DNA of 62,882 nucleotides, counting the filler, from Neoconidiobolus thromboides FSU 785 (Eukaryota > Fungi > Entomophthoromycota), in NCBI GenBank assembly GCA_025603075.1. It is 11 parts of 11 records of this genome, joined end to end, with 100 filler letters (N's around TTAATTAATTAA, not from the genome) between each part and the next. Parts side by side here need not be neighbours in the genome. Positions count along the whole stretch, not along the records: positions 12,856 to 22,791 come from MU626652.1; 10 more parts are not named here. One strand, given 5' to 3'. The number at the start of each line of letters is the position of its first letter. Position 1 is the stretch's first letter. The translations under genes were made by a program, and so were the position numbers. Below are positions 1 through 62,882 of this stretch, one piece after another. The notes beneath the pieces were generated by a model. It did not search any database. It saw nothing but the letters and a program-made list of their open reading frames with translations, and was not told where the DNA came from.

Positions 1-29
1 TTATCTTTTATAATAAAAAAACAAAAAAG

Positions 30-323
30 ATGAAATTCATGATATTTAGTTCAATGGTATTCTTTTTATCAGTTATCAATGCTGCATATCAAGGTGATTA
101 TGGTAATGATGGCGGGTATGGTGGTGGGTATGGATGTAAACCAAAGACAGTTACAAAAACTTCAATTGTAACTCAAACTAAAACTGCTACTGTAACTAGA
201 AAACCAACTGATTGCCCTACTCCTTGTTATCCTAAAACAGTCACTTCTACTAAAGTTGTTACTTCTACTGGTACTAAGACTATTACTGTTAAACCCACCT
301 ACTGTCCTACACCTTATTATTAA
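30..323 (+). CDS. Small secreted Gly/Tyr- and Thr-rich protein with two Cys-bounded repeat units, ending PYY
   Basis: Hydrophobic N-terminus (signal peptide), GDYG..GGYGGGYG linker, two C-x-PKTVT...C-PTP units; paralogue at 6328-6507. Confidence 0.8.
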   Translation: MKFMIFSSMVFFLSVINAAYQGDYGNDGGYGGGYGCKPKTVTKTSIVTQTKTATVTRKPTDCPTPCYPKTVTSTKVVTSTGTKTITVKPTYCPTPYY

Positions 324-896
324 AATTGGTCTCATAGTCTTATTAAATAATTTCATTTTGAAGTTTAATTTTAAATTTGTTTATTAGAAATTAACAATAA
401 ATTTAGTAAATTGACCTAGTTTTTTGATTATTATTAGAACGTCATATAAATTAATTTGTTCAAGCTAATATGTAAAAACAACGATATTTTTAATTATAAT
501 ATAAAATATAAAATACAAACCTGCCTTTTGTACAATTCTAACTCTATACAAAGAGCCAATCCTATATAAATTTTATTTATTTAGTATTATACTATTTTCA
601 TTTATACTTTATGCACTTTTTTATAAAAGGAAGTGAACATTTGTAATAAAAATTTTGCCATTTGCTTGAAAAACTGAGCAATCTTATGTAAACTCAAAGT
701 TAAATTTATATCTAAGATACTCAAAGTAATAAGCAAATGAGTAAATTCGTTACAGAATGCTTATTTTTTTTGTAAAAGTGCGAAACTATGTAAAGATAGC
801 AAATTCTTGTAATTTGGATATCTCATTTAAGGAAGAGTGTACAAAATTTATTTATATAATATTTACTCTTCCAATATTAAGGAGTAATAATATGCA

Positions 897-969
897 GCCT
901 GGCTAGCTCAATCGGCAGAGCGTGTGACTCTTAATCACAAGGTTGCGGGTTCGACCCCCGCGTTGGGCT
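897..969 (+). tRNA. trnK: tRNA-Lys(CTT)
   Basis: Cloverleaf with acceptor GCCTGGC/GTTGGGC, anticodon loop CTCTTAA, T-loop TTCGACC; closely matches eukaryotic tRNA-Lys-CTT. Confidence 0.95.
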
Positions 970-1572
970 TTATCCTATAACTTTTCATTTTTTTGAACAA
1001 TGATCATAAACTCAAGGAAATTTAAAGAGAAAAATAAAAGAGATAAGTGATTGAATTACTTTAACCAAATAACTCTGATACCTAAGTTAATAGGTTTATT
1101 AGACATTTGAATATAATTATAATATATAACTTATTTTTGTATTTTCGACCTTAACTTCATTTAAAAAGCTTGAATCTTTGTTTGAACCAAATTGACCATT
1201 ATCACTATTCAAGCAATAACTTCTTTGATTGCCACTTTTAATTACAATTTTTTGCAATGAAATAAAACAGTTGGTTTAGAGCTATCACTAAATTCTATTA
1301 ACTATATAGCCACTCTGTATTTTATATTACTATTTATTTCATTGATAAATAATACAAATGGGTTACATTTTAGTAATTATGTTACACTCTTTCTTCATAT
1401 ATAATACTCTCAGACTATATAATATTTGTTATCATTTAATAAAGTAAAAGATTAAATTTAAAATTCAATAAAAAATACTGCTTTAAATCTTATCCCTTGA
1501 AAAACATTGATTTTTGGAAAAGTTAGTGTAAACTGTTATTTCTATAAAATTAATTTGTACTTTTAAGAATAT

Positions 1573-1669
1573 GAGGGTGTTTTTTAGCTTCATTACTTTT
1601 TCTATCTTTTAAGCACTATTCAAATGGAAAATTTGTTAGCAAAATTCTTAAACACAAAAATACATCCCC
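1573..1669 (+). mobile_element. MITE family A copy
   Basis: GAGGGTG...CATCCCC flanked by ATAT/ATAT. Confidence 0.9.
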
Positions 1670-2121
1670 ATATCTAAGAAATCAAGGATATTTTAAAGAC
1701 CAGGTTATAGTTTTATGTCAACCTCTTAACATAGCTTTTCTATTCTCTATTTCTCTTATAGAGATATGCAGCTTCTTTGTAAATCTTGAGTATGTGGAGT
1801 ACCTGAGAGCTTTATTTCTAGAACAAATTTAAAGTATACATACTAAACAATACTGCGGAAGAAGATGGGGTGAGTAGTTTTATTTTTGGCTAAAATCTAA
1901 TGTTTTTATCGATTGACTTTCAAGAACACATTATTAGTTTTTAACAATGAAAAGGTAAAAGAGGGGCTACTACACACTTATTTTTGTCTAATGTTGTAAA
2001 CATACTCAAAAATATTAATTGTAATGAAATGATTTTAATTTTTTTAAATATCAGTACATTAGCTTTTATAACTTTTAGAAGCAACTTTAAGCTTAATATT
2101 TAAAAGTAGAGTAATTAATAT

Positions 2122-2181
2122 GGGGTTGTATTTTTGTTTAAGAATTTTAGCAATAATTTTTAAATACAAAAATACATCTTC
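2122..2181. mobile_element. MITE A fold-back derivative (two right arms)
   Basis: GGGGTTGTATTTTTGTTTAAGAATT...AATTTTTAAATACAAAAATACATCTTC, flanks ATAT/AAAT. Confidence 0.7.
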
Positions 2182-2377
2182 AAATGGTATTTGCCTTTTT
2201 CTTCGATTAACAATGATTAGATGCTATATACAATTCTGACTAGTGTTTACTTAATAATTTGGTAAACTTAATTTATATTCAATACTATCTAAAATGTCTT
2301 TAAAAACTTTATTTAGCAATAAACTATTTCATTAGGTGTTTTTATTATTAAAAGCAAATTAAAAATATATAATTTCG

Positions 2378-2649
2378 TAAAACATTTGAACCATTAGTGT
2401 ATCTAGGGTATACAGTATAATCAGAAACTTTTTTGAAATTTCTTGGTTCAACTTTAAATAATAATCCCGCCAAATTTAACAATTAAAAGCAGTTATTATT
2501 TTTTATATTTATATTGTATATATATGCATAATAACTGCTTTTAATTGTTAAATTTGGCGGGATTATTATTTAAAGTTGAACTAAGAAATTTCAAAAAAGT
2601 TTCTTATTATACTGTATACCCTAGATACACTAATGGTTCAAATGTTTTA
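2378..2649. repeat. Long near-perfect inverted repeat (122-bp arms, 28-nt loop)
   Basis: 2378-2499 is the reverse complement of 2528-2649 with 2 mismatches by manual comparison. Confidence 0.95.
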
Positions 2650-2684
2650 AAAGATTTGGTAATTTTAATTAATTTTTTAATAAA

Positions 2685-2805
2685 ATAAGGGGATGTGTTT
2701 TTTTATTTAAGAATTTTACTAACAATGTTTCCACTCAAATAGCTTATGGGGGATGTTTTTTTAATTTCATTACTTTTTCATTTTTTAAGTGCTATTTGAG
2801 TGGAA
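2685..2805. mobile_element. Two partial MITE A copies (reverse then forward)
   Basis: Reverse right arm to ~2745, then forward GGGGGATG... truncated at GAGTGGAA. Confidence 0.75.
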
Positions 2806-3214
2806 TCGAGTAGAGGCAGTTTAATAGTTATGGTGCAGTAACAGCGGGAGCCATTTTCGCTTACGTAAAATAGAACTATAATAACTTGGAATAAATATTA
2901 CGTCAAGTAAATTTAATTTATTGAAAGTGTGGCTTGGATATGGCAACTAGGTTTTGATAAAAATTCTTTCAATAATTCTCCATTCTTAAATCCTTTCTAG
3001 TTTTATTCGTGACTCAATCTAGATCCCTGAAGCTCACTCAAATTTAGAAACAAAAACCATATTTTTTATTCTGTAGTAAAAAAAGAGTAATCCAAGAGTA
3101 ACAAATCCGCTAGTTTCTGACCACGGAAAAGAACTAACTCTAGATAATTAAATCAAAAGTATAAATTAATACTAAAGGAAGTCTATCCAGTATAATTTAG
3201 TTGATTCATTAATT

Positions 3215-4201
3215 ATGAATTCGACATTATATATGGAAAAGGTGTCCTTGCAGTCAACTAGTAGTTTTATTTCCGAAAATGCATTTTACAGTCGTTCGGG
3301 AATTGTGCTTATGAGCTTATCCATCATTTTTAATTTATTTGCTTTTTATTTAGTAAAAAGACAAGGCTTTAAAACATTTGATATGTGGATAGCCAGTTTT
3401 TTATCGATTGGAGACGCTATATTTATTACTTACAAACTTTGCCAAACAATAGCGTTTAATATTATAGGGATTAAAAAGGTCTTTTTAAATATAGATTATG
3501 GTCAATATGATGGTCTTATTCAAGTTTTCTTTTTACTCTTTACAGCTAGTTGTGTAGCATGTTTGGCTTTACTAAGGTATTGGGTTTTATGTTTAAAAAA
3601 GAACATAAAAATAAAGATATGGGCTTCTGTCTTTGTATTTCTTCAATTTATTAATCTGTTATTATGGTTAGCTGTGTTTTTTAATAGGGACTTTATACTT
3701 ATGCCATTACAAAGGTATTATTATCCTAGTATTCTTTCTATAAATGTTTTGACAAGATTTACTGCTTTGTATATCATATTTTTTTGTTTGGTTTGTCTAT
3801 TTTTGGTTAATATTTGCTACATTTTATTAGCTAAACGATTTATCTGTTTGCTGGAGGATAATGTAAATAGGGAATTAAACTATTCATTTTATACTTTAAA
3901 ATCAAATACAAACAAGCAGAAGCATATGACATATATCAGAACAGGTATCATGTTGCTGTTTTATAACATAAGCATGGTACCCTTCATAGTGACTAGTATC
4001 AAAGAACAGGCATTGGCACAACTAAGAAGTCATTTGGAAGATTATATAGTATTAATCACCTTTTTTTTTTTTACTGTGATCAACCCATTAACATTAATGG
4101 TTTTACATGATAATGTTTGTATGGATTTAAAATCAATATTTAGCTCAATTATTGAAAAACTTAAAAAGAAAGGACGTAAAATTAATCATCAATCCTCATA
4201 A
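3215..4201 (+). CDS. 7TM receptor, rhodopsin/class-A-like GPCR
   Basis: About seven hydrophobic segments; DRY-like LLRYW after TM3; NPxxY-like INPLTLMVLH in TM7; intronless. Confidence 0.75.
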   Translation: MNSTLYMEKVSLQSTSSFISENAFYSRSGIVLMSLSIIFNLFAFYLVKRQGFKTFDMWIASFLSIGDAIFITYKLCQTIAFNIIGIKKVFLNIDYGQYDGLIQVFFLLFTASCVACLALLRYWVLCLKKNIKIKIWASVFVFLQFINLLLWLAVFFNRDFILMPLQRYYYPSILSINVLTRFTALYIIFFCLVCLFLVNICYILLAKRFICLLEDNVNRELNYSFYTLKSNTNKQKHMTYIRTGIMLLFYNISMVPFIVTSIKEQALAQLRSHLEDYIVLITFFFFTVINPLTLMVLHDNVCMDLKSIFSSIIEKLKKKGRKINHQSS

Positions 4202-4358
4202 CAAATGTATCATAAGCAGCATTTTTTATATTTAATAAAAATAAGTTAATAGTCTTCATATGAAAAATAAATTCCTCTTTTTAAACATTTTTAACAAAAT
4301 CAAACGTTAGTTGTCTAGCTTAGGATCTAAACTACAGTACTAGAAAAATTCAACGTAT

Positions 4359-4557
4359 GGGGATGTTTTTTTGATTTCATTATTTTCACCTTTTTAAGCG
4401 CTATTTGAGCAGAAAAATTGTTAATAAAACTCTCAAACATAAAAATATATCTCCATATGGTGGTGCTTTTTTTAGTTTCATTTGTTTCTCTATTTTTTAA
4501 GTACTATTTAAATAAAAAAACTGTCAGTAAAATTCTTAAGGAAAAAGATGTATCCCT
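4359..4557 (+). mobile_element. Two head-to-tail MITE A copies sharing one ATAT (4455-4458)
   Basis: 4359-4454 and 4459-4557 both match the consensus. Confidence 0.85.
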
Positions 4558-6327
4558 ATACTTTATTTTCTGGTATAGCCCCCCTCAATTTTGCAAAATT
4601 TCTCTTTTTCCAATTTAGACTGCTTCCTGTTGATTGCTCCCTGCAGATTATTTAATCAACTGTTTACATCCCAAAGAAGGAGGCTATAATCAGAAAGTTA
4701 CGGTGTACCTTTTATTTGATAAAAATATGGAGCTAAAATATTTGATATGTGGAAAACCAGGTTCTGATCGATTTGGGGTGCTATATATGTGGGCATATAG
4801 GTTCTTTTAATTAATTATGGTGATCCTCTTTGGAATTAAAATGATATTTAAATATAAATTAGGGTCAATATGAATGTTTCATTGAAATCCTCTTTGTACT
4901 CTTTTAAATTAATTGTATGGCGTCTTTGGCTTTGTTAATGATTGTGTCCTATATTTGAAAAATTTAGAAATAAGGGTATGTATTACTGTGCTTTTACTTA
5001 TTTATTTAATTTTCTCATCTATTATTATGGGTAGTGTTGGTAGTCTGGACTAGTACCTTTGTCGGGATAAATTCACGGCATTAAATTATAGACCAATAAT
5101 ACGACTCATTACTTGAACAAACACAAGTATGATAATTAGGATAGTGGTTGTTTATTAAGATTGTATATGAATAAATGGCTCGATTTTACTATTTGGTGAT
5201 AATTGGTATAATTATCCATTCTTTCCACATCCAAATGGATAAACTTTAATTGAAAAAATACTTGATAGGTATGATCTCATATTATTTTACTTGGAAACCA
5301 TCTAAAAATGGCTTTAATCTCTTTGACGAATATGAAGGCGATGGTACTTATGATATTGAGTATGCATTAGAAGAAAATTTTATTAATGTACCAGATAATG
5401 AAATAATAAATAATGATAGAGAAGGATTTAAGTCTGAATATAATCCAGCTTATTCTGTAACAATAGTTATAGATAAACAAACATTCAAAGATGATAAATT
5501 TAAGTTAACATTTATAGATGATGGTTTAAAATGTGTATCTCAACGTATTAGAGATTTGTTGTTCCACTCAATATCTAAGAAACATATTTATGTTTGACAG
5601 AACACGTTCTATGAATATAGAGTCAATAAAATTAGACGCTGATTTATGTTTTAGAGAATATAATAATACTTATGAGTGCATTCATATAAAAGATAGGCTA
5701 TAATCAGTTACAGTATATTTTTTATTGAATGAATATAGTGCTGTCTTTCTATTACTATATTATACTAGATTTTCTGTTTTTACATATAACTTTAACTAAA
5801 TGATATTAAAACAATAAAAACATAAAATGGCAAAAATAACAGTTATTTTACTATTAAATTAAACATAATAAAAGGTTATCTTAGATAAGTTTATTTTAGG
5901 AAACCTCTAACTAAAAATATAGCCTTGAGCTTACCTTTTGAAAAGTATTGATTAAAATTCAGCTGTTGGTGTTTATAATTTAATTAGTATTGCCTTTAAT
6001 TTTCATTCATTCATCTAAGAATAAAAACCCTTTTATAGTATGACATTCTTACGTGTACAGCATTATAGTCTTCTAAACTTTTCCTAAGAAATTCATGATT
6101 TTCTTAGCATATATTTCCAGTTTTACAATTGAATATAGCTAAGATGAGACATATATATAAGAAGTAGATCATAAAATATTTGTTAAAAATATGTACAATA
6201 AATGCTAATGGTTCTAAGTCTATTTGTTTAATTTTCATTACTAATGCTTTACAAAAAATACTTGTCAATGATTTTAAAAAAATAAAAATATAATAAATAC
6301 AGATCCTTTTATTGAAAAGAAATACAT

Positions 6328-6507
6328 TTAATAGTAAGGGGTAGTAGTAGGACAAGTTCCTTGTACAGTTTTAGTAACATAGGTGACAGTAGTACTAGTA
6401 ACGACTTTGGTGACATCTTTACATCTCTTTCCATAACCGTAGTCATAACCATAGTCTTGAGCAAAAGTAGAGGTAACAAGGAATACAACAACAGCTAAAA
6501 ATTTCAT
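6328..6507 (-). CDS. Small secreted Tyr/Thr-rich protein, 59 aa, ending PYY (not in ORF track)
   Basis: Manual translation MKFLAVVVFLVTSTFAQDYGYDYGYGKRCKDVTKVVTSTTVTYVTKTVQGTCPTTTPYY*; same architecture as 30-323. Confidence 0.8.
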   Translation of the reverse strand: MKFLAVVVFLVTSTFAQDYGYDYGYGKRCKDVTKVVTSTTVTYVTKTVQGTCPTTTPYY

Positions 6508-6684
6508 TTTGATTTTGATTTTAATTTTGGTAATTTGATTATATTTTTTATAATTTCAACCTTTTAGTCATGACAGTTTATATATACTTTATCTGTGTAA
6601 ACAATTGCTAAAGAATTACTACGGGAGATAAGCCTCTGTTTAGAAGGGCGACTATTTTCACAATTTGTGATAAGATAAACTATA

Positions 6685-6784
6685 NNNNNNNNNNNNNNNN
6701 NNNNNNNNNNNNNNNNNNNNNNNNNNNNTTAATTAATTAANNNNNNNNNNNNNNNNNNNNNNNNNNNNNNNNNNNNNNNNNNNN
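6685..6784. other. Artificial contig linker N44-TTAATTAATTAA-N44
   Basis: Identical 100-nt spacers also at 10720, 12756, 22792, 25293, 43179, 44838, 46373, 53901 and 61003; the 12-mer gives stops in all six frames. Confidence 0.98.
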
Positions 6785-6861
6785 AGTATGATAATGGTGT
6801 CTTAGAAATTATTATCCCACGCGATACTTCTTCAACTCAACGTAAGATTCAAATCTCTTAA
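6785..6861 (+). CDS. Small heat-shock protein (HSP20) C-terminal fragment, cut by contig edge
   Basis: YDNGVLEIIIPRDTSSTQRKIQIS*: alpha-crystallin NGVL strand plus terminal I-x-I motif. Confidence 0.75.
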
Positions 6862-7598
6862 GATACCTCTAGCTATAGTCTGCCCTTATTATTCTATTTA
6901 AATAAAATTGTTCTAAAAAAATTGTATTGGAGCTTTATCAATTTATTTTATATCCATATATTGTATGTGCATCATAAAGTCCTTATTTTTAACACAATCA
7001 CTTGTAAGCAATTACTATTGTTAGTATTGCATTATAATATACAAATTAATACATCTTCTACTTGCATCATAACTATATAGCTAACTATTGGTGTTATACT
7101 TTAATCCTTTTATTGGCAGCATCTATAATATCGCAATTTAATGTGGTTTTGTATCTTTTGTAATCTCATCTATATTATCATGAGATTTTCACCACAAAGC
7201 ATCCAAATATTCATTAATTCGCTATCATCGTTATTATATTCTATTATATATAAAACTATAAACTTTATTTTCTATTGAAAACTTCTATTGTAGAGTTTTT
7301 TATTAGTGGTTTTCTATAGTATTGAATGAGTCGCAAGACCTCCAAGTATTTTATTTAATAAGATCAACCAATTTAAGGTTTATAGAGAAGAGACAAAGCC
7401 CAGGCCGTTTAATCATTGTTTTTATATTACTTTATGATTTGGTATATCTATTAAATAAAATCCGTTTATTTTTTCACTTGAATTACAATCATTCTTAAGA
7501 ATCTTTTAAAATTTCAAATTCCAGCTTTTAAAGTCACATCACCAAGATTTTATAATTTTAAAATCTTTAATCATTTTTCATATTTTTTAAATTTCCAA

Positions 7599-8561
7599 AT
7601 GTCCAATTTAGATAATATAATCAATACAATAAATTTTATTGATGAAGACCGAGAAAATGATAAAGAAAAAGAGAGACAGCGAGAGGATGAGAAGGAAGAA
7701 GAAAGAGAAGATTACGATGAATTAGATGAATTTGAAAATAAAAATAAAAATAAAAATGGGAAAGAAGATGTAAGTTTTAATATTTTTAATAAATCACTAA
7801 ATAAAAATTAGGAGGTCCAAGAATACATCAATTATCGAGAAAAAGGGAATATGACGGGACCTAAAGGAGTGATAGCCGATTATCGTTATTTTAAAAAAAT
7901 ACAACAACAAAAAGAGAGTTCAAGTTTGAATAAAATTAACAATGATGTCAACATTGACTCAATTAATGATAATAATAACATAATTGATGAGTTTGATTTA
8001 GAACTCGAAGATGAAGAGTTTTTTAAACTATACAAACAAAAAAGAATTGAAAGTTTAAAAAAAGAGATGAAACAAAGCTTTGGTCAAATTTTTACATTAG
8101 AATTATTCAATTATAACGATAACATTTCTAATGTTGACAGAGAAGTTCCAGTCATTATACATTTATATGAAAAAGTAAAGAATGTTATATTGTTATTATT
8201 ATTTACTTAATCTCTTTTTTAATAGCATATTTCAGAATGTCAAGAGTTACATCAAGTATTAGTACAACTTAGTAAAGTGTATGGCTATGCCAAATTTTGT
8301 GAAATTAAAGCAAGTATAACTTCATCAAAATTTGATGATATTGTATTACCAAGTATATTAGTTTATAGAAATAATCAATTGGAACATAATTTAATAAGAT
8401 TTATTGATGAATTTAATTCAAAGAATATTAATTTGCAAAATACAGAAGCTGTATTGTTAAGGTGAGTAGAATTTTAATTGTTTATTTGAGTTAGAATTAA
8501 TTTTTATTTATTTAGACTTGGTGTTTTATCTACTTCGGATAAATTCCTAATTGAAGAATAA
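7599..8561 (+). CDS. Phosducin-like protein (PhLP1 type), 4 exons
   Basis: Exons 7599-7769, 7812-8174, 8226-8461, 8516-8561 with GT-AG introns give one frame; motif MTGPKGVIADY followed by thioredoxin-like domain. Confidence 0.88.
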
Positions 8562-8806
8562 ACTTTTAATACTTGATAATTTTATATTGAACTTTCTTTC
8601 CCATTTTCTATATTTATATTAAATCATCGTGATTGAGCTCAATTGTCTTTGTTTTTCCTTGAACTCACTTTAACTAAACAAAATATTTACTCATTAAGTT
8701 CAAGACTTAAAAACCTACTATAATCGATAAAAGATAATAATGAAACAAAAAAAGTATAATAAAAAATATAGTTATTTAATAAAAAGTTGAAGCAAAAAAC
8801 TCTGAT

Positions 8807-9197
8807 TTATAACCTCAAAGCATTTTGAGATTTACGAGAGTGAAGGAAAACCTAAATTCCAGATTAATAATTATCAGATTAATAAATAAAAATTATTTAC
8901 CTGAAAACCACTAAAGATCAAAACGCCAACATAAATAAGAGCAGCGACATAACAAGAATGAGCAACAGCTTTAGGATCATCAAAGCTACTTACAGTTTCA
9001 GTAAACGCTGGGAAACCAATTTCATGTAATCGACCAACGACGGACTATATTTTGTTTTAAAAAAAGAATCATAATTTAATGTCTTAAATAACTATAATTA
9101 ACCTTTACAAACTTACCAAAAAAACAATTCCAATTACACTGATGATACTTAAAAATACGGAAAATCCTTGACTTAAAACTATACCATTAAATCCCAT
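8807..9197 (-). CDS. RNASEK: V-ATPase V0 subunit f / RNase kappa homologue, 89 aa, 3 exons (not in ORF track)
   Basis: Exons 9197-9117, 9044-8901, 8851-8807; two TM helices; DPKAVAHSCYVAALIY...FSGFQVFL resembles yeast YPR170W-B. Confidence 0.85.
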
Positions 9198-10819
9198 CTT
9201 ATTTTATTATTATTTGTTTTGTTTGTTTTAAAAAATTAGTTTTTTGAAGTTTTATTTTCAGCTAAATTAACGTGGAGTTCATGGTCTCATTGATTTCATA
9301 GCAACCAATAAACTGCTCCTATTCGTTCAAAGTTAGCCACCCATTAAATTTTTTATCAGCAATTTATTGGCTAATAAAGTATTGCGTAAAAGAAAAAGTA
9401 TAAAAATGACAAATTAATAAAAAGTTTATTTTATCTTATAATCTTCTTTTATATAAGGTTTAGATAACAAAATCTTTAGTTACTTATAGCTAAGTTAATA
9501 AAGTATGTTTGAGCACATTAAGCTATTATACAACGTAAGAGACACAGGAAAACAGGCTTTTGTGAATCTATAGGAGTGTTATAATGACTAACATGAGGAC
9601 ACTGGGCTAATGATTGTCTGATAACAATTACAACTTATTTGTACTTTACGCTGTAATTCAAATGTATAATTCAGACATTTTTAAACAAACTACTTTGTAT
9701 CAAAAATACTTTTTTGCTTGTTTACAAAATTGTCTTTACTATTAATCTCTTAGCAAGTCCCTCAAAGCAATACTCCACCTGACCTCGTCCATTAGCAAAG
9801 TTTAGCTTTTCCAACATAGATTTGACTTTGCAGATGAATCATATAGATGTTGATTAGAGAATTAAACGGCTTTTAATGTTGACCTGATTCTCATATTTAA
9901 TTCTTTGCTTTTGCAAACTCACTAGTGCATAGGCAACGCAGCAAAAGCAGTTGAAGCAGTGTTGCTATTTATCAGTCGGTAAATAAGTTTCAGTTATTTA
10001 AAAAGGTTTGGAAAAAGTCAAGATGTGATTTTCATAGTTTGTTGCATTATAATAAAATAAACAAAATCATAGCTTTAAAAAAAAAAAGATTAGAATAGAT
10101 AGTACAATAATATGACTTTCTAATTTTGTTCAATATAGGTTGACTCAATGACACTTACCTATCCATGAAATCAACAGAACTCAACTTCAAAGGCATTGAC
10201 TTTATATTCAATTGGTCTTCCAACTTTACTTATATTAATTTCCAATCTATAAAGAGATTTGCCTTTTCAGGTTTAAGATTAGAAAACTACTGTCCAATAT
10301 TGATTTTTATATAATCGATCAGTTTAAGAATCAAATAAGCTGTAATTTCTAGCTTTCATTGATTTTACCTTGTTCCTATCAATTATCTCCTTTACTAAAT
10401 ATTCAATACCAATCAAACTTAAGTTTTGATTATTAATTGCTAACAATTATTGACACTATATGATACTCCTAGTCTTTTTAAATTTATCCTATAGTATAAC
10501 TTTTTTGAATTATTGAATAAAGTTTATTCAAAAAACTAGATTTATTTAATTTTAATATTTTTATCCAGAAAAAGAGTATAAAATAGAATGGCTGTAGCAT
10601 TACAAACTAGCCTAACATAAAACATAACATCAAAATACAATAACCAAACTAAAGTTGGTTATTCACTCAATGATGGTACTATTATTGCTGAAGTACAAAA
10701 ACAAGGAAATATTTACGTTNNNNNNNNNNNNNNNNNNNNNNNNNNNNNNNNNNNNNNNNNNNNTTAATTAATTAANNNNNNNNNNNNNNNNNNNNNNNNN
10801 NNNNNNNNNNNNNNNNNNN

Positions 10820-11247
10820 GAACTTGAACTTTCAGTAGTAATTGCGAATTGACATATAGTTGTTTTACAAAATGGAATACCACCTAATTGTTTAATTAAT
10901 TTCACAATTCCAGCATCTTCGTTTGCTTTTTTCCCTATATTAGCTTTATATGTGGCAATGGTATCATACCCTTCTACATCAAATAAATCTTTTATGGATA
11001 CTGGAACACCTAGCAATGGGAACTTATTTAAATCATATTCTTTACCAGATTTTATGTTGGCATCAATTTCGGTGGCTGCCTTTTCACTATATTCATCCAT
11101 AAACATCGTTACACAATTTGTTTTTTCATGGGCTAAACGGGCTTGTTGTTGAAAGTACTTTAATACTTCTACTGCTTCCCATTGTTTTTCAACTATCCCT
11201 AAACTTAACTCTTGTATTGTTTTGTTGCTAAAATCAGTAGTGCTCAT
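10820..11247 (-). CDS. Amidase-signature family protein, N-terminal part (cut by contig edge)
   Basis: HEKTNCVT and PLLGVPVSIKD (catalytic Lys) motifs; GGIPFCKT. Confidence 0.85.
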
Positions 11248-12633
11248 CTTTGGTTTTGTTTTTTAAAAATCAATTAATTATTCGTGATGTGGCTAGTTTT
11301 TATACTTGCAAAAAATTAAGGTTTGTTGATTGTTATTTCCAGTCTTTGCATAAGCCTCGCTTTTTTGTCAAATGAAAACCTGAGAAATGGTTAAGGGTTA
11401 CGTCGAGGGTGTATAACGGGAAAGTTGAATTTCTTAAAGCGGGAGTAGAACGGATTTTATGCATTTTATACAGTTTTAGTAGTACACTTTTATTGTTTCG
11501 TTTTATGAATTTTCGTTAAGTATTTATTTTTGATTTTTAAACTATCGCTAGTAAATCCCGAATTTACACTTTTACAATATTATGTAATCTATTCTTGTAT
11601 CAATCTACAATTCTCCTCCTTTGTTCCAGACCTATTTTTCCTTTTTTTGAGCTATAAGATTTAGCAAAAATTTTTGAGAAAAAGTTATATAATATTTCAA
11701 ACATACTATTAGTCATTACAAAACTTTAAAGTCTAATAAAACTGCTTAGGTCCTCTTAGATATAATAACTTCAGCTCTTTACCTTCCTCTCTCATTTAGA
11801 TGTTAACATTGAAAACTTTAAAAAAATAAAAAACAATCCTACTTTAACTGAAATTTAGGAAACTTTAATTTGAAAATATAAATGGTTTAATTATATATAT
11901 ACCTTTTTAATGTGATTTAGTGTTAAGTGTATGAGTTTTTAACAGTACATATATAAAGATGCTCTTTCGGAAGATATTAATTATCATTAAATATAGGGAT
12001 TTAAAAGGATACATTTAAAATTTAAGACCATTTCAGATATATAACCTCAAAAATAATTTGTCACCTTTCAACTTTAATTTACTCAACAGAGTATAGTATG
12101 TAAGGATAACTTAAATATTCGATAAAAAGTTAGCTCTCGTTATAAACAATATGGGGCAGAGTTGAAAAATTTGAAAGTCGCACTAATAAAATGATCAGGT
12201 TTGTTAATTTTCCATAGAAAAGTGTATAATGAATAGCTTTTCATTAATTTTGATATTTTAAAAGCGACAAAAATTGATGTTTTTATTAAGAACTTCAGAA
12301 TCCATTAATAAAATAAGAAACAAAAAAACCGATACAATACTGCAGCATAAGACAACTATTGTGTAGCTTTTGGTATGATTTGAAGAACAGAGGGTTCAAC
12401 AGTTAGTAAAACTTGAATCTACTCTATGTATACTAATTTTATGGACAAATATTTTTTTTTATACTAAAAGAAAGAAAACAAAAACAATCATCTGCCTGTA
12501 TTTTTTTATATCTTTGAATACTTTTTCTGGCTTTTAAAATTATTTCTCGAGACTTTTCTTAAACCACATACTCAAAGTTATACTTTTGAACTCAAAAGTT
12601 CTTTTTTAGGACTGGAAATTTTATATAAAGGAC

Positions 12634-12755
12634 TTAATTTTTTTTCTTGAACTCTTTTATAGCATCATCCACTGTCTGCATAGCTTCCAATACTTTAGAA
12701 TCTTCATATCTTTTACAACTAACTTGTAATCCAACTGGAAGACCTTTCATTTCAG
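12634..12755 (-). CDS. Amidase-signature family protein, C-terminal fragment of an upstream tandem copy
   Basis: EMKGLPVGLQVSCKRYEDSKVLEAMQTVD...KKKN* matches the amidase C-terminal GLPVGxQ motif. Confidence 0.75.
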
Positions 12756-12855
12756 NNNNNNNNNNNNNNNNNNNNNNNNNNNNNNNNNNNNNNNNNNNNT
12801 TAATTAATTAANNNNNNNNNNNNNNNNNNNNNNNNNNNNNNNNNNNNNNNNNNNN

Positions 12856-12950
12856 GTTTTATCATCTTTTAAATATAAAACACTAAAACCTAATACTGAT
12901 ATAGCTTGTTTGTTATAATGATCTAAATTTATTGAACCTAGTCTTGTTCC
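12856..12950 (+). repeat. 95-bp exact terminal direct repeat of contig 12856-22791 (left copy)
   Basis: Identical to 22697-22791. Confidence 0.97.
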
Positions 12951-13225
12951 TATTTCCATATTTTGTTTAAAATCTAAAAATATTATACAACTTTTATTAT
13001 TTAATTATTTAATGGTTTCATCAAATATGTTTTTTTAAGTATCAGCACAAAATTTATGAAGTTTTTGTAAACCTTTCTCTTTATTGCAAATTTCTATTTC
13101 TGCTTTGTTTTTTATTACTATGTTTACTTTATTTTATTTTCAAATAACCTTTTTCTAACTGTATACTGGTCAATATATTACATGAATTTGTTTCATTTCT
13201 ACATTTTTGAAATTACTTAGTATAT

Positions 13226-13323
13226 GGGGATGTTTTTTTTGAATTCATTACTTTTTTCATCTTTAAGCGCTATTTGGGTGGAAAAGTTGTTAATAAAGCT
13301 CTTAAATACAAAAACACATCCCC
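13226..13323 (+). mobile_element. MITE A copy inserted in transposase pseudogene
   Basis: ATAT/ATAT flanks; removing element plus 4 bp restores IFFKY-ILSNF frame. Confidence 0.92.
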
Positions 13324-13684
13324 ATATATTTAAAAAATATTGATCTAGCTACTGCTTGATCTTTTAAATCATTAAAATATTTACCATATATCATTCTTTT
13401 ACTTTTATTTAATATATCTATCTTATCTGATGAATATTTACTATCATTATTTTTTTTGTTAGATCTCGATGAAATAGTTGAATCATTTAGTAAATACTGT
13501 ATAATAGTTTCAATTTGCTTATTAATTTTCTTTGTATTTTTAATAATAGGTTGCAATGGTAATATTTTATTATCATTATTACTTATTTTTAAATAATTAT
13601 ATTGATCTATATTTATATTAAACCCAAAACTTTTGCATTCATCAAAAGAATATACTGAAGCTATAGTTGATAATAACACTACTT

Positions 13685-13783
13685 GGGAGTGTTTTTTTTG
13701 GCTTCATTACTTTTTCCATCTTTTAAGCGCTATTTGAGTGGAAAAATTATTAGTAAAATTCTTAAATACAAAAATACATCCCC
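13685..13783 (+). mobile_element. MITE A copy with ACTT target duplication
   Basis: ACTT|GGGAGTG...CATCCCC|ACTT direct repeat. Confidence 0.92.
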
Positions 13784-14579
13784 ACTTATTGATTTTTATT
13801 TCCTGTTTCCCTCAAAGCACTAATTTTATACATTGCTTGATTAAGTTTATTATTATCGATAGTAAACTTTGATAATATATCATTTTTTGTTTTACTTTAT
13901 TATGAAATTCCATAAACCCTGGGTTGTTATAAGTAGCTCTTAAAATCGATGTAAATGAATTACAATGTTTATATTGTGTATTTCTTCCTATTGTATTAAA
14001 ATTTTCAGAAATTATATTTCGGAGTTTAGTTATGAAAGTTTGCATTTTATTTTTATTTCAAAGAATAAAGTCAAATAACTGTATTTATATAATTATATAA
14101 TCATATAGTTATATATTATATATCTATTAAATATCTAATAGAAATAACATAAAACATAATTAGAAAAATTAGCTATTTAAGAAAAAGAGGGAACAGTTAA
14201 AATAAGTTTTTTAAGCTAAAGAGATTAATTTTAAGCTTTTTAAATTAAATTGCCACATTAAAGATACAAATTCAAAACTTAAAATTTGGATTAATTTCTA
14301 AGTAAATTCTGAAAGTAATTTGGACAGCCCTAAATATCGAAATTTTATATCAATAACTATCTTTTATTTGAATTTAGCAGTCTTTATGGTTAATATTTGC
14401 CCAAAAAAAGAGAACCTTTGGGAATACCTAACGATTTATAAAGAAACCTATCCTTAGATTTTTCACCTTAATCACTAGGTGTAATTTAAAGAAAATAAAA
14501 TATAGATACAATTATTTATTACGAGTTTATATTTGAGTGACTATGTTTTGCTTTTGAGATATGGATGCTTAACTCTTTA

Positions 14580-15752
14580 TTAAATTGGAACAGAAAATAC
14601 AAAGTAAGGAGCCTTCCTACCCTCGACGCCGTTATTAAAAGCAGGTCTACGGTTCATTTGATTTGCTGTAATGAATAAGGTACTGTTATAGATAGCAAGA
14701 GTATCTGGCCAAAGTAAGTTTGGATGACGAACAACAAGGGAAAGTTCCTTAGTATTAGGATTAAACTTGGTAATAGAATTTTGCTCAAGGTTGGTTAAGT
14801 AAATATTGCCATCTTTATCAGAAATCAAACCAGCAGTTGCTGAACCTTTATCCAAAATTTCAACTTTAACAAGTTTAGATAAAGCACTTTCGCTTAATCT
14901 TCTGTTAATTAAAGCCTTAACAGGTACTGAGTAAAGGGAGCGAGAAGATACAGGGGCATAGTAGAGAGTTTTTTTATCTTTTGAGATTTCAATTCCGTTG
15001 GAGTGGACTTTTGCAGGTTGACCTCCAGGTTTTACAATTTTCCCTTCAATAGTTAAAGCAAAATTATCAAGAGCAGTAGTAGAAGCATGATTATTTAATC
15101 TACGGAATGATTCTCCAGTTCTCAAATTTAAAACTGCAATTCCAGGAACAGAGGCATCAGTAATAAAACCATAGTTTAATTCAGCATCAAAACGAATGTC
15201 CTGGAGCTGGGACGCTGGATATTCTACATTTTTAGGGAAGGTATATGTAGCTAATAAGTAATCATACTTAAGGTCAAATACATAAAATACAGTTCGAGAA
15301 ACAGGACGAGCACCATTAGTTACTCTTCCGGTATCTAAAACCCATAAACGATCTAAAGGATCGACATATATAGCATGGATGTTATTGAAGGAATGGTCAT
15401 ACTTGACATTATTCATTGAAGCATTAGGATAATAATATTCTTTGCCATTTTTGATTTCTACCAAACTACGTCCCTTGTTTTGTTCCCAATGTGGATAACT
15501 AATGAACTTACGTCCTTTACTTGAAACAGCAACTGAGATAGGGAATTGATCATAAACAGCTTTCTCCACTTTAAGATTAGGTCCAGCGGATGAGCTTTCC
15601 AAAGCTGAGTGTTGCTCTTGAGCTTGGGCTAATTCTCGGGTGAAAACATCCTCAAGTACTAAAGAGGGTTCGAAGTTTACTTCAGTTGCCCCTTCAACTA
15701 CTTTCAAGCTGATGCCTAATAAAATGGTATATAAAAGGCTTACAAACTTCAT
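14580..15752 (-). CDS. Secreted yellow / major royal jelly protein family beta-propeller
   Basis: Signal peptide; DRLWVLDTG, GFITDAS, NGIEIS and WPDT motifs; intronless. Confidence 0.85.
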   Translation of the reverse strand: MKFVSLLYTILLGISLKVVEGATEVNFEPSLVLEDVFTRELAQAQEQHSALESSSAGPNLKVEKAVYDQFPISVAVSSKGRKFISYPHWEQNKGRSLVEIKNGKEYYYPNASMNNVKYDHSFNNIHAIYVDPLDRLWVLDTGRVTNGARPVSRTVFYVFDLKYDYLLATYTFPKNVEYPASQLQDIRFDAELNYGFITDASVPGIAVLNLRTGESFRRLNNHASTTALDNFALTIEGKIVKPGGQPAKVHSNGIEISKDKKTLYYAPVSSRSLYSVPVKALINRRLSESALSKLVKVEILDKGSATAGLISDKDGNIYLTNLEQNSITKFNPNTKELSLVVRHPNLLWPDTLAIYNSTLFITANQMNRRPAFNNGVEGRKAPYFVFSVPI

Positions 15753-17324
15753 ATTAGTTAATTAAAAAATAAAAAAAGGTTAATCCAATTTTAATTTTTT
15801 AAATTTCGACTATTTATGTACTTTTGATACCCAAGTTATAATTATGCACTTAAACTGATTCCTTATTAAGAACAAACTTTAATTATCCAAATTTAATTAT
15901 TTTTTGAAGAGGTTTTTTACATTGTTTCTAATTAGAACTGTTAGATTGACAATATTTGAATAAAACTACACATTAAAAGAAGTAGATATAATTAATTGAT
16001 ATATAATATTTGTTTTTATATATAATAAATAACATTAAAAGCTACGACATCAAGTTTTAGACTTATTTATCTCTATATGCTAGTAACAAACTATTTTTAG
16101 TTCCATATTTTAAGTTCAATATTGAACCTTATTTACAATATTTACGGATGATAGCATTTGACTAATCTAAATTAACGCTATTACTTTTATAGCTATTATT
16201 GCTCTTTATATTTGATATTTTGAAATACTATATTTTACTTTTAAAAAACATTCATAATACTTTTTTTAATAGTTATTTCTTATAACGAGAATGATAATTT
16301 AATGTCAAATGTCCATATAGCTGGTTTCTAAAATCAGTGAGTAATTTACTTCTAATCAACCTTACTAAATATACAAATTATATCATAATACTTCTTAAAA
16401 ACAAAAGTTAATTTACAAACAAGAAATGATACTTATATATTAAATATATACTATTTAGATAGCTTTGAAGTAAGACATAATACACATTTACTAATCAATT
16501 TAAGATGTTTTAATAGCCATAACGTTTTGTTATTTTTTTCATAAATAATACTAAATATTTTATAAAGATAATGAGCTAATTTAGAACTAATATATTAAAC
16601 TACAATTTAAATAGAACAAAAAAAATACTTTATCAAAATTCTCCTATAAAATGTCAGATTTTCCTTAAGATATAATATATAGAATTATAATTAGTTCCCA
16701 TCAACCTATTCATTTAATGAAATATGTCCTATAATATTATTTGATTTATCAATTAATTCTATATGATACACCCAAAATTTGAAGATTGAGCGAGTTATAT
16801 AAAATTAACCCTTCCTTATTTATTTAAAGCAAAAAAACAGAGTCTTTATAAAACTAAAAATAAAATTAAAACTATAATAATTTAATATATTAGGTTAATA
16901 AATAGGTTAGTATATAAGTAGCAACTAATATATATGTATACATAGACTCTATTTTATATCAGATGATATCATATTTTAATTTTTTATAGCTGAAGAAGTT
17001 ACAACATCTCAAATTATTGATAACAATTCAAGATTGGTATAGAGACATTTGAATTTTAAGTTTAAATAAACATTCTAGTTTAATAACTTTTTCTTTCGGG
17101 TAAAGGTTGAAAAATAAAACCTCCTTCAAATAAAAACTAATTTGCACATTTAACTCGGTTCTTTTCAATCTATTTAGTAAATGATATGAGTTAAAAATGA
17201 TTGGATTGCTTTTGAGTATTACAATGGTATTTGAATGAATTTTCAAAGAATAAACAATTTTAAAGTATTCCAAATAACTTGAACTTTTATCTTCTCATTA
17301 AACACTATCAACATAGTATTATAT

Positions 17325-17419
17325 GGGGGTATTTTTTGGCTTCATCACTTTCTCTATCTTTTAAGCACTATTTGAGCGAAAAATTCATTAGTAAAATCCT
17401 TACACAAAAATACATCCAC
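17325..17419 (+). mobile_element. MITE A copy
   Basis: ATAT/ATAT flanks. Confidence 0.88.
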
Positions 17420-19076
17420 ATATACTGCAAATCATTGTTTGAATTAAAACATCAAAAATAATTTTACTTTATTTTTTAAAATTTTGAAATTAATATTAAC
17501 TTACGAACTTCCTTTCAATAACAGTAATGTACACAAAAATATTCATTAAATTCAAATGTTTATAATTCAAATATTAAAAGCTGCTTCAATAAACTAAGAA
17601 CATTGGAGTTAAAAGACATAAAAGTAAACTATACATTTTTATAGAATAAATTATAAAAACAAATTTCATGATTTAACTATTTATTTATGTTTTCTAAATC
17701 CCAATATTTATTTATATATATAATTTTGCAATGTCTCTGTTAACCTCAATCTTGTACTCTTTAAAATCTTTATTATAATAGTAAACAAACGAATAAGAAA
17801 ATATTTAAAACTATTATCTCCAGTATATACAAGCTTTTAAAACATACTATTATGTACAACTTATCCACTATTATATATGATGTTGAAATAAGATTTGTTG
17901 ATATAGAAAATATTTCTATACAGAAAAAAAATACAACAACACACATTTTTCATAAATGTTCCAGGAATACTTTTTTGATGTGTGAATTAATGATTTAAAT
18001 AAAATAACAGCTCAAATCCCCAAAATTATGATTGATTTTTGGATTATTTTAAGCGAACTAAAATATTAATTGGCTAAAGAAACTCAAAGAATAAATTATT
18101 AAACAAATAATACATGATAAAAAATAAAACTATAGATTTCATATTACAATATCAATATTATTGTAGTTACAAATTATACAAACTTGTTTAATAGAATCTT
18201 ATTAACATTAGAGCTGTGTTTAAAATATAGTTTTTATAACTAAGTTGTTTTCTCCAAATGCAATTTTACTTAAATTGTATATTTAATTTAGTTTTGCGTT
18301 AAATTAATGCACGCTTTGGCCAATGACATTCTAAAGATTTCACTTTCAAAAATAGCAACTTAAAATTTGAAAAGCTTTATTTAAAAACGAGGAAATGATT
18401 TTAAAAACAACTTTTAAGTTATAAAAAAAATTAGATACTCTAATTTGTCAATGCTTTTGATAAAAGTGCTAAGTTTGTATTTTCCCAAGCCAAAATATAT
18501 TGCTTTCTTTAGTAGATAATCGAAATATATTTTTCTATGATATTAATTGTTCTAATTTTTAAAAATACATTAGTAAAAAAAAACTATTTTTAGCTATTGG
18601 TCAAATGTTCCATTTGTGTTAAAACTGTATTCAATTACTGCTAATAAAAAAATTAATTGTATTTAAAATAAAGTGTAAGCATATTGAAAATAAAGCTATA
18701 GTAGCTATAAACTTATACGTGAACTACAAACTAAAAGTTTATACTCCTATTCAATAGTAATCTAGAACCGTATTGTTTTTGTATGCTTTATATTAAAACT
18801 ACTCCTTAATTTTGTATTTCCTAAAAATATCATCAAGAATAACAACTAATCACACAATTAATTTTATTGTTTACTTTGATATAATAATACATACAAACGT
18901 AGTAAAATCAATCCAAAATAATATTATATTCATTTCACTTTAAATAAAAACAGGTTAAAGTAAAACAATAAGGTTGATCTTCCAATACATTAGATTTCAG
19001 AAGTGAAAACAAGCTAAGTAATACGGAAATAAGTTAATAATTCGCGTTATGTTATTTATTATTAACTATTAGAATA

Positions 19077-20078
19077 TTAGAAACGAAAGAAAAAATGGCG
19101 TATATTCATAAGTATTTCAACCATTGTTAGTTTGATCTGCTCATGTAGAACCAAAACCATTAATGGATTCATTACTCCTAAGAATATTAAAAGTCCTGCG
19201 GTTACGGCATCAGCCTCTATAGATCTTACACTCACCGTTATTAATTCATGTATTTCAAAACCAATAGTTGGAAATAAACATAAATAATAAAAGAATAGCA
19301 TAATCCCTATCTTTATGTATACTTTACGACTCAATTTCTTAACATTAACTTCAGGTATTTCTTCATGGTATCCTATAGTTTTATCGTCAGACAAATTAGA
19401 TAAAGCGATCGGAGAAACTTTTTTGAGTGCTTTTTTATGTACTGTGGCAATTGCGGTATAACAGAATGATACTATAACTAAAGTTGATAGAAAGAAAGTC
19501 AATTGGAATATTTGTGCAGCCATCACTAATGGATCTATGTGAAGCGCATCTACTAGCATACATCTTCCGATAGGCATTTTGAAAAACTTTGATTGAGCTC
19601 CAACTGCAATACAAAATACTAGCATAATAAGCATAGGAACACCACCTAACAAGCTCCAAAATAAAAGTGATTTCCCTTTTCCCTCCTTAGTTGAAATGAC
19701 TGTATCATATCTTGAATAAGCTAAAATAGCAACCATCCAAATAGATGAGAAGATAAAAAAAGAAGTTGTACTTCCACGTATATGACAATCAGCAGGATGA
19801 TTTGCAAATATATTAAGGTAGAATCTTATATTTCCATACAATGTAGCTGCTGCATTCGCTGCGTCTAATATGGTCAGTACTAATACTGCGATACCACTTA
19901 CATTGAACAATAAGCTTCTACGATATAAAATAACTCCAAGGACTGCAAGATTTAATATTAATGATATTATACCTTCACTAAATAAAATATACTTTCTGAC
20001 TACATTTACTACTTCTGGGGCTGGTGGAGCTGCCTGTATTAAATTTACAGTATTATTCATTTTAATGTTAAAAGTCAA
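19077..20078 (-). CDS. 7TM receptor, rhodopsin/class-A-like GPCR
   Basis: Seven hydrophobic segments; AYSRY (DRY-like); MNPLMVLVLHE (NPxxY-like); same family as 3215-4201. Confidence 0.75.
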   Translation of the reverse strand: MTFNIKMNNTVNLIQAAPPAPEVVNVVRKYILFSEGIISLILNLAVLGVILYRRSLLFNVSGIAVLVLTILDAANAAATLYGNIRFYLNIFANHPADCHIRGSTTSFFIFSSIWMVAILAYSRYDTVISTKEGKGKSLLFWSLLGGVPMLIMLVFCIAVGAQSKFFKMPIGRCMLVDALHIDPLVMAAQIFQLTFFLSTLVIVSFCYTAIATVHKKALKKVSPIALSNLSDDKTIGYHEEIPEVNVKKLSRKVYIKIGIMLFFYYLCLFPTIGFEIHELITVSVRSIEADAVTAGLLIFLGVMNPLMVLVLHEQIKLTMVEILMNIRHFFFRF

Positions 20079-21384
20079 GGTTTAGATTGTAGTTCAACTG
20101 TTTATATATCATATTTGGACATATATAAATTTAGACTTCGAGAATAAATAATGCATACCCAATAATAATATTCATGTAGTTCCCATCGTTTTTCAAATTG
20201 TAGATTTAAATCATTTCAAAATAAGATTTGTATTTAACATTGCAGTACACAGACATTCATCTATTTCTTAATGGTAAACGTATTTTTGTTATAAATAGAA
20301 CAAACTTTAAAATTTAATCCAATTATTTTTTTTCATTGCTTTAGAATCTCGAACTTTAATTGCGGATGTTTTTATGTACAAGGTTGTTATTATTTCCTTA
20401 AAATAGTCTGTTACCTTCATTTACTACTTCTACTTTAATTAAAAAGCTGTACTTGATTATTTTTGAAGCTTCACAAGTTAACTTTGAACTATTTTAATAT
20501 TTTTATCATAGGATATATTTGATATATTTCATCAATCAAGTGAACAAGAACGAGATTTTTATGAATTTTAAAATATATTATAGAATAAAAAGTTGAATAT
20601 AAAAATTTACCAAAAGATAAAAAGGCTAAAGTACAATCAAAGCTATAATTTTGTAACATGACATTATTGTTATGCTTTATTTTTATGCTAATTAATTCTA
20701 AATATAGAAGGCTTTTGGAACATGATAATACTGTTCAGTAATAAATGTATTTTCACCGAATATAGTAAAGCCAAATGTAAGATTCTCTTTATAATAAAAT
20801 TTTATCTATTTGAATACAAAGCATAAAATATAGAACATTTATAGCTTTAAAGTTATAACTTATTAACAGACTACTAAAAAAAGGAAAGGTACTTTTTTCT
20901 CAAAATTAGAAGGTTAAGGAGGTTTGATAACTTATCTTATATTAACTTGTCCCTATTTTGCAATTTGTTTAACATAACTTATCAAATACTATTATTTAGA
21001 ATTAAGCAAGTAAATAATATCATCAGTTAAATAAAATAATATTAAAATTTAAAAATTAAAAGAAAATACTAATTTTATTTTATAACAGAGTTGTGCTCAA
21101 AATAGTTTTTGTAAAATGATACAAAAGGTCTAAAATAGCAACTTTTATCAAACATGTTTTATATCCAAATTATATGCTTACAATATAAGTTGCTATAAAA
21201 AGTATATTATTAGAAATAATTTGTTTCCAAATTTTAACAAACTAACAAAATTAAATTCTTTGTTAAAAACCAGAAGTATCCGACAGTTTTAAATTATTTT
21301 ACAATTTATATTATAATTAACAAAATTTCTATTAAATTTAATAGAAATTCCTAGATTAGTAAGACCTTTACTAATATAACATAT

Positions 21385-21482
21385 GGGAGTGTTTTTTTAA
21401 CTTCATTATTTTTTCCATTTTTTAAGCTCTATTTAAGCGGAAAATTTGTTAGTAAAATTCTTAAACACAAAAATACATCCCC
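21385..21482 (+). mobile_element. MITE A copy
   Basis: ATAT/ATAT flanks. Confidence 0.9.
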
Positions 21483-21932
21483 ATATGTTAATATTAACCA
21501 AAGTTGTATTATGTAAATAAATACATACTCTCACAAAACTTCATTGGGAAGTATTTATTATTGACTTATTTATAGCCAACATTATAGATTTGCTATCAAA
21601 TAAATAAGCTATTTTAATATTATAATTGCATTATCAATATATTAGTAAGTTAATAAATATCTGCATGGAAGAGATTGGTTAGCCCCAAAACTATAATTAA
21701 TCACCCCTATGTAATACAGGTAATATAGTAATAGTTTTTACTTGTTATTACAATTGCTTACTCTTTGACCATTTATTCTTAGCTATTAATGATTTAAGTA
21801 ATATTAACATTTAATAATCTATTTCTATCATTTAACAGATTACCCACTTAGTAAATACCAAAAATTTTGAATTCCCTGTTATTTTCGTAAGTCAAGATGG
21901 GATTGATTTTTTAATTTTTCTATTTTCTATTT

Positions 21933-22030
21933 GTGGATGTTTTTTTGGCTTCATCGCTTTTTCCATCTTTTAGACACCATTTGAGTAGAAAAATTCTTAG
22001 AAAAATTCTTAAATACAAAAATACATCCTC
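21933..22030 (+). mobile_element. MITE A copy with ATTT target duplication
   Basis: ATTT|GTGGATG...CATCCTC|ATTT. Confidence 0.9.
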
Positions 22031-22539
22031 ATTTTTTATTTTCTATAGACTCTATAAGTTTAATTGGAATTACATCACTTTCTTTTATCTATTATATATT
22101 GGATAATGATATAATTTATTGTTATGTTTAATATGTAAATACTTCTTAGTCTCTTGTATCTCTATTATTTTTTTTGCATTTTTGTTTCTTTCATGCTTTT
22201 TAAAAAATTATATCTGTTTTCCCATTATTGACAGTTGGGTTGTTGATTTTATTATGTTCGCAAATAAAAGTCCCAAATTCTGAAATTAATTGATTGATAT
22301 ACTCTATTTTACCTAATGCTTCAAAACTACTTTTCTATTTTTAAATGTTTCCATGATGCTCAGCAAAAAAATTAAGATCAGTATTTAAGCTACTATTTAT
22401 TTTATGAATTTCAAATATATAATATAGGAATTCTTGGGATCTAGAATGATTTCCTGTATCTGCCCATATATTAGTTTTTGTAAACTTTTTAAATAAAAAC
22501 TCTGTAGAGATTAAATCAATTAAACAATCTCCTGCATAT

Positions 22540-22638
22540 GAGGATGTATTTTTTCATTTAAAAATTTTATCAACAATCTTTCCACCCAAATAACGCTTAA
22601 AAAATAGAGAAAGTAATGAAACCAAAAAAAACATTTCC
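22540..22638 (-). mobile_element. MITE A copy inserted in transposase pseudogene
   Basis: ATAT/ATAT flanks; removal restores HDSTY-AGDCL frame. Confidence 0.92.
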
Positions 22639-22696
22639 ATATGTTGAATCATGATTTAATGTTTCAGATGAATAATCAAATTAAACTTTGCCTATT

Positions 22697-22791
22697 GTTT
22701 TATCATCTTTTAAATATAAAACACTAAAACCTAATACTGATATAGCTTGTTTGTTATAATGATCTAAATTTATTGAACCTAGTCTTGTTCC
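22697..22791 (+). repeat. 95-bp exact terminal direct repeat (right copy)
   Basis: Identical to 12856-12950. Confidence 0.97.
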
Positions 22792-23429
22792 NNNNNNNNN
22801 NNNNNNNNNNNNNNNNNNNNNNNNNNNNNNNNNNNTTAATTAATTAANNNNNNNNNNNNNNNNNNNNNNNNNNNNNNNNNNNNNNNNNNNNTACAGTGTT
22901 GCACGCCATGTGTTTATTTTCAACAAGCTTATCAAATTACCATTTTGTTAACTCTATAAAAGCAAACTACCAAAACATTTGATTTTTAGTTTATAGATAC
23001 TGTTTCTTTTTTCGATTATTATACTAAGTTGCTGTTTACGTTGGACCAAAAATAATATTTAACATGTCCTCATTTAACTTTGATTGAAAAAACTTGTAAA
23101 TTTTTCTAATATTTTTTCAGACTACTTATCTATACTGAAGGTGTGGTATATTTAAAACTAAGAAAGTTCAATGGAAGGTAAGGGATGGAAAGTAGGAAGT
23201 GAGGACTCTAGACCAATTTAAGAGAAGATATGATAATATTCGCTACATTAGCTTAATTGATTGCTTAGAAGGCTTGTTTACTAGATAGATTTTTACGATG
23301 TTGAATGAATTGGCATTCCTTAAAAGGAGTTCATTCCATTCTAGCATCATTAGAGCTATAGCTGGGGGATCAGAGGTGGTCTTTTAGCAAAGCCTATTGA
23401 AAGTATAACGCTTTATCCAAATAATACAT

Positions 23430-23527
23430 GAGGATATTTTCTTTGATTTCATTACTTTTCTATTTTTTAAGCGTTATTCAAGTGAAAAGATTATCAGTAA
23501 AATTCTTAAACAAAAAAATACATCTCC
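23430..23527 (+). mobile_element. MITE A copy with ACAT target duplication
   Basis: ACAT|GAGGATA...CATCTCC|ACAT. Confidence 0.88.
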
Positions 23528-25170
23528 ACATAATACTACAAAAGTTACAAAATATTCATCTAGTTTTGAAAAGAGATTTGAACAAAAGCTTTTTAAATTT
23601 TAAAAATCATTTAGCAGTACCATTCGGGTAGTAGTAGTTACATTTTTCAAACTCTAAAATATATTTTTATTACTATTTTGGAATCTTTTTTCGAGATATA
23701 GACATGTCTTAAAGATTATAGAGTAGCAGTTTTCCACTCAATAGCATTTAAAGAAATGGGCAAATAGATGAAACCAAAAAAGGCAGCTATATACTTAATT
23801 TGGAAAATAATAAACTAAAAAAACTAAACCATTACTATAACGTATATGAGCATCTTTTTTAGTTTCATTCATCTGTTAGCTATTCATTAAAAAGTTAAGG
23901 AGATTTAAATAAATAATAAAACAAAAGAGCATTCTCATGTGTGTATTTGTTTGATACTTGGGATATTCCTTTAGTTCAGTAGCTAAAATATAAACAAAGT
24001 TGATAATCGTTACTCTAATTTAAGTAATAAAATGAAATGAACTAATAAGTTACACAAGTTCTTATAAAACTCTGTAATAGTAATTACGATAAAATAGTTT
24101 GAAAGTTAATAAATATACTATCTATTGATTTAAATTAGTGTCAAGTCAATGGGTATAAGAAATCTAATGTCATATCATCAATTCAACCTTCGAAGTTCCT
24201 ACCATTATGGTGTTGCTAAAGATATAATTCTATAATATTAAACATTCTAGAGCCTTTTTTAATTTAAGTACCAAATAAAGCATTTTATAAAATTGCTTTT
24301 ATAAGCTTATGATATTTGACAAAAATTAATAAGCAATCTTCTAAAAATCATTGTAGATTAAGATATAAATATGTCATAGTAGTATGTTCTATATTGAGAG
24401 ATGCATTTTAAATATAAAATTATAAATTCAGCAATATAAATATAAAAACAAGGAACGAATAAATAAAAAGTAAAAAGTTTAATGAAAATACTTATTCTTA
24501 GTACAGAACCTTTTTAACAAATAAGCTAAAAATTTGTGATTGAATATAGTGTATTAAATAATGGTACTAAATAACTTAAGACTTGGTTAACTTGGTATCT
24601 CCAACATCTATTCATTAAGGATTGGTAAAAATTTTGAAATAGAAACTACCAATAATTATTTGCGATTTAATATTTAAGCTGAAAGATGGTCTCGTTTATA
24701 GCATCTAGGACTTCTCAAAACTACATTAATTAACAAAAGAGGAACTAACTTTTAGGTGATATATGGGGTATTGTGCTATGACATTAGGCTATTTATAAAT
24801 GTCACATGGCTTCACTGATTACGAAAATTTTAAGCTGAAAAAAGTAACTAGTTTCATTAAACTTTCGAACTTTATTAAGCTACTCTTATTTAAGTAGTAA
24901 ACATTTTTATTGTGTAATCGATTTATGAACATTCCTTTATAATGAGTTTAGCCATGACATGTGAGATGTTAAAAAAATACAAATTTTGTAATAAACAGCT
25001 TTTTAGTTAGTTATAATAATCTAAATCATATTATGTTTGTAATACTCATACTGCCTTATTCCTTAGAGTTTCTGAATTATATAGTAATAAAAATATAGTT
25101 TGCCTAAGGTTCCATAAAGTATAAATACGAACATATTATCAGGATATCATTTATTACTCTCTTTAACTAA

Positions 25171-25292
25171 ATGGTCTCGATTAAAAACGTTGTCTTATTC
25201 ACTTTATCGTTTGGTGCTGCTATTTATAAATGTCAAAACCCTGACATCATTGAGGGTACCGATGAAACATTACCAGTCAAGGAAAATGATTT
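25171..25292 (+). CDS. Possible secreted protein N-terminus, cut by contig edge
   Basis: MVSIKNVVLFTLSFGAAIYKCQNPDIIEGTDETLPVKEND; signal-peptide-like start, family not recognised. Confidence 0.35.
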
Positions 25293-25392
25293 NNNNNNNN
25301 NNNNNNNNNNNNNNNNNNNNNNNNNNNNNNNNNNNNTTAATTAATTAANNNNNNNNNNNNNNNNNNNNNNNNNNNNNNNNNNNNNNNNNNNN

Positions 25393-25799
25393 AATAGTCC
25401 AGTTTGAGCTAATATTAATGCACCAGTACAAACTGTAAATACTACTTTAGTATTGTTACATAATTCAGTGAAGTCTTGAATAAATTCATCATTGGCTACC
25501 ATAGCATAAGTCCCTTGTACTCCTCCAGGTACTACTATTAAATCAAAATGTTGCCTCTTAGCTTCTTTGATACTTAGCTTTGTGTGATAGGTTAAACTAT
25601 TAAACCAAGAGTTTACTAAACTATCACCATTAACTCCAATACTTACAGTCTCAAATAGATCTGGATGATCACCTAATATTTCTGCTGGACCTACTAAATC
25701 TAACATGGTAAACTGTTCATAGATAATAAAGCCAACTTTGTATTTCTCTTGTTTTGGAAAGTAAGGATCAATAATATCTAAATATTTATTAATATACAT
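25393..25799 (-). CDS. DJ-1/PfpI family protein (isocyanide-hydratase-like), C-terminus cut by contig edge
   Basis: FTMLDLVGP, VVPGG and nucleophile elbow TVCTGA. Confidence 0.85.
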
Positions 25800-26004
25800 T
25801 ATTTTACCATTAAATGGTTTATTTTACTTTTTGATGTTGGTGTTGTCATTTTTAATTTTTAACCTTTAATTTTGTAACAAGAAGGTGTGTCTTTTTTGCC
25901 CTTATATACCCTTTACACTACCTATTCATCGCTTTTTTACCATTTCATATTATCATGTATTATACTTTACTGTTGTTTTATTGGTAAAATGAAATTTAAA
26001 ATAT

Positions 26005-26101
26005 GGGAATGTTTTTTTCTGATTTCATTACTTTTTCCATTTTTAAGCACTACTTGAGTGAAAGATTGTTAGTAAAATTCTTAAACAAAAAATACATCCC
26101 C
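26005..26101 (+). mobile_element. MITE A copy
   Basis: ATAT/AAAT flanks. Confidence 0.88.
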
Positions 26102-26458
26102 AAATAGCTGTTAGCTTAAAATTGAGAGAATAGTTGACTACGTATTGATATTGATATGTAAACTTGATTTTTTAAATTTAAATCAATAATAAATAATGAG
26201 CACAGTAAGAATAATTTCATCAAAAAAGACCCGATATTAAATTTGATTTAATAAGGTAGTTTAAGCTTTAAATTAGGTGTGAATCTTATATAATTAATAT
26301 GTTGTTACTAATCATAATGATCATGAAAAGCCTTACTTATAGTATTAATTATTCATTGATTTTATATTAATACTTAACTTTTGTTTTATTTCTATTAAAA
26401 TGATACTGATATAAACAAATTTTAAAGGTTACTCACTCTGCTTTGATGAATATAATAT

Positions 26459-26550
26459 GAAGATATATTTTCTAAGGATTTTATTAATAATCTTTGCTCA
26501 AATAGCACCTAAAAAATAGAAAAAGCGGTGAAGCTAATAAAACATATACA
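26459..26550 (-). mobile_element. Degraded MITE A copy
   Basis: Recognisable AAGGATTTTATTAATAATCTTTGCTCAAATAGC core. Confidence 0.6.
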
Positions 26551-26858
26551 TATATACAATATTAATATTAGAAATATTATGGTATTAGTATAGAAAATGC
26601 GGTGCTAAATAAAGAATCATAACTTCCTTATAAAATAATCATGGACTATGTAGGTATCAAACTATTTATCTCATAATTTAAATCAGCAAATATTTCAAGG
26701 AATCAATTTTGTAAAAATTGAATAATTTTTCATAATACATTTCATTTTGTCTCCATTCAAATATGAATATTTATAAAACCAATACCAAGTTATTACTCTT
26801 ATCTTTATTAAGCAAAAAAATTAAATACTATTTGCTTATAGACTTTATTAAGTAAATC

Positions 26859-26931
26859 GGGGAACTAGCTCAGATGGTAGAGCGCTCGCTTAGCATGCGA
26901 GAGGCACCGGGATCGATGCCCGGGTTCTCCA
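26859..26931 (+). tRNA. trnA: tRNA-Ala(AGC)
   Basis: Acceptor GGGGAAC/GTTCTCC with G3:U70 Ala identity pair; anticodon loop TTAGCAT. Confidence 0.95.
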
Positions 26932-27326
26932 TTCTTCTTTTTTCTTTTCTAAATAAAAGAGATAAGATTGCTTTTGATTTAAACTAGATGCTATTATTTG
27001 TATTTTATATATATAATGATCCAGTTTTTAAAACCTATGGACTTATCTTTGATTTTTTCTAGTAAAACTCTAGTGGGTTTTGGTTTCTAGCTTCTTTTAC
27101 CTAATAACAATCAGCATTAAATAATAGTATTATTCTAATAGTAGATTTACAAATTATTAAACTTCAATAAATATCAATAAAGATCTAGATAGAATGTTTG
27201 ATATAAAATTGGTAACTATTTTTATAATTAAAGCTCATAATAAAATAAAATTGATATTATTATTAACTTCTCATTGAAAGTTCAATTTATCCTATTTTTT
27301 AAATGTTATTAGATAAACTTATATAT

Positions 27327-27425
27327 GGGAATGTTTTTTTTGGTTTTATTACTCTTTCCATTTTCTAAGCGCTATTTGAGTGGAAAATTTGTTAGTAAAA
27401 TTCTTAAACACAAAAATACATCCCC
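27327..27425 (+). mobile_element. MITE A copy
   Basis: ATAT/ATAT flanks. Confidence 0.9.
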
Positions 27426-27785
27426 ATATGTTTAATAAATTATCAACAGTCTAAATAGCAATTTTATGAATTTAAAATAAATTCAATAAATGTGAGGAGA
27501 ATAACAGGAGTTTAGAACTTGAATATCAAATACAAAGTAGCTAATATTTTTAGCTAAAATAAACAATTAATAGAATTAATATTAAGATAAAAGTTATATT
27601 AAAAAAGTTTGTTTAAATAGGAACATGGTGGAAAATGAAACAGATAACAAGATTAATGTATTTTCAATAAATACATAATTACACCAAGAAATAACTAAAA
27701 GTGTCAATTAAACTGGAACCAACTTTATAAAAATCACTACCAACTCATTAATGAATAAACTTTGGTGGTGAAGTATAACTTATAT

Positions 27786-27877
27786 AGGGATGTCTTTTTT
27801 TAAGAATTTTTCCAACAATTCCACTAAAATAGTATTTAAAAGATAGAAAAGGTGATGAAATCAAAAAAAGTACCCTC
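27786..27877 (-). mobile_element. MITE A copy (degraded)
   Basis: Reverse-orientation match to consensus. Confidence 0.75.
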
Positions 27878-28448
27878 ATGTATTATTAGTTAATAAAATG
27901 GCATTAATATGATTTTTTTAAAATGAAGAAGTTTGATTTTAATTTAATTTGAAACTAGTAAATTGAATAACCAATGATAGGAGAAAGATATAGAACTAAA
28001 AAGGAACTTATATTACTTTTTAATAGATTTTTTTTAAGTAGCTTATTTCAAACGTTTATACTTTAATTTAGAATATTTTTCTGATAATTCTTATATATAT
28101 ATAATGTAGCCTTTAAATTGAAATTTATGCTCCTATTTTATTTGATTGTTTATATTGACTGTTTATATTGATTTCTATCATATTCAACCAATAATTTATT
28201 AGGAAAAATAGCTTGAACTTTAAACACAAAAAAAGTAACTTAATTTTTTTGCTTATTTTGAAAATTCAATTAACGACCAAGAATCGGAACTAAGGAAAAG
28301 AGAATATAAGACAGAAACTAAATCAAGAAGTAGTATATTACCACTAATACTTATGAATATAAAGATATAACTATAGGAACCAAAACAAGTGATAATTTAT
28401 TATTGATAGTAACTGGGGTGTCTACTCTATTAATCAAGCTATTTTGAA

Positions 28449-29127
28449 ATGTTTAGTACATTTCAAGCCCATGAAGATGAAATACCATCTGAGATAAAAG
28501 ATAAATCATTATTTTATAAATATAATAATCAGATATTAAGTAAAGTAGTTTGTTTACAATGTAAATTAGATAAAAAGAAATGTAGTAAACAATACCCTTT
28601 ATGCATTCGATGTAAAGAAAAGAATAGATCATGTACATATACCAAATCAACAAACGAAGTAAAAGTAAAATGTATTATAAAGGACAATAAAGAAAACAGT
28701 ATTCAATTAGTTTATTTTAATAAAATAAACAAAAATTGGACAAAATTAAGTAAAGTAAGAAGTTTATTAATGGATAGTTTAATCGACGATTCATATACTC
28801 CAATTTACATTAATAAATACGGATTTATTGATTACTATGGACAAAGCCCAGCTTGTATGTTATTAGCTAATTTTATGGAATTATCGGAATTTAGAAAGGA
28901 TAGAAGAATTGAATTAAAGAGTCAAGAAATGGGCAAAAGTAAATCATTTAATTTGAGAATTGAAAGAATACTATTAAATTCAGTTATTATACAACAAGCT
29001 AAATTAAGTTATTTTATTAATTTTTGTATTTATTTTCCATTTATTACTGAAGAATATTTAGAACAGTATAGTAATGATTTATTAAATAGTATTGTTATTT
29101 GTATCGGTTATAAATATTTAATCAATA

Positions 29128-29169
<42 letters not shown>

Positions 29170-29175
29170 TTAATG

Positions 29176-29207
<32 letters not shown>

Positions 29208-30206
29208 CAAATTAATAATTATTTAGATAATTTATGTATATTACAATTTAAATCATATTTCCCAACACCTAATTTAAATTTATTAATTAGTTTAAGTTTG
29301 ATGGGAATTTATCAAATTATTGTCAATGATTTCAAACGTTGTTGGCTATATCAATCATATACAATAACTTATGCTATTTTATTAGGATGTCATTTAAAAC
29401 CAAATAAAAAATCAAAAATACCAATAAATATATTAAAAATAAGATATCACCTTTGGTGGTTTTGTTGTATATTAGATAAAGTTAATACCTTTTTATTAAA
29501 TCGACCGAGTTTAATACCAGCTAATAATCATTTAGTAAATTATCCTAAAATGAAACAATTACCTAAAGTTAATAACGAATTTAATTATCAACAATTTGTT
29601 ATAGTAAGAGATTATTTGAGTTTCATTTATTTAAAAAATTTTAATGATTTATGCAATTTTATGGGTTATATTCAAGGATTAATTAAAATTAATTTATTTG
29701 AAAATCAAAGCAAAAGTATGAGATTATCTCAACAATTAATTTTAAAAATTCAATATTGTTATTATACGTTTGAAAATAAATTAAAGTATCAATTATCAAG
29801 TCAACCTAAATGGGTATGGAATTTAGCATCACCTCTATTATATTTTAATAAAATAGTTATGTTAACAATGTTAATTCAATTAAATCAATTACAATTCAAA
29901 TTAAATAATAACTCTCAATTTCAATCTAACATATTATTAGAATTGAAGTTTAATAGTATCAATTTAATTCAATTAGCTAAAATTCAAAACTACCATTTTA
30001 TTAGATTTGGTCATGCTTATCGTTTCTTTGCAATTACTTCTGCTACCTTAGCTTTAGCTTTAATTTTACAAAAAAATAATCAAGATGATTGTAAACAACA
30101 CTTTTTAGATGCTTATCTCATTTTAAAAAAAGCAAAACAACATATTCCAATTGTAAATGAGTTTTATATTCAAGTAAAAAAAGTAATTATAAATTTGAAT
30201 TTATAA
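28449..30206 (+). CDS. Zn(II)2Cys6 fungal transcription factor
   Basis: CLQC-x6-C-x6-CIRC-x6-C cluster; middle-homology motif RYHLWWFCCILDK...NRP. Confidence 0.9.
29133..29205 (+). repeat. (AAT)n microsatellite encoding poly-Asn
   Basis: Interrupted AAT run inside the Zn2Cys6 gene. Confidence 0.9.
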
Positions 30207-30275
30207 TAAAATAATAACATAATAAGTTAATAATAAAATAAAAATAATGTAATTTTTAATTTGATACTTTATTTA

Positions 30276-32063
30276 TTAAAATTTATTATGAATTTGATTT
30301 AATTTATCATTAAAATTATTAAGTTCCTCTTTTAATTTAATTAATTGTTGTAATTTATAATTACTATCTTGTTTATTATTATTATTGTTATCTTGTTGTT
30401 GATGTTGTTTACTTGTTACTTGTGGTTTTAAATAATAATGATAGTATGTCATATTTATCATTAATAAAATAGCTAATCCATAAACAATATAATATAAAAT
30501 CGATTTAAATTTATCCTTGGATTGAATTTGATGATTATTATTACTTCCTTTTTCAGCTGATATTACATTATTATTATTATTATTATTATTATTCTCATTA
30601 ACTCCTTCAGCAATAGTAATAAGATGTGGATTATTACTAATATAATTTTTAATTTCTTCATCTAATTCTTGAGCTGCTTTAGTAGTACCATCTTTAGTAC
30701 CCGCTTCAATTGGTCCTTTAAACCAAGAAGATTTAGACCATTCCAACCAAGTAGTTATTACTAATCGACATTGATTAGTATTACTGATCATAAAACAATA
30801 CCTTGTATTAACAGTAAATGCATCTCCACTTGGTACATCTGGATTTTTACTTTGATCCTGTACCATATAACTATCTTCTTGTTTAGTTACTATTTCTTCA
30901 ATAATATTAACCCTCGTTTGTTTAGGTCCTAATGGATTACTCAATGGTTTAATATAATGAATTTCCCTTTTATCGTCTTTCCATTCTTTAAATTCAACGT
31001 TATTATTAGTCTTTTCTAAATATTCTTTCATAAAGTGATTATCTTCCCCAAATAATAATTCAAATAAAACTTTAATATTAACAGAATAAGTAGTATCTAA
31101 ATTTAAATACCCTTCATGACTACTATTCATCTTTAAACATGGGCATAAACTACTACTATTCTCATTCACATTGGTTCCATTATTAGTGTCTTCATTAACT
31201 GTATTTGATCTGATAGGCTCAACAGCTCTATTAGGACATTTCTTAGACCATAACTCGTAAAGTTTACAAAACACAGTATCACGAGCCATAAATGAAGTAA
31301 AGAAATACTATAAAAATAATAGAATTTAATAAACAACAACAAATAGTAATTTTAAACTTACCTTCTGATCCAAAGTAATAATTTGGATAGCATTAGGAAT
31401 AACAAAAGCAGTTGAACGTTTTTGTAAAGAAACAATATGCTTAAATGGAATGATAGTATGGTTAACCCAACCAAATAAATTAGAATGAAAACAAATACGT
31501 TCACTAGTTAGATAAAGTCGTCCAGTAACTAGAATATCTTTTTGTAAAGCACAATGATAATCTTCAATTAAAATATCATCTAAAGGAAGGGAAGGAAAAT
31601 TAATATGAAAATCGATATTTCTTTTCTTTTGAATAGGATCTAATTGTAAGTCTAACAATTGATTCTTTTCTTCTTCTTCAGTTTCTGGTTCTAAACTATC
31701 ATAACTAGGTAAATCTTCTCTATCTTTTACAATAAACTCATTTAAGGAACCTGGTGTCCCTGGGGCACTATCTTCTTTATCATTTAACCAACTTAAATCT
31801 TCTAATTTTAATGGAAAATCTTCTCCAACGATACTAGGTTTGACTTGATGTCTTTTACTAGTACCGGGAGTTGAAGGTTCCATAGTATTGGTATTATTAT
31901 TCATAGTATTTATATCTTCAATTGAGTTGGTAAATAATTCCTTTAGTGGACTACTGGATCTTTTATTATCAATAGTGTTACGCTCTTTTAAAGGTAATAA
32001 TTTTTTTAATTTTAAAGATAAACGCTTTTTTTCTGGTGTTAATTCTTCTTCTCTAGAGCTCAT
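30276..32063 (-). CDS. GRAM + VASt (StART-like) sterol transfer protein, Lam/GRAMD1 family, 2 exons
   Basis: Exons 32063-31362 and 31307-30276 join as QK-YFFTSFMARD; GRLYL..ICFHSNLFGW (GRAM); NPDVPSGDAF (VASt); C-terminal TM. Confidence 0.88.
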
Positions 32064-32578
32064 TATAAATAAAAATGGTTGTGTGTTATTTTATATTTTT
32101 CTGTTTTAATGCATTCGAATTAATTAGCCTTAGACTGAGCTTAAATTCCAATTTCAGTTAAGCCATTGGTTCTATCTTAATCTCATGATTGATACTACCT
32201 TTCTCCACCAATTAACATTTGTTTTTTTTAAACTGATATCAAAATTACTATGATGAGAAAAAAGTTACATTAATATCAATTGGACATTTTTTTAGAATAA
32301 AGCTTGTCTATTCTACTGTATGATTTAAGGTTTTGATAATAACATTTATCTTTTTTTAAAAAGTATTATTATTATTTTAAAAACAAGTGCTAGTCTGCTT
32401 TCATTCAACTATTAGAGCATAAATCTATATTATTTGCTTTTGCCTTTTTTTTAATTGAACTGCTTAAACTTTGAAGAAAGTTAACCAAATGATCAAAAAA
32501 TCTAATGTGAGTTTGATGAAATAGAAAAGTGTGGTGGTACAAAACATCTGCCCAATTACTACAAGTTTTTTTATAGGT

Positions 32579-32676
32579 GAGGCTGTATTTTTATGTTTAA
32601 GAATTTTACTAACAAATTTTGTGTTCAAATAGCGCTTAAAAAGTGGAAAAAACAATCAAGCCAAAAAAACACCCTC
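32579..32676 (-). mobile_element. MITE A copy
   Basis: Flanks AGGT/AAGT (one mismatch). Confidence 0.85.
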
Positions 32677-33035
32677 AAGTGATAATAATCAAGCAATTAT
32701 TATGTGTCATTACACCTTTCCATTTCATTAAATCTACATTGCTCAATTTATAATAATTTTAACTTTTTCAATCAATGCCTCCTTTTTATTATTTCAACAT
32801 TTGTTCAAAAACTGTAATCAATTTGGATTAGAAGCTAGTTTTTTAAGCATATTTCTACTGCTTAGTTAAAATGAATTATTTTATTATCATTTTTAATATA
32901 ATAAAGTTTGTTTTGATATATTTAGTTTTGTTATAGAAATTATGACATCATTACTATAAAAAAACATACTAAATAATAATAAATATTCAGAATTGCTTTA
33001 TAATTGTTTTGTATTTTATTATTACAACTTTATAT

Positions 33036-33132
33036 GGGAGTGTTTTTTTTGACTTCATTATTTTCCATTTTTTAAGCACTATTTAAGTGGAAAAGTTGTT
33101 AGTAAAATCCTTAAACATAAAAATACATCCCC
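33036..33132 (+). mobile_element. MITE A copy
   Basis: ATAT/ATAT flanks. Confidence 0.9.
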
Positions 33133-33403
33133 ATATTATTATATTCTCATACTTCTTTATTTCTTAGAAGTTAGTAGTGGTAAAAGTATGAAACTACAGC
33201 AGTAATTAAGTTTTTACAGTTTTCTTAGTTTTTGAATAATTATAACTATTCACCCATCCAACTAATGCCCTCTTACTTTTATAAAAAGCAAAATCCAAAT
33301 TGTTTATTACAATATTGATATTGATTTTTATTTATGTTAAATCAAAACTTTACATTAGTCAAAAATATATACTAAAGTTATAGTTAATAATGTTATTTAC
33401 TAG

Positions 33404-33833
33404 TTTCTGTTTCCTATTTTTTAAAGCATTAATTTTATATACTATTTAATTAAGTTTATTATTATCAATAGTAAACTTTAACAATATTTATTTAATTTAT
33501 TATAAAACCTCATAAACTCTGGGTTATTATAAATAGTTAAAATTAATGTAAATAGATTATAATAATCATATAGTATGCTTTTTATTATATTAAATTTTTT
33601 TAAAATTCCATTTTGAAGTTTAGTCATAAAAAGTAAAGTCAAGTAGCTATACATTTATATATTGTACATCTATTAAACAATAAAAATAAAACAATTATAG
33701 TCTTAAATCAAATTTTTTTGCTTAATTTTAAGCTTTTAAATTCAACTAATCATACACTAAGGACTTATAAATTTAGAAACTTGAAATTTGGATTAATTTT
33801 TAGCTAAATTATGAAATCAATTTGGACATCCCC
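33404..33833 (-). mobile_element. 5'-end fragment of the Sola-like element
   Basis: Diverged match to ~13800-14331; ends TGGACATCCCC|ATAT. Confidence 0.7.
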
Positions 33834-35877
33834 ATATATATACCTAATAAAAATCAAAATGTTTTGTAACTGTTTCACTTAATTGATGTATTCATGTTAT
33901 TAATTCTTAAAATAAGAACATTTGTTTTTTTAATCTATTTTAACTTTATTTGCAAGATTAAATAGTAATTTAGAAAAACAATAACAAAATAACAAAAACA
34001 TTAGTATTTCATTGCCTTCCTTTTTCTAAAGTAAACTCCATTTTTATTTGGCAATTGAAGTTATAATGAATTTTGTAGATCTTATAGAAACAATATTCAG
34101 TTTGTAAAGAATATTATATAATATTTATATCATCAAACTATTTAGTTTAGTTTAGTTTAGTTATTCTAGACTCTATCATATTTGATATAAATAATAAAAT
34201 TGAAATTTGAAGACTAATTAATGGATTAGTTTGATAATTTAGCAAAATTAGAAGACGGATAAGAATACTAAAAGGATTTGGTATGAAATATGTATATCTT
34301 ATTATCTTAGTATCTTAGTATCTTAAATAGTATAATTAAATTTTAAAAGATATGATAGAGATATATACTATTCTAGTTTATTACATAAACAACGTTAAAT
34401 CAAAAATATCGTTTATCACTCATAAAACTTATTAAATAGCTCATAATTTCGCTTTTATTTGTAAAAAAAATGACTATAACCTTTTTTGTTATCTCCAATA
34501 AATTAATCTATTAGCATAACCTGCTATTATATTTTAATACATTAGATTATGACATTTACAATATAAAGATTGTAAAATAATGATTATAAAGGTAAATCAT
34601 TTAATATTTTTAAATTGAATGAACTTTAAAATCAATAATATACTGACAAATATATTTGTTATACTTGTTTTGAGATACATAGAAGATATAAAGTGCTTAA
34701 CGTATTCTTAAAAGCAAGCTATTATAAAGGTCCTAAAAATAAGATTGAAAACTTAGTTTATTTCAATTAGAGTGTTTAATTAAATATTGAACAAATATAA
34801 GACTTTAAGGGATAAAAGTTTTAAAGGAGTCATTTTTATAATAATTTGATAGAGTGATTTAATAGTAGTGATAAAAATTAAACACTAAAGGTTAAACATA
34901 AGTCTAATAATATGTTTTTATTAAAATTTCCTAATTTAAATTAGTCCATATATGTGATGTACTTTAAATTTCACATACAGTAACCTTCAGTAACTCGTTT
35001 TTCACAAATTCTTAAGTTGAAACCCATACATCTTTATTAACCAGATTACTGCGCTAAAACACGAACTCTTACTTACGTATATTTACTTATATACATGATA
35101 GAATAATGATAGCTTTTTATGTGTCTTACTTTTATCTTCATTAAACTTTTAACTATTTCATTACTACGATAATTGTTCGTTTTCGAGATGATGATTGCTA
35201 TAGGAATGCATTAAAGTTCTTGAGCCAATAAGGTAAATAAGTCCAGAGGAGTTAAAAATTGGTAAATAAACTTATCAAATTAAATATCTCATTTTCGAAT
35301 ACTTATGTTAATATTAAATAATATAATAGCATTATAATGATAACTTGTATCTAAAAATAAACCTCATTTTGATTTCCTCCACCTTATTTTTCAATTTTCT
35401 TTAAATAGATGCTATTCTCATTAAATTCTGAAAGTACCATAAATGGGGGAAAAATTGGATTCCTATGAACTATATGACTCAACTACAAGGAGACCGATTT
35501 TAATTTAGGTTAACAACTTATCTATATAGAGAACATAAATAAATTCTTGCATCTTTCGAATTGCATCAGTTTTTTAAGATATGCTGATAAAATTTGATAT
35601 ACAAAGCGGAATATATAAGCTTTTAATAGTTTTGCGAATACAAAACCTTGTGAACAAATTAAATTCAAAAAGGTAAAAGAACAAAAAAACCAGTAATTCC
35701 ATAGATCGAATGGGGCGAGTTATTTTTAGGTTAATGATTAGGAACTCTGTCAGATAGACTATAAATACAATATCTAATCGTTCATCAAAGAAATTAGCTT
35801 TAATATTTTTTAATATCTTTAATTCATTTTCACATATAACCTAATTTTTTTATAAAAGTATTCAAAGTTTAATAAAA

Positions 35878-37068
35878 ATGATTTTTAATCTTAAAGCCGT
35901 TTCATTAATAATCTTGGGAATTGCAACTTCCGTTGTTGGTCAGGATTTGCCATTCTGTAAACCAGAAAATATTCGAGTTCGTAAAAATATCAAGCAAATG
36001 AGTGATTCTCAATTAACTCGTTATTTTAATGCTGTTAAACAATTAAACAGTGGTCCAAGGCCAACAAAATGGGATAGCTTTGCTAAGATGCACATTGAAT
36101 ATTATCCACAAGTTCATATGAGACCACTTTTCTATGTATGGCATCGTTACTATTTATATTTTGTTGAAAAAGAATTACAAAAAATTGATCCTTCCGTCAC
36201 TATTCCATACTGGGATTGGACCTCCGAAGCCAGTAACCCAAACAGTGATCCTATCTATAGCGAGAAATATTTTGGTAGAGTAAACGGTAATGATGGATGC
36301 GTTGATAGTGGTCCATTCAAAGATTTCAAAGTCTTTTATTATCATGGCGGAAATGGGGGTGAACATTGTTTAAGACGTAAGAAGGTATTTGATGAAAAAG
36401 TAACTGGTGCGGCTGAAATGGATAATTTATACTTAAATGATACTCCTTTCAGTAGATTTGCTGGAAATATTGAAGGTTTACCACATGGTCGTATTCATAA
36501 TGGTATTGGTGGTGAATTCTCTGGTCATGCTTCACCTGGTGATCCATTATTCTATTCCCATCATGCTTTCATTGATAAATTATGGTTTGATCACCAAATG
36601 CGTTACCCAGAAACTATGGATGAATATCATATAAGCCGTCGTACTCCAGTTGCACCTTGGGGCTTCCCAGTTCTTCAAGGTATCGATACTTCAGACCGTA
36701 TGTGTTATGTTTATAAACAAGAACATTTCTCATGGGTCAAACCAGGTGGTGTTTCTCGTGCTGCTTTCATTCCTGATTTCACACCAGAACCATACACTGT
36801 ACCAACTAATGTTACTACCCTTGAAGATTTAGTCAAACATGATGTTGCCTTCGTTACTAAGAATTTTGAATTAGCCGATAATGGTATTACTAAAATCATG
36901 CAGAGCGATAGAAGTTTACTTTCTTCTGCACCCGAAAAACCACCAGTCAAATTATTGGATGCTGATTTCATTATGAAGATGCAATTCAATTACTCCAATA
37001 TCCGTGAAAACGAAATGCGTGAATTGGAATTCAACAACTTCATGAAAGAAACCGGAGGTGCATTATAA
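35878..37068 (+). CDS. Secreted tyrosinase (type-3 di-copper protein)
   Basis: Signal peptide; CuA H..H..WHR; CuB PHGRIH...DPLFYSHHAFID; CYVY tyrosine motif; C-terminal extension. Confidence 0.92.
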   Translation: MIFNLKAVSLIILGIATSVVGQDLPFCKPENIRVRKNIKQMSDSQLTRYFNAVKQLNSGPRPTKWDSFAKMHIEYYPQVHMRPLFYVWHRYYLYFVEKELQKIDPSVTIPYWDWTSEASNPNSDPIYSEKYFGRVNGNDGCVDSGPFKDFKVFYYHGGNGGEHCLRRKKVFDEKVTGAAEMDNLYLNDTPFSRFAGNIEGLPHGRIHNGIGGEFSGHASPGDPLFYSHHAFIDKLWFDHQMRYPETMDEYHISRRTPVAPWGFPVLQGIDTSDRMCYVYKQEHFSWVKPGGVSRAAFIPDFTPEPYTVPTNVTTLEDLVKHDVAFVTKNFELADNGITKIMQSDRSLLSSAPEKPPVKLLDADFIMKMQFNYSNIRENEMRELEFNNFMKETGGAL

Positions 37069-39275
37069 GCTTTACCACCAAATTAAATTAAATCAAATTT
37101 TTACGCGCATTAAAATTTCCTTTGTTATTGTTAATATTTCAAATAATTATTTCAAATTTTTTAAATAAACTTATGTCAAATATATTTAACTCCTTTACAA
37201 ATCATGATTTGCTAATGCAATATATTACGATTATCCGATATCTTGGGTTTTGTAAATTTGGTTATATATTAAGGAAATTTCAAAGCTTGCAGATTAATAT
37301 TATATTCTTTAATGTAATATGATTTAATATTAATATATTATTTTTGTATTTTATTAATGACATTTCGAACACAATGTTAAATGGATTTCAAAGAGCAAAT
37401 TGCGATATAAATAGGCTTAGACCTATTTATAGGATTTTTATATTAAATAATTGTTATTGAGAATAAACATAAGTACTATAAATAAATTTCTACAATTAAT
37501 TTCTATAAAACATCAATTAATAAATTGCTACTTTTTAGGAACCATATGTCTAGGGCAGTTGTTTACCAGATAGCAAAAACAAAGTAAAGATATAAGAAGG
37601 AAATCAACTTGAGACCCTGATAAGTAGTAGAGAATCCAAAGGACTTGATCTTCAAGACCCCATAACCTCTTTCAAGTTGCTTAAATCTGAAGGATGAGAG
37701 CAGGAATTCGTTCATTAAGAAAGGTTCTCACTCAAGTTTATACACCTACGTAAGAGTGGGGCTTGATCAGGATCTAAATACTGCTTTATAGTATTGGCGA
37801 TAGACTATCCAAATAACTAAAGCAGCAATCAATGGTATAGGAGATCTGGAACGGAGTGAGAAGGGAGGAAAGATCAAGAAGATATCTTTATGTACATTTA
37901 TAGTATGTATCAATCCAATTACTCAGTCCTCAATGTTCTTTTATAATATATTTCATTAGTTATATTGTTATTGTCCTTGTTTATTATTATGTCAAAGTCT
38001 ATATTTTCTATATTGTTATTATTAATATCATGTGTTGTTATGGCTTCTCGCGTCTATGGTAATATTTCTGAGCTCAACATGTCATTTATAATTGAATATC
38101 ATAGTTACTGTTTTCATCAGTATCTGTATCATTATTATTGATCAAAACGGTGCCATTACTATAGCCATTATTGACCAAAGATAATAATCACATTTGTTTA
38201 AAACTTTTATTAAATTTTTGGTGATGTGAAAATATTCTCGAAACAAACTAAATAAAAGGCAATAATAACAGAAGTAGCAAAATATGAAGCACTGAAATTA
38301 AAAAATAATCAGTACTGATAAATTTACTTTTTAAAACATTAGAGAATATCTCGACAATTACATTATAATTGCTATTCAATGCTAATATATCATTGCTCGT
38401 TGACATTGGAACCTCATTAAGGTAAGGGTGTTATCTTCTAACATAATATGAACCTCATGGTTTATATTTATGGTGTTTAGCAAAAACAGATTGGGTAATA
38501 ATCGTAGGTAAACAGAGGTCAGAAATATGAATTGGAGTTCATTATAGGCTCTTTAGGTTCAAATAATAACTTTGATTTAACAAACGTACCTGATTTTTCC
38601 TATTTAATCTACATAATTCTATCATCTCATTACCATTGCGAAAATATCGGAAGATATTTGATTGTCCTTGTTCATATCACCAAATCATATCATGATATCC
38701 AAATAAGAACACTTTCCAAATATTAACTTCTTATTTATCTTGTTTAGCCTCTTCTCTTCAAGTTTTTTGTTACTTTGGTCACAATAATACTTATAAAGTA
38801 TATCGTGCCTCCTCTTTATACTAGAAAATCGAAGCATTTTGTCTTCTTTAAAATAACTACTTGGTAAAATTATAAGCAAATAATCAATCTTTTTGCCTAC
38901 TTTTTCAGTGTTTGTGCTATAGGCAGCTCTTGAAACAACCTCCTTATCTTTGTTATTAATTGGGGTCAACTTATCCTTAGTTACTTCAACTTTATCTATT
39001 ATTTTATACTTAAACTGCCCACTTGAAATTAAAAAAGTGAATAATGTCAAGTTTATTAATTAATTGATTTTTAATTTAGTACAATGTATATCATGCTTTA
39101 GAAAATATACCAAGCTAGTTGCAGAATCCTTAAGGATATACTAAGCGAACCAAAGCCATAGAGTAGTAAAGGCTGATAGATTTTGATGAAAATTCAAAAT
39201 ACCTATATATCTAAATTTCTATTTTACTCAGATTTATATATTATAATCAAATAAATCAATAAGAACAGGAAGTGA

Positions 39276-39357
39276 GACACTTTGGCCGAGCGGTTAAGGC
39301 GTGAGCCTAGAAAGCTCATGGGGTTTCCCCGCGCAGGTTCAAATCCTGCAGGTGTCG
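39276..39357 (+). tRNA. trnS: tRNA-Ser(AGA)
   Basis: 82 nt with long variable arm; anticodon loop CTAGAAA; acceptor GACACTT/AGGTGTC; G discriminator. Confidence 0.92.
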
Positions 39358-39706
39358 TTTTATATTCAATTAATGATATTTTTTACCTTTGACTGAATAG
39401 CGTTTACTAATGTAAAAAATGATTGAGTGCTTTTTATATAAAAATATTTACTGAGTTTGTATTAAGGTATAAGTGTTAGATTTAGCTATTTAATTTTTAT
39501 TGTATAAAAGCCTAAATTACATATAATAAATATTAAGCTATTGGTATTAAAAAGCTAAAAATTTAATTATCATAACAATAGATTAAAATAGTTTCTTAAC
39601 TCAAAAACAAAACTTTAAGTATTACTAATCCATTGTGTGTTGAATTTTTGTGACGAAATTTGAAATACAGGGTTTTCAAATCTATAAAGTCATTCAAACA
39701 AGATAT

Positions 39707-39803
39707 GGGGGTGCTTTTTTGGCCTCATTACTTCTTCATCTTTTAAGCACTATTTAAGTGGAAAAATTGTCAATAAAGTTCTTAAACACAAAAATATATC
39801 TCT
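39707..39803 (+). mobile_element. MITE A copy
   Basis: ATAT/ATAT flanks. Confidence 0.85.
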
Positions 39804-41149
39804 ATATTTTGAACAAAGGGAGGTAGAATTTTCTAAACAACCAAATTTTCAAAGATGATCAAACTATAAAGTTTCTAAAATGATATTTATATTTTGATCA
39901 TTTTTGAGGAAAAAATTGTCGAGAAAATTTCGCTGACTTGTTCAAAATATTTTCCTTAAATAGCCATGTAGCCTTGAAAAACTTAGATATGATTTCTAAA
40001 CATAAAATAATGACTAGCAAAACTTAGAAATTAAAATGATATTAGCTACTTAGTATTGAGACCTTTATTTAAGGTTTGAAATAAAAACTTTTAGAAATGG
40101 AACAGAGCAAACGGAAGCTTTCATGGCAATTTACAATGACTATCTATGAATATTTAATAGTTGCAACAATATGAATAGATTTAATATATCGGAGTAAATA
40201 GCGGAAGATGGCAGGCTTTTTTCAAGGAAATTTTCAAGTAATTTTAAGCAATCTTGACACAGCTAATTTAATAAAAATATACTAGTGTTTTTGTTAATGA
40301 TGAATCACAAGTTGTAGAATTTAAATTATCTATGACTTTACCTTAATAAAATAGCATATCATTTAAAATAAGGTATGGGGATCAATTTTCTAAAAATGAA
40401 TAAAACTTTATTTACAATGCACAAATTGTATTTATCAATTCACGTTATCTTTTATAATAAAATATTAATAGGATAGAAGCGTTTAATTTTGAAAGGAGTA
40501 AAATTTAATATTACTTATCTTTGTGGATGATGCAAATAAATTAATCTCTTTCTTAAATAAAAAGATCACGAAATATTTAATTGATGATTGTATATATTTG
40601 GAACATTAGAAATGTAATTTTTATAGGGTTTTTGTCAGGCTTTAGTCTAAAGTCTTTTATATAGTGTCCCTGAGCTTAATTTAAAAAGCATTATTATGTT
40701 TTATTATTTAAAGCAAGAAACTAACTATATTATATTTATAATATTTCATAGTATTATGGTAAATATAGATTTATTGAGAACAAATTTGACTAACAAAGAC
40801 CTTGATCGAATAAACGAATAATATCTTATGAGTGTACAATCAAAATAAAATTGTGAAAAATACGATTTGAAGATTAACTTCTCTTTAATATGAAATTTAT
40901 AAATATCAACCTTACAGGTGACCTGTTTTATAGATAGTGAACTAAAATACTAATAATCTAATTCAAATTTATCATTATTCTAATGTTTTACGAAAATAAG
41001 GATAAAGGTAAGTGATAGCCCATATGATATATGATATATCAGCTGTAACTGTACGACCTTAAAGGTGATTGGCGTAGTGATATAAAGAAGGTATATAATA
41101 CCTCCAATCGCTAGGGAAACATTAAACATTAATACCATATCTTTTAAAT

Positions 41150-42307
41150 ATGAGAGTGATCACTATATTATCAGTTTCAAGTACTTTAATCTCAGCGATT
41201 TTTGCCGGGATTGCCCCTCTTCGCCAAGTAAAGGACAGTATACCTGGCGAATACATTATTAATCTAAGAAAAGATACTCGTACTACCATTGATGCTCATT
41301 TGGACACTGTTAAAGCTTTATTTAAAGACCGTAGCGATAACAATAAAATCAAGAGCGTTTATACTCATCTTGGGAAAATTTATCATGCTAAGTTAACCCC
41401 AGAAGTATTGGATAAAGTTAGAAATCTCCCTGATGTTGACTTTATTGAAACTGATGGTAAAGTTAGCGTAAAAACTGTTCAAAGTAATGCACCTTGGGGT
41501 TTAGCTCGTGTTTCTCAAAGGCAATTTAACAGCCAATCTACTTATACATATAATGGTGATGGTAGTGGAGTAGTAGTCTATGTTGTTGATACTGGTGTTG
41601 CTATTGGTCATCCAGAATTTGAAGGAAGAGCAGTTTGGGGAGCTAATTTTGTTGATGGAAGCCCCAACAGTGACGAAAATGGACATGGTAGTCACTGTGC
41701 TGGTACAATAGGATCACGTTCCTATGGTGTAAGCAAAAAAGTAAATATTGTTGCAGTAAAAGTGCTGGATAGCAGTGGTTCAGGTTCTTGGAGTGGTATT
41801 ATTTCTGGTATTAACTGGGCTGCTGGAGACAAACGCGGAAGCAGAGGAAATATCATTTCTATGAGTATTGGCGGTGGAAAAATTGACTCAGTGAATAATG
41901 CTGTAGACGCTGCTACAAACCAAGGTATATTATCAGTTGTAGCTGCTGGTAATAGCAATGACGATGCCTGTAGTTATTCGCCAGCATCAGCTAGTACTGC
42001 TTTTACCGTTGGCGCTTCTGATATTAATGACAACAAAGCTTCATTTTCCAACTATGGGCAATGTGTCGATATTATTGCTCCTGGAGTTAATATTTTATCT
42101 ACTTGGAACAATGGTGGTACAAATACTATCTCTGGTACTTCTATGGCTACTCCTCATGTTGCTGGACTTGCTGCTTACTTTTATTCTAAAGGCTCATATA
42201 CTATCCCACAAATCAAGTCATATATTCAATCAATTGCTACTAAAAATGCTATCAAAGGTTTTGATGCAAACACAAAAAATTATTTAGCTTATAATGCTAT
42301 CGCATAA
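41150..42307 (+). CDS. Secreted subtilisin-like serine protease (S8, proteinase K type) with I9 prodomain
   Basis: Catalytic triad motifs VVDTG, HGSHCAG, GTSMATPH; mature N-terminus NAPWGLARVS. Confidence 0.96.
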   Translation: MRVITILSVSSTLISAIFAGIAPLRQVKDSIPGEYIINLRKDTRTTIDAHLDTVKALFKDRSDNNKIKSVYTHLGKIYHAKLTPEVLDKVRNLPDVDFIETDGKVSVKTVQSNAPWGLARVSQRQFNSQSTYTYNGDGSGVVVYVVDTGVAIGHPEFEGRAVWGANFVDGSPNSDENGHGSHCAGTIGSRSYGVSKKVNIVAVKVLDSSGSGSWSGIISGINWAAGDKRGSRGNIISMSIGGGKIDSVNNAVDAATNQGILSVVAAGNSNDDACSYSPASASTAFTVGASDINDNKASFSNYGQCVDIIAPGVNILSTWNNGGTNTISGTSMATPHVAGLAAYFYSKGSYTIPQIKSYIQSIATKNAIKGFDANTKNYLAYNAIA

Positions 42308-42884
42308 ATAAATTTATAAATTTTAATCATTAACTTAATTTCATTATTTGAATATTTTAAATTAAACTAAAGCTGTTGATATGAATTATAAGTAATTTAT
42401 TGGGTTTAATGTAAATATAAAATGTTTATTAATAAATTATATAAATAATAAAAACAAACACAACAAAAATATAGCTAAAAAAATAAACTAAATAATATAT
42501 ATAGCTTTTAATATAAAAACAAAACGTAATAATATCTAAATAATTAAAATATTATAGCTAAGAAGCGGTATTTCTGTATCATTTTAAAATGTTTTTTTTA
42601 TAAAAACATGTAAACAGTCACTTTGTTAATTATTAAGATATAATATTTAAAAATTTTAATAGCATTTATTACCATTTGGATGAATAGTATTGTAAATTGT
42701 AAAAAAGAAAGCCAGGGCTTTAACAGTAAAAATCAATAATAAAGGTATTTATAATTAAAATAGTAATGAAAAGACTAAAATAATTTAAACGAATAAATAA
42801 TACATTGCTATAACTGCTGGTTATTTTATCAGTTTAACACTTTTAAGATAGAAAGTTTATTTTGATATTTTAACTTATAGATAT

Positions 42885-42982
42885 GGGAGTGTTTTTTTGA
42901 CTTCATTATTTTTTCCATTTTTTAAGCGCTATTTGAGTGAAAAATTTGTTGGTAAAATTCTTAAATACAAAAATACATCCCC
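42885..42982 (+). mobile_element. MITE A copy
   Basis: ATAT/ATAT flanks. Confidence 0.9.
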
Positions 42983-43071
42983 ATATTTTATTTCTAATAT
43001 GTTAAAAAAAAACACTTTTCTTACTATTTATAAAAAATACTTTAGTTTTTTTCATATTATTAATTATAAAG

Positions 43072-43178
43072 TGTAAAATATCACTTTGTGAGCTCTGTGA
43101 TTGACTATAATATAACAATCATCTAAGTTGTTGTGTTCTCGAGCTTACAGACAATCAGCCCCGAGCCTTTTATTTTGG
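43072..43178 (-). mobile_element. LTR family B, 3'-end fragment
   Basis: Reverse complement resembles 54120-54227 and ends ATTTTACA. Confidence 0.65.
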
Positions 43179-43847
43179 NNNNNNNNNNNNNNNNNNNNNN
43201 NNNNNNNNNNNNNNNNNNNNNNTTAATTAATTAANNNNNNNNNNNNNNNNNNNNNNNNNNNNNNNNNNNNNNNNNNNNGATTTAACATCCATCATATTCA
43301 TTTTACATTTAATTCTAATTTATTTTGACTATTCTTACCAGATTAAAATACCAGTTAGCTTGTTCAGTTTAAAATTTCTCTTCCCTTTTTAACTGAATTG
43401 AAGTTTAATTACTTTAATTTTATATTTTCGGTTAAAGTTTATTAGGCTCAATTATGCATGTTTAGTCTTAACGTCTAATTTTTTTGGACTTTATTGAATT
43501 TATGCTACCCATTAGATTCCAAAATTTAGCTCTAATTTTACGTTTTAGTCTTTTAGATTTGCGCTAATAGATAAGCTCTCTTTCGTATGTTGTATCTATA
43601 TCCTCTTATTATGATTGTATCCGTCAAAGTTTCATAAAAACTGGATCTCAGAATCTTTTCTTTTAAATAAAAATCAACACATTAACTTAATTTTATTCTC
43701 AGCCACTATATTAATCAACCGTTAATTTTTAGTGTCTTCAAAAATCAAAAATTAAAAATGGCATGAGACTAAACCTACTTAAAATCAACCGAAAAAAAGA
43801 CTATATAAAAGCACTGAAAAAAAACACTCAATTAACTCATCAAAAAA

Positions 43848-44216
43848 ATGAAATTCACTTTATTAATCTTAAGCACTCTCAACTTTGTCATTAGTGTCCC
43901 AGTATTGGATGGCTTATTTAGTCCCTTTTCTAATGAAAGTAATCCAGTGACCTTAAGTATTATTCGTGATAGAGATAATACTCGAACTGTTCGACCAGCT
44001 GTTATTGAAGAAATTGAAGAAGTTGAAGAAACCAATGGAAGTTTTAGAAGGCCTCCTGGAATGAGAGGGTCTCAATTCTTTAATGAAAACCGTATTAAAG
44101 ATCGTAGACCAGCGGGTATTGAAGAAGAAATTGAAGAAACTGAAGAAATTAATAGTAATTTCCAACCATCGGATAGAAGAGGTTCTACAAGATTTAATGG
44201 GTTTAATAACTTTTAA
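43848..44216 (+). CDS. Small secreted protein with two acidic repeats and dibasic sites
   Basis: Signal peptide; RPAVIEEIEEVEETNGSF and RPAGIEEEIEETEEINSNF. Confidence 0.65.
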   Translation: MKFTLLILSTLNFVISVPVLDGLFSPFSNESNPVTLSIIRDRDNTRTVRPAVIEEIEEVEETNGSFRRPPGMRGSQFFNENRIKDRRPAGIEEEIEETEEINSNFQPSDRRGSTRFNGFNNF

Positions 44217-44747
44217 GATTCTTTTTTTTAGAAACCGACTCTGTATATTTTTGATTATTTTTATAAATAAATTTCATATTATCTTTAGTTTGCTATGCTT
44301 GTTATTATTAAGTCTTTGACATTTTTATTCAGTTTGAAGTAGTTGAATCATAGATAAAATCAACTACACATTGAGATACAAAAATTTACTTTCTATTTAT
44401 TTTTACCAATATTCTATCAATTAACAAGTTTTTTATTCTATAAGGTCATCTTATAAATGATCCTGGTTTTTTTGATAAAAATTATTGGTGAGAATACAGA
44501 GGTACAACGTTCGAGGGCTCTACACCCAAATAACTTGTTTTTAAATAGAAATGGTGTTTATTATTCTGACCAACAACTTTTGATTTTTCCCAAACATCCA
44601 ACCATGGTTGTTTATAAAAACTAATTATAAGTGTCCATTTGTAACTCTATAAATCAAACATTATACTTTAAATGAGTGCTATAAAAAAAGCAATAAAAAG
44701 TGGATTTGCGTTATAATAATAAAATAGGACTATCAACATCTATATAT

Positions 44748-44837
44748 GGGGCTGTTTTTTTTGGTTTCATTATTCTTCCATTTTTTAAGCGCTATTTTGG
44801 TGGAAAGATTATAGTAAAATTCTTAAACAAAAAAACA
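44748..44837 (+). mobile_element. MITE A copy cut by contig end
   Basis: ATAT|GGGGCTG... match to consensus. Confidence 0.85.
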
Positions 44838-44938
44838 NNNNNNNNNNNNNNNNNNNNNNNNNNNNNNNNNNNNNNNNNNNNTTAATTAATTAANNNNNNN
44901 NNNNNNNNNNNNNNNNNNNNNNNNNNNNNNNNNNNNNA

Positions 44939-46372
<1,434 letters not shown>

Positions 46373-46472
46373 NNNNNNNNNNNNNNNNNNNNNNNNNNNN
46401 NNNNNNNNNNNNNNNNTTAATTAATTAANNNNNNNNNNNNNNNNNNNNNNNNNNNNNNNNNNNNNNNNNNNN

Positions 46473-46558
46473 ACATAAACTAAGACCTTTCGACTTATAG
46501 TGTAGTCAACCCAGCAATAGCTGTTCTTGACTCCAAACCCTGAGTACCAGATTTCATA
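46473..46558 (-). mobile_element. LTR family B, 5'-end fragment
   Basis: Reverse complement of 53542 onward. Confidence 0.75.
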
Positions 46559-46559
46559 T

Positions 46560-46796
46560 CCCCATGTTATTATATAGTTATATATTATATATCTATTAAA
46601 TATTTAATAGAAACAACATAAAATATATAGTTAAAAAAATTAGCTATTTAAGAAAAGGAAACAATCAAAATAAGTTTTAAATAAAAAGATTTAATTTTGG
46701 GCTTTTTAGATTTGACCGTCACATTAGACACAAATTTAAAAATTCAAAATTTGGATTAACTTGTAAGTAAATTCTGAAACCAATTCGAACCACCCC
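46560..46796 (-). mobile_element. 5'-terminal fragment of the Sola-like element
   Basis: Matches ~14090-14331 (ATCTATTAAATAT..., AAAATTTGGATTAA...). Confidence 0.7.
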
Positions 46797-47439
46797 AATA
46801 GTGCTTAAAAGATGGAAAAAGAACGAAGCCAAAAAAACACCTCCCTATCTATTTTTTCCTAAAGAGATTCAACCTTGAACTAGCCTACATATATAAAGAT
46901 ATCCCCGATTGGATTTCACTCTGCTCAATACTCACAAGAAATTACACAAATCTATATCATATATTAACAATCCTATTCAACTGATTTATCCTTACTCCAC
47001 CGCTCCGCCTCTGCACCTTTTGACTCTCAATCCATTGTCTTACATTAGGAATGGCCCATCCCTAACCTCCAATCTATTTAGACCGTCCTCGCTTCTATGA
47101 TATATCAAAAAATAGGACAGCTAATCCAAATTTCCAAAGCCGTTATCTTTTCAACTGGTTTGTGGGTCTCTTGAAAGAGCTTTATAATTCTTAAGTTTAA
47201 TCCGTGGACTCTTCTCTCTCTTATCTTCAACCTTTTTGCCCTTATAAATTAATGGGCTTTATTCTGCGGAGCAGATACATAATGGGCCCATTCTTGGTTT
47301 GTCTCCCTTCAAAATGTAAGGAATCAATGGTGTTTATTTTTACACTCCCAGAAAATATCTTCTAAGTTTAGTTATCCTCTAAACCAGTTAAGTACTTGGT
47401 TTTTTATCCTCATAAACAAAGCATTAGACACACATTTTT

Positions 47440-47830
47440 TATAAAAAAAAGGTGCATAGTAAGATGAATAACGAACGTTTTGTTAAATAATAAACACAAA
47501 ACAACCATTTCATCAAAAAGTAAAAAACATGAATAGTTTCTTTACAGAATAGTGTACTACGGTTCATTATAAATCGGTGTTTTTTCAGTATGACTAACAA
47601 TATCGGCTTCTATTGGAGAAATTATATTCTCTTGATTAGTTGAATGAGCTTTAAGTGCTGAAATGGATAGAGTAATAGCAATGATTAATCCAAGGCTTAT
47701 TTTATGAATCCTGAGTGTTTATATGCTTGTCTAATGTAAAGTTAAAACCACTATAAATAAAATCTCTTTAAAAGCTACAGGATATCGTAAGTATTAACAT
47801 AAACAGTAGCCATTTATCATTGTGATCTTC
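47440..47830 (-). repeat. Diverged duplicate of 51590-51960 (decayed small secreted-protein-like gene)
   Basis: LGLIIAITLSISALKAHST versus LELIVATTLSISALNAHST; frame broken in this copy. Confidence 0.55.
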
Positions 47831-49028
47831 CCTAAAATTATTTTAACCCATTAATTATCAGAACAGCAATCTAAAAATGGAATCAGCCTAGAGTTTAGAC
47901 TCAAAAAAAATGTAAAATTTAATTTTTGCTAAAATATTTATGAAGTGGACGTGGATTACAAACTCATCAGATAATCTTTTTGTTATATTTTTAAGATTTC
48001 CCAGACCCTTTACTTTAGCTCTAGTTCTGACCCAAACCATAACCTCTGTAACCTCTATAACCCTGGCCTCTTAAACTCAACTTTAACAAATTGATGCATA
48101 CTTTACCCTAGCCTAATTTGTTATAAGTCTTTTATTTCTATATATGATTCTAACTTACAATTAATAAACATATAGGATTAAACCTACTTTTTGTATAAAA
48201 AATCCTTTAATAAATAAACAACAACAGATATTATTCTGCTTAGAAACTTCTTTGATTATGTGTTTTAGTTTAAATCCTAGTAAATTTCATTTTTTATAAG
48301 ACTTCCAACAGAACCAACGTAAAAAAGTGTGGTTTATACAAAATAGGAGTCTAACATAAATTTCCGTGCTTTTATATCTACCTTAGTATGCTTTAGTGAT
48401 TCAAAAACTGACATAAAGCTCTCACTAACCCTGGAGTAATAAAAGCTTTGAGACAAATATTAGTTATTAATCTGGATTTTTAATTAATATCAAAGTAAGT
48501 AAATTTGAAATTAAACAAGATGAGATTTTATTCACTATATTTGAAGGCAAAGATGTTTGTGAGCTTCTCAGGTGAACTAGAAATATACGATTTCGATCCA
48601 ATGTTATCCTCACTCTTTAATTTAAAGCTAAAAATTTTAACTAATGAAGCAGTTGTTGAATAAAGTTCCATCCAGGTCAAACTAGTAAACGAATTAAACA
48701 TAAATAACACAATAATATTTTTTTACACTACTTTTTACCTATATATGCTCTCAGGTCCATAGAGAAGAGTAAAAAACCACCATTGGATTTAAAATTTCCA
48801 ATCTCACCAATCCATTGCTCACAGACAAATAAACCTGGGCCATCCCATTATTAGTAGAGTTATAAAGTACGTTTGTACTTAGTGAGATTGCAGTCTATAT
48901 TAAAATAATTTAATGTGATAAAGTCAAAGTTAGATAGGCTATATTCTCAGGAAGAAAAATAGCCATCAGCTATTTTTCCACCCTTTGAAGCATTTTTTAT
49001 TATATTATCTGTAAAACTGGAAAGATAT

Positions 49029-49127
49029 GAGGATGTTTTTTTTGGCTTCATCATTTTTTCTATTCCTTAAGCACTATTTGAGCGGAAAATTTGTTACCAA
49101 AATTCTTAAACATAAAAATACATCCCC
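49029..49127 (+). mobile_element. MITE A copy in P450 pseudogene
   Basis: ATAT/ATAT flanks. Confidence 0.9.
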
Positions 49128-49179
49128 ATATGTAAACTTTCAGAAATTATTACTGAAGGTAGACATTTTTTCTACATTT

Positions 49180-49274
49180 AGGAATGTTTTTGACTTCATT
49201 ATTTTTTCTGCTTTTTAAGCGCTGCTTGAATGGAAAAATTGTTAGTAAAATCCTTAAATAAAAAATAGATCCCT
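49180..49274 (+). mobile_element. MITE A copy in P450 pseudogene, ATTT target duplication
   Basis: ATTT|AGGAATG...GATCCCT|ATTT. Confidence 0.88.
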
Positions 49275-49950
49275 ATTTATTAAAAGCTATCTCTTCGTTT
49301 TTAGAAAATCAAGTATCACACCATCTTTAAGTCTATTATAAACCCTGAGGCGCTTTGGTAAAAGACATAAAGTATTAATTTGTTATTAAGTTAAAAATGT
49401 ATTAAGTTTATAATTAAAGTATCAAGTTAATGGGTTGGAGGTTGTGCCTGAATCAACAATACCAAAAAGTATTTAGTGTTTACCCAATGGATTACTTATG
49501 TATTAGAACCAAATAATAAACCCTTCTACAATTTCTCTCTTACTGAGTGTTTTCCCGGTATCTGGGTTATGAGCATTTGTTAAAGCACTTAAGATTGTAA
49601 CCCTATGCAAGCAACCTTTTGCGTTTTTAACAGCTTTGTATGAGAACTAAAATAACTTGAATAACTTTATTAATAGATCAATAGTGTATATTACTTTAAA
49701 GAATTATGTTACACTTTCAAACTTTAAATATTCCAAAAATGGGAAGGATCCAATATGAAGTTTATTAAGCTTCAACTAAATTAAAATATAAAAAATAATC
49801 CTAAAATGACTATAAAAAAGAAATTTTAATCTATCCAGTAGTGTGATGATACCTATTTTTTAACATATTAAATGATTTACTATATGCTAAGTCCCCAATC
49901 ACATCCTAAAAATATCAAGTTGATATCCTCTAAAATAAAATAAACTATGT

Positions 49951-50049
49951 GGGAGTGTTCTTTTTGGCTTCATTACTTTTTCTATCTTTCAAGCACTATT
50001 TGTGTGGGAAGATTGTTAGTAAAATTATTAAACACAAAAATACATCTTC
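49951..50049 (+). mobile_element. MITE A copy in P450 pseudogene
   Basis: Flanks ATGT/ATAT. Confidence 0.85.
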
Positions 50050-51223
50050 ATATATTACAAAAAGAAGGGAATTAAATAGAAGACCAACATCAAATCCTTT
50101 TTTCTAAAGTCGTTCAGTTTTGTTGACTAATATCAACATTCTCCTATATTTAATAGCAGATATAGTTTTATCTGAAAAAGTAAAGGTAATGACTTTTAAG
50201 AATTAACTTCGATAGAATCTATAAAGGTTAAAAGTACATTAGCCTTTGTCTCAAGACAATTTATAGGTTGTATATAGAATACATCAGAATATGTTTGCCT
50301 TGTATTAAGTATCGTTTCATCAACAATTTGAAATGTATAAGTAGAGTTTTGATTTGCTTTGCAGCTTCAGCCAAAAAGAAAAATATGATATTCCAACCTA
50401 ATAAATAAAACTAGATAAAATCAAATACAAAATAACCTTAGTTTTCATCTATTCTAACAGTTTTATCATATTTTTTATAAGGTTTAGTTACATATAAATG
50501 AAAAGTACCACTGAGTAGATAATAGCTAGGCAAAAATTGAAAAAATTGAATAGTCAATAACCTATAGATTTTTTTCTAACGGACTAATATACATATTGTA
50601 TATTATCTAAAAATTAGTTATTAGTTAGATCCAGAAAATAGTAACCTCAACTTATAAATCTAATATAGGAACATAATAACAACTATATCATATGCGTTTA
50701 TTATTGCTATTATTCAAAATTATACTTTTGGTAGCTTCTTTAGGTGATATATATGTCCTCAAATTAAAAACGCGTTTTCTATATTTTATAATTCTTTAAA
50801 TTTTTTCACTATAGTAGACTTTATATATGATGGCTTCAAAAAAACATTGTTAATTGAAAAGAAATACTGATATAAAAACTCAATTTGTGGTACAGATCTA
50901 TTGTCTCACAAAGCCGATATGCTATTATAGCGTTTTAGCTTCTTGCTATTTTTAGTTCAAATAATATTAAAAATTGGATTTAAATCTAAATTTAAGGCTC
51001 TTCATTACTTATAATTCACTAGAGTACATTTTGCGTAATTAATAAGTGATATAATGGTTTTACTTCTGTATTTATAAATTTGAGTTATTAATATAGGTTA
51101 TAATAATACAGGGTAAATGTGAAGACAAATAAGCTGCCAGCCATTTAAAACATATTTTAATTTCTAATATTTTCAATACCAACCTGTGCAAGCAAATTAT
51201 AAAAGTTCAATATTTTAAAATAT

Positions 51224-51322
51224 GGTGATGTTTTTTTTGGCTTCATTATTTTTTCCATCTTTTAAGCGCTATTTGAGTAGAAAAATTGTTAGCAAAATTC
51301 TTAAACACAAAAATATATCCCC
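51224..51322 (+). mobile_element. MITE A copy
   Basis: ATAT/ATAT flanks. Confidence 0.9.
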
Positions 51323-51349
51323 ATATAGTTATCCTTTGATGTAACAAAT

Positions 51350-51446
51350 GGGAGTGTTTTTTTGACTTCATTGCTTTTTCCATTTCCAAGCGCTATTTAA
51401 GTGGAAAATTTGTTAGTAAAATCCTTAAACATAAAAATACATCCCC
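51350..51446 (+). mobile_element. MITE A copy with AAAT target duplication
   Basis: AAAT|GGGAGTG...CATCCCC|AAAT. Confidence 0.92.
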
Positions 51447-51593
51447 AAATGCTTGTTTTTTAAGAAAAGAATTCAAGACAAAAATAAATACAGTAATTAA
51501 TAAAAATGAATTTCATTTATTTAGGTTGACAAATATTATATTGTATTAAGTAGCGGATATACTATTAAATAGAAAATACAAAGCAGTTATTTA

Positions 51594-51785
51594 TCAAAAA
51601 GTAAAAAACATGAACAATTTTTTTATAAGGAGTAGTACACTACGATCCATCGTAAACCAGTGTTTCCTTATATTGGATCTGGGAACTTCAATTCTTAGTG
51701 GATGAGTTGTATTATTTTGAGCAGTTGAGTGAGCATTAAGTGCTGAGATGGATAATGTAGTAGCAACGATTAACTCAAGGGCCAT
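51594..51785 (-). CDS. Possible small secreted protein or pseudogene, paralogous to ~47520-47710
   Basis: Signal-peptide-like MALELIVATTLSISALNA; duplicated nearby. Confidence 0.3.
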   Translation of the reverse strand: MALELIVATTLSISALNAHSTAQNNTTHPLRIEVPRSNIRKHWFTMDRSVLLLIKKLFMFFTF

Positions 51786-53258
51786 ATTGTGAATAGTTGA
51801 TAAACTTTATAAAAAAATAGTAAATCTAATAAATGTTAAATGTTTATATACCTATATAAACTAATATTAAAATTACTTTAAAAGCACTTTGAAAGTTACA
51901 GTATAAACCAAATTTAATATAAATAGTGACCATTTTTGATTTAATTATCCTTGAAATCATTTCTACTTAATAGAAAAAAATTATCTATAACTTACATAAA
52001 GTTCTAAGGAAAACTAATGAAAAATTAAGTATATATGCTACAGAATATAAAGTTAATTGGTATACTTTAAATAGAATCAACTTTTGTAAATCAAGGTGGT
52101 TTACTTATTGTGAATCTGTTTGATGTATCTATTTATTATACTGTGAAACTTTGAAAGAAAATTTTGTAGAATAAACCATTGGGTTTACTTTATACCGCAA
52201 ATCTGGATTTGGTTTTCTAAGGATTAAACTTGTGACCAAAATATGTATTTACTTCATGCTTTCACTAAATATTTTAAGGGGTCAGACGCTTTTTACTAAG
52301 GAGAGCTGAACCTTCAGAATCATTTTTTTGTAAAAGGAGATTGAGCATGCTTAAAACATTTAAGATATTAAGCTTCAAGGTTCTTTTAAAAAAAGTTGAT
52401 TTCAAAATATGAAATAACACAACTAGAGTATGAGTTACTATATTAGGATTATCCCCATTGACTAGTAATTTTGCTTCAGTATCTTCTACTACTCCTATCA
52501 TTCCTTTACTTTTTATCTGGATTCAAGGATTAAACCAATAAATTTCGGAAAAAGAAAATTTAAATTTAAAATCTAAAATATTAACTATTGGAAAAAATGA
52601 AAGACAAAAAAGCACATTTGTGAAGAAAGGTATATATAATAATATTAAAACTAAAACATAAGCTTTTATTTAATTATTACTATAAATGTAGCGTTTAAGG
52701 TGTATAATTTAGAGCATAAATTTTACAACAAAAAGCTTAAATTTTGTTTATTTTAAAAATTTGGTGATGGTTAACCTCACAAGGTTATTCAAGAATAGGT
52801 AAGAGTTTTTAGGTTGGCCTGAATTACTGGCCAGTGTTCTAGATTAACGCCGATTGATTTTTTAACTCAAATTAAGCAACTAATTTCGTCTACAGATTTC
52901 AGTTAGTGCATAAAATTTAACTAATAACATCTATACAGATAGAATACTCTCACTCAATTATCTTACTCCCTTACCCAGTCCTTAAGGATTAATAATTAGC
53001 TCTTACCCTCTTCGCTCCCTTCCGCTTCACACTATATTCAGAATGCTTGCTTTATCATAATAAAATTATTTTCCAATTGCTTACTTAATATAACTTTTAT
53101 AACTTAATATCTTTTACACTAACTTGTAGCATACAATTTTAGACGCTGATCTAAAATCTTGAGTAGACTTCCACAATTAATAAAAAATATTGCTACACAG
53201 GTATTGATTTAATTTTTTTTAGTAAATTTTATTTAAGGTTTGTTCTTTTTTGAGATAT

Positions 53259-53356
53259 GGGGATATGTTTTTGTGTTTAAGAATTTTACTAACAAATTTT
53301 CCCCTCAAATAGGGCTTAAAAAATGGAAAAAGTAATAAAACTAAAAAAATATCCCC
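53259..53356 (-). mobile_element. MITE A copy
   Basis: ATAT/ATAT flanks. Confidence 0.88.
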
Positions 53357-53425
53357 ATATATTATTTTGCTGAAAAGAGCGCTGATGGATTTATAAACTT
53401 AAAAAAGAGAGTATCTGGGTAGTAT

Positions 53426-53516
53426 AGGGATGTCCTTTTTTGTTCAAAAAATTTCCAAAAAAATTTGATTGCGTTTAAAAAATGAAAGAAGTGATAAAAC
53501 CTAAGAAAACATCACC
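53426..53516 (-). mobile_element. Diverged MITE A variant
   Basis: AGGGATGTCC...AAAACATCACC termini. Confidence 0.6.
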
Positions 53517-53541
53517 ATAGTATAAGTTTCACCAATATAAT

Positions 53542-53900
53542 TGTGAAATCTGGTACTCAGGGTTTGGAATCAAGAACAGCTATTGCTGGGTTAACTACAC
53601 TATAAGTCGGAAGGTCTTAGTTTATGTGACTAAGATAGACTTGGGTTATGAGGAATAGCACGTAATAGGTTACAAGCTATATAAGACAAATAGAATAGAC
53701 AATACTAATGTAAAATCTATGTAAAATACTATTAAGAAAACTTAGTGGCTTTATTGAATGTTCGAGATATCAAGGAATAATTCAGTTAAAAAGCCTCGAA
53801 CTATTATACTCTGTAAACTCTTTTATACTCTGAAAAGTATAAATATCAAAATGAGAAGATAATATTCTTTGGGATGGAGCTAGAAATTCTCATAACAAAT
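53542..53900 (+). mobile_element. LTR family B, 5' 359 bp (cut by contig end)
   Basis: Starts TGTGAAAT; diverged match to 60701-61002. Confidence 0.75.
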
Positions 53901-54000
53901 NNNNNNNNNNNNNNNNNNNNNNNNNNNNNNNNNNNNNNNNNNNNTTAATTAATTAANNNNNNNNNNNNNNNNNNNNNNNNNNNNNNNNNNNNNNNNNNNN

Positions 54001-54227
54001 AATTCAGTTAAAAAGCCTTAAGCTACTATACTCTGAAAACTCTTTTATACTCTGAAAAGTATAAATATCAAAATGAGATGATAATATTCTTTGGGGTGGA
54101 GCTAGAAATCCCCATAGCAAATCAAACTAAGAGCATGGGATTGGTTTTCTCTGAACTCGAGAACATAACAGCTTAGGCGATTGTTATGCTATAATCAACC
54201 ATGGGACTGACAAAGCGATATTTCACA
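54001..54227 (+). mobile_element. LTR family B, 3' part; first 65 bp identical to contig end 60938-61002
   Basis: Ends ATTTCACA, an inverted repeat of TGTGAAAT. Confidence 0.78.
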
Positions 54228-54382
54228 ACAGCTTTAAAAAAAGTAAAGTATATCTAAGATGAATAAAATTACTAAAAAACAATTGACTAATATCATGATT
54301 TTGATATAAAATTTATAAAATATTATGAAGAAATTTAAAAAAATTAATTTTTAAAAATATCCTAGTTATTATAACAGTATAT

Positions 54383-54479
54383 AGGGTGTTTTTTTGGCTT
54401 CATTACTTTTTCCATCTCTTAAGCACTACTTGAGTGGAAAAATTGTTAGTGAAATTCTTAAATACAAAAATACATCTCT
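54383..54479 (+). mobile_element. MITE A copy
   Basis: ATAT/ATAT flanks. Confidence 0.88.
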
Positions 54480-54833
54480 ATATAATAAAAAACAACTTTA
54501 TTTTTAAACTATAAGCTAAACAAAATATCTATATTAGCTTTTTGTATCTTTTATTTAATTATAATAAAAATCAAAGTTTATATTATAGTATTGGTTATTT
54601 TTTAGATTGGATTTGGATACTTTTAGTTTATAACAAAGCCAAGGCAAAAATCAATTGCTTTTTTGAAGTACATAGTACATAGTTTTCTCAAGTGGTTGAT
54701 TTTTATAGCTATTTTTAGGCGCCCTACTAAATTTTACTTTGTATTAATTCAATTCTTAACTATAAACTGTTTTATGTAATAAGTTAAAAATTAAGAACAA
54801 AATTATATTTTTTGTGGCTTGATCATAAGTATT

Positions 54834-54906
54834 GGGGAACTAGCTCAGATGGTAGAGCGCTCGCTTAGCATGCGAGAGGCACCGGGATCGATGCCCGGGT
54901 TCTCCA
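54834..54906 (+). tRNA. trnA: tRNA-Ala(AGC), identical to 26859-26931
   Basis: Same 73-nt sequence. Confidence 0.95.
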
Positions 54907-55998
54907 CATTAGTGAAATGTAGCTTTATAGTTACCTTATGGCTTATTTTTTAATATGATATATGAGATAGCTTTAAATTTGACTATCATTGTAATTTCAT
55001 CTTTTAATAAAACTTTATAGTATTATGTAAAACATCTCTATTTTAAACGACACCTTGAATTTTTTAGCCTTAATAATATCACAGTGGCATATAAAGCTTC
55101 TCTACATCGAAATGTTTATCTTATGGCCTAAACCTTTTAAAGGAGGCATTTTATATAAACTTATATTCAAATTTATGACAGCTTTATACTACCGGTTTTC
55201 AACTGTATGTCACTTATGGGATCTACAGAAATGTCTGTGAGCATCTTTTAAACAAAGCGTTCATTCTAGATTGTACATAATTTCGAATAAATTGATCTAA
55301 TATCCCTTTAAACCCTTTCCACTATATTTTTAATATACACTACAATAAATATCGTAGTATAAAATGCCTCTATCAAAAATAACAACTCATAAGATCTATA
55401 AGAGAATTTATTATTAAGCTTTTTCACTAGATTATCTTTTATGTAGTGAATTCAATGACTGTTTTTTTTAAAAAGTTTAGCTTAAATTACTATTAAATAA
55501 AAAATAGATATTATTTTAATGATGAATTTAAAAAGTATACAATTTCAGGAAGATCTTTCAATCTAATAAATAAATCAAGAAAATAACAAATCATTATCGT
55601 CCATTTCAATTAAGAAACTGATATAGTATAAAAACTTGGCAATAGGAACTGAATTTAAAACTTTGACGAAGGAGTGATATGAGGATATGTTCGATTGGGC
55701 ATAAAATAACCTTCCATTTGACATGTAAATTAAACTAAATTTTGACCACCACACTATGTAAGAGAGACTAAAAATTAAGGTTAAGCTATAGAACAAATGC
55801 TTATAAATCTAGGACGAGATTTGTGTGAAACTACATTGACATAAAAATACAAAATTATTGGTAAAAACATATTTATTTAAAGTTTAAGGTTAACTAAAAA
55901 TGAAAGTACCCCCATAGTAATAATAGGAAATTAAAATTAAGTGTATAAATAGCTCAAAAAGTATATTGGACTTTATTAATTTATATTCATTTAACATA

Positions 55999-56685
55999 AT
56001 GGATTCCAATACCTCCACTTCTTCAAATAACAATCCAATGATATGGTCGATCGTCACCTTAGTATTAGGAATCATCTTATTTTTATTCGGTGGTATAATT
56101 TTAGCTAAAGGGTTGAAATGTATCAAGTTTACTCGTGGAATCTCTGGTCTTTGGTTCTTTGGTTACTTGACATATCTTCTTGGTATTGTTATCATTGTAA
56201 ATGTGTCACCAAGTGATCCTACTACTGCTCTATGGATTGTGTTTGGCTGTACTATAGGATTTAGTATTCTTGGTGCTATCTTATGTGGTGCAATTGGTAT
56301 TTTAGGCGACATCATTTTAGGAGCAGCTTCAGGTTGGAGTTTATGGACTATCTTCTCTCCTTTCGTTTCAAACAACATTGTCAACTTGGTTGTAAGTATT
56401 GTCCTTGCTTTAGTTTTCGCTATCCTAGTTGTATGGTTTAAGGAAAAGGCACAAATCTTTGCATCTAGCTGGATTGGATCCATCTTACTTATCAGTGGTG
56501 CTGTATATGTTATAATCAACTCAATCGTATTATCTGGTAACTACGATGCACTTGTATCCGGTTCTCTTATCCTGTATATTATTTCAATCATTGCCACTTT
56601 CTTAGTTTTCGCTGTTGCTTCTTATCTTCATTTCAGATCAAACTCTTCAATTCAACAGCCTATTGAAAAGCAAGAAGATGCCTAA
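55999..56685 (+). CDS. Multi-pass membrane protein, DUF4203/TM7SF3-like
   Basis: About 7 Gly-rich TM helices, SSWIGS motif; ATG at 55999 preferred over 55966. Confidence 0.65.
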   Translation: MDSNTSTSSNNNPMIWSIVTLVLGIILFLFGGIILAKGLKCIKFTRGISGLWFFGYLTYLLGIVIIVNVSPSDPTTALWIVFGCTIGFSILGAILCGAIGILGDIILGAASGWSLWTIFSPFVSNNIVNLVVSIVLALVFAILVVWFKEKAQIFASSWIGSILLISGAVYVIINSIVLSGNYDALVSGSLILYIISIIATFLVFAVASYLHFRSNSSIQQPIEKQEDA

Positions 56686-57249
56686 ATACTCTAACTCTAT
56701 TATTTAATTTCATAATAAACATTTAATATCTATTGATGATTACAAATGTTTTTCAACTAAATCTACTTCAATTTCTTAAATTTTTTAATATTGACAGTGA
56801 TTCAAATTTAATATTGATCTTTAAATATATGTTTGAAATGGTTTTTCCATTTTGGAGTAAGCTTATAAATAAGTAATAGTTTTTTTGATCCTTATCTAAA
56901 ATCAACAGTGTTATAAAAGAAAATACAAGGCTATGATTATTATTTTGTACAATAACTTGAATGATTAATGATCATGCTTCACTTTAGAAATAATATCCAA
57001 CAAAAGTCTACATAGAAGTAAATTAATTATAGCAAATAAAGTACCCATTATATTATTTATTGTTCAATGAATTATGGGAACATTTGAAGCTAAATAGCAT
57101 TTTATTGGCTATCCTTAAAAGCAAGGGTTATAAAACATCTAACTTAGTTTTTTGTTTTTAATAAATTCTGTTTTAAATATCTATTTAAAACTGTAATTGT
57201 TTTAATATACTTTTATCTTTTAATAAACAACAACTAATATCCTCTAAAG

Positions 57250-59334
57250 ATGGTTAACTCATTGCAAATAAAAAAATTAGCTGAAACTAAACAAAGACTG
57301 AGTGACAAGAGAACGAGTAAAATAAATAAGTCAAATGATTTAAAGGAAGATAATGGTGATGGTAACACTATAACTCAACTTAATGAAATTGTCATAAACC
57401 CGGACTCCAGTTTGATTACCAATGAAGAGAGTATTATTCAGGAGCAAAGTAGTAATGATTATAATAATGTCAGAGGTGAGAGGAGTGAAATTTCAGGAGG
57501 ATTCAACGATGTTTTGGAAGGGCTCAAGGGAGATGAAGTTTTAAATGAGGATGGAGATCTAGAATCTCAACCAACAAGAAAGTATTTTAACTTTGCAAAT
57601 TATATTAAGCCAATTAATGAGAAAGAAAGATGGCTTAAGATCAAATCAGATGGTATACAATATTCTGGAGCTAAGGATATCCAAAAAGTTGATATTAATG
57701 AATTAGGGAATATATTAGTATGCTTGGGAGAGATTAATGGAAATAACAATGAAATAAATAAATACAGAAAGATAAGTGGAGGTAGCAGAGGGGAAACTAA
57801 AGTAAATGAAAGCAAAGGAATATGTGAGATCAATGAAAAGGCGAATAATGGAGGCTACAAAAATACCAATGACAATTATACTGGGAAGAAGTTAACTGCT
57901 AAACTATATGGTTTACTTGGAGTTAGTGAAGAATGTATCGAAAACTATAAAAAATTAGTTAGTTGTGGAAGTAAAAAGAAGTTCGATTCGGCTATCAGCG
58001 CTCAATTTTGCAGTAGATCTGTGATCCGTGCTAAAAGATATAATGAAATTGAACTGTTCACTGAAGACATGCCAACTAAAAAAGTCAGAATAGCTGAACA
58101 AGATATAATGGAAAGAAATGGTTTCAAATTTGATAACAATGTCCCTGAAAGGAATCTAAGGTATGAAGAGTTATTAGGACTTGAAGATATGAGCGATTTT
58201 AAAGCAGGTAAAGGTTACTTTCAATATTTGTGCAACAATGAATACCAACCCATTGCTAAATATTACAATGCCTTAAAAGAAGGGAAAGAATCAGTTGAGT
58301 TATATAAGGATGCTTGTACGAAAAGAATTGAGGAAGCTATCAAAGCACATCATATATTTGACCATTTACCAGTACCTGGAATAGACTTTGAGCCCCTTAT
58401 ATTTGATGATGACCAAGGGCTATTGGCTGAGATGCTAGCTAAATTTATGTTCATTGAAGAAAAGAATCAAATACTTGGCAGTGACTTTTTAAATAAGGAA
58501 AACTTAGATGATAGGCATAGAGTTTATGGTTTATATTTAATTAGTGCAATTCTTGGTAAATTTGCTGATGCAAGAGAAGACGTACTACTTGGATTTACGT
58601 TATTTGATCAGATCATATTCAAATGTCCAAAAATCAATAACGGAAATGTACTCTTATTCGCACTATCATGTGCATTTACAACATTGAAGTTATATGAAGT
58701 TAATTTGCCAAGATTAGATGATATCCTTGATTATACTAAACTTAAACATAAATATACTTGGGATCAAGTAATTGATACCGAGCAAATTACCCTTGAATCT
58801 TTAGATTTTCAAACATTGTTTGAATCACCAATTGAGTTTTTAGCAAGGATTAACAGACTAGATGCCAACAACAATCGTGTTTATTTATTAGCAAGATATT
58901 TATGTGAAACGTGCTATATTAGTCGCGATTTAGCAATGTTACCACCATCCAAAATAGCAGCAAGTTGCTATGCTATTGCACGTAGAATGATCAAAGGAGT
59001 TGATTGGAATGCAGAATTTCACTATTATTCAGGCTATTCATTTGAAGAATTAGGAACAAATATAGAAAGGATACTTCATAATGCATTATCAATTGGAGAT
59101 GAGCACTTTCTTTATAAGAGGAACATGAGAATTAGTTATGATACTCCATCTTTCCTTAAAGAAAATGTTAATGAGTGTGTTATTACTAATGCTGATATAA
59201 TCGAAGCAGCCCAACGTTATTTAAGGCTTGATAATCAAGATCAAGCTATCAAAGCTATTAAGAAAGAAGGTCTTGACAATACTGCTATGACTATTAACTT
59301 CCCACGTGCTCGACCATCTGTATTTTTTGAATAG
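57250..59334 (+). CDS. Divergent A/B-type cyclin-fold protein
   Basis: LKLYEV, TEQITLESLDF, SPIEFLARIN, LARYLCE, LPPSKIAAS, YSGYS cyclin N and C repeats; MRAIL box degenerate. Confidence 0.8.
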   Translation: MVNSLQIKKLAETKQRLSDKRTSKINKSNDLKEDNGDGNTITQLNEIVINPDSSLITNEESIIQEQSSNDYNNVRGERSEISGGFNDVLEGLKGDEVLNEDGDLESQPTRKYFNFANYIKPINEKERWLKIKSDGIQYSGAKDIQKVDINELGNILVCLGEINGNNNEINKYRKISGGSRGETKVNESKGICEINEKANNGGYKNTNDNYTGKKLTAKLYGLLGVSEECIENYKKLVSCGSKKKFDSAISAQFCSRSVIRAKRYNEIELFTEDMPTKKVRIAEQDIMERNGFKFDNNVPERNLRYEELLGLEDMSDFKAGKGYFQYLCNNEYQPIAKYYNALKEGKESVELYKDACTKRIEEAIKAHHIFDHLPVPGIDFEPLIFDDDQGLLAEMLAKFMFIEEKNQILGSDFLNKENLDDRHRVYGLYLISAILGKFADAREDVLLGFTLFDQIIFKCPKINNGNVLLFALSCAFTTLKLYEVNLPRLDDILDYTKLKHKYTWDQVIDTEQITLESLDFQTLFESPIEFLARINRLDANNNRVYLLARYLCETCYISRDLAMLPPSKIAASCYAIARRMIKGVDWNAEFHYYSGYSFEELGTNIERILHNALSIGDEHFLYKRNMRISYDTPSFLKENVNECVITNADIIEAAQRYLRLDNQDQAIKAIKKEGLDNTAMTINFPRARPSVFFE

Positions 59335-59624
59335 TTTTTTATACCCACTTTATAGCATTTACCATATTAAAATAAATTATTTTAGCTTATACTGTGTTAT
59401 AACCCTTACTATTGTATATCGTTTATGTATTGTTAATTCTGAAGTTTGACCATTTTTGATTTTATGTTTTTTGTCTATAATGTTGTGTTGATAAATAGAT
59501 AAAATAAACTTTTATTAGTTAAGGATTTAATCAATTTTTGTGTAATTAAAATTTGTTGCAATAGCTTTTTTAGATCTAAAATTATGTTATAATTATTAGA
59601 CTAGTAGATTTAATGACTTATTAT

Positions 59625-59726
59625 GGGGATGTATTTTTGTGTTTAAGAATTTAACTAATAATCTTTTCGTTCAAGCAATGCTTAAGAAATGGAAAAAGTG
59701 ATGAAATCAAAAAAAGCATCACCCTC
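59625..59726 (-). mobile_element. MITE A copy with TTAT target duplication
   Basis: TTAT|GGGGATG...CACCCTC|TTAT. Confidence 0.88.
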
Positions 59727-60200
59727 TTATGTTACGTTTTAAAGCTCTTTTAAATATAAAATGAAATAATTTATCAAGCTCAGTAAAGGGATTAAGTTTA
59801 TGACAGGGAAAAATATTGCTCCAAAAAATTCCCATTTAAAAGAACTATTAGATTAAAAAACTTGTTATTAAGAAATATTAAATTTATGCTACTTTTAAAA
59901 TTAGGATTAGGTCAGGGTTATGCCTAGGCTAGATTTAGGATTAGGACAGAGTTTGCTTTTATTTTTAAAATATTATCTATGTTATCTTAGATTATAATGG
60001 AGCCAAAGCAAAAGTTGGTAGTTTTTTGTAGCATAGAATCTTTTCGAGTAATTGAATTTAAGCCTAGCTTTAAAATGATTGTGAATATTTGCTTTGACAC
60101 AAAGTGAATGATTAAAGTTCACTTTAAATCCAAATCTTGGTTTTCTCACAGCATTTTTATTTGAGTGAAATCAACTATTAAGTAGCCGAGTTTTGTTAGA

Positions 60201-60291
60201 TGAAAATATATTTTCTATAAGGATTTTACTAACAATTTTTCTACACAAATAGCGTTTAAATAATGGAAAGGTGATGAAACCAAAAGCACCC
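60201..60291 (-). mobile_element. Degraded MITE A copy
   Basis: AAGGATTTTACTAACAATTTTTCTACACAAATAGCG core. Confidence 0.65.
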
Positions 60292-60379
60292 ACAGGTCTT
60301 TTTTTGAACGAGCAAAATAAAAATAATCGTAATTAAACTACTACTTAATTTATAGTAATCAATGATAAATATTGAATAT

Positions 60380-60480
60380 AGGGGGATGTATTTTTTTTGT
60401 TTAAGGATTTTGGTAACAATCTTTCTACTCAAATAGTGCTTAAAAAATGGAAAAGTAATGTAATCAAAAAAAACATCCCC
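60380..60480 (-). mobile_element. MITE A copy
   Basis: ATAT/ATAT flanks. Confidence 0.9.
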
Positions 60481-60700
60481 ATATCAATAAATCAACATCA
60501 AATTAAGTAATATAAAAAAATAATATAAAAAAATAATATAAAAAAGCCACATTTAGCTCTTGTTAATAAAATAATCAATGATTTTATAACAAAAATTGCT
60601 GCTTTTATTAAAAGCAACAATAATATAACTTATGCAAATATTAAAAAATATTTAATAAAAATAAAGTACAATAAATTAAAAAATAATATTATTTATATAG

Positions 60701-61002
60701 TGTAAAATCTGGTATTCAGTGTTTGGAGTCAAAAACAGTTATTGCTTGATTGACTATACTACAAGTCAAAAGGTCTTAGTTTATGTGACTAAGATAGACT
60801 TGGGTTATGAAGAATAGCACGTAATAAGCTACAGACTATGTAAAACAAATAGAATAGACAATACTAACGTAAAACCTATGTAAAATACTATTGTGAAAAC
60901 TTAGTGGCTTTATTAAATGTTCGAGATATCAGGGAATAATTCAGTTAAAAAGCCTTAAGCTACTATACTCTGAAAACTCTTTTATACTCTGAAAAGTATA
61001 AA
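60701..61002 (+). mobile_element. LTR family B, 5' part; last 65 bp identical to contig start
   Basis: Starts TGTAAAAT; joined with 54066-54227 gives a 464-bp TG...CA unit. Confidence 0.78.
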
Positions 61003-62647
61003 NNNNNNNNNNNNNNNNNNNNNNNNNNNNNNNNNNNNNNNNNNNNTTAATTAATTAANNNNNNNNNNNNNNNNNNNNNNNNNNNNNNNNNNNNNNNNNN
61101 NNAAACAGGATCACAAGTAAAACTAAGAAGGCAGAAACATAAGATACATTTGGGACGTATTTTTTAGCTAGAAATTCACTAAATAGGTCAATTTCGGACT
61201 CCATTTTATCTCCTATTATTATCCGTTTATATTAAATTTATTGATATGATATCTTATGGTGTATTATAAAATATTGAACGAATGACGAGAACGATATCGA
61301 AATTATGCTACTATATTGAGTATTTATACTTTTGATATTATGTTGTTTTTATAAAATTAATAATAACATTATTAGCTGTATTCGTGTTTTGAATGCCAAA
61401 ATTTCTATAAACTTGTTTTTTATACAGCCATTTTTTTAAGAAATACTTATCTATAACCATAAGTTATTATCTTAAGTTTGAAGTATCTTTTTCCAATAAA
61501 AGTTTTATGTTTTTTTTAACCTTTAGTTAATATGACTCTAATATTTCATAGAAACATCAATTTATCTTAAAGATTCCAATAAGTTATGCCCAGAATATTT
61601 AATATATATTTATATGAATTAAGAATAAAATACCCATAAAAGTATATAACTACTCTGCTAATTATCAACAACTCAAAGATTATTCGAAATGAACAAAGTA
61701 CAGAGATGAAGAGCAGTATCCAAAACCTTAATTTTTTTAACTGCAAGTGGAACTTGTAGCTGACCTATAAGGTTATCTACAATAGTTCTTTTTTTGTTGT
61801 AACTCTTTCACTATATATAACTAATATTTCTCTGTTTTTTAATCATGATATCAAAATGTTTAAAATTTTATGCATCTGGACATGTGCTATCAAGAATAGA
61901 ATTTTTTGTTTCGTAGCATCATAATACGCAAAACTTGTATAACAGGTAATATTAAATTTAGATATATCTTAATATCTAATATGTTAGTTGTTTTAAACAT
62001 TTTTATATTAAGTTAATCTATTTACTTTTGGGCATTGACATATTGAATATAAAAGACGCATATAGTATAAAATATGTGTATTAGTTTATACTAATAACAA
62101 CATGAACCTGATATAATTTGAGATTTTTTTAATTTGAATTTTGTATAAAGTTGATCATCTAAAAAGCATCCTGAGAGTTGTATTTGAAATGTTAATCAAA
62201 GTTAAACTGCATCATTAATTACACCTCAATTTAAAGAATTACTATATTGTTTCGAAATTTACATTTTTTCTAAAAGGCAATTAGGAAGTATAAGGCTAAC
62301 ATGTTCCAGTAATGCTACGTCTCTTTATTAATTTTTTCTCATTCTTCATTATATTTCCTATTTCACATTCTCATTTCTCAAAAGTTTTTGATTTTCTTTG
62401 AAACAAAATATTTGAGGATTGATTGGCCCATTTAAAATATGGGGATGTCTGAATTAGTTTCATTATTTTATCCAATTTTTGAAAAAATTTGTATTTTAAA
62501 AACTTCGCTTAAAACTCTATAAAACCATATCTTTTATTAAAACAAAAGTACCCAGAAACAGTTCTAAATCATTCTATTATAGCTCATACTGTAAGTTTAG
62601 TTGAATTTTTACTAGATCTTAAATACATGTTCTTATAAAACTTAATT

Positions 62648-62882
62648 GAGAAATATTTATTATCAACTGCTTTATAACCAACATTGTAGATTTGTTACCG
62701 AATAAATAAACTATTTTAATGTTATAATTACATCATTAATATATTGCCAAGTTAACAAATAGCTGCATGAGAGGGAGCGGTTATCCTCAAAACTATAATT
62801 AACCATCCCTATATAGTACAAGTAATAATAGTTTTTACATATTATTACAGTTACTTGTTCTTTGACTATTTATTAACTTAGC
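62648..62882 (-). mobile_element. 3'-terminal fragment of the Sola-like element
   Basis: Diverged match to 21546-21785; begins AATT|GAGAAATATTT. Confidence 0.65.

Follow-up and report, generated by a model that had tools for sequence, protein, structure and literature searches.

Gene and repeat content of the unit

The contig MU626652.1 of Neoconidiobolus thromboides FSU 785 (9.9 kb) occupies positions 12856-22791 of the window, the whole stretch of 62,882 nucleotides, filler included, that was analysed. It carries two protein genes, a decayed transposase-like pseudogene and six short repeats, all within a unit of 9,841 bp (Table 1). The two genes, one of the MRJP/yellow family and one for a G-protein-coupled receptor (GPCR), are the only intact open reading frames in the unit. 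Neither has a frameshift and both score above the Pfam gathering thresholds, so that the yellow/MRJP gene and the GPCR named in the original prediction are borne out. The intergenic DNA is AT-rich, with a GC content of ∼20%.

Table 1. Positions of the features in the window (strand "." where no strand applies).
Feature	Positions	Strand	Basis and remarks
9,841-bp unit, a single circuit of the closed path	12856..22696	.	start-to-start spacing 9841
Left terminal copy of 95-bp overlap	12856..12950	.	exact match to 22697-22791, flush with contig start
Right terminal copy of 95-bp overlap	22697..22791	.	exact match to 12856-12950, flush with contig end
Decayed DUF7869-like (putative transposase) pseudogene, N-terminal and middle part	12856..13703	-	MITE-like insert at ~13222-13330
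Same DUF7869-like pseudogene, continuation past closure	22302..22791	-	MITE-like insert at ~22535-22645
Secreted MRJP/yellow-family gene, intact, intronless, 390 aa	14580..15752	-	Pfam PF03022; N-terminal signal-like segment
Family-A (rhodopsin-type) 7TM receptor gene, intact, intronless, 327 aa from first ATG	19077..20060	-	Pfam PF00001
MITE-like copy 1	13222..13330	.	alignment A1, self-blastn, internal inverted ends I6; inside pseudogene
MITE-like copy 2	13684..13790	.	alignment, self-blastn
MITE-like copy 3	17321..17424	.	alignment, self-blastn
MITE-like copy 4	21381..21489	.	alignment, self-blastn
MITE-like copy 5	21938..22042	.	alignment, self-blastn
MITE-like copy 6, opposite orientation	22535..22645	.	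in pseudogene; homologue alignments break off at one edge and restart at the other

The MRJP protein matches PF03022 with 121 bits (cut-off 19.8; E 7.5e-35). It shows 85% and 77% identity to proteins of N. thromboides FSU 785, 55% to a Basidiobolus protein and ∼38% to bacterial proteins, and its nearest solved structure is 2qe8 (2e-16). As judged from its sequence, it is of the bacterial L-dopachrome-tautomerase/YvrE-like kind. In a metagenome scan with this protein, matches were confined to relatives of ∼30% identity on short contigs, and no syntenic locus was seen. The receptor matches PF00001 (7tm_1) over residues 43-305 (37.2 bits, cut-off 30.5) and resembles solved structures weakly; the search turned up a single relative, a paralogue with 64% identity from N. 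thromboides FSU 785, and none that is characterised. By sequence comparison, the nearest relatives of both genes are thus paralogues within the same strain, located on contigs of 28-40 kb, a size typical of short-read assembly. The piece's own gene model is a 334-aa partial one, as with paralogue P0003. The MRJP and GPCR protein clusters contain one sequence on one contig each and are uninformative on copy number. Given the tautomerase/YvrE-like kind of the one protein and the missing characterised relative of the other, description of the pair as host-interaction-type genes is conjecture.

The six MITE-like copies are the only internal repeats of the unit and share 75-89% identity (self-blastn). 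With ∼107 bp each, they show the properties by which MITEs are recognised: a length of <600 bp, non-coding sequence, multiple copies and terminal inverted repeats. Their ends read (C/T)ATATGGGGATG...CATCCCCATAT(A/G). A TA duplication, as read from alignment A1, fits some of the copies, and the flanks of others mismatch. ORF and Pfam searches of the unit gave no replication or partition gene, hence none of the own maintenance functions characteristic of a stable plasmid; Rfam and tRNA scans gave no RNA genes, nor were other plasmid hallmarks seen. Since these scans were empty, the unit is neither an rDNA unit nor an organelle fragment. A mitochondrial origin was rejected on the nuclear-type genes, the absence of tRNA and rRNA genes and a published mitogenome that is a separate 35-kb circle.

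The pseudogene at the closure

When the contig is closed head to tail, its two ends meet inside one decayed reading frame on the minus strand. Alignment to homologues places 13305-13703 on residues 80-206 of P0131, and 12858-13004 on residues 271-318 of P0131 and 272-318 of P0152; beyond the closure, 22645-22680 corresponds to P0131 residues 325-336 and 22344-22553 to residues 336-399. The closure therefore connects residues ∼318 and ∼325 of a single frame matched by at least 15 homologues. On the circularly joined DNA, at least 15 homologous proteins gave a single in-frame tblastn alignment running through the closure, in the same order as in the relatives (e.g., residues 251-338 of P0131 onto window positions 13064 -> 22639). 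The minus-strand translation, which reads ...LGFSVLYLKDDK up to the closure and TIGKV*FDYSSETLNHDS after it, agrees with these alignments, and the putative transposase pseudogene does continue through the junction, just as the original prediction had it. The residues that follow ...NHDS (TYGNVFFGFITFSIF), previously read as transposase, are part of a MITE-like insertion. With its many stops and two ∼107-bp MITE-like inserts, this copy is dead.

The pseudogene probably belongs to a DUF7869-like, transposase-derived family. Its likeness to DUF7869 proteins, which are transposase-like eukaryotic hypothetical proteins, consists in an ESM Atlas lead, a partial profile match of one relative and colinear alignments. 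A 70-aa piece with 30 library matches led, in an ESM Atlas feature search, to DUF7869 clusters, a result to be taken as a lead only; the Smittium relative P0142 scored 20 bits against PF25273 (DUF7869), below the cut-off of 26; and the pieces are colinear with relatives from Smittium and Furculomyces. The copy described here differs from those proteins in being stop-ridden and interrupted by the MITE-like inserts. Eight pieces of pseudogene or ORF gave no significant Pfam match, the gathering score of PF25273 not being reached. Several of the best-scoring proteins in the large homologue search (P0123, P0129, P0137, P0141) were discarded as false because they were repetitive, matched in multiple stretches and had unrelated Pfam domains. 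Around the pseudogene no terminal inverted repeats, element ends or target duplications were found, and the inverted-repeat search gave nothing beyond chance matches in AT-rich sequence, all ≤11 bp long. An earlier comparison of CATT and AAAT flanks was not reproduced, the ends of the element being undefinable in the absence of such repeats. Each unit has a single remnant of the element, whose ends are not recognisable, and nothing in the sequence shows a transposon-bounded cassette or a hybrid made by recombination.

The terminal overlap and its possible origins

The first and last 95 bp of the contig (12856-12950 and 22697-22791) are identical at 95/95 positions, with the N linkers directly outside both, an agreement far beyond chance; the terminal identity and the 9841-bp unit deduced from it stand as originally described. 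In the circularised unit, the longest other exact repeat on both strands is 27 bp, from which it follows that the unit forms a single unbranched path at any K >27. The sequence thus exhibits what is expected of a closed assembly-graph path: an identical prefix and suffix flush with the ends, continuity across the closure, and absence of branching at K. Two independent, diverged element copies sharing 95 bp by chance were rejected as a source of the overlap, considering that identity among the internal repeats is 75-89% and that no other exact repeat exceeds 27 bp; for the same reasons two diverged copies cannot account for the in-frame closure. The puzzle of 95/95 identity between two independent old copies dissolves, since the homologue alignments trace a single colinear, decayed copy that the contig ends happen to interrupt, and since a length of 95 would fit K-1 for K=96.

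ALLPATHS-LG has a default unipath K of 96 (PMC5905499), and the Illumina zygomycete genomes of JGI were assembled by Velvet and then AllPathsLG (PMC9391592; PMC10079182). Because 95 equals K-1 for this default, both ends most likely represent a single stretch of bases that was written out two times, and the terminal redundancy most likely arises from an assembler writing out a closed loop. On this proposal, a K=96 graph assembler would have repeated K-1 bases when linearising a closed unbranched path, each 9,841-bp unit would contain one 95-mer and one decayed DUF7869-like remnant, and the contig would have been cut inside that remnant by chance. A path closed in this way, with neither entry nor exit branches, would mean that reads linked 22696 to 22697-22791 and then to 12951, and that no rival flank outlived graph cleaning. 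By graph logic, an isolated loop would in every case begin and end with the same K-1 bases, whereas a loop tied to its flanks via a repeat of length L would do so only where L is exactly K-1. What we infer here is which assembler and which K were used, that the loop is isolated, and how many copies it has; the flush overlap, the in-frame closure, the single unbranched unit and the gene content are seen directly. The physical basis would most likely be a chromosomal tandem array, with several to many copies arranged head to tail, in which the single-copy flank junctions were outweighed and pruned, in the way they are in rDNA arrays. It is uncommon for a gene-bearing unit of 9.8 kb to form multi-copy arrays, and the full proposal, a closed path written with a K-1 overlap and derived from such an array, is held tentatively, at somewhat less than even confidence.

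A free extrachromosomal circle of 9,841 bp, eccDNA or a stable nuclear episome, would yield the same closed unbranched path provided that a chromosomal copy was absent or greatly outnumbered, leaving a graph without exits. It is the simplest object without any flanks, and the ∼20% GC intergenic DNA could plausibly hold origin-like sequences. Yet the unit lacks the replication, partition and RNA genes and other hallmarks of a plasmid, filamentous fungi very rarely have stable nuclear plasmids, and a transient eccDNA exists side by side with its locus in the chromosome, which would leave branches in the graph. The free circle is less likely than the tandem array and, taken on its own, improbable; its more specific form, in which an entomophthoralean fungus would stably maintain the unit as a multi-copy circular episome in the nucleus, with a secreted MRJP-family protein and a lineage-specific GPCR but without a recognisable plasmid gene, is more improbable still. 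Of the original proposal of a circle or tandem amplicon, the head-to-tail closure of the 9,841-bp unit is present in the sequence and the reading stays legitimate, whereas the argument given in its support fails in three parts.

The closure might also correspond to no genomic head-to-tail junction. The original prediction already raised, as its simple alternative, linear DNA between two recently duplicated element copies. In the form considered here, a linear single-copy segment would lie between recently duplicated, identical stretches (≥96 bp) of the pseudogene region, its outer flanks lost to coverage gaps in very AT-rich DNA together with tip pruning, or the ring wrongly closed by a scaffolder or in finishing. 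Dead ends near repeats are plausible in an extremely AT-rich genome (20% GC between genes) with a seemingly fragmented assembly of 10-40 kb contigs, and the closure does fall in repeat-related sequence. What is required, however, is that an old remnant, full of stops and invaded by MITEs, was duplicated without a single change, where all other repeats in the unit are 75-89% identical, and that both outer flanks broke within tip length; had flanks survived, graph logic suggests that each contig end would come from a separate portion of the repeat, and the two would not share one 95-mer. We consider this explanation unlikely, though the weightiest of the alternatives to the array. Sequencing technology bears on the question in another way. 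In Chang et al. 2022, the paper cited for the genome, only two of 28 JGI genomes are named as Illumina and the rest as PacBio/Falcon. Had the contig been built from long reads, a length of 95 would carry no special meaning: a contig slightly longer than one unit, sampling a molecule or read overlap that spans more than one unit, would end in an accidental overhang, and a 10-kb library would give reads of about the 9.9 kb of this contig. Against this, the overlap of exactly K-1 for JGI's standard short-read assembler would be coincidence, the 28-40 kb paralogue contigs are atypical for PacBio assembly of a small genome, and both genes are free of frameshifts, which together make a long-read origin quite improbable, somewhat more so than the free circle.

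Relation to known systems and biological meaning

Circular de Bruijn paths with a terminal overlap of K-1 (or K), as written by ALLPATHS-LG (K=96) or ABySS (k=96) and by the same convention in SPAdes and MEGAHIT, share with the contig the exact flush overlap of 95 = 96-1, the continuity across the closure and a cut point arbitrary relative to the features. Such loops are usually organelle genomes, plasmids, rDNA or satellites, whereas the unit here contains a pair of protein genes of ordinary nuclear type. Gene amplifications in tandem that assemble into loops (rDNA, yeast CUP1-type arrays) are alike in the ∼10-kb unit, the head-to-tail closure and the identical collapsed copies; they differ in that the present unit is without rRNA genes and that there is no known selective reason for amplifying MRJP and GPCR. 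Repeat-mediated fungal eccDNA (yeast circles between LTRs or other repeats; Magnaporthe) is similar in offering a circle-compatible unit with the closure in transposon-derived sequence. It differs in that the present unit has a single element remnant and shows no parental pair of direct repeats. Known eccDNAs, moreover, occur alongside their locus in the chromosome, and assembly of bulk DNA seldom yields them as clean, isolated loops.

Lastly, the analysis has practical as well as biological importance. A read-depth check should precede any biological reading of K-1 overlaps. Should reads fail to confirm high depth and a head-to-tail junction, the practical lesson is that a K-1 terminal overlap in a short-read contig represents a convention of record writing, not a conserved repeat pair. 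Should they confirm both, the unit would represent a gene amplification or an episome in an early-diverging, insect-associated fungus, affecting an enzyme-like secreted protein together with a receptor, in a lineage whose copy-number plasticity has hardly been studied.

Terminal redundancy and the decayed gene at the closure

The contig at window positions 12856–22791 (9,936 bp, without N) begins and ends with the same 95 bases, 12856–12950 being identical to 22697–22791 with their starts 9,841 bp apart, exactly as the original prediction had it. Both copies are flush with the contig ends, and outside them lies only the artificial N linker. With one copy removed and the ends of the 9,841-bp unit joined, exact repeats on either strand reach at most 27 bp, and the terminal match is thus beyond chance. 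In a sensitive self-blastn the only repeats were a short one in six copies (75–89% identity) and two small palindromes. A perfect palindrome of 26 bp is located at 21324–21349, and an AT-rich imperfect one of ∼80 bp (14054–14133; 76% self-complementary) adjoins a TTATATAA microsatellite (14085–14122). Intergenic DNA has ∼20% GC, compared to 32–35% in the two genes. An rDNA unit or organelle fragment was ruled out, for tRNA and Rfam scans of the contig gave zero matches.

When the contig end is joined head to tail to its start (the closure), a single long minus-strand frame with many stops runs from ∼13703 to 12856 and on from 22791 to ∼22300. The order of its pieces follows P0131, a related protein retrieved in our searches, and recurs on four further relatives (P0126, P0127, P0142 and P0152). 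In tblastn against the circularly joined DNA, at least 15 relatives align singly and in-frame across the closure (e.g., P0131 residues 251–338 on window 13064 to 22639), and the read-through of a pseudogene at the junction, as predicted originally, is therefore correct. Pfam gave no match to the pseudogene pieces. In the ESM Atlas, the 70-aa piece at 22344–22553 leads to clusters of DUF7869, and it gave 30 matches in an exhaustive search of representative proteins; four repetitive proteins among these were discarded as false positives, and the others are "hypothetical proteins" of 150–580 aa. The relatives include Furculomyces boomerangus and Smittium angustum, gut fungi of the Harpellales and likewise Zoopagomycota; the decayed gene is 36–52% identical to its relatives among these Harpellales proteins and several Logan contigs. 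Compared to DUF7869, P0142 scores 20 bits, below the cut-off of 26. The family is unannotated and DUF7869-like; its derivation from a transposase is plausible, its motif order presumably resembling that of DDE-type eukaryotic elements. In P0124, a 466-aa gene model of F. boomerangus, the 70-aa piece matches twice (residues 169–235 and 285–351), so that model contains either an internal duplication or a fusion of two copies of the element.

Features of the contig in window coordinates
Feature	Coordinates	Strand	Remark
MRJP ORF	14580–15752	minus	long intact ORF, 390 aa; Pfam MRJP (PF03022) at 7.5e-35
7TM receptor ORF	19077–20078	minus	long intact ORF; 327-aa protein from first ATG at 20060
Pseudogene	12856–13703 + 22302–22791	minus	broken frame continuous across closure
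Pseudogene piece	13305–13703		P0131 residues 80–206
Pseudogene piece	12858–13004		P0131 residues 271–318; left contig end
Pseudogene piece	22645–22680		P0131 residues 325–336; directly past closure
Pseudogene piece	22344–22553		P0131 residues 336–399
MITE-like copies	13222–13330, 13684–13790, 17321–17424, 21381–21489, 21938–22042, 22535–22645

Meaning of the 95 bases

The closure cuts one colinear copy of the pseudogene internally, at a position that is arbitrary. The remnant shows its age in many stops and two secondary insertions; as it is old and all other repeats of the unit are only 75–89% identical, two independent copies sharing 95 exact bases are impossible. In the simplest reading, a single stretch of bases was written out at both ends. 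ALLPATHS-LG uses K=96 by default for unipaths (PMC5905499), and 95 equals K−1, the overlap of adjacent or closed paths, which supports this reading. JGI Illumina genomes of zygomycetes were assembled with Velvet and then AllPathsLG (PMC9391592; PMC10079182), and the contigs bearing the paralogues, only 28–40 kb long, fit a short-read assembly. The eLife Entomophthora paper cites Chang et al. 2022 for the Neoconidiobolus thromboides genome; there, just two of the 28 genomes from JGI are given as Illumina and the others as PacBio/Falcon. The K−1 reading presumes short reads; if the contig came from long reads, the 95 bases would be a mere overhang, a source we hold to be improbable.

By the logic of assembly graphs, a loop whose connection to its flanks is a repeat L bases long would start with the last K−1 bases of the repeat and end with the first K−1, so that prefix and suffix would be identical only at L of exactly K−1. 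A simple two-copy tandem duplication would leave an overlap reflecting breakpoint homology rather than K−1. An isolated closed path would give the K−1 overlap always, and the contig is therefore most likely an isolated cycle; terminal redundancy is the well-known style in which graph assemblers write circular paths.

Genes and short repeats of the unit

The N-terminal segment of the 390-aa MRJP-family protein is hydrophobic and signal-like. The public gene model in the window is partial (334 aa), lacking the first 56 residues including this segment; a paralogue, P0003, has the same length and is labelled "partial" by its source. The contig is therefore probably part of the JGI assembly of N. 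thromboides FSU 785 or of a very close relative. The top relatives are two proteins of N. thromboides (formerly Conidiobolus) FSU 785 (85% and 77% identity), followed by Basidiobolus ranarum (55%) and bacterial "L-dopachrome tautomerase-related / YvrE" proteins (∼38%), mostly from Actinomycetota, that rank ahead of insect yellow or MRJP. The closest solved structure is the uncharacterised 2qe8 (2e-16), with honeybee MRJP1 behind (6e-08). Judged by these similarities, the protein is of a bacterial type common to Entomophthorales and Basidiobolus, and an old bacterial origin of this zoopagomycote clade is possible.

The receptor, of the rhodopsin family, exceeds the 7tm_1 cut-off (37 compared to 30.5 bits). 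Its sole relative by word search is an N. thromboides FSU 785 "family A GPCR-like protein" (64% identical), and its likeness to solved GPCRs is marginal (angiotensin AT2 receptor and jumping-spider opsin kumopsin; E 0.04–0.2). The GPCR is lineage-specific. With one protein of bacterial type and the other restricted to the lineage, the description of both as host-interaction genes is conjecture.

The short repeat is a MITE-like element of ∼107 bp with inverted ends, (C/T)ATATGGGGATG...CATCCCCATAT(A/G), present in six copies within 9.8 kb. A TA target-site duplication suits some of the copies; at others the flanks disagree. Two copies interrupt the pseudogene, precisely at the places where alignments with its homologues break off and take up again, and the residues after ...NHDS, originally read as transposase, belong to this element. 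Inverted repeats or other ends bounding the pseudogene were looked for and not found, and the original argument from non-matching flanks (CATT and AAAT) therefore has no defined ends to rest on. Having one remnant per unit, the contig supports neither a transposon-bounded cassette nor a recombination hybrid.

Possible physical source of the loop

To yield an isolated cycle, reads would link the end to the start, and competing flanks would be lost in graph cleaning. A multi-copy head-to-tail array, our favoured yet tentative source at somewhat below even chance, would have its rare flank junctions pruned, as is typical of rDNA arrays. Rather unlikely is a linear stretch, present once, that lies between two recent duplicates of identical sequence and has lost the outer flank on either side, or else a wrong ring closure, even though DNA of 20% GC makes flank loss possible. 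A free circle, in excess over a chromosomal copy or without one, is doubtful to a greater degree: the unit carries no maintenance gene, and filamentous fungi are known to carry stable nuclear plasmids only very rarely. More surprising by far than gene amplification would be a stable episome, which we hold to be highly improbable. A metagenome scan with the MRJP protein returned no related locus. By sequence without reads, array, circle, linear segment and long-read overhang look alike.

As candidate biology, tandem amplicon and eccDNA both fall within known kinds. Were reads to prove positive, the unit would be a nice, if not unprecedented, case of gene amplification.
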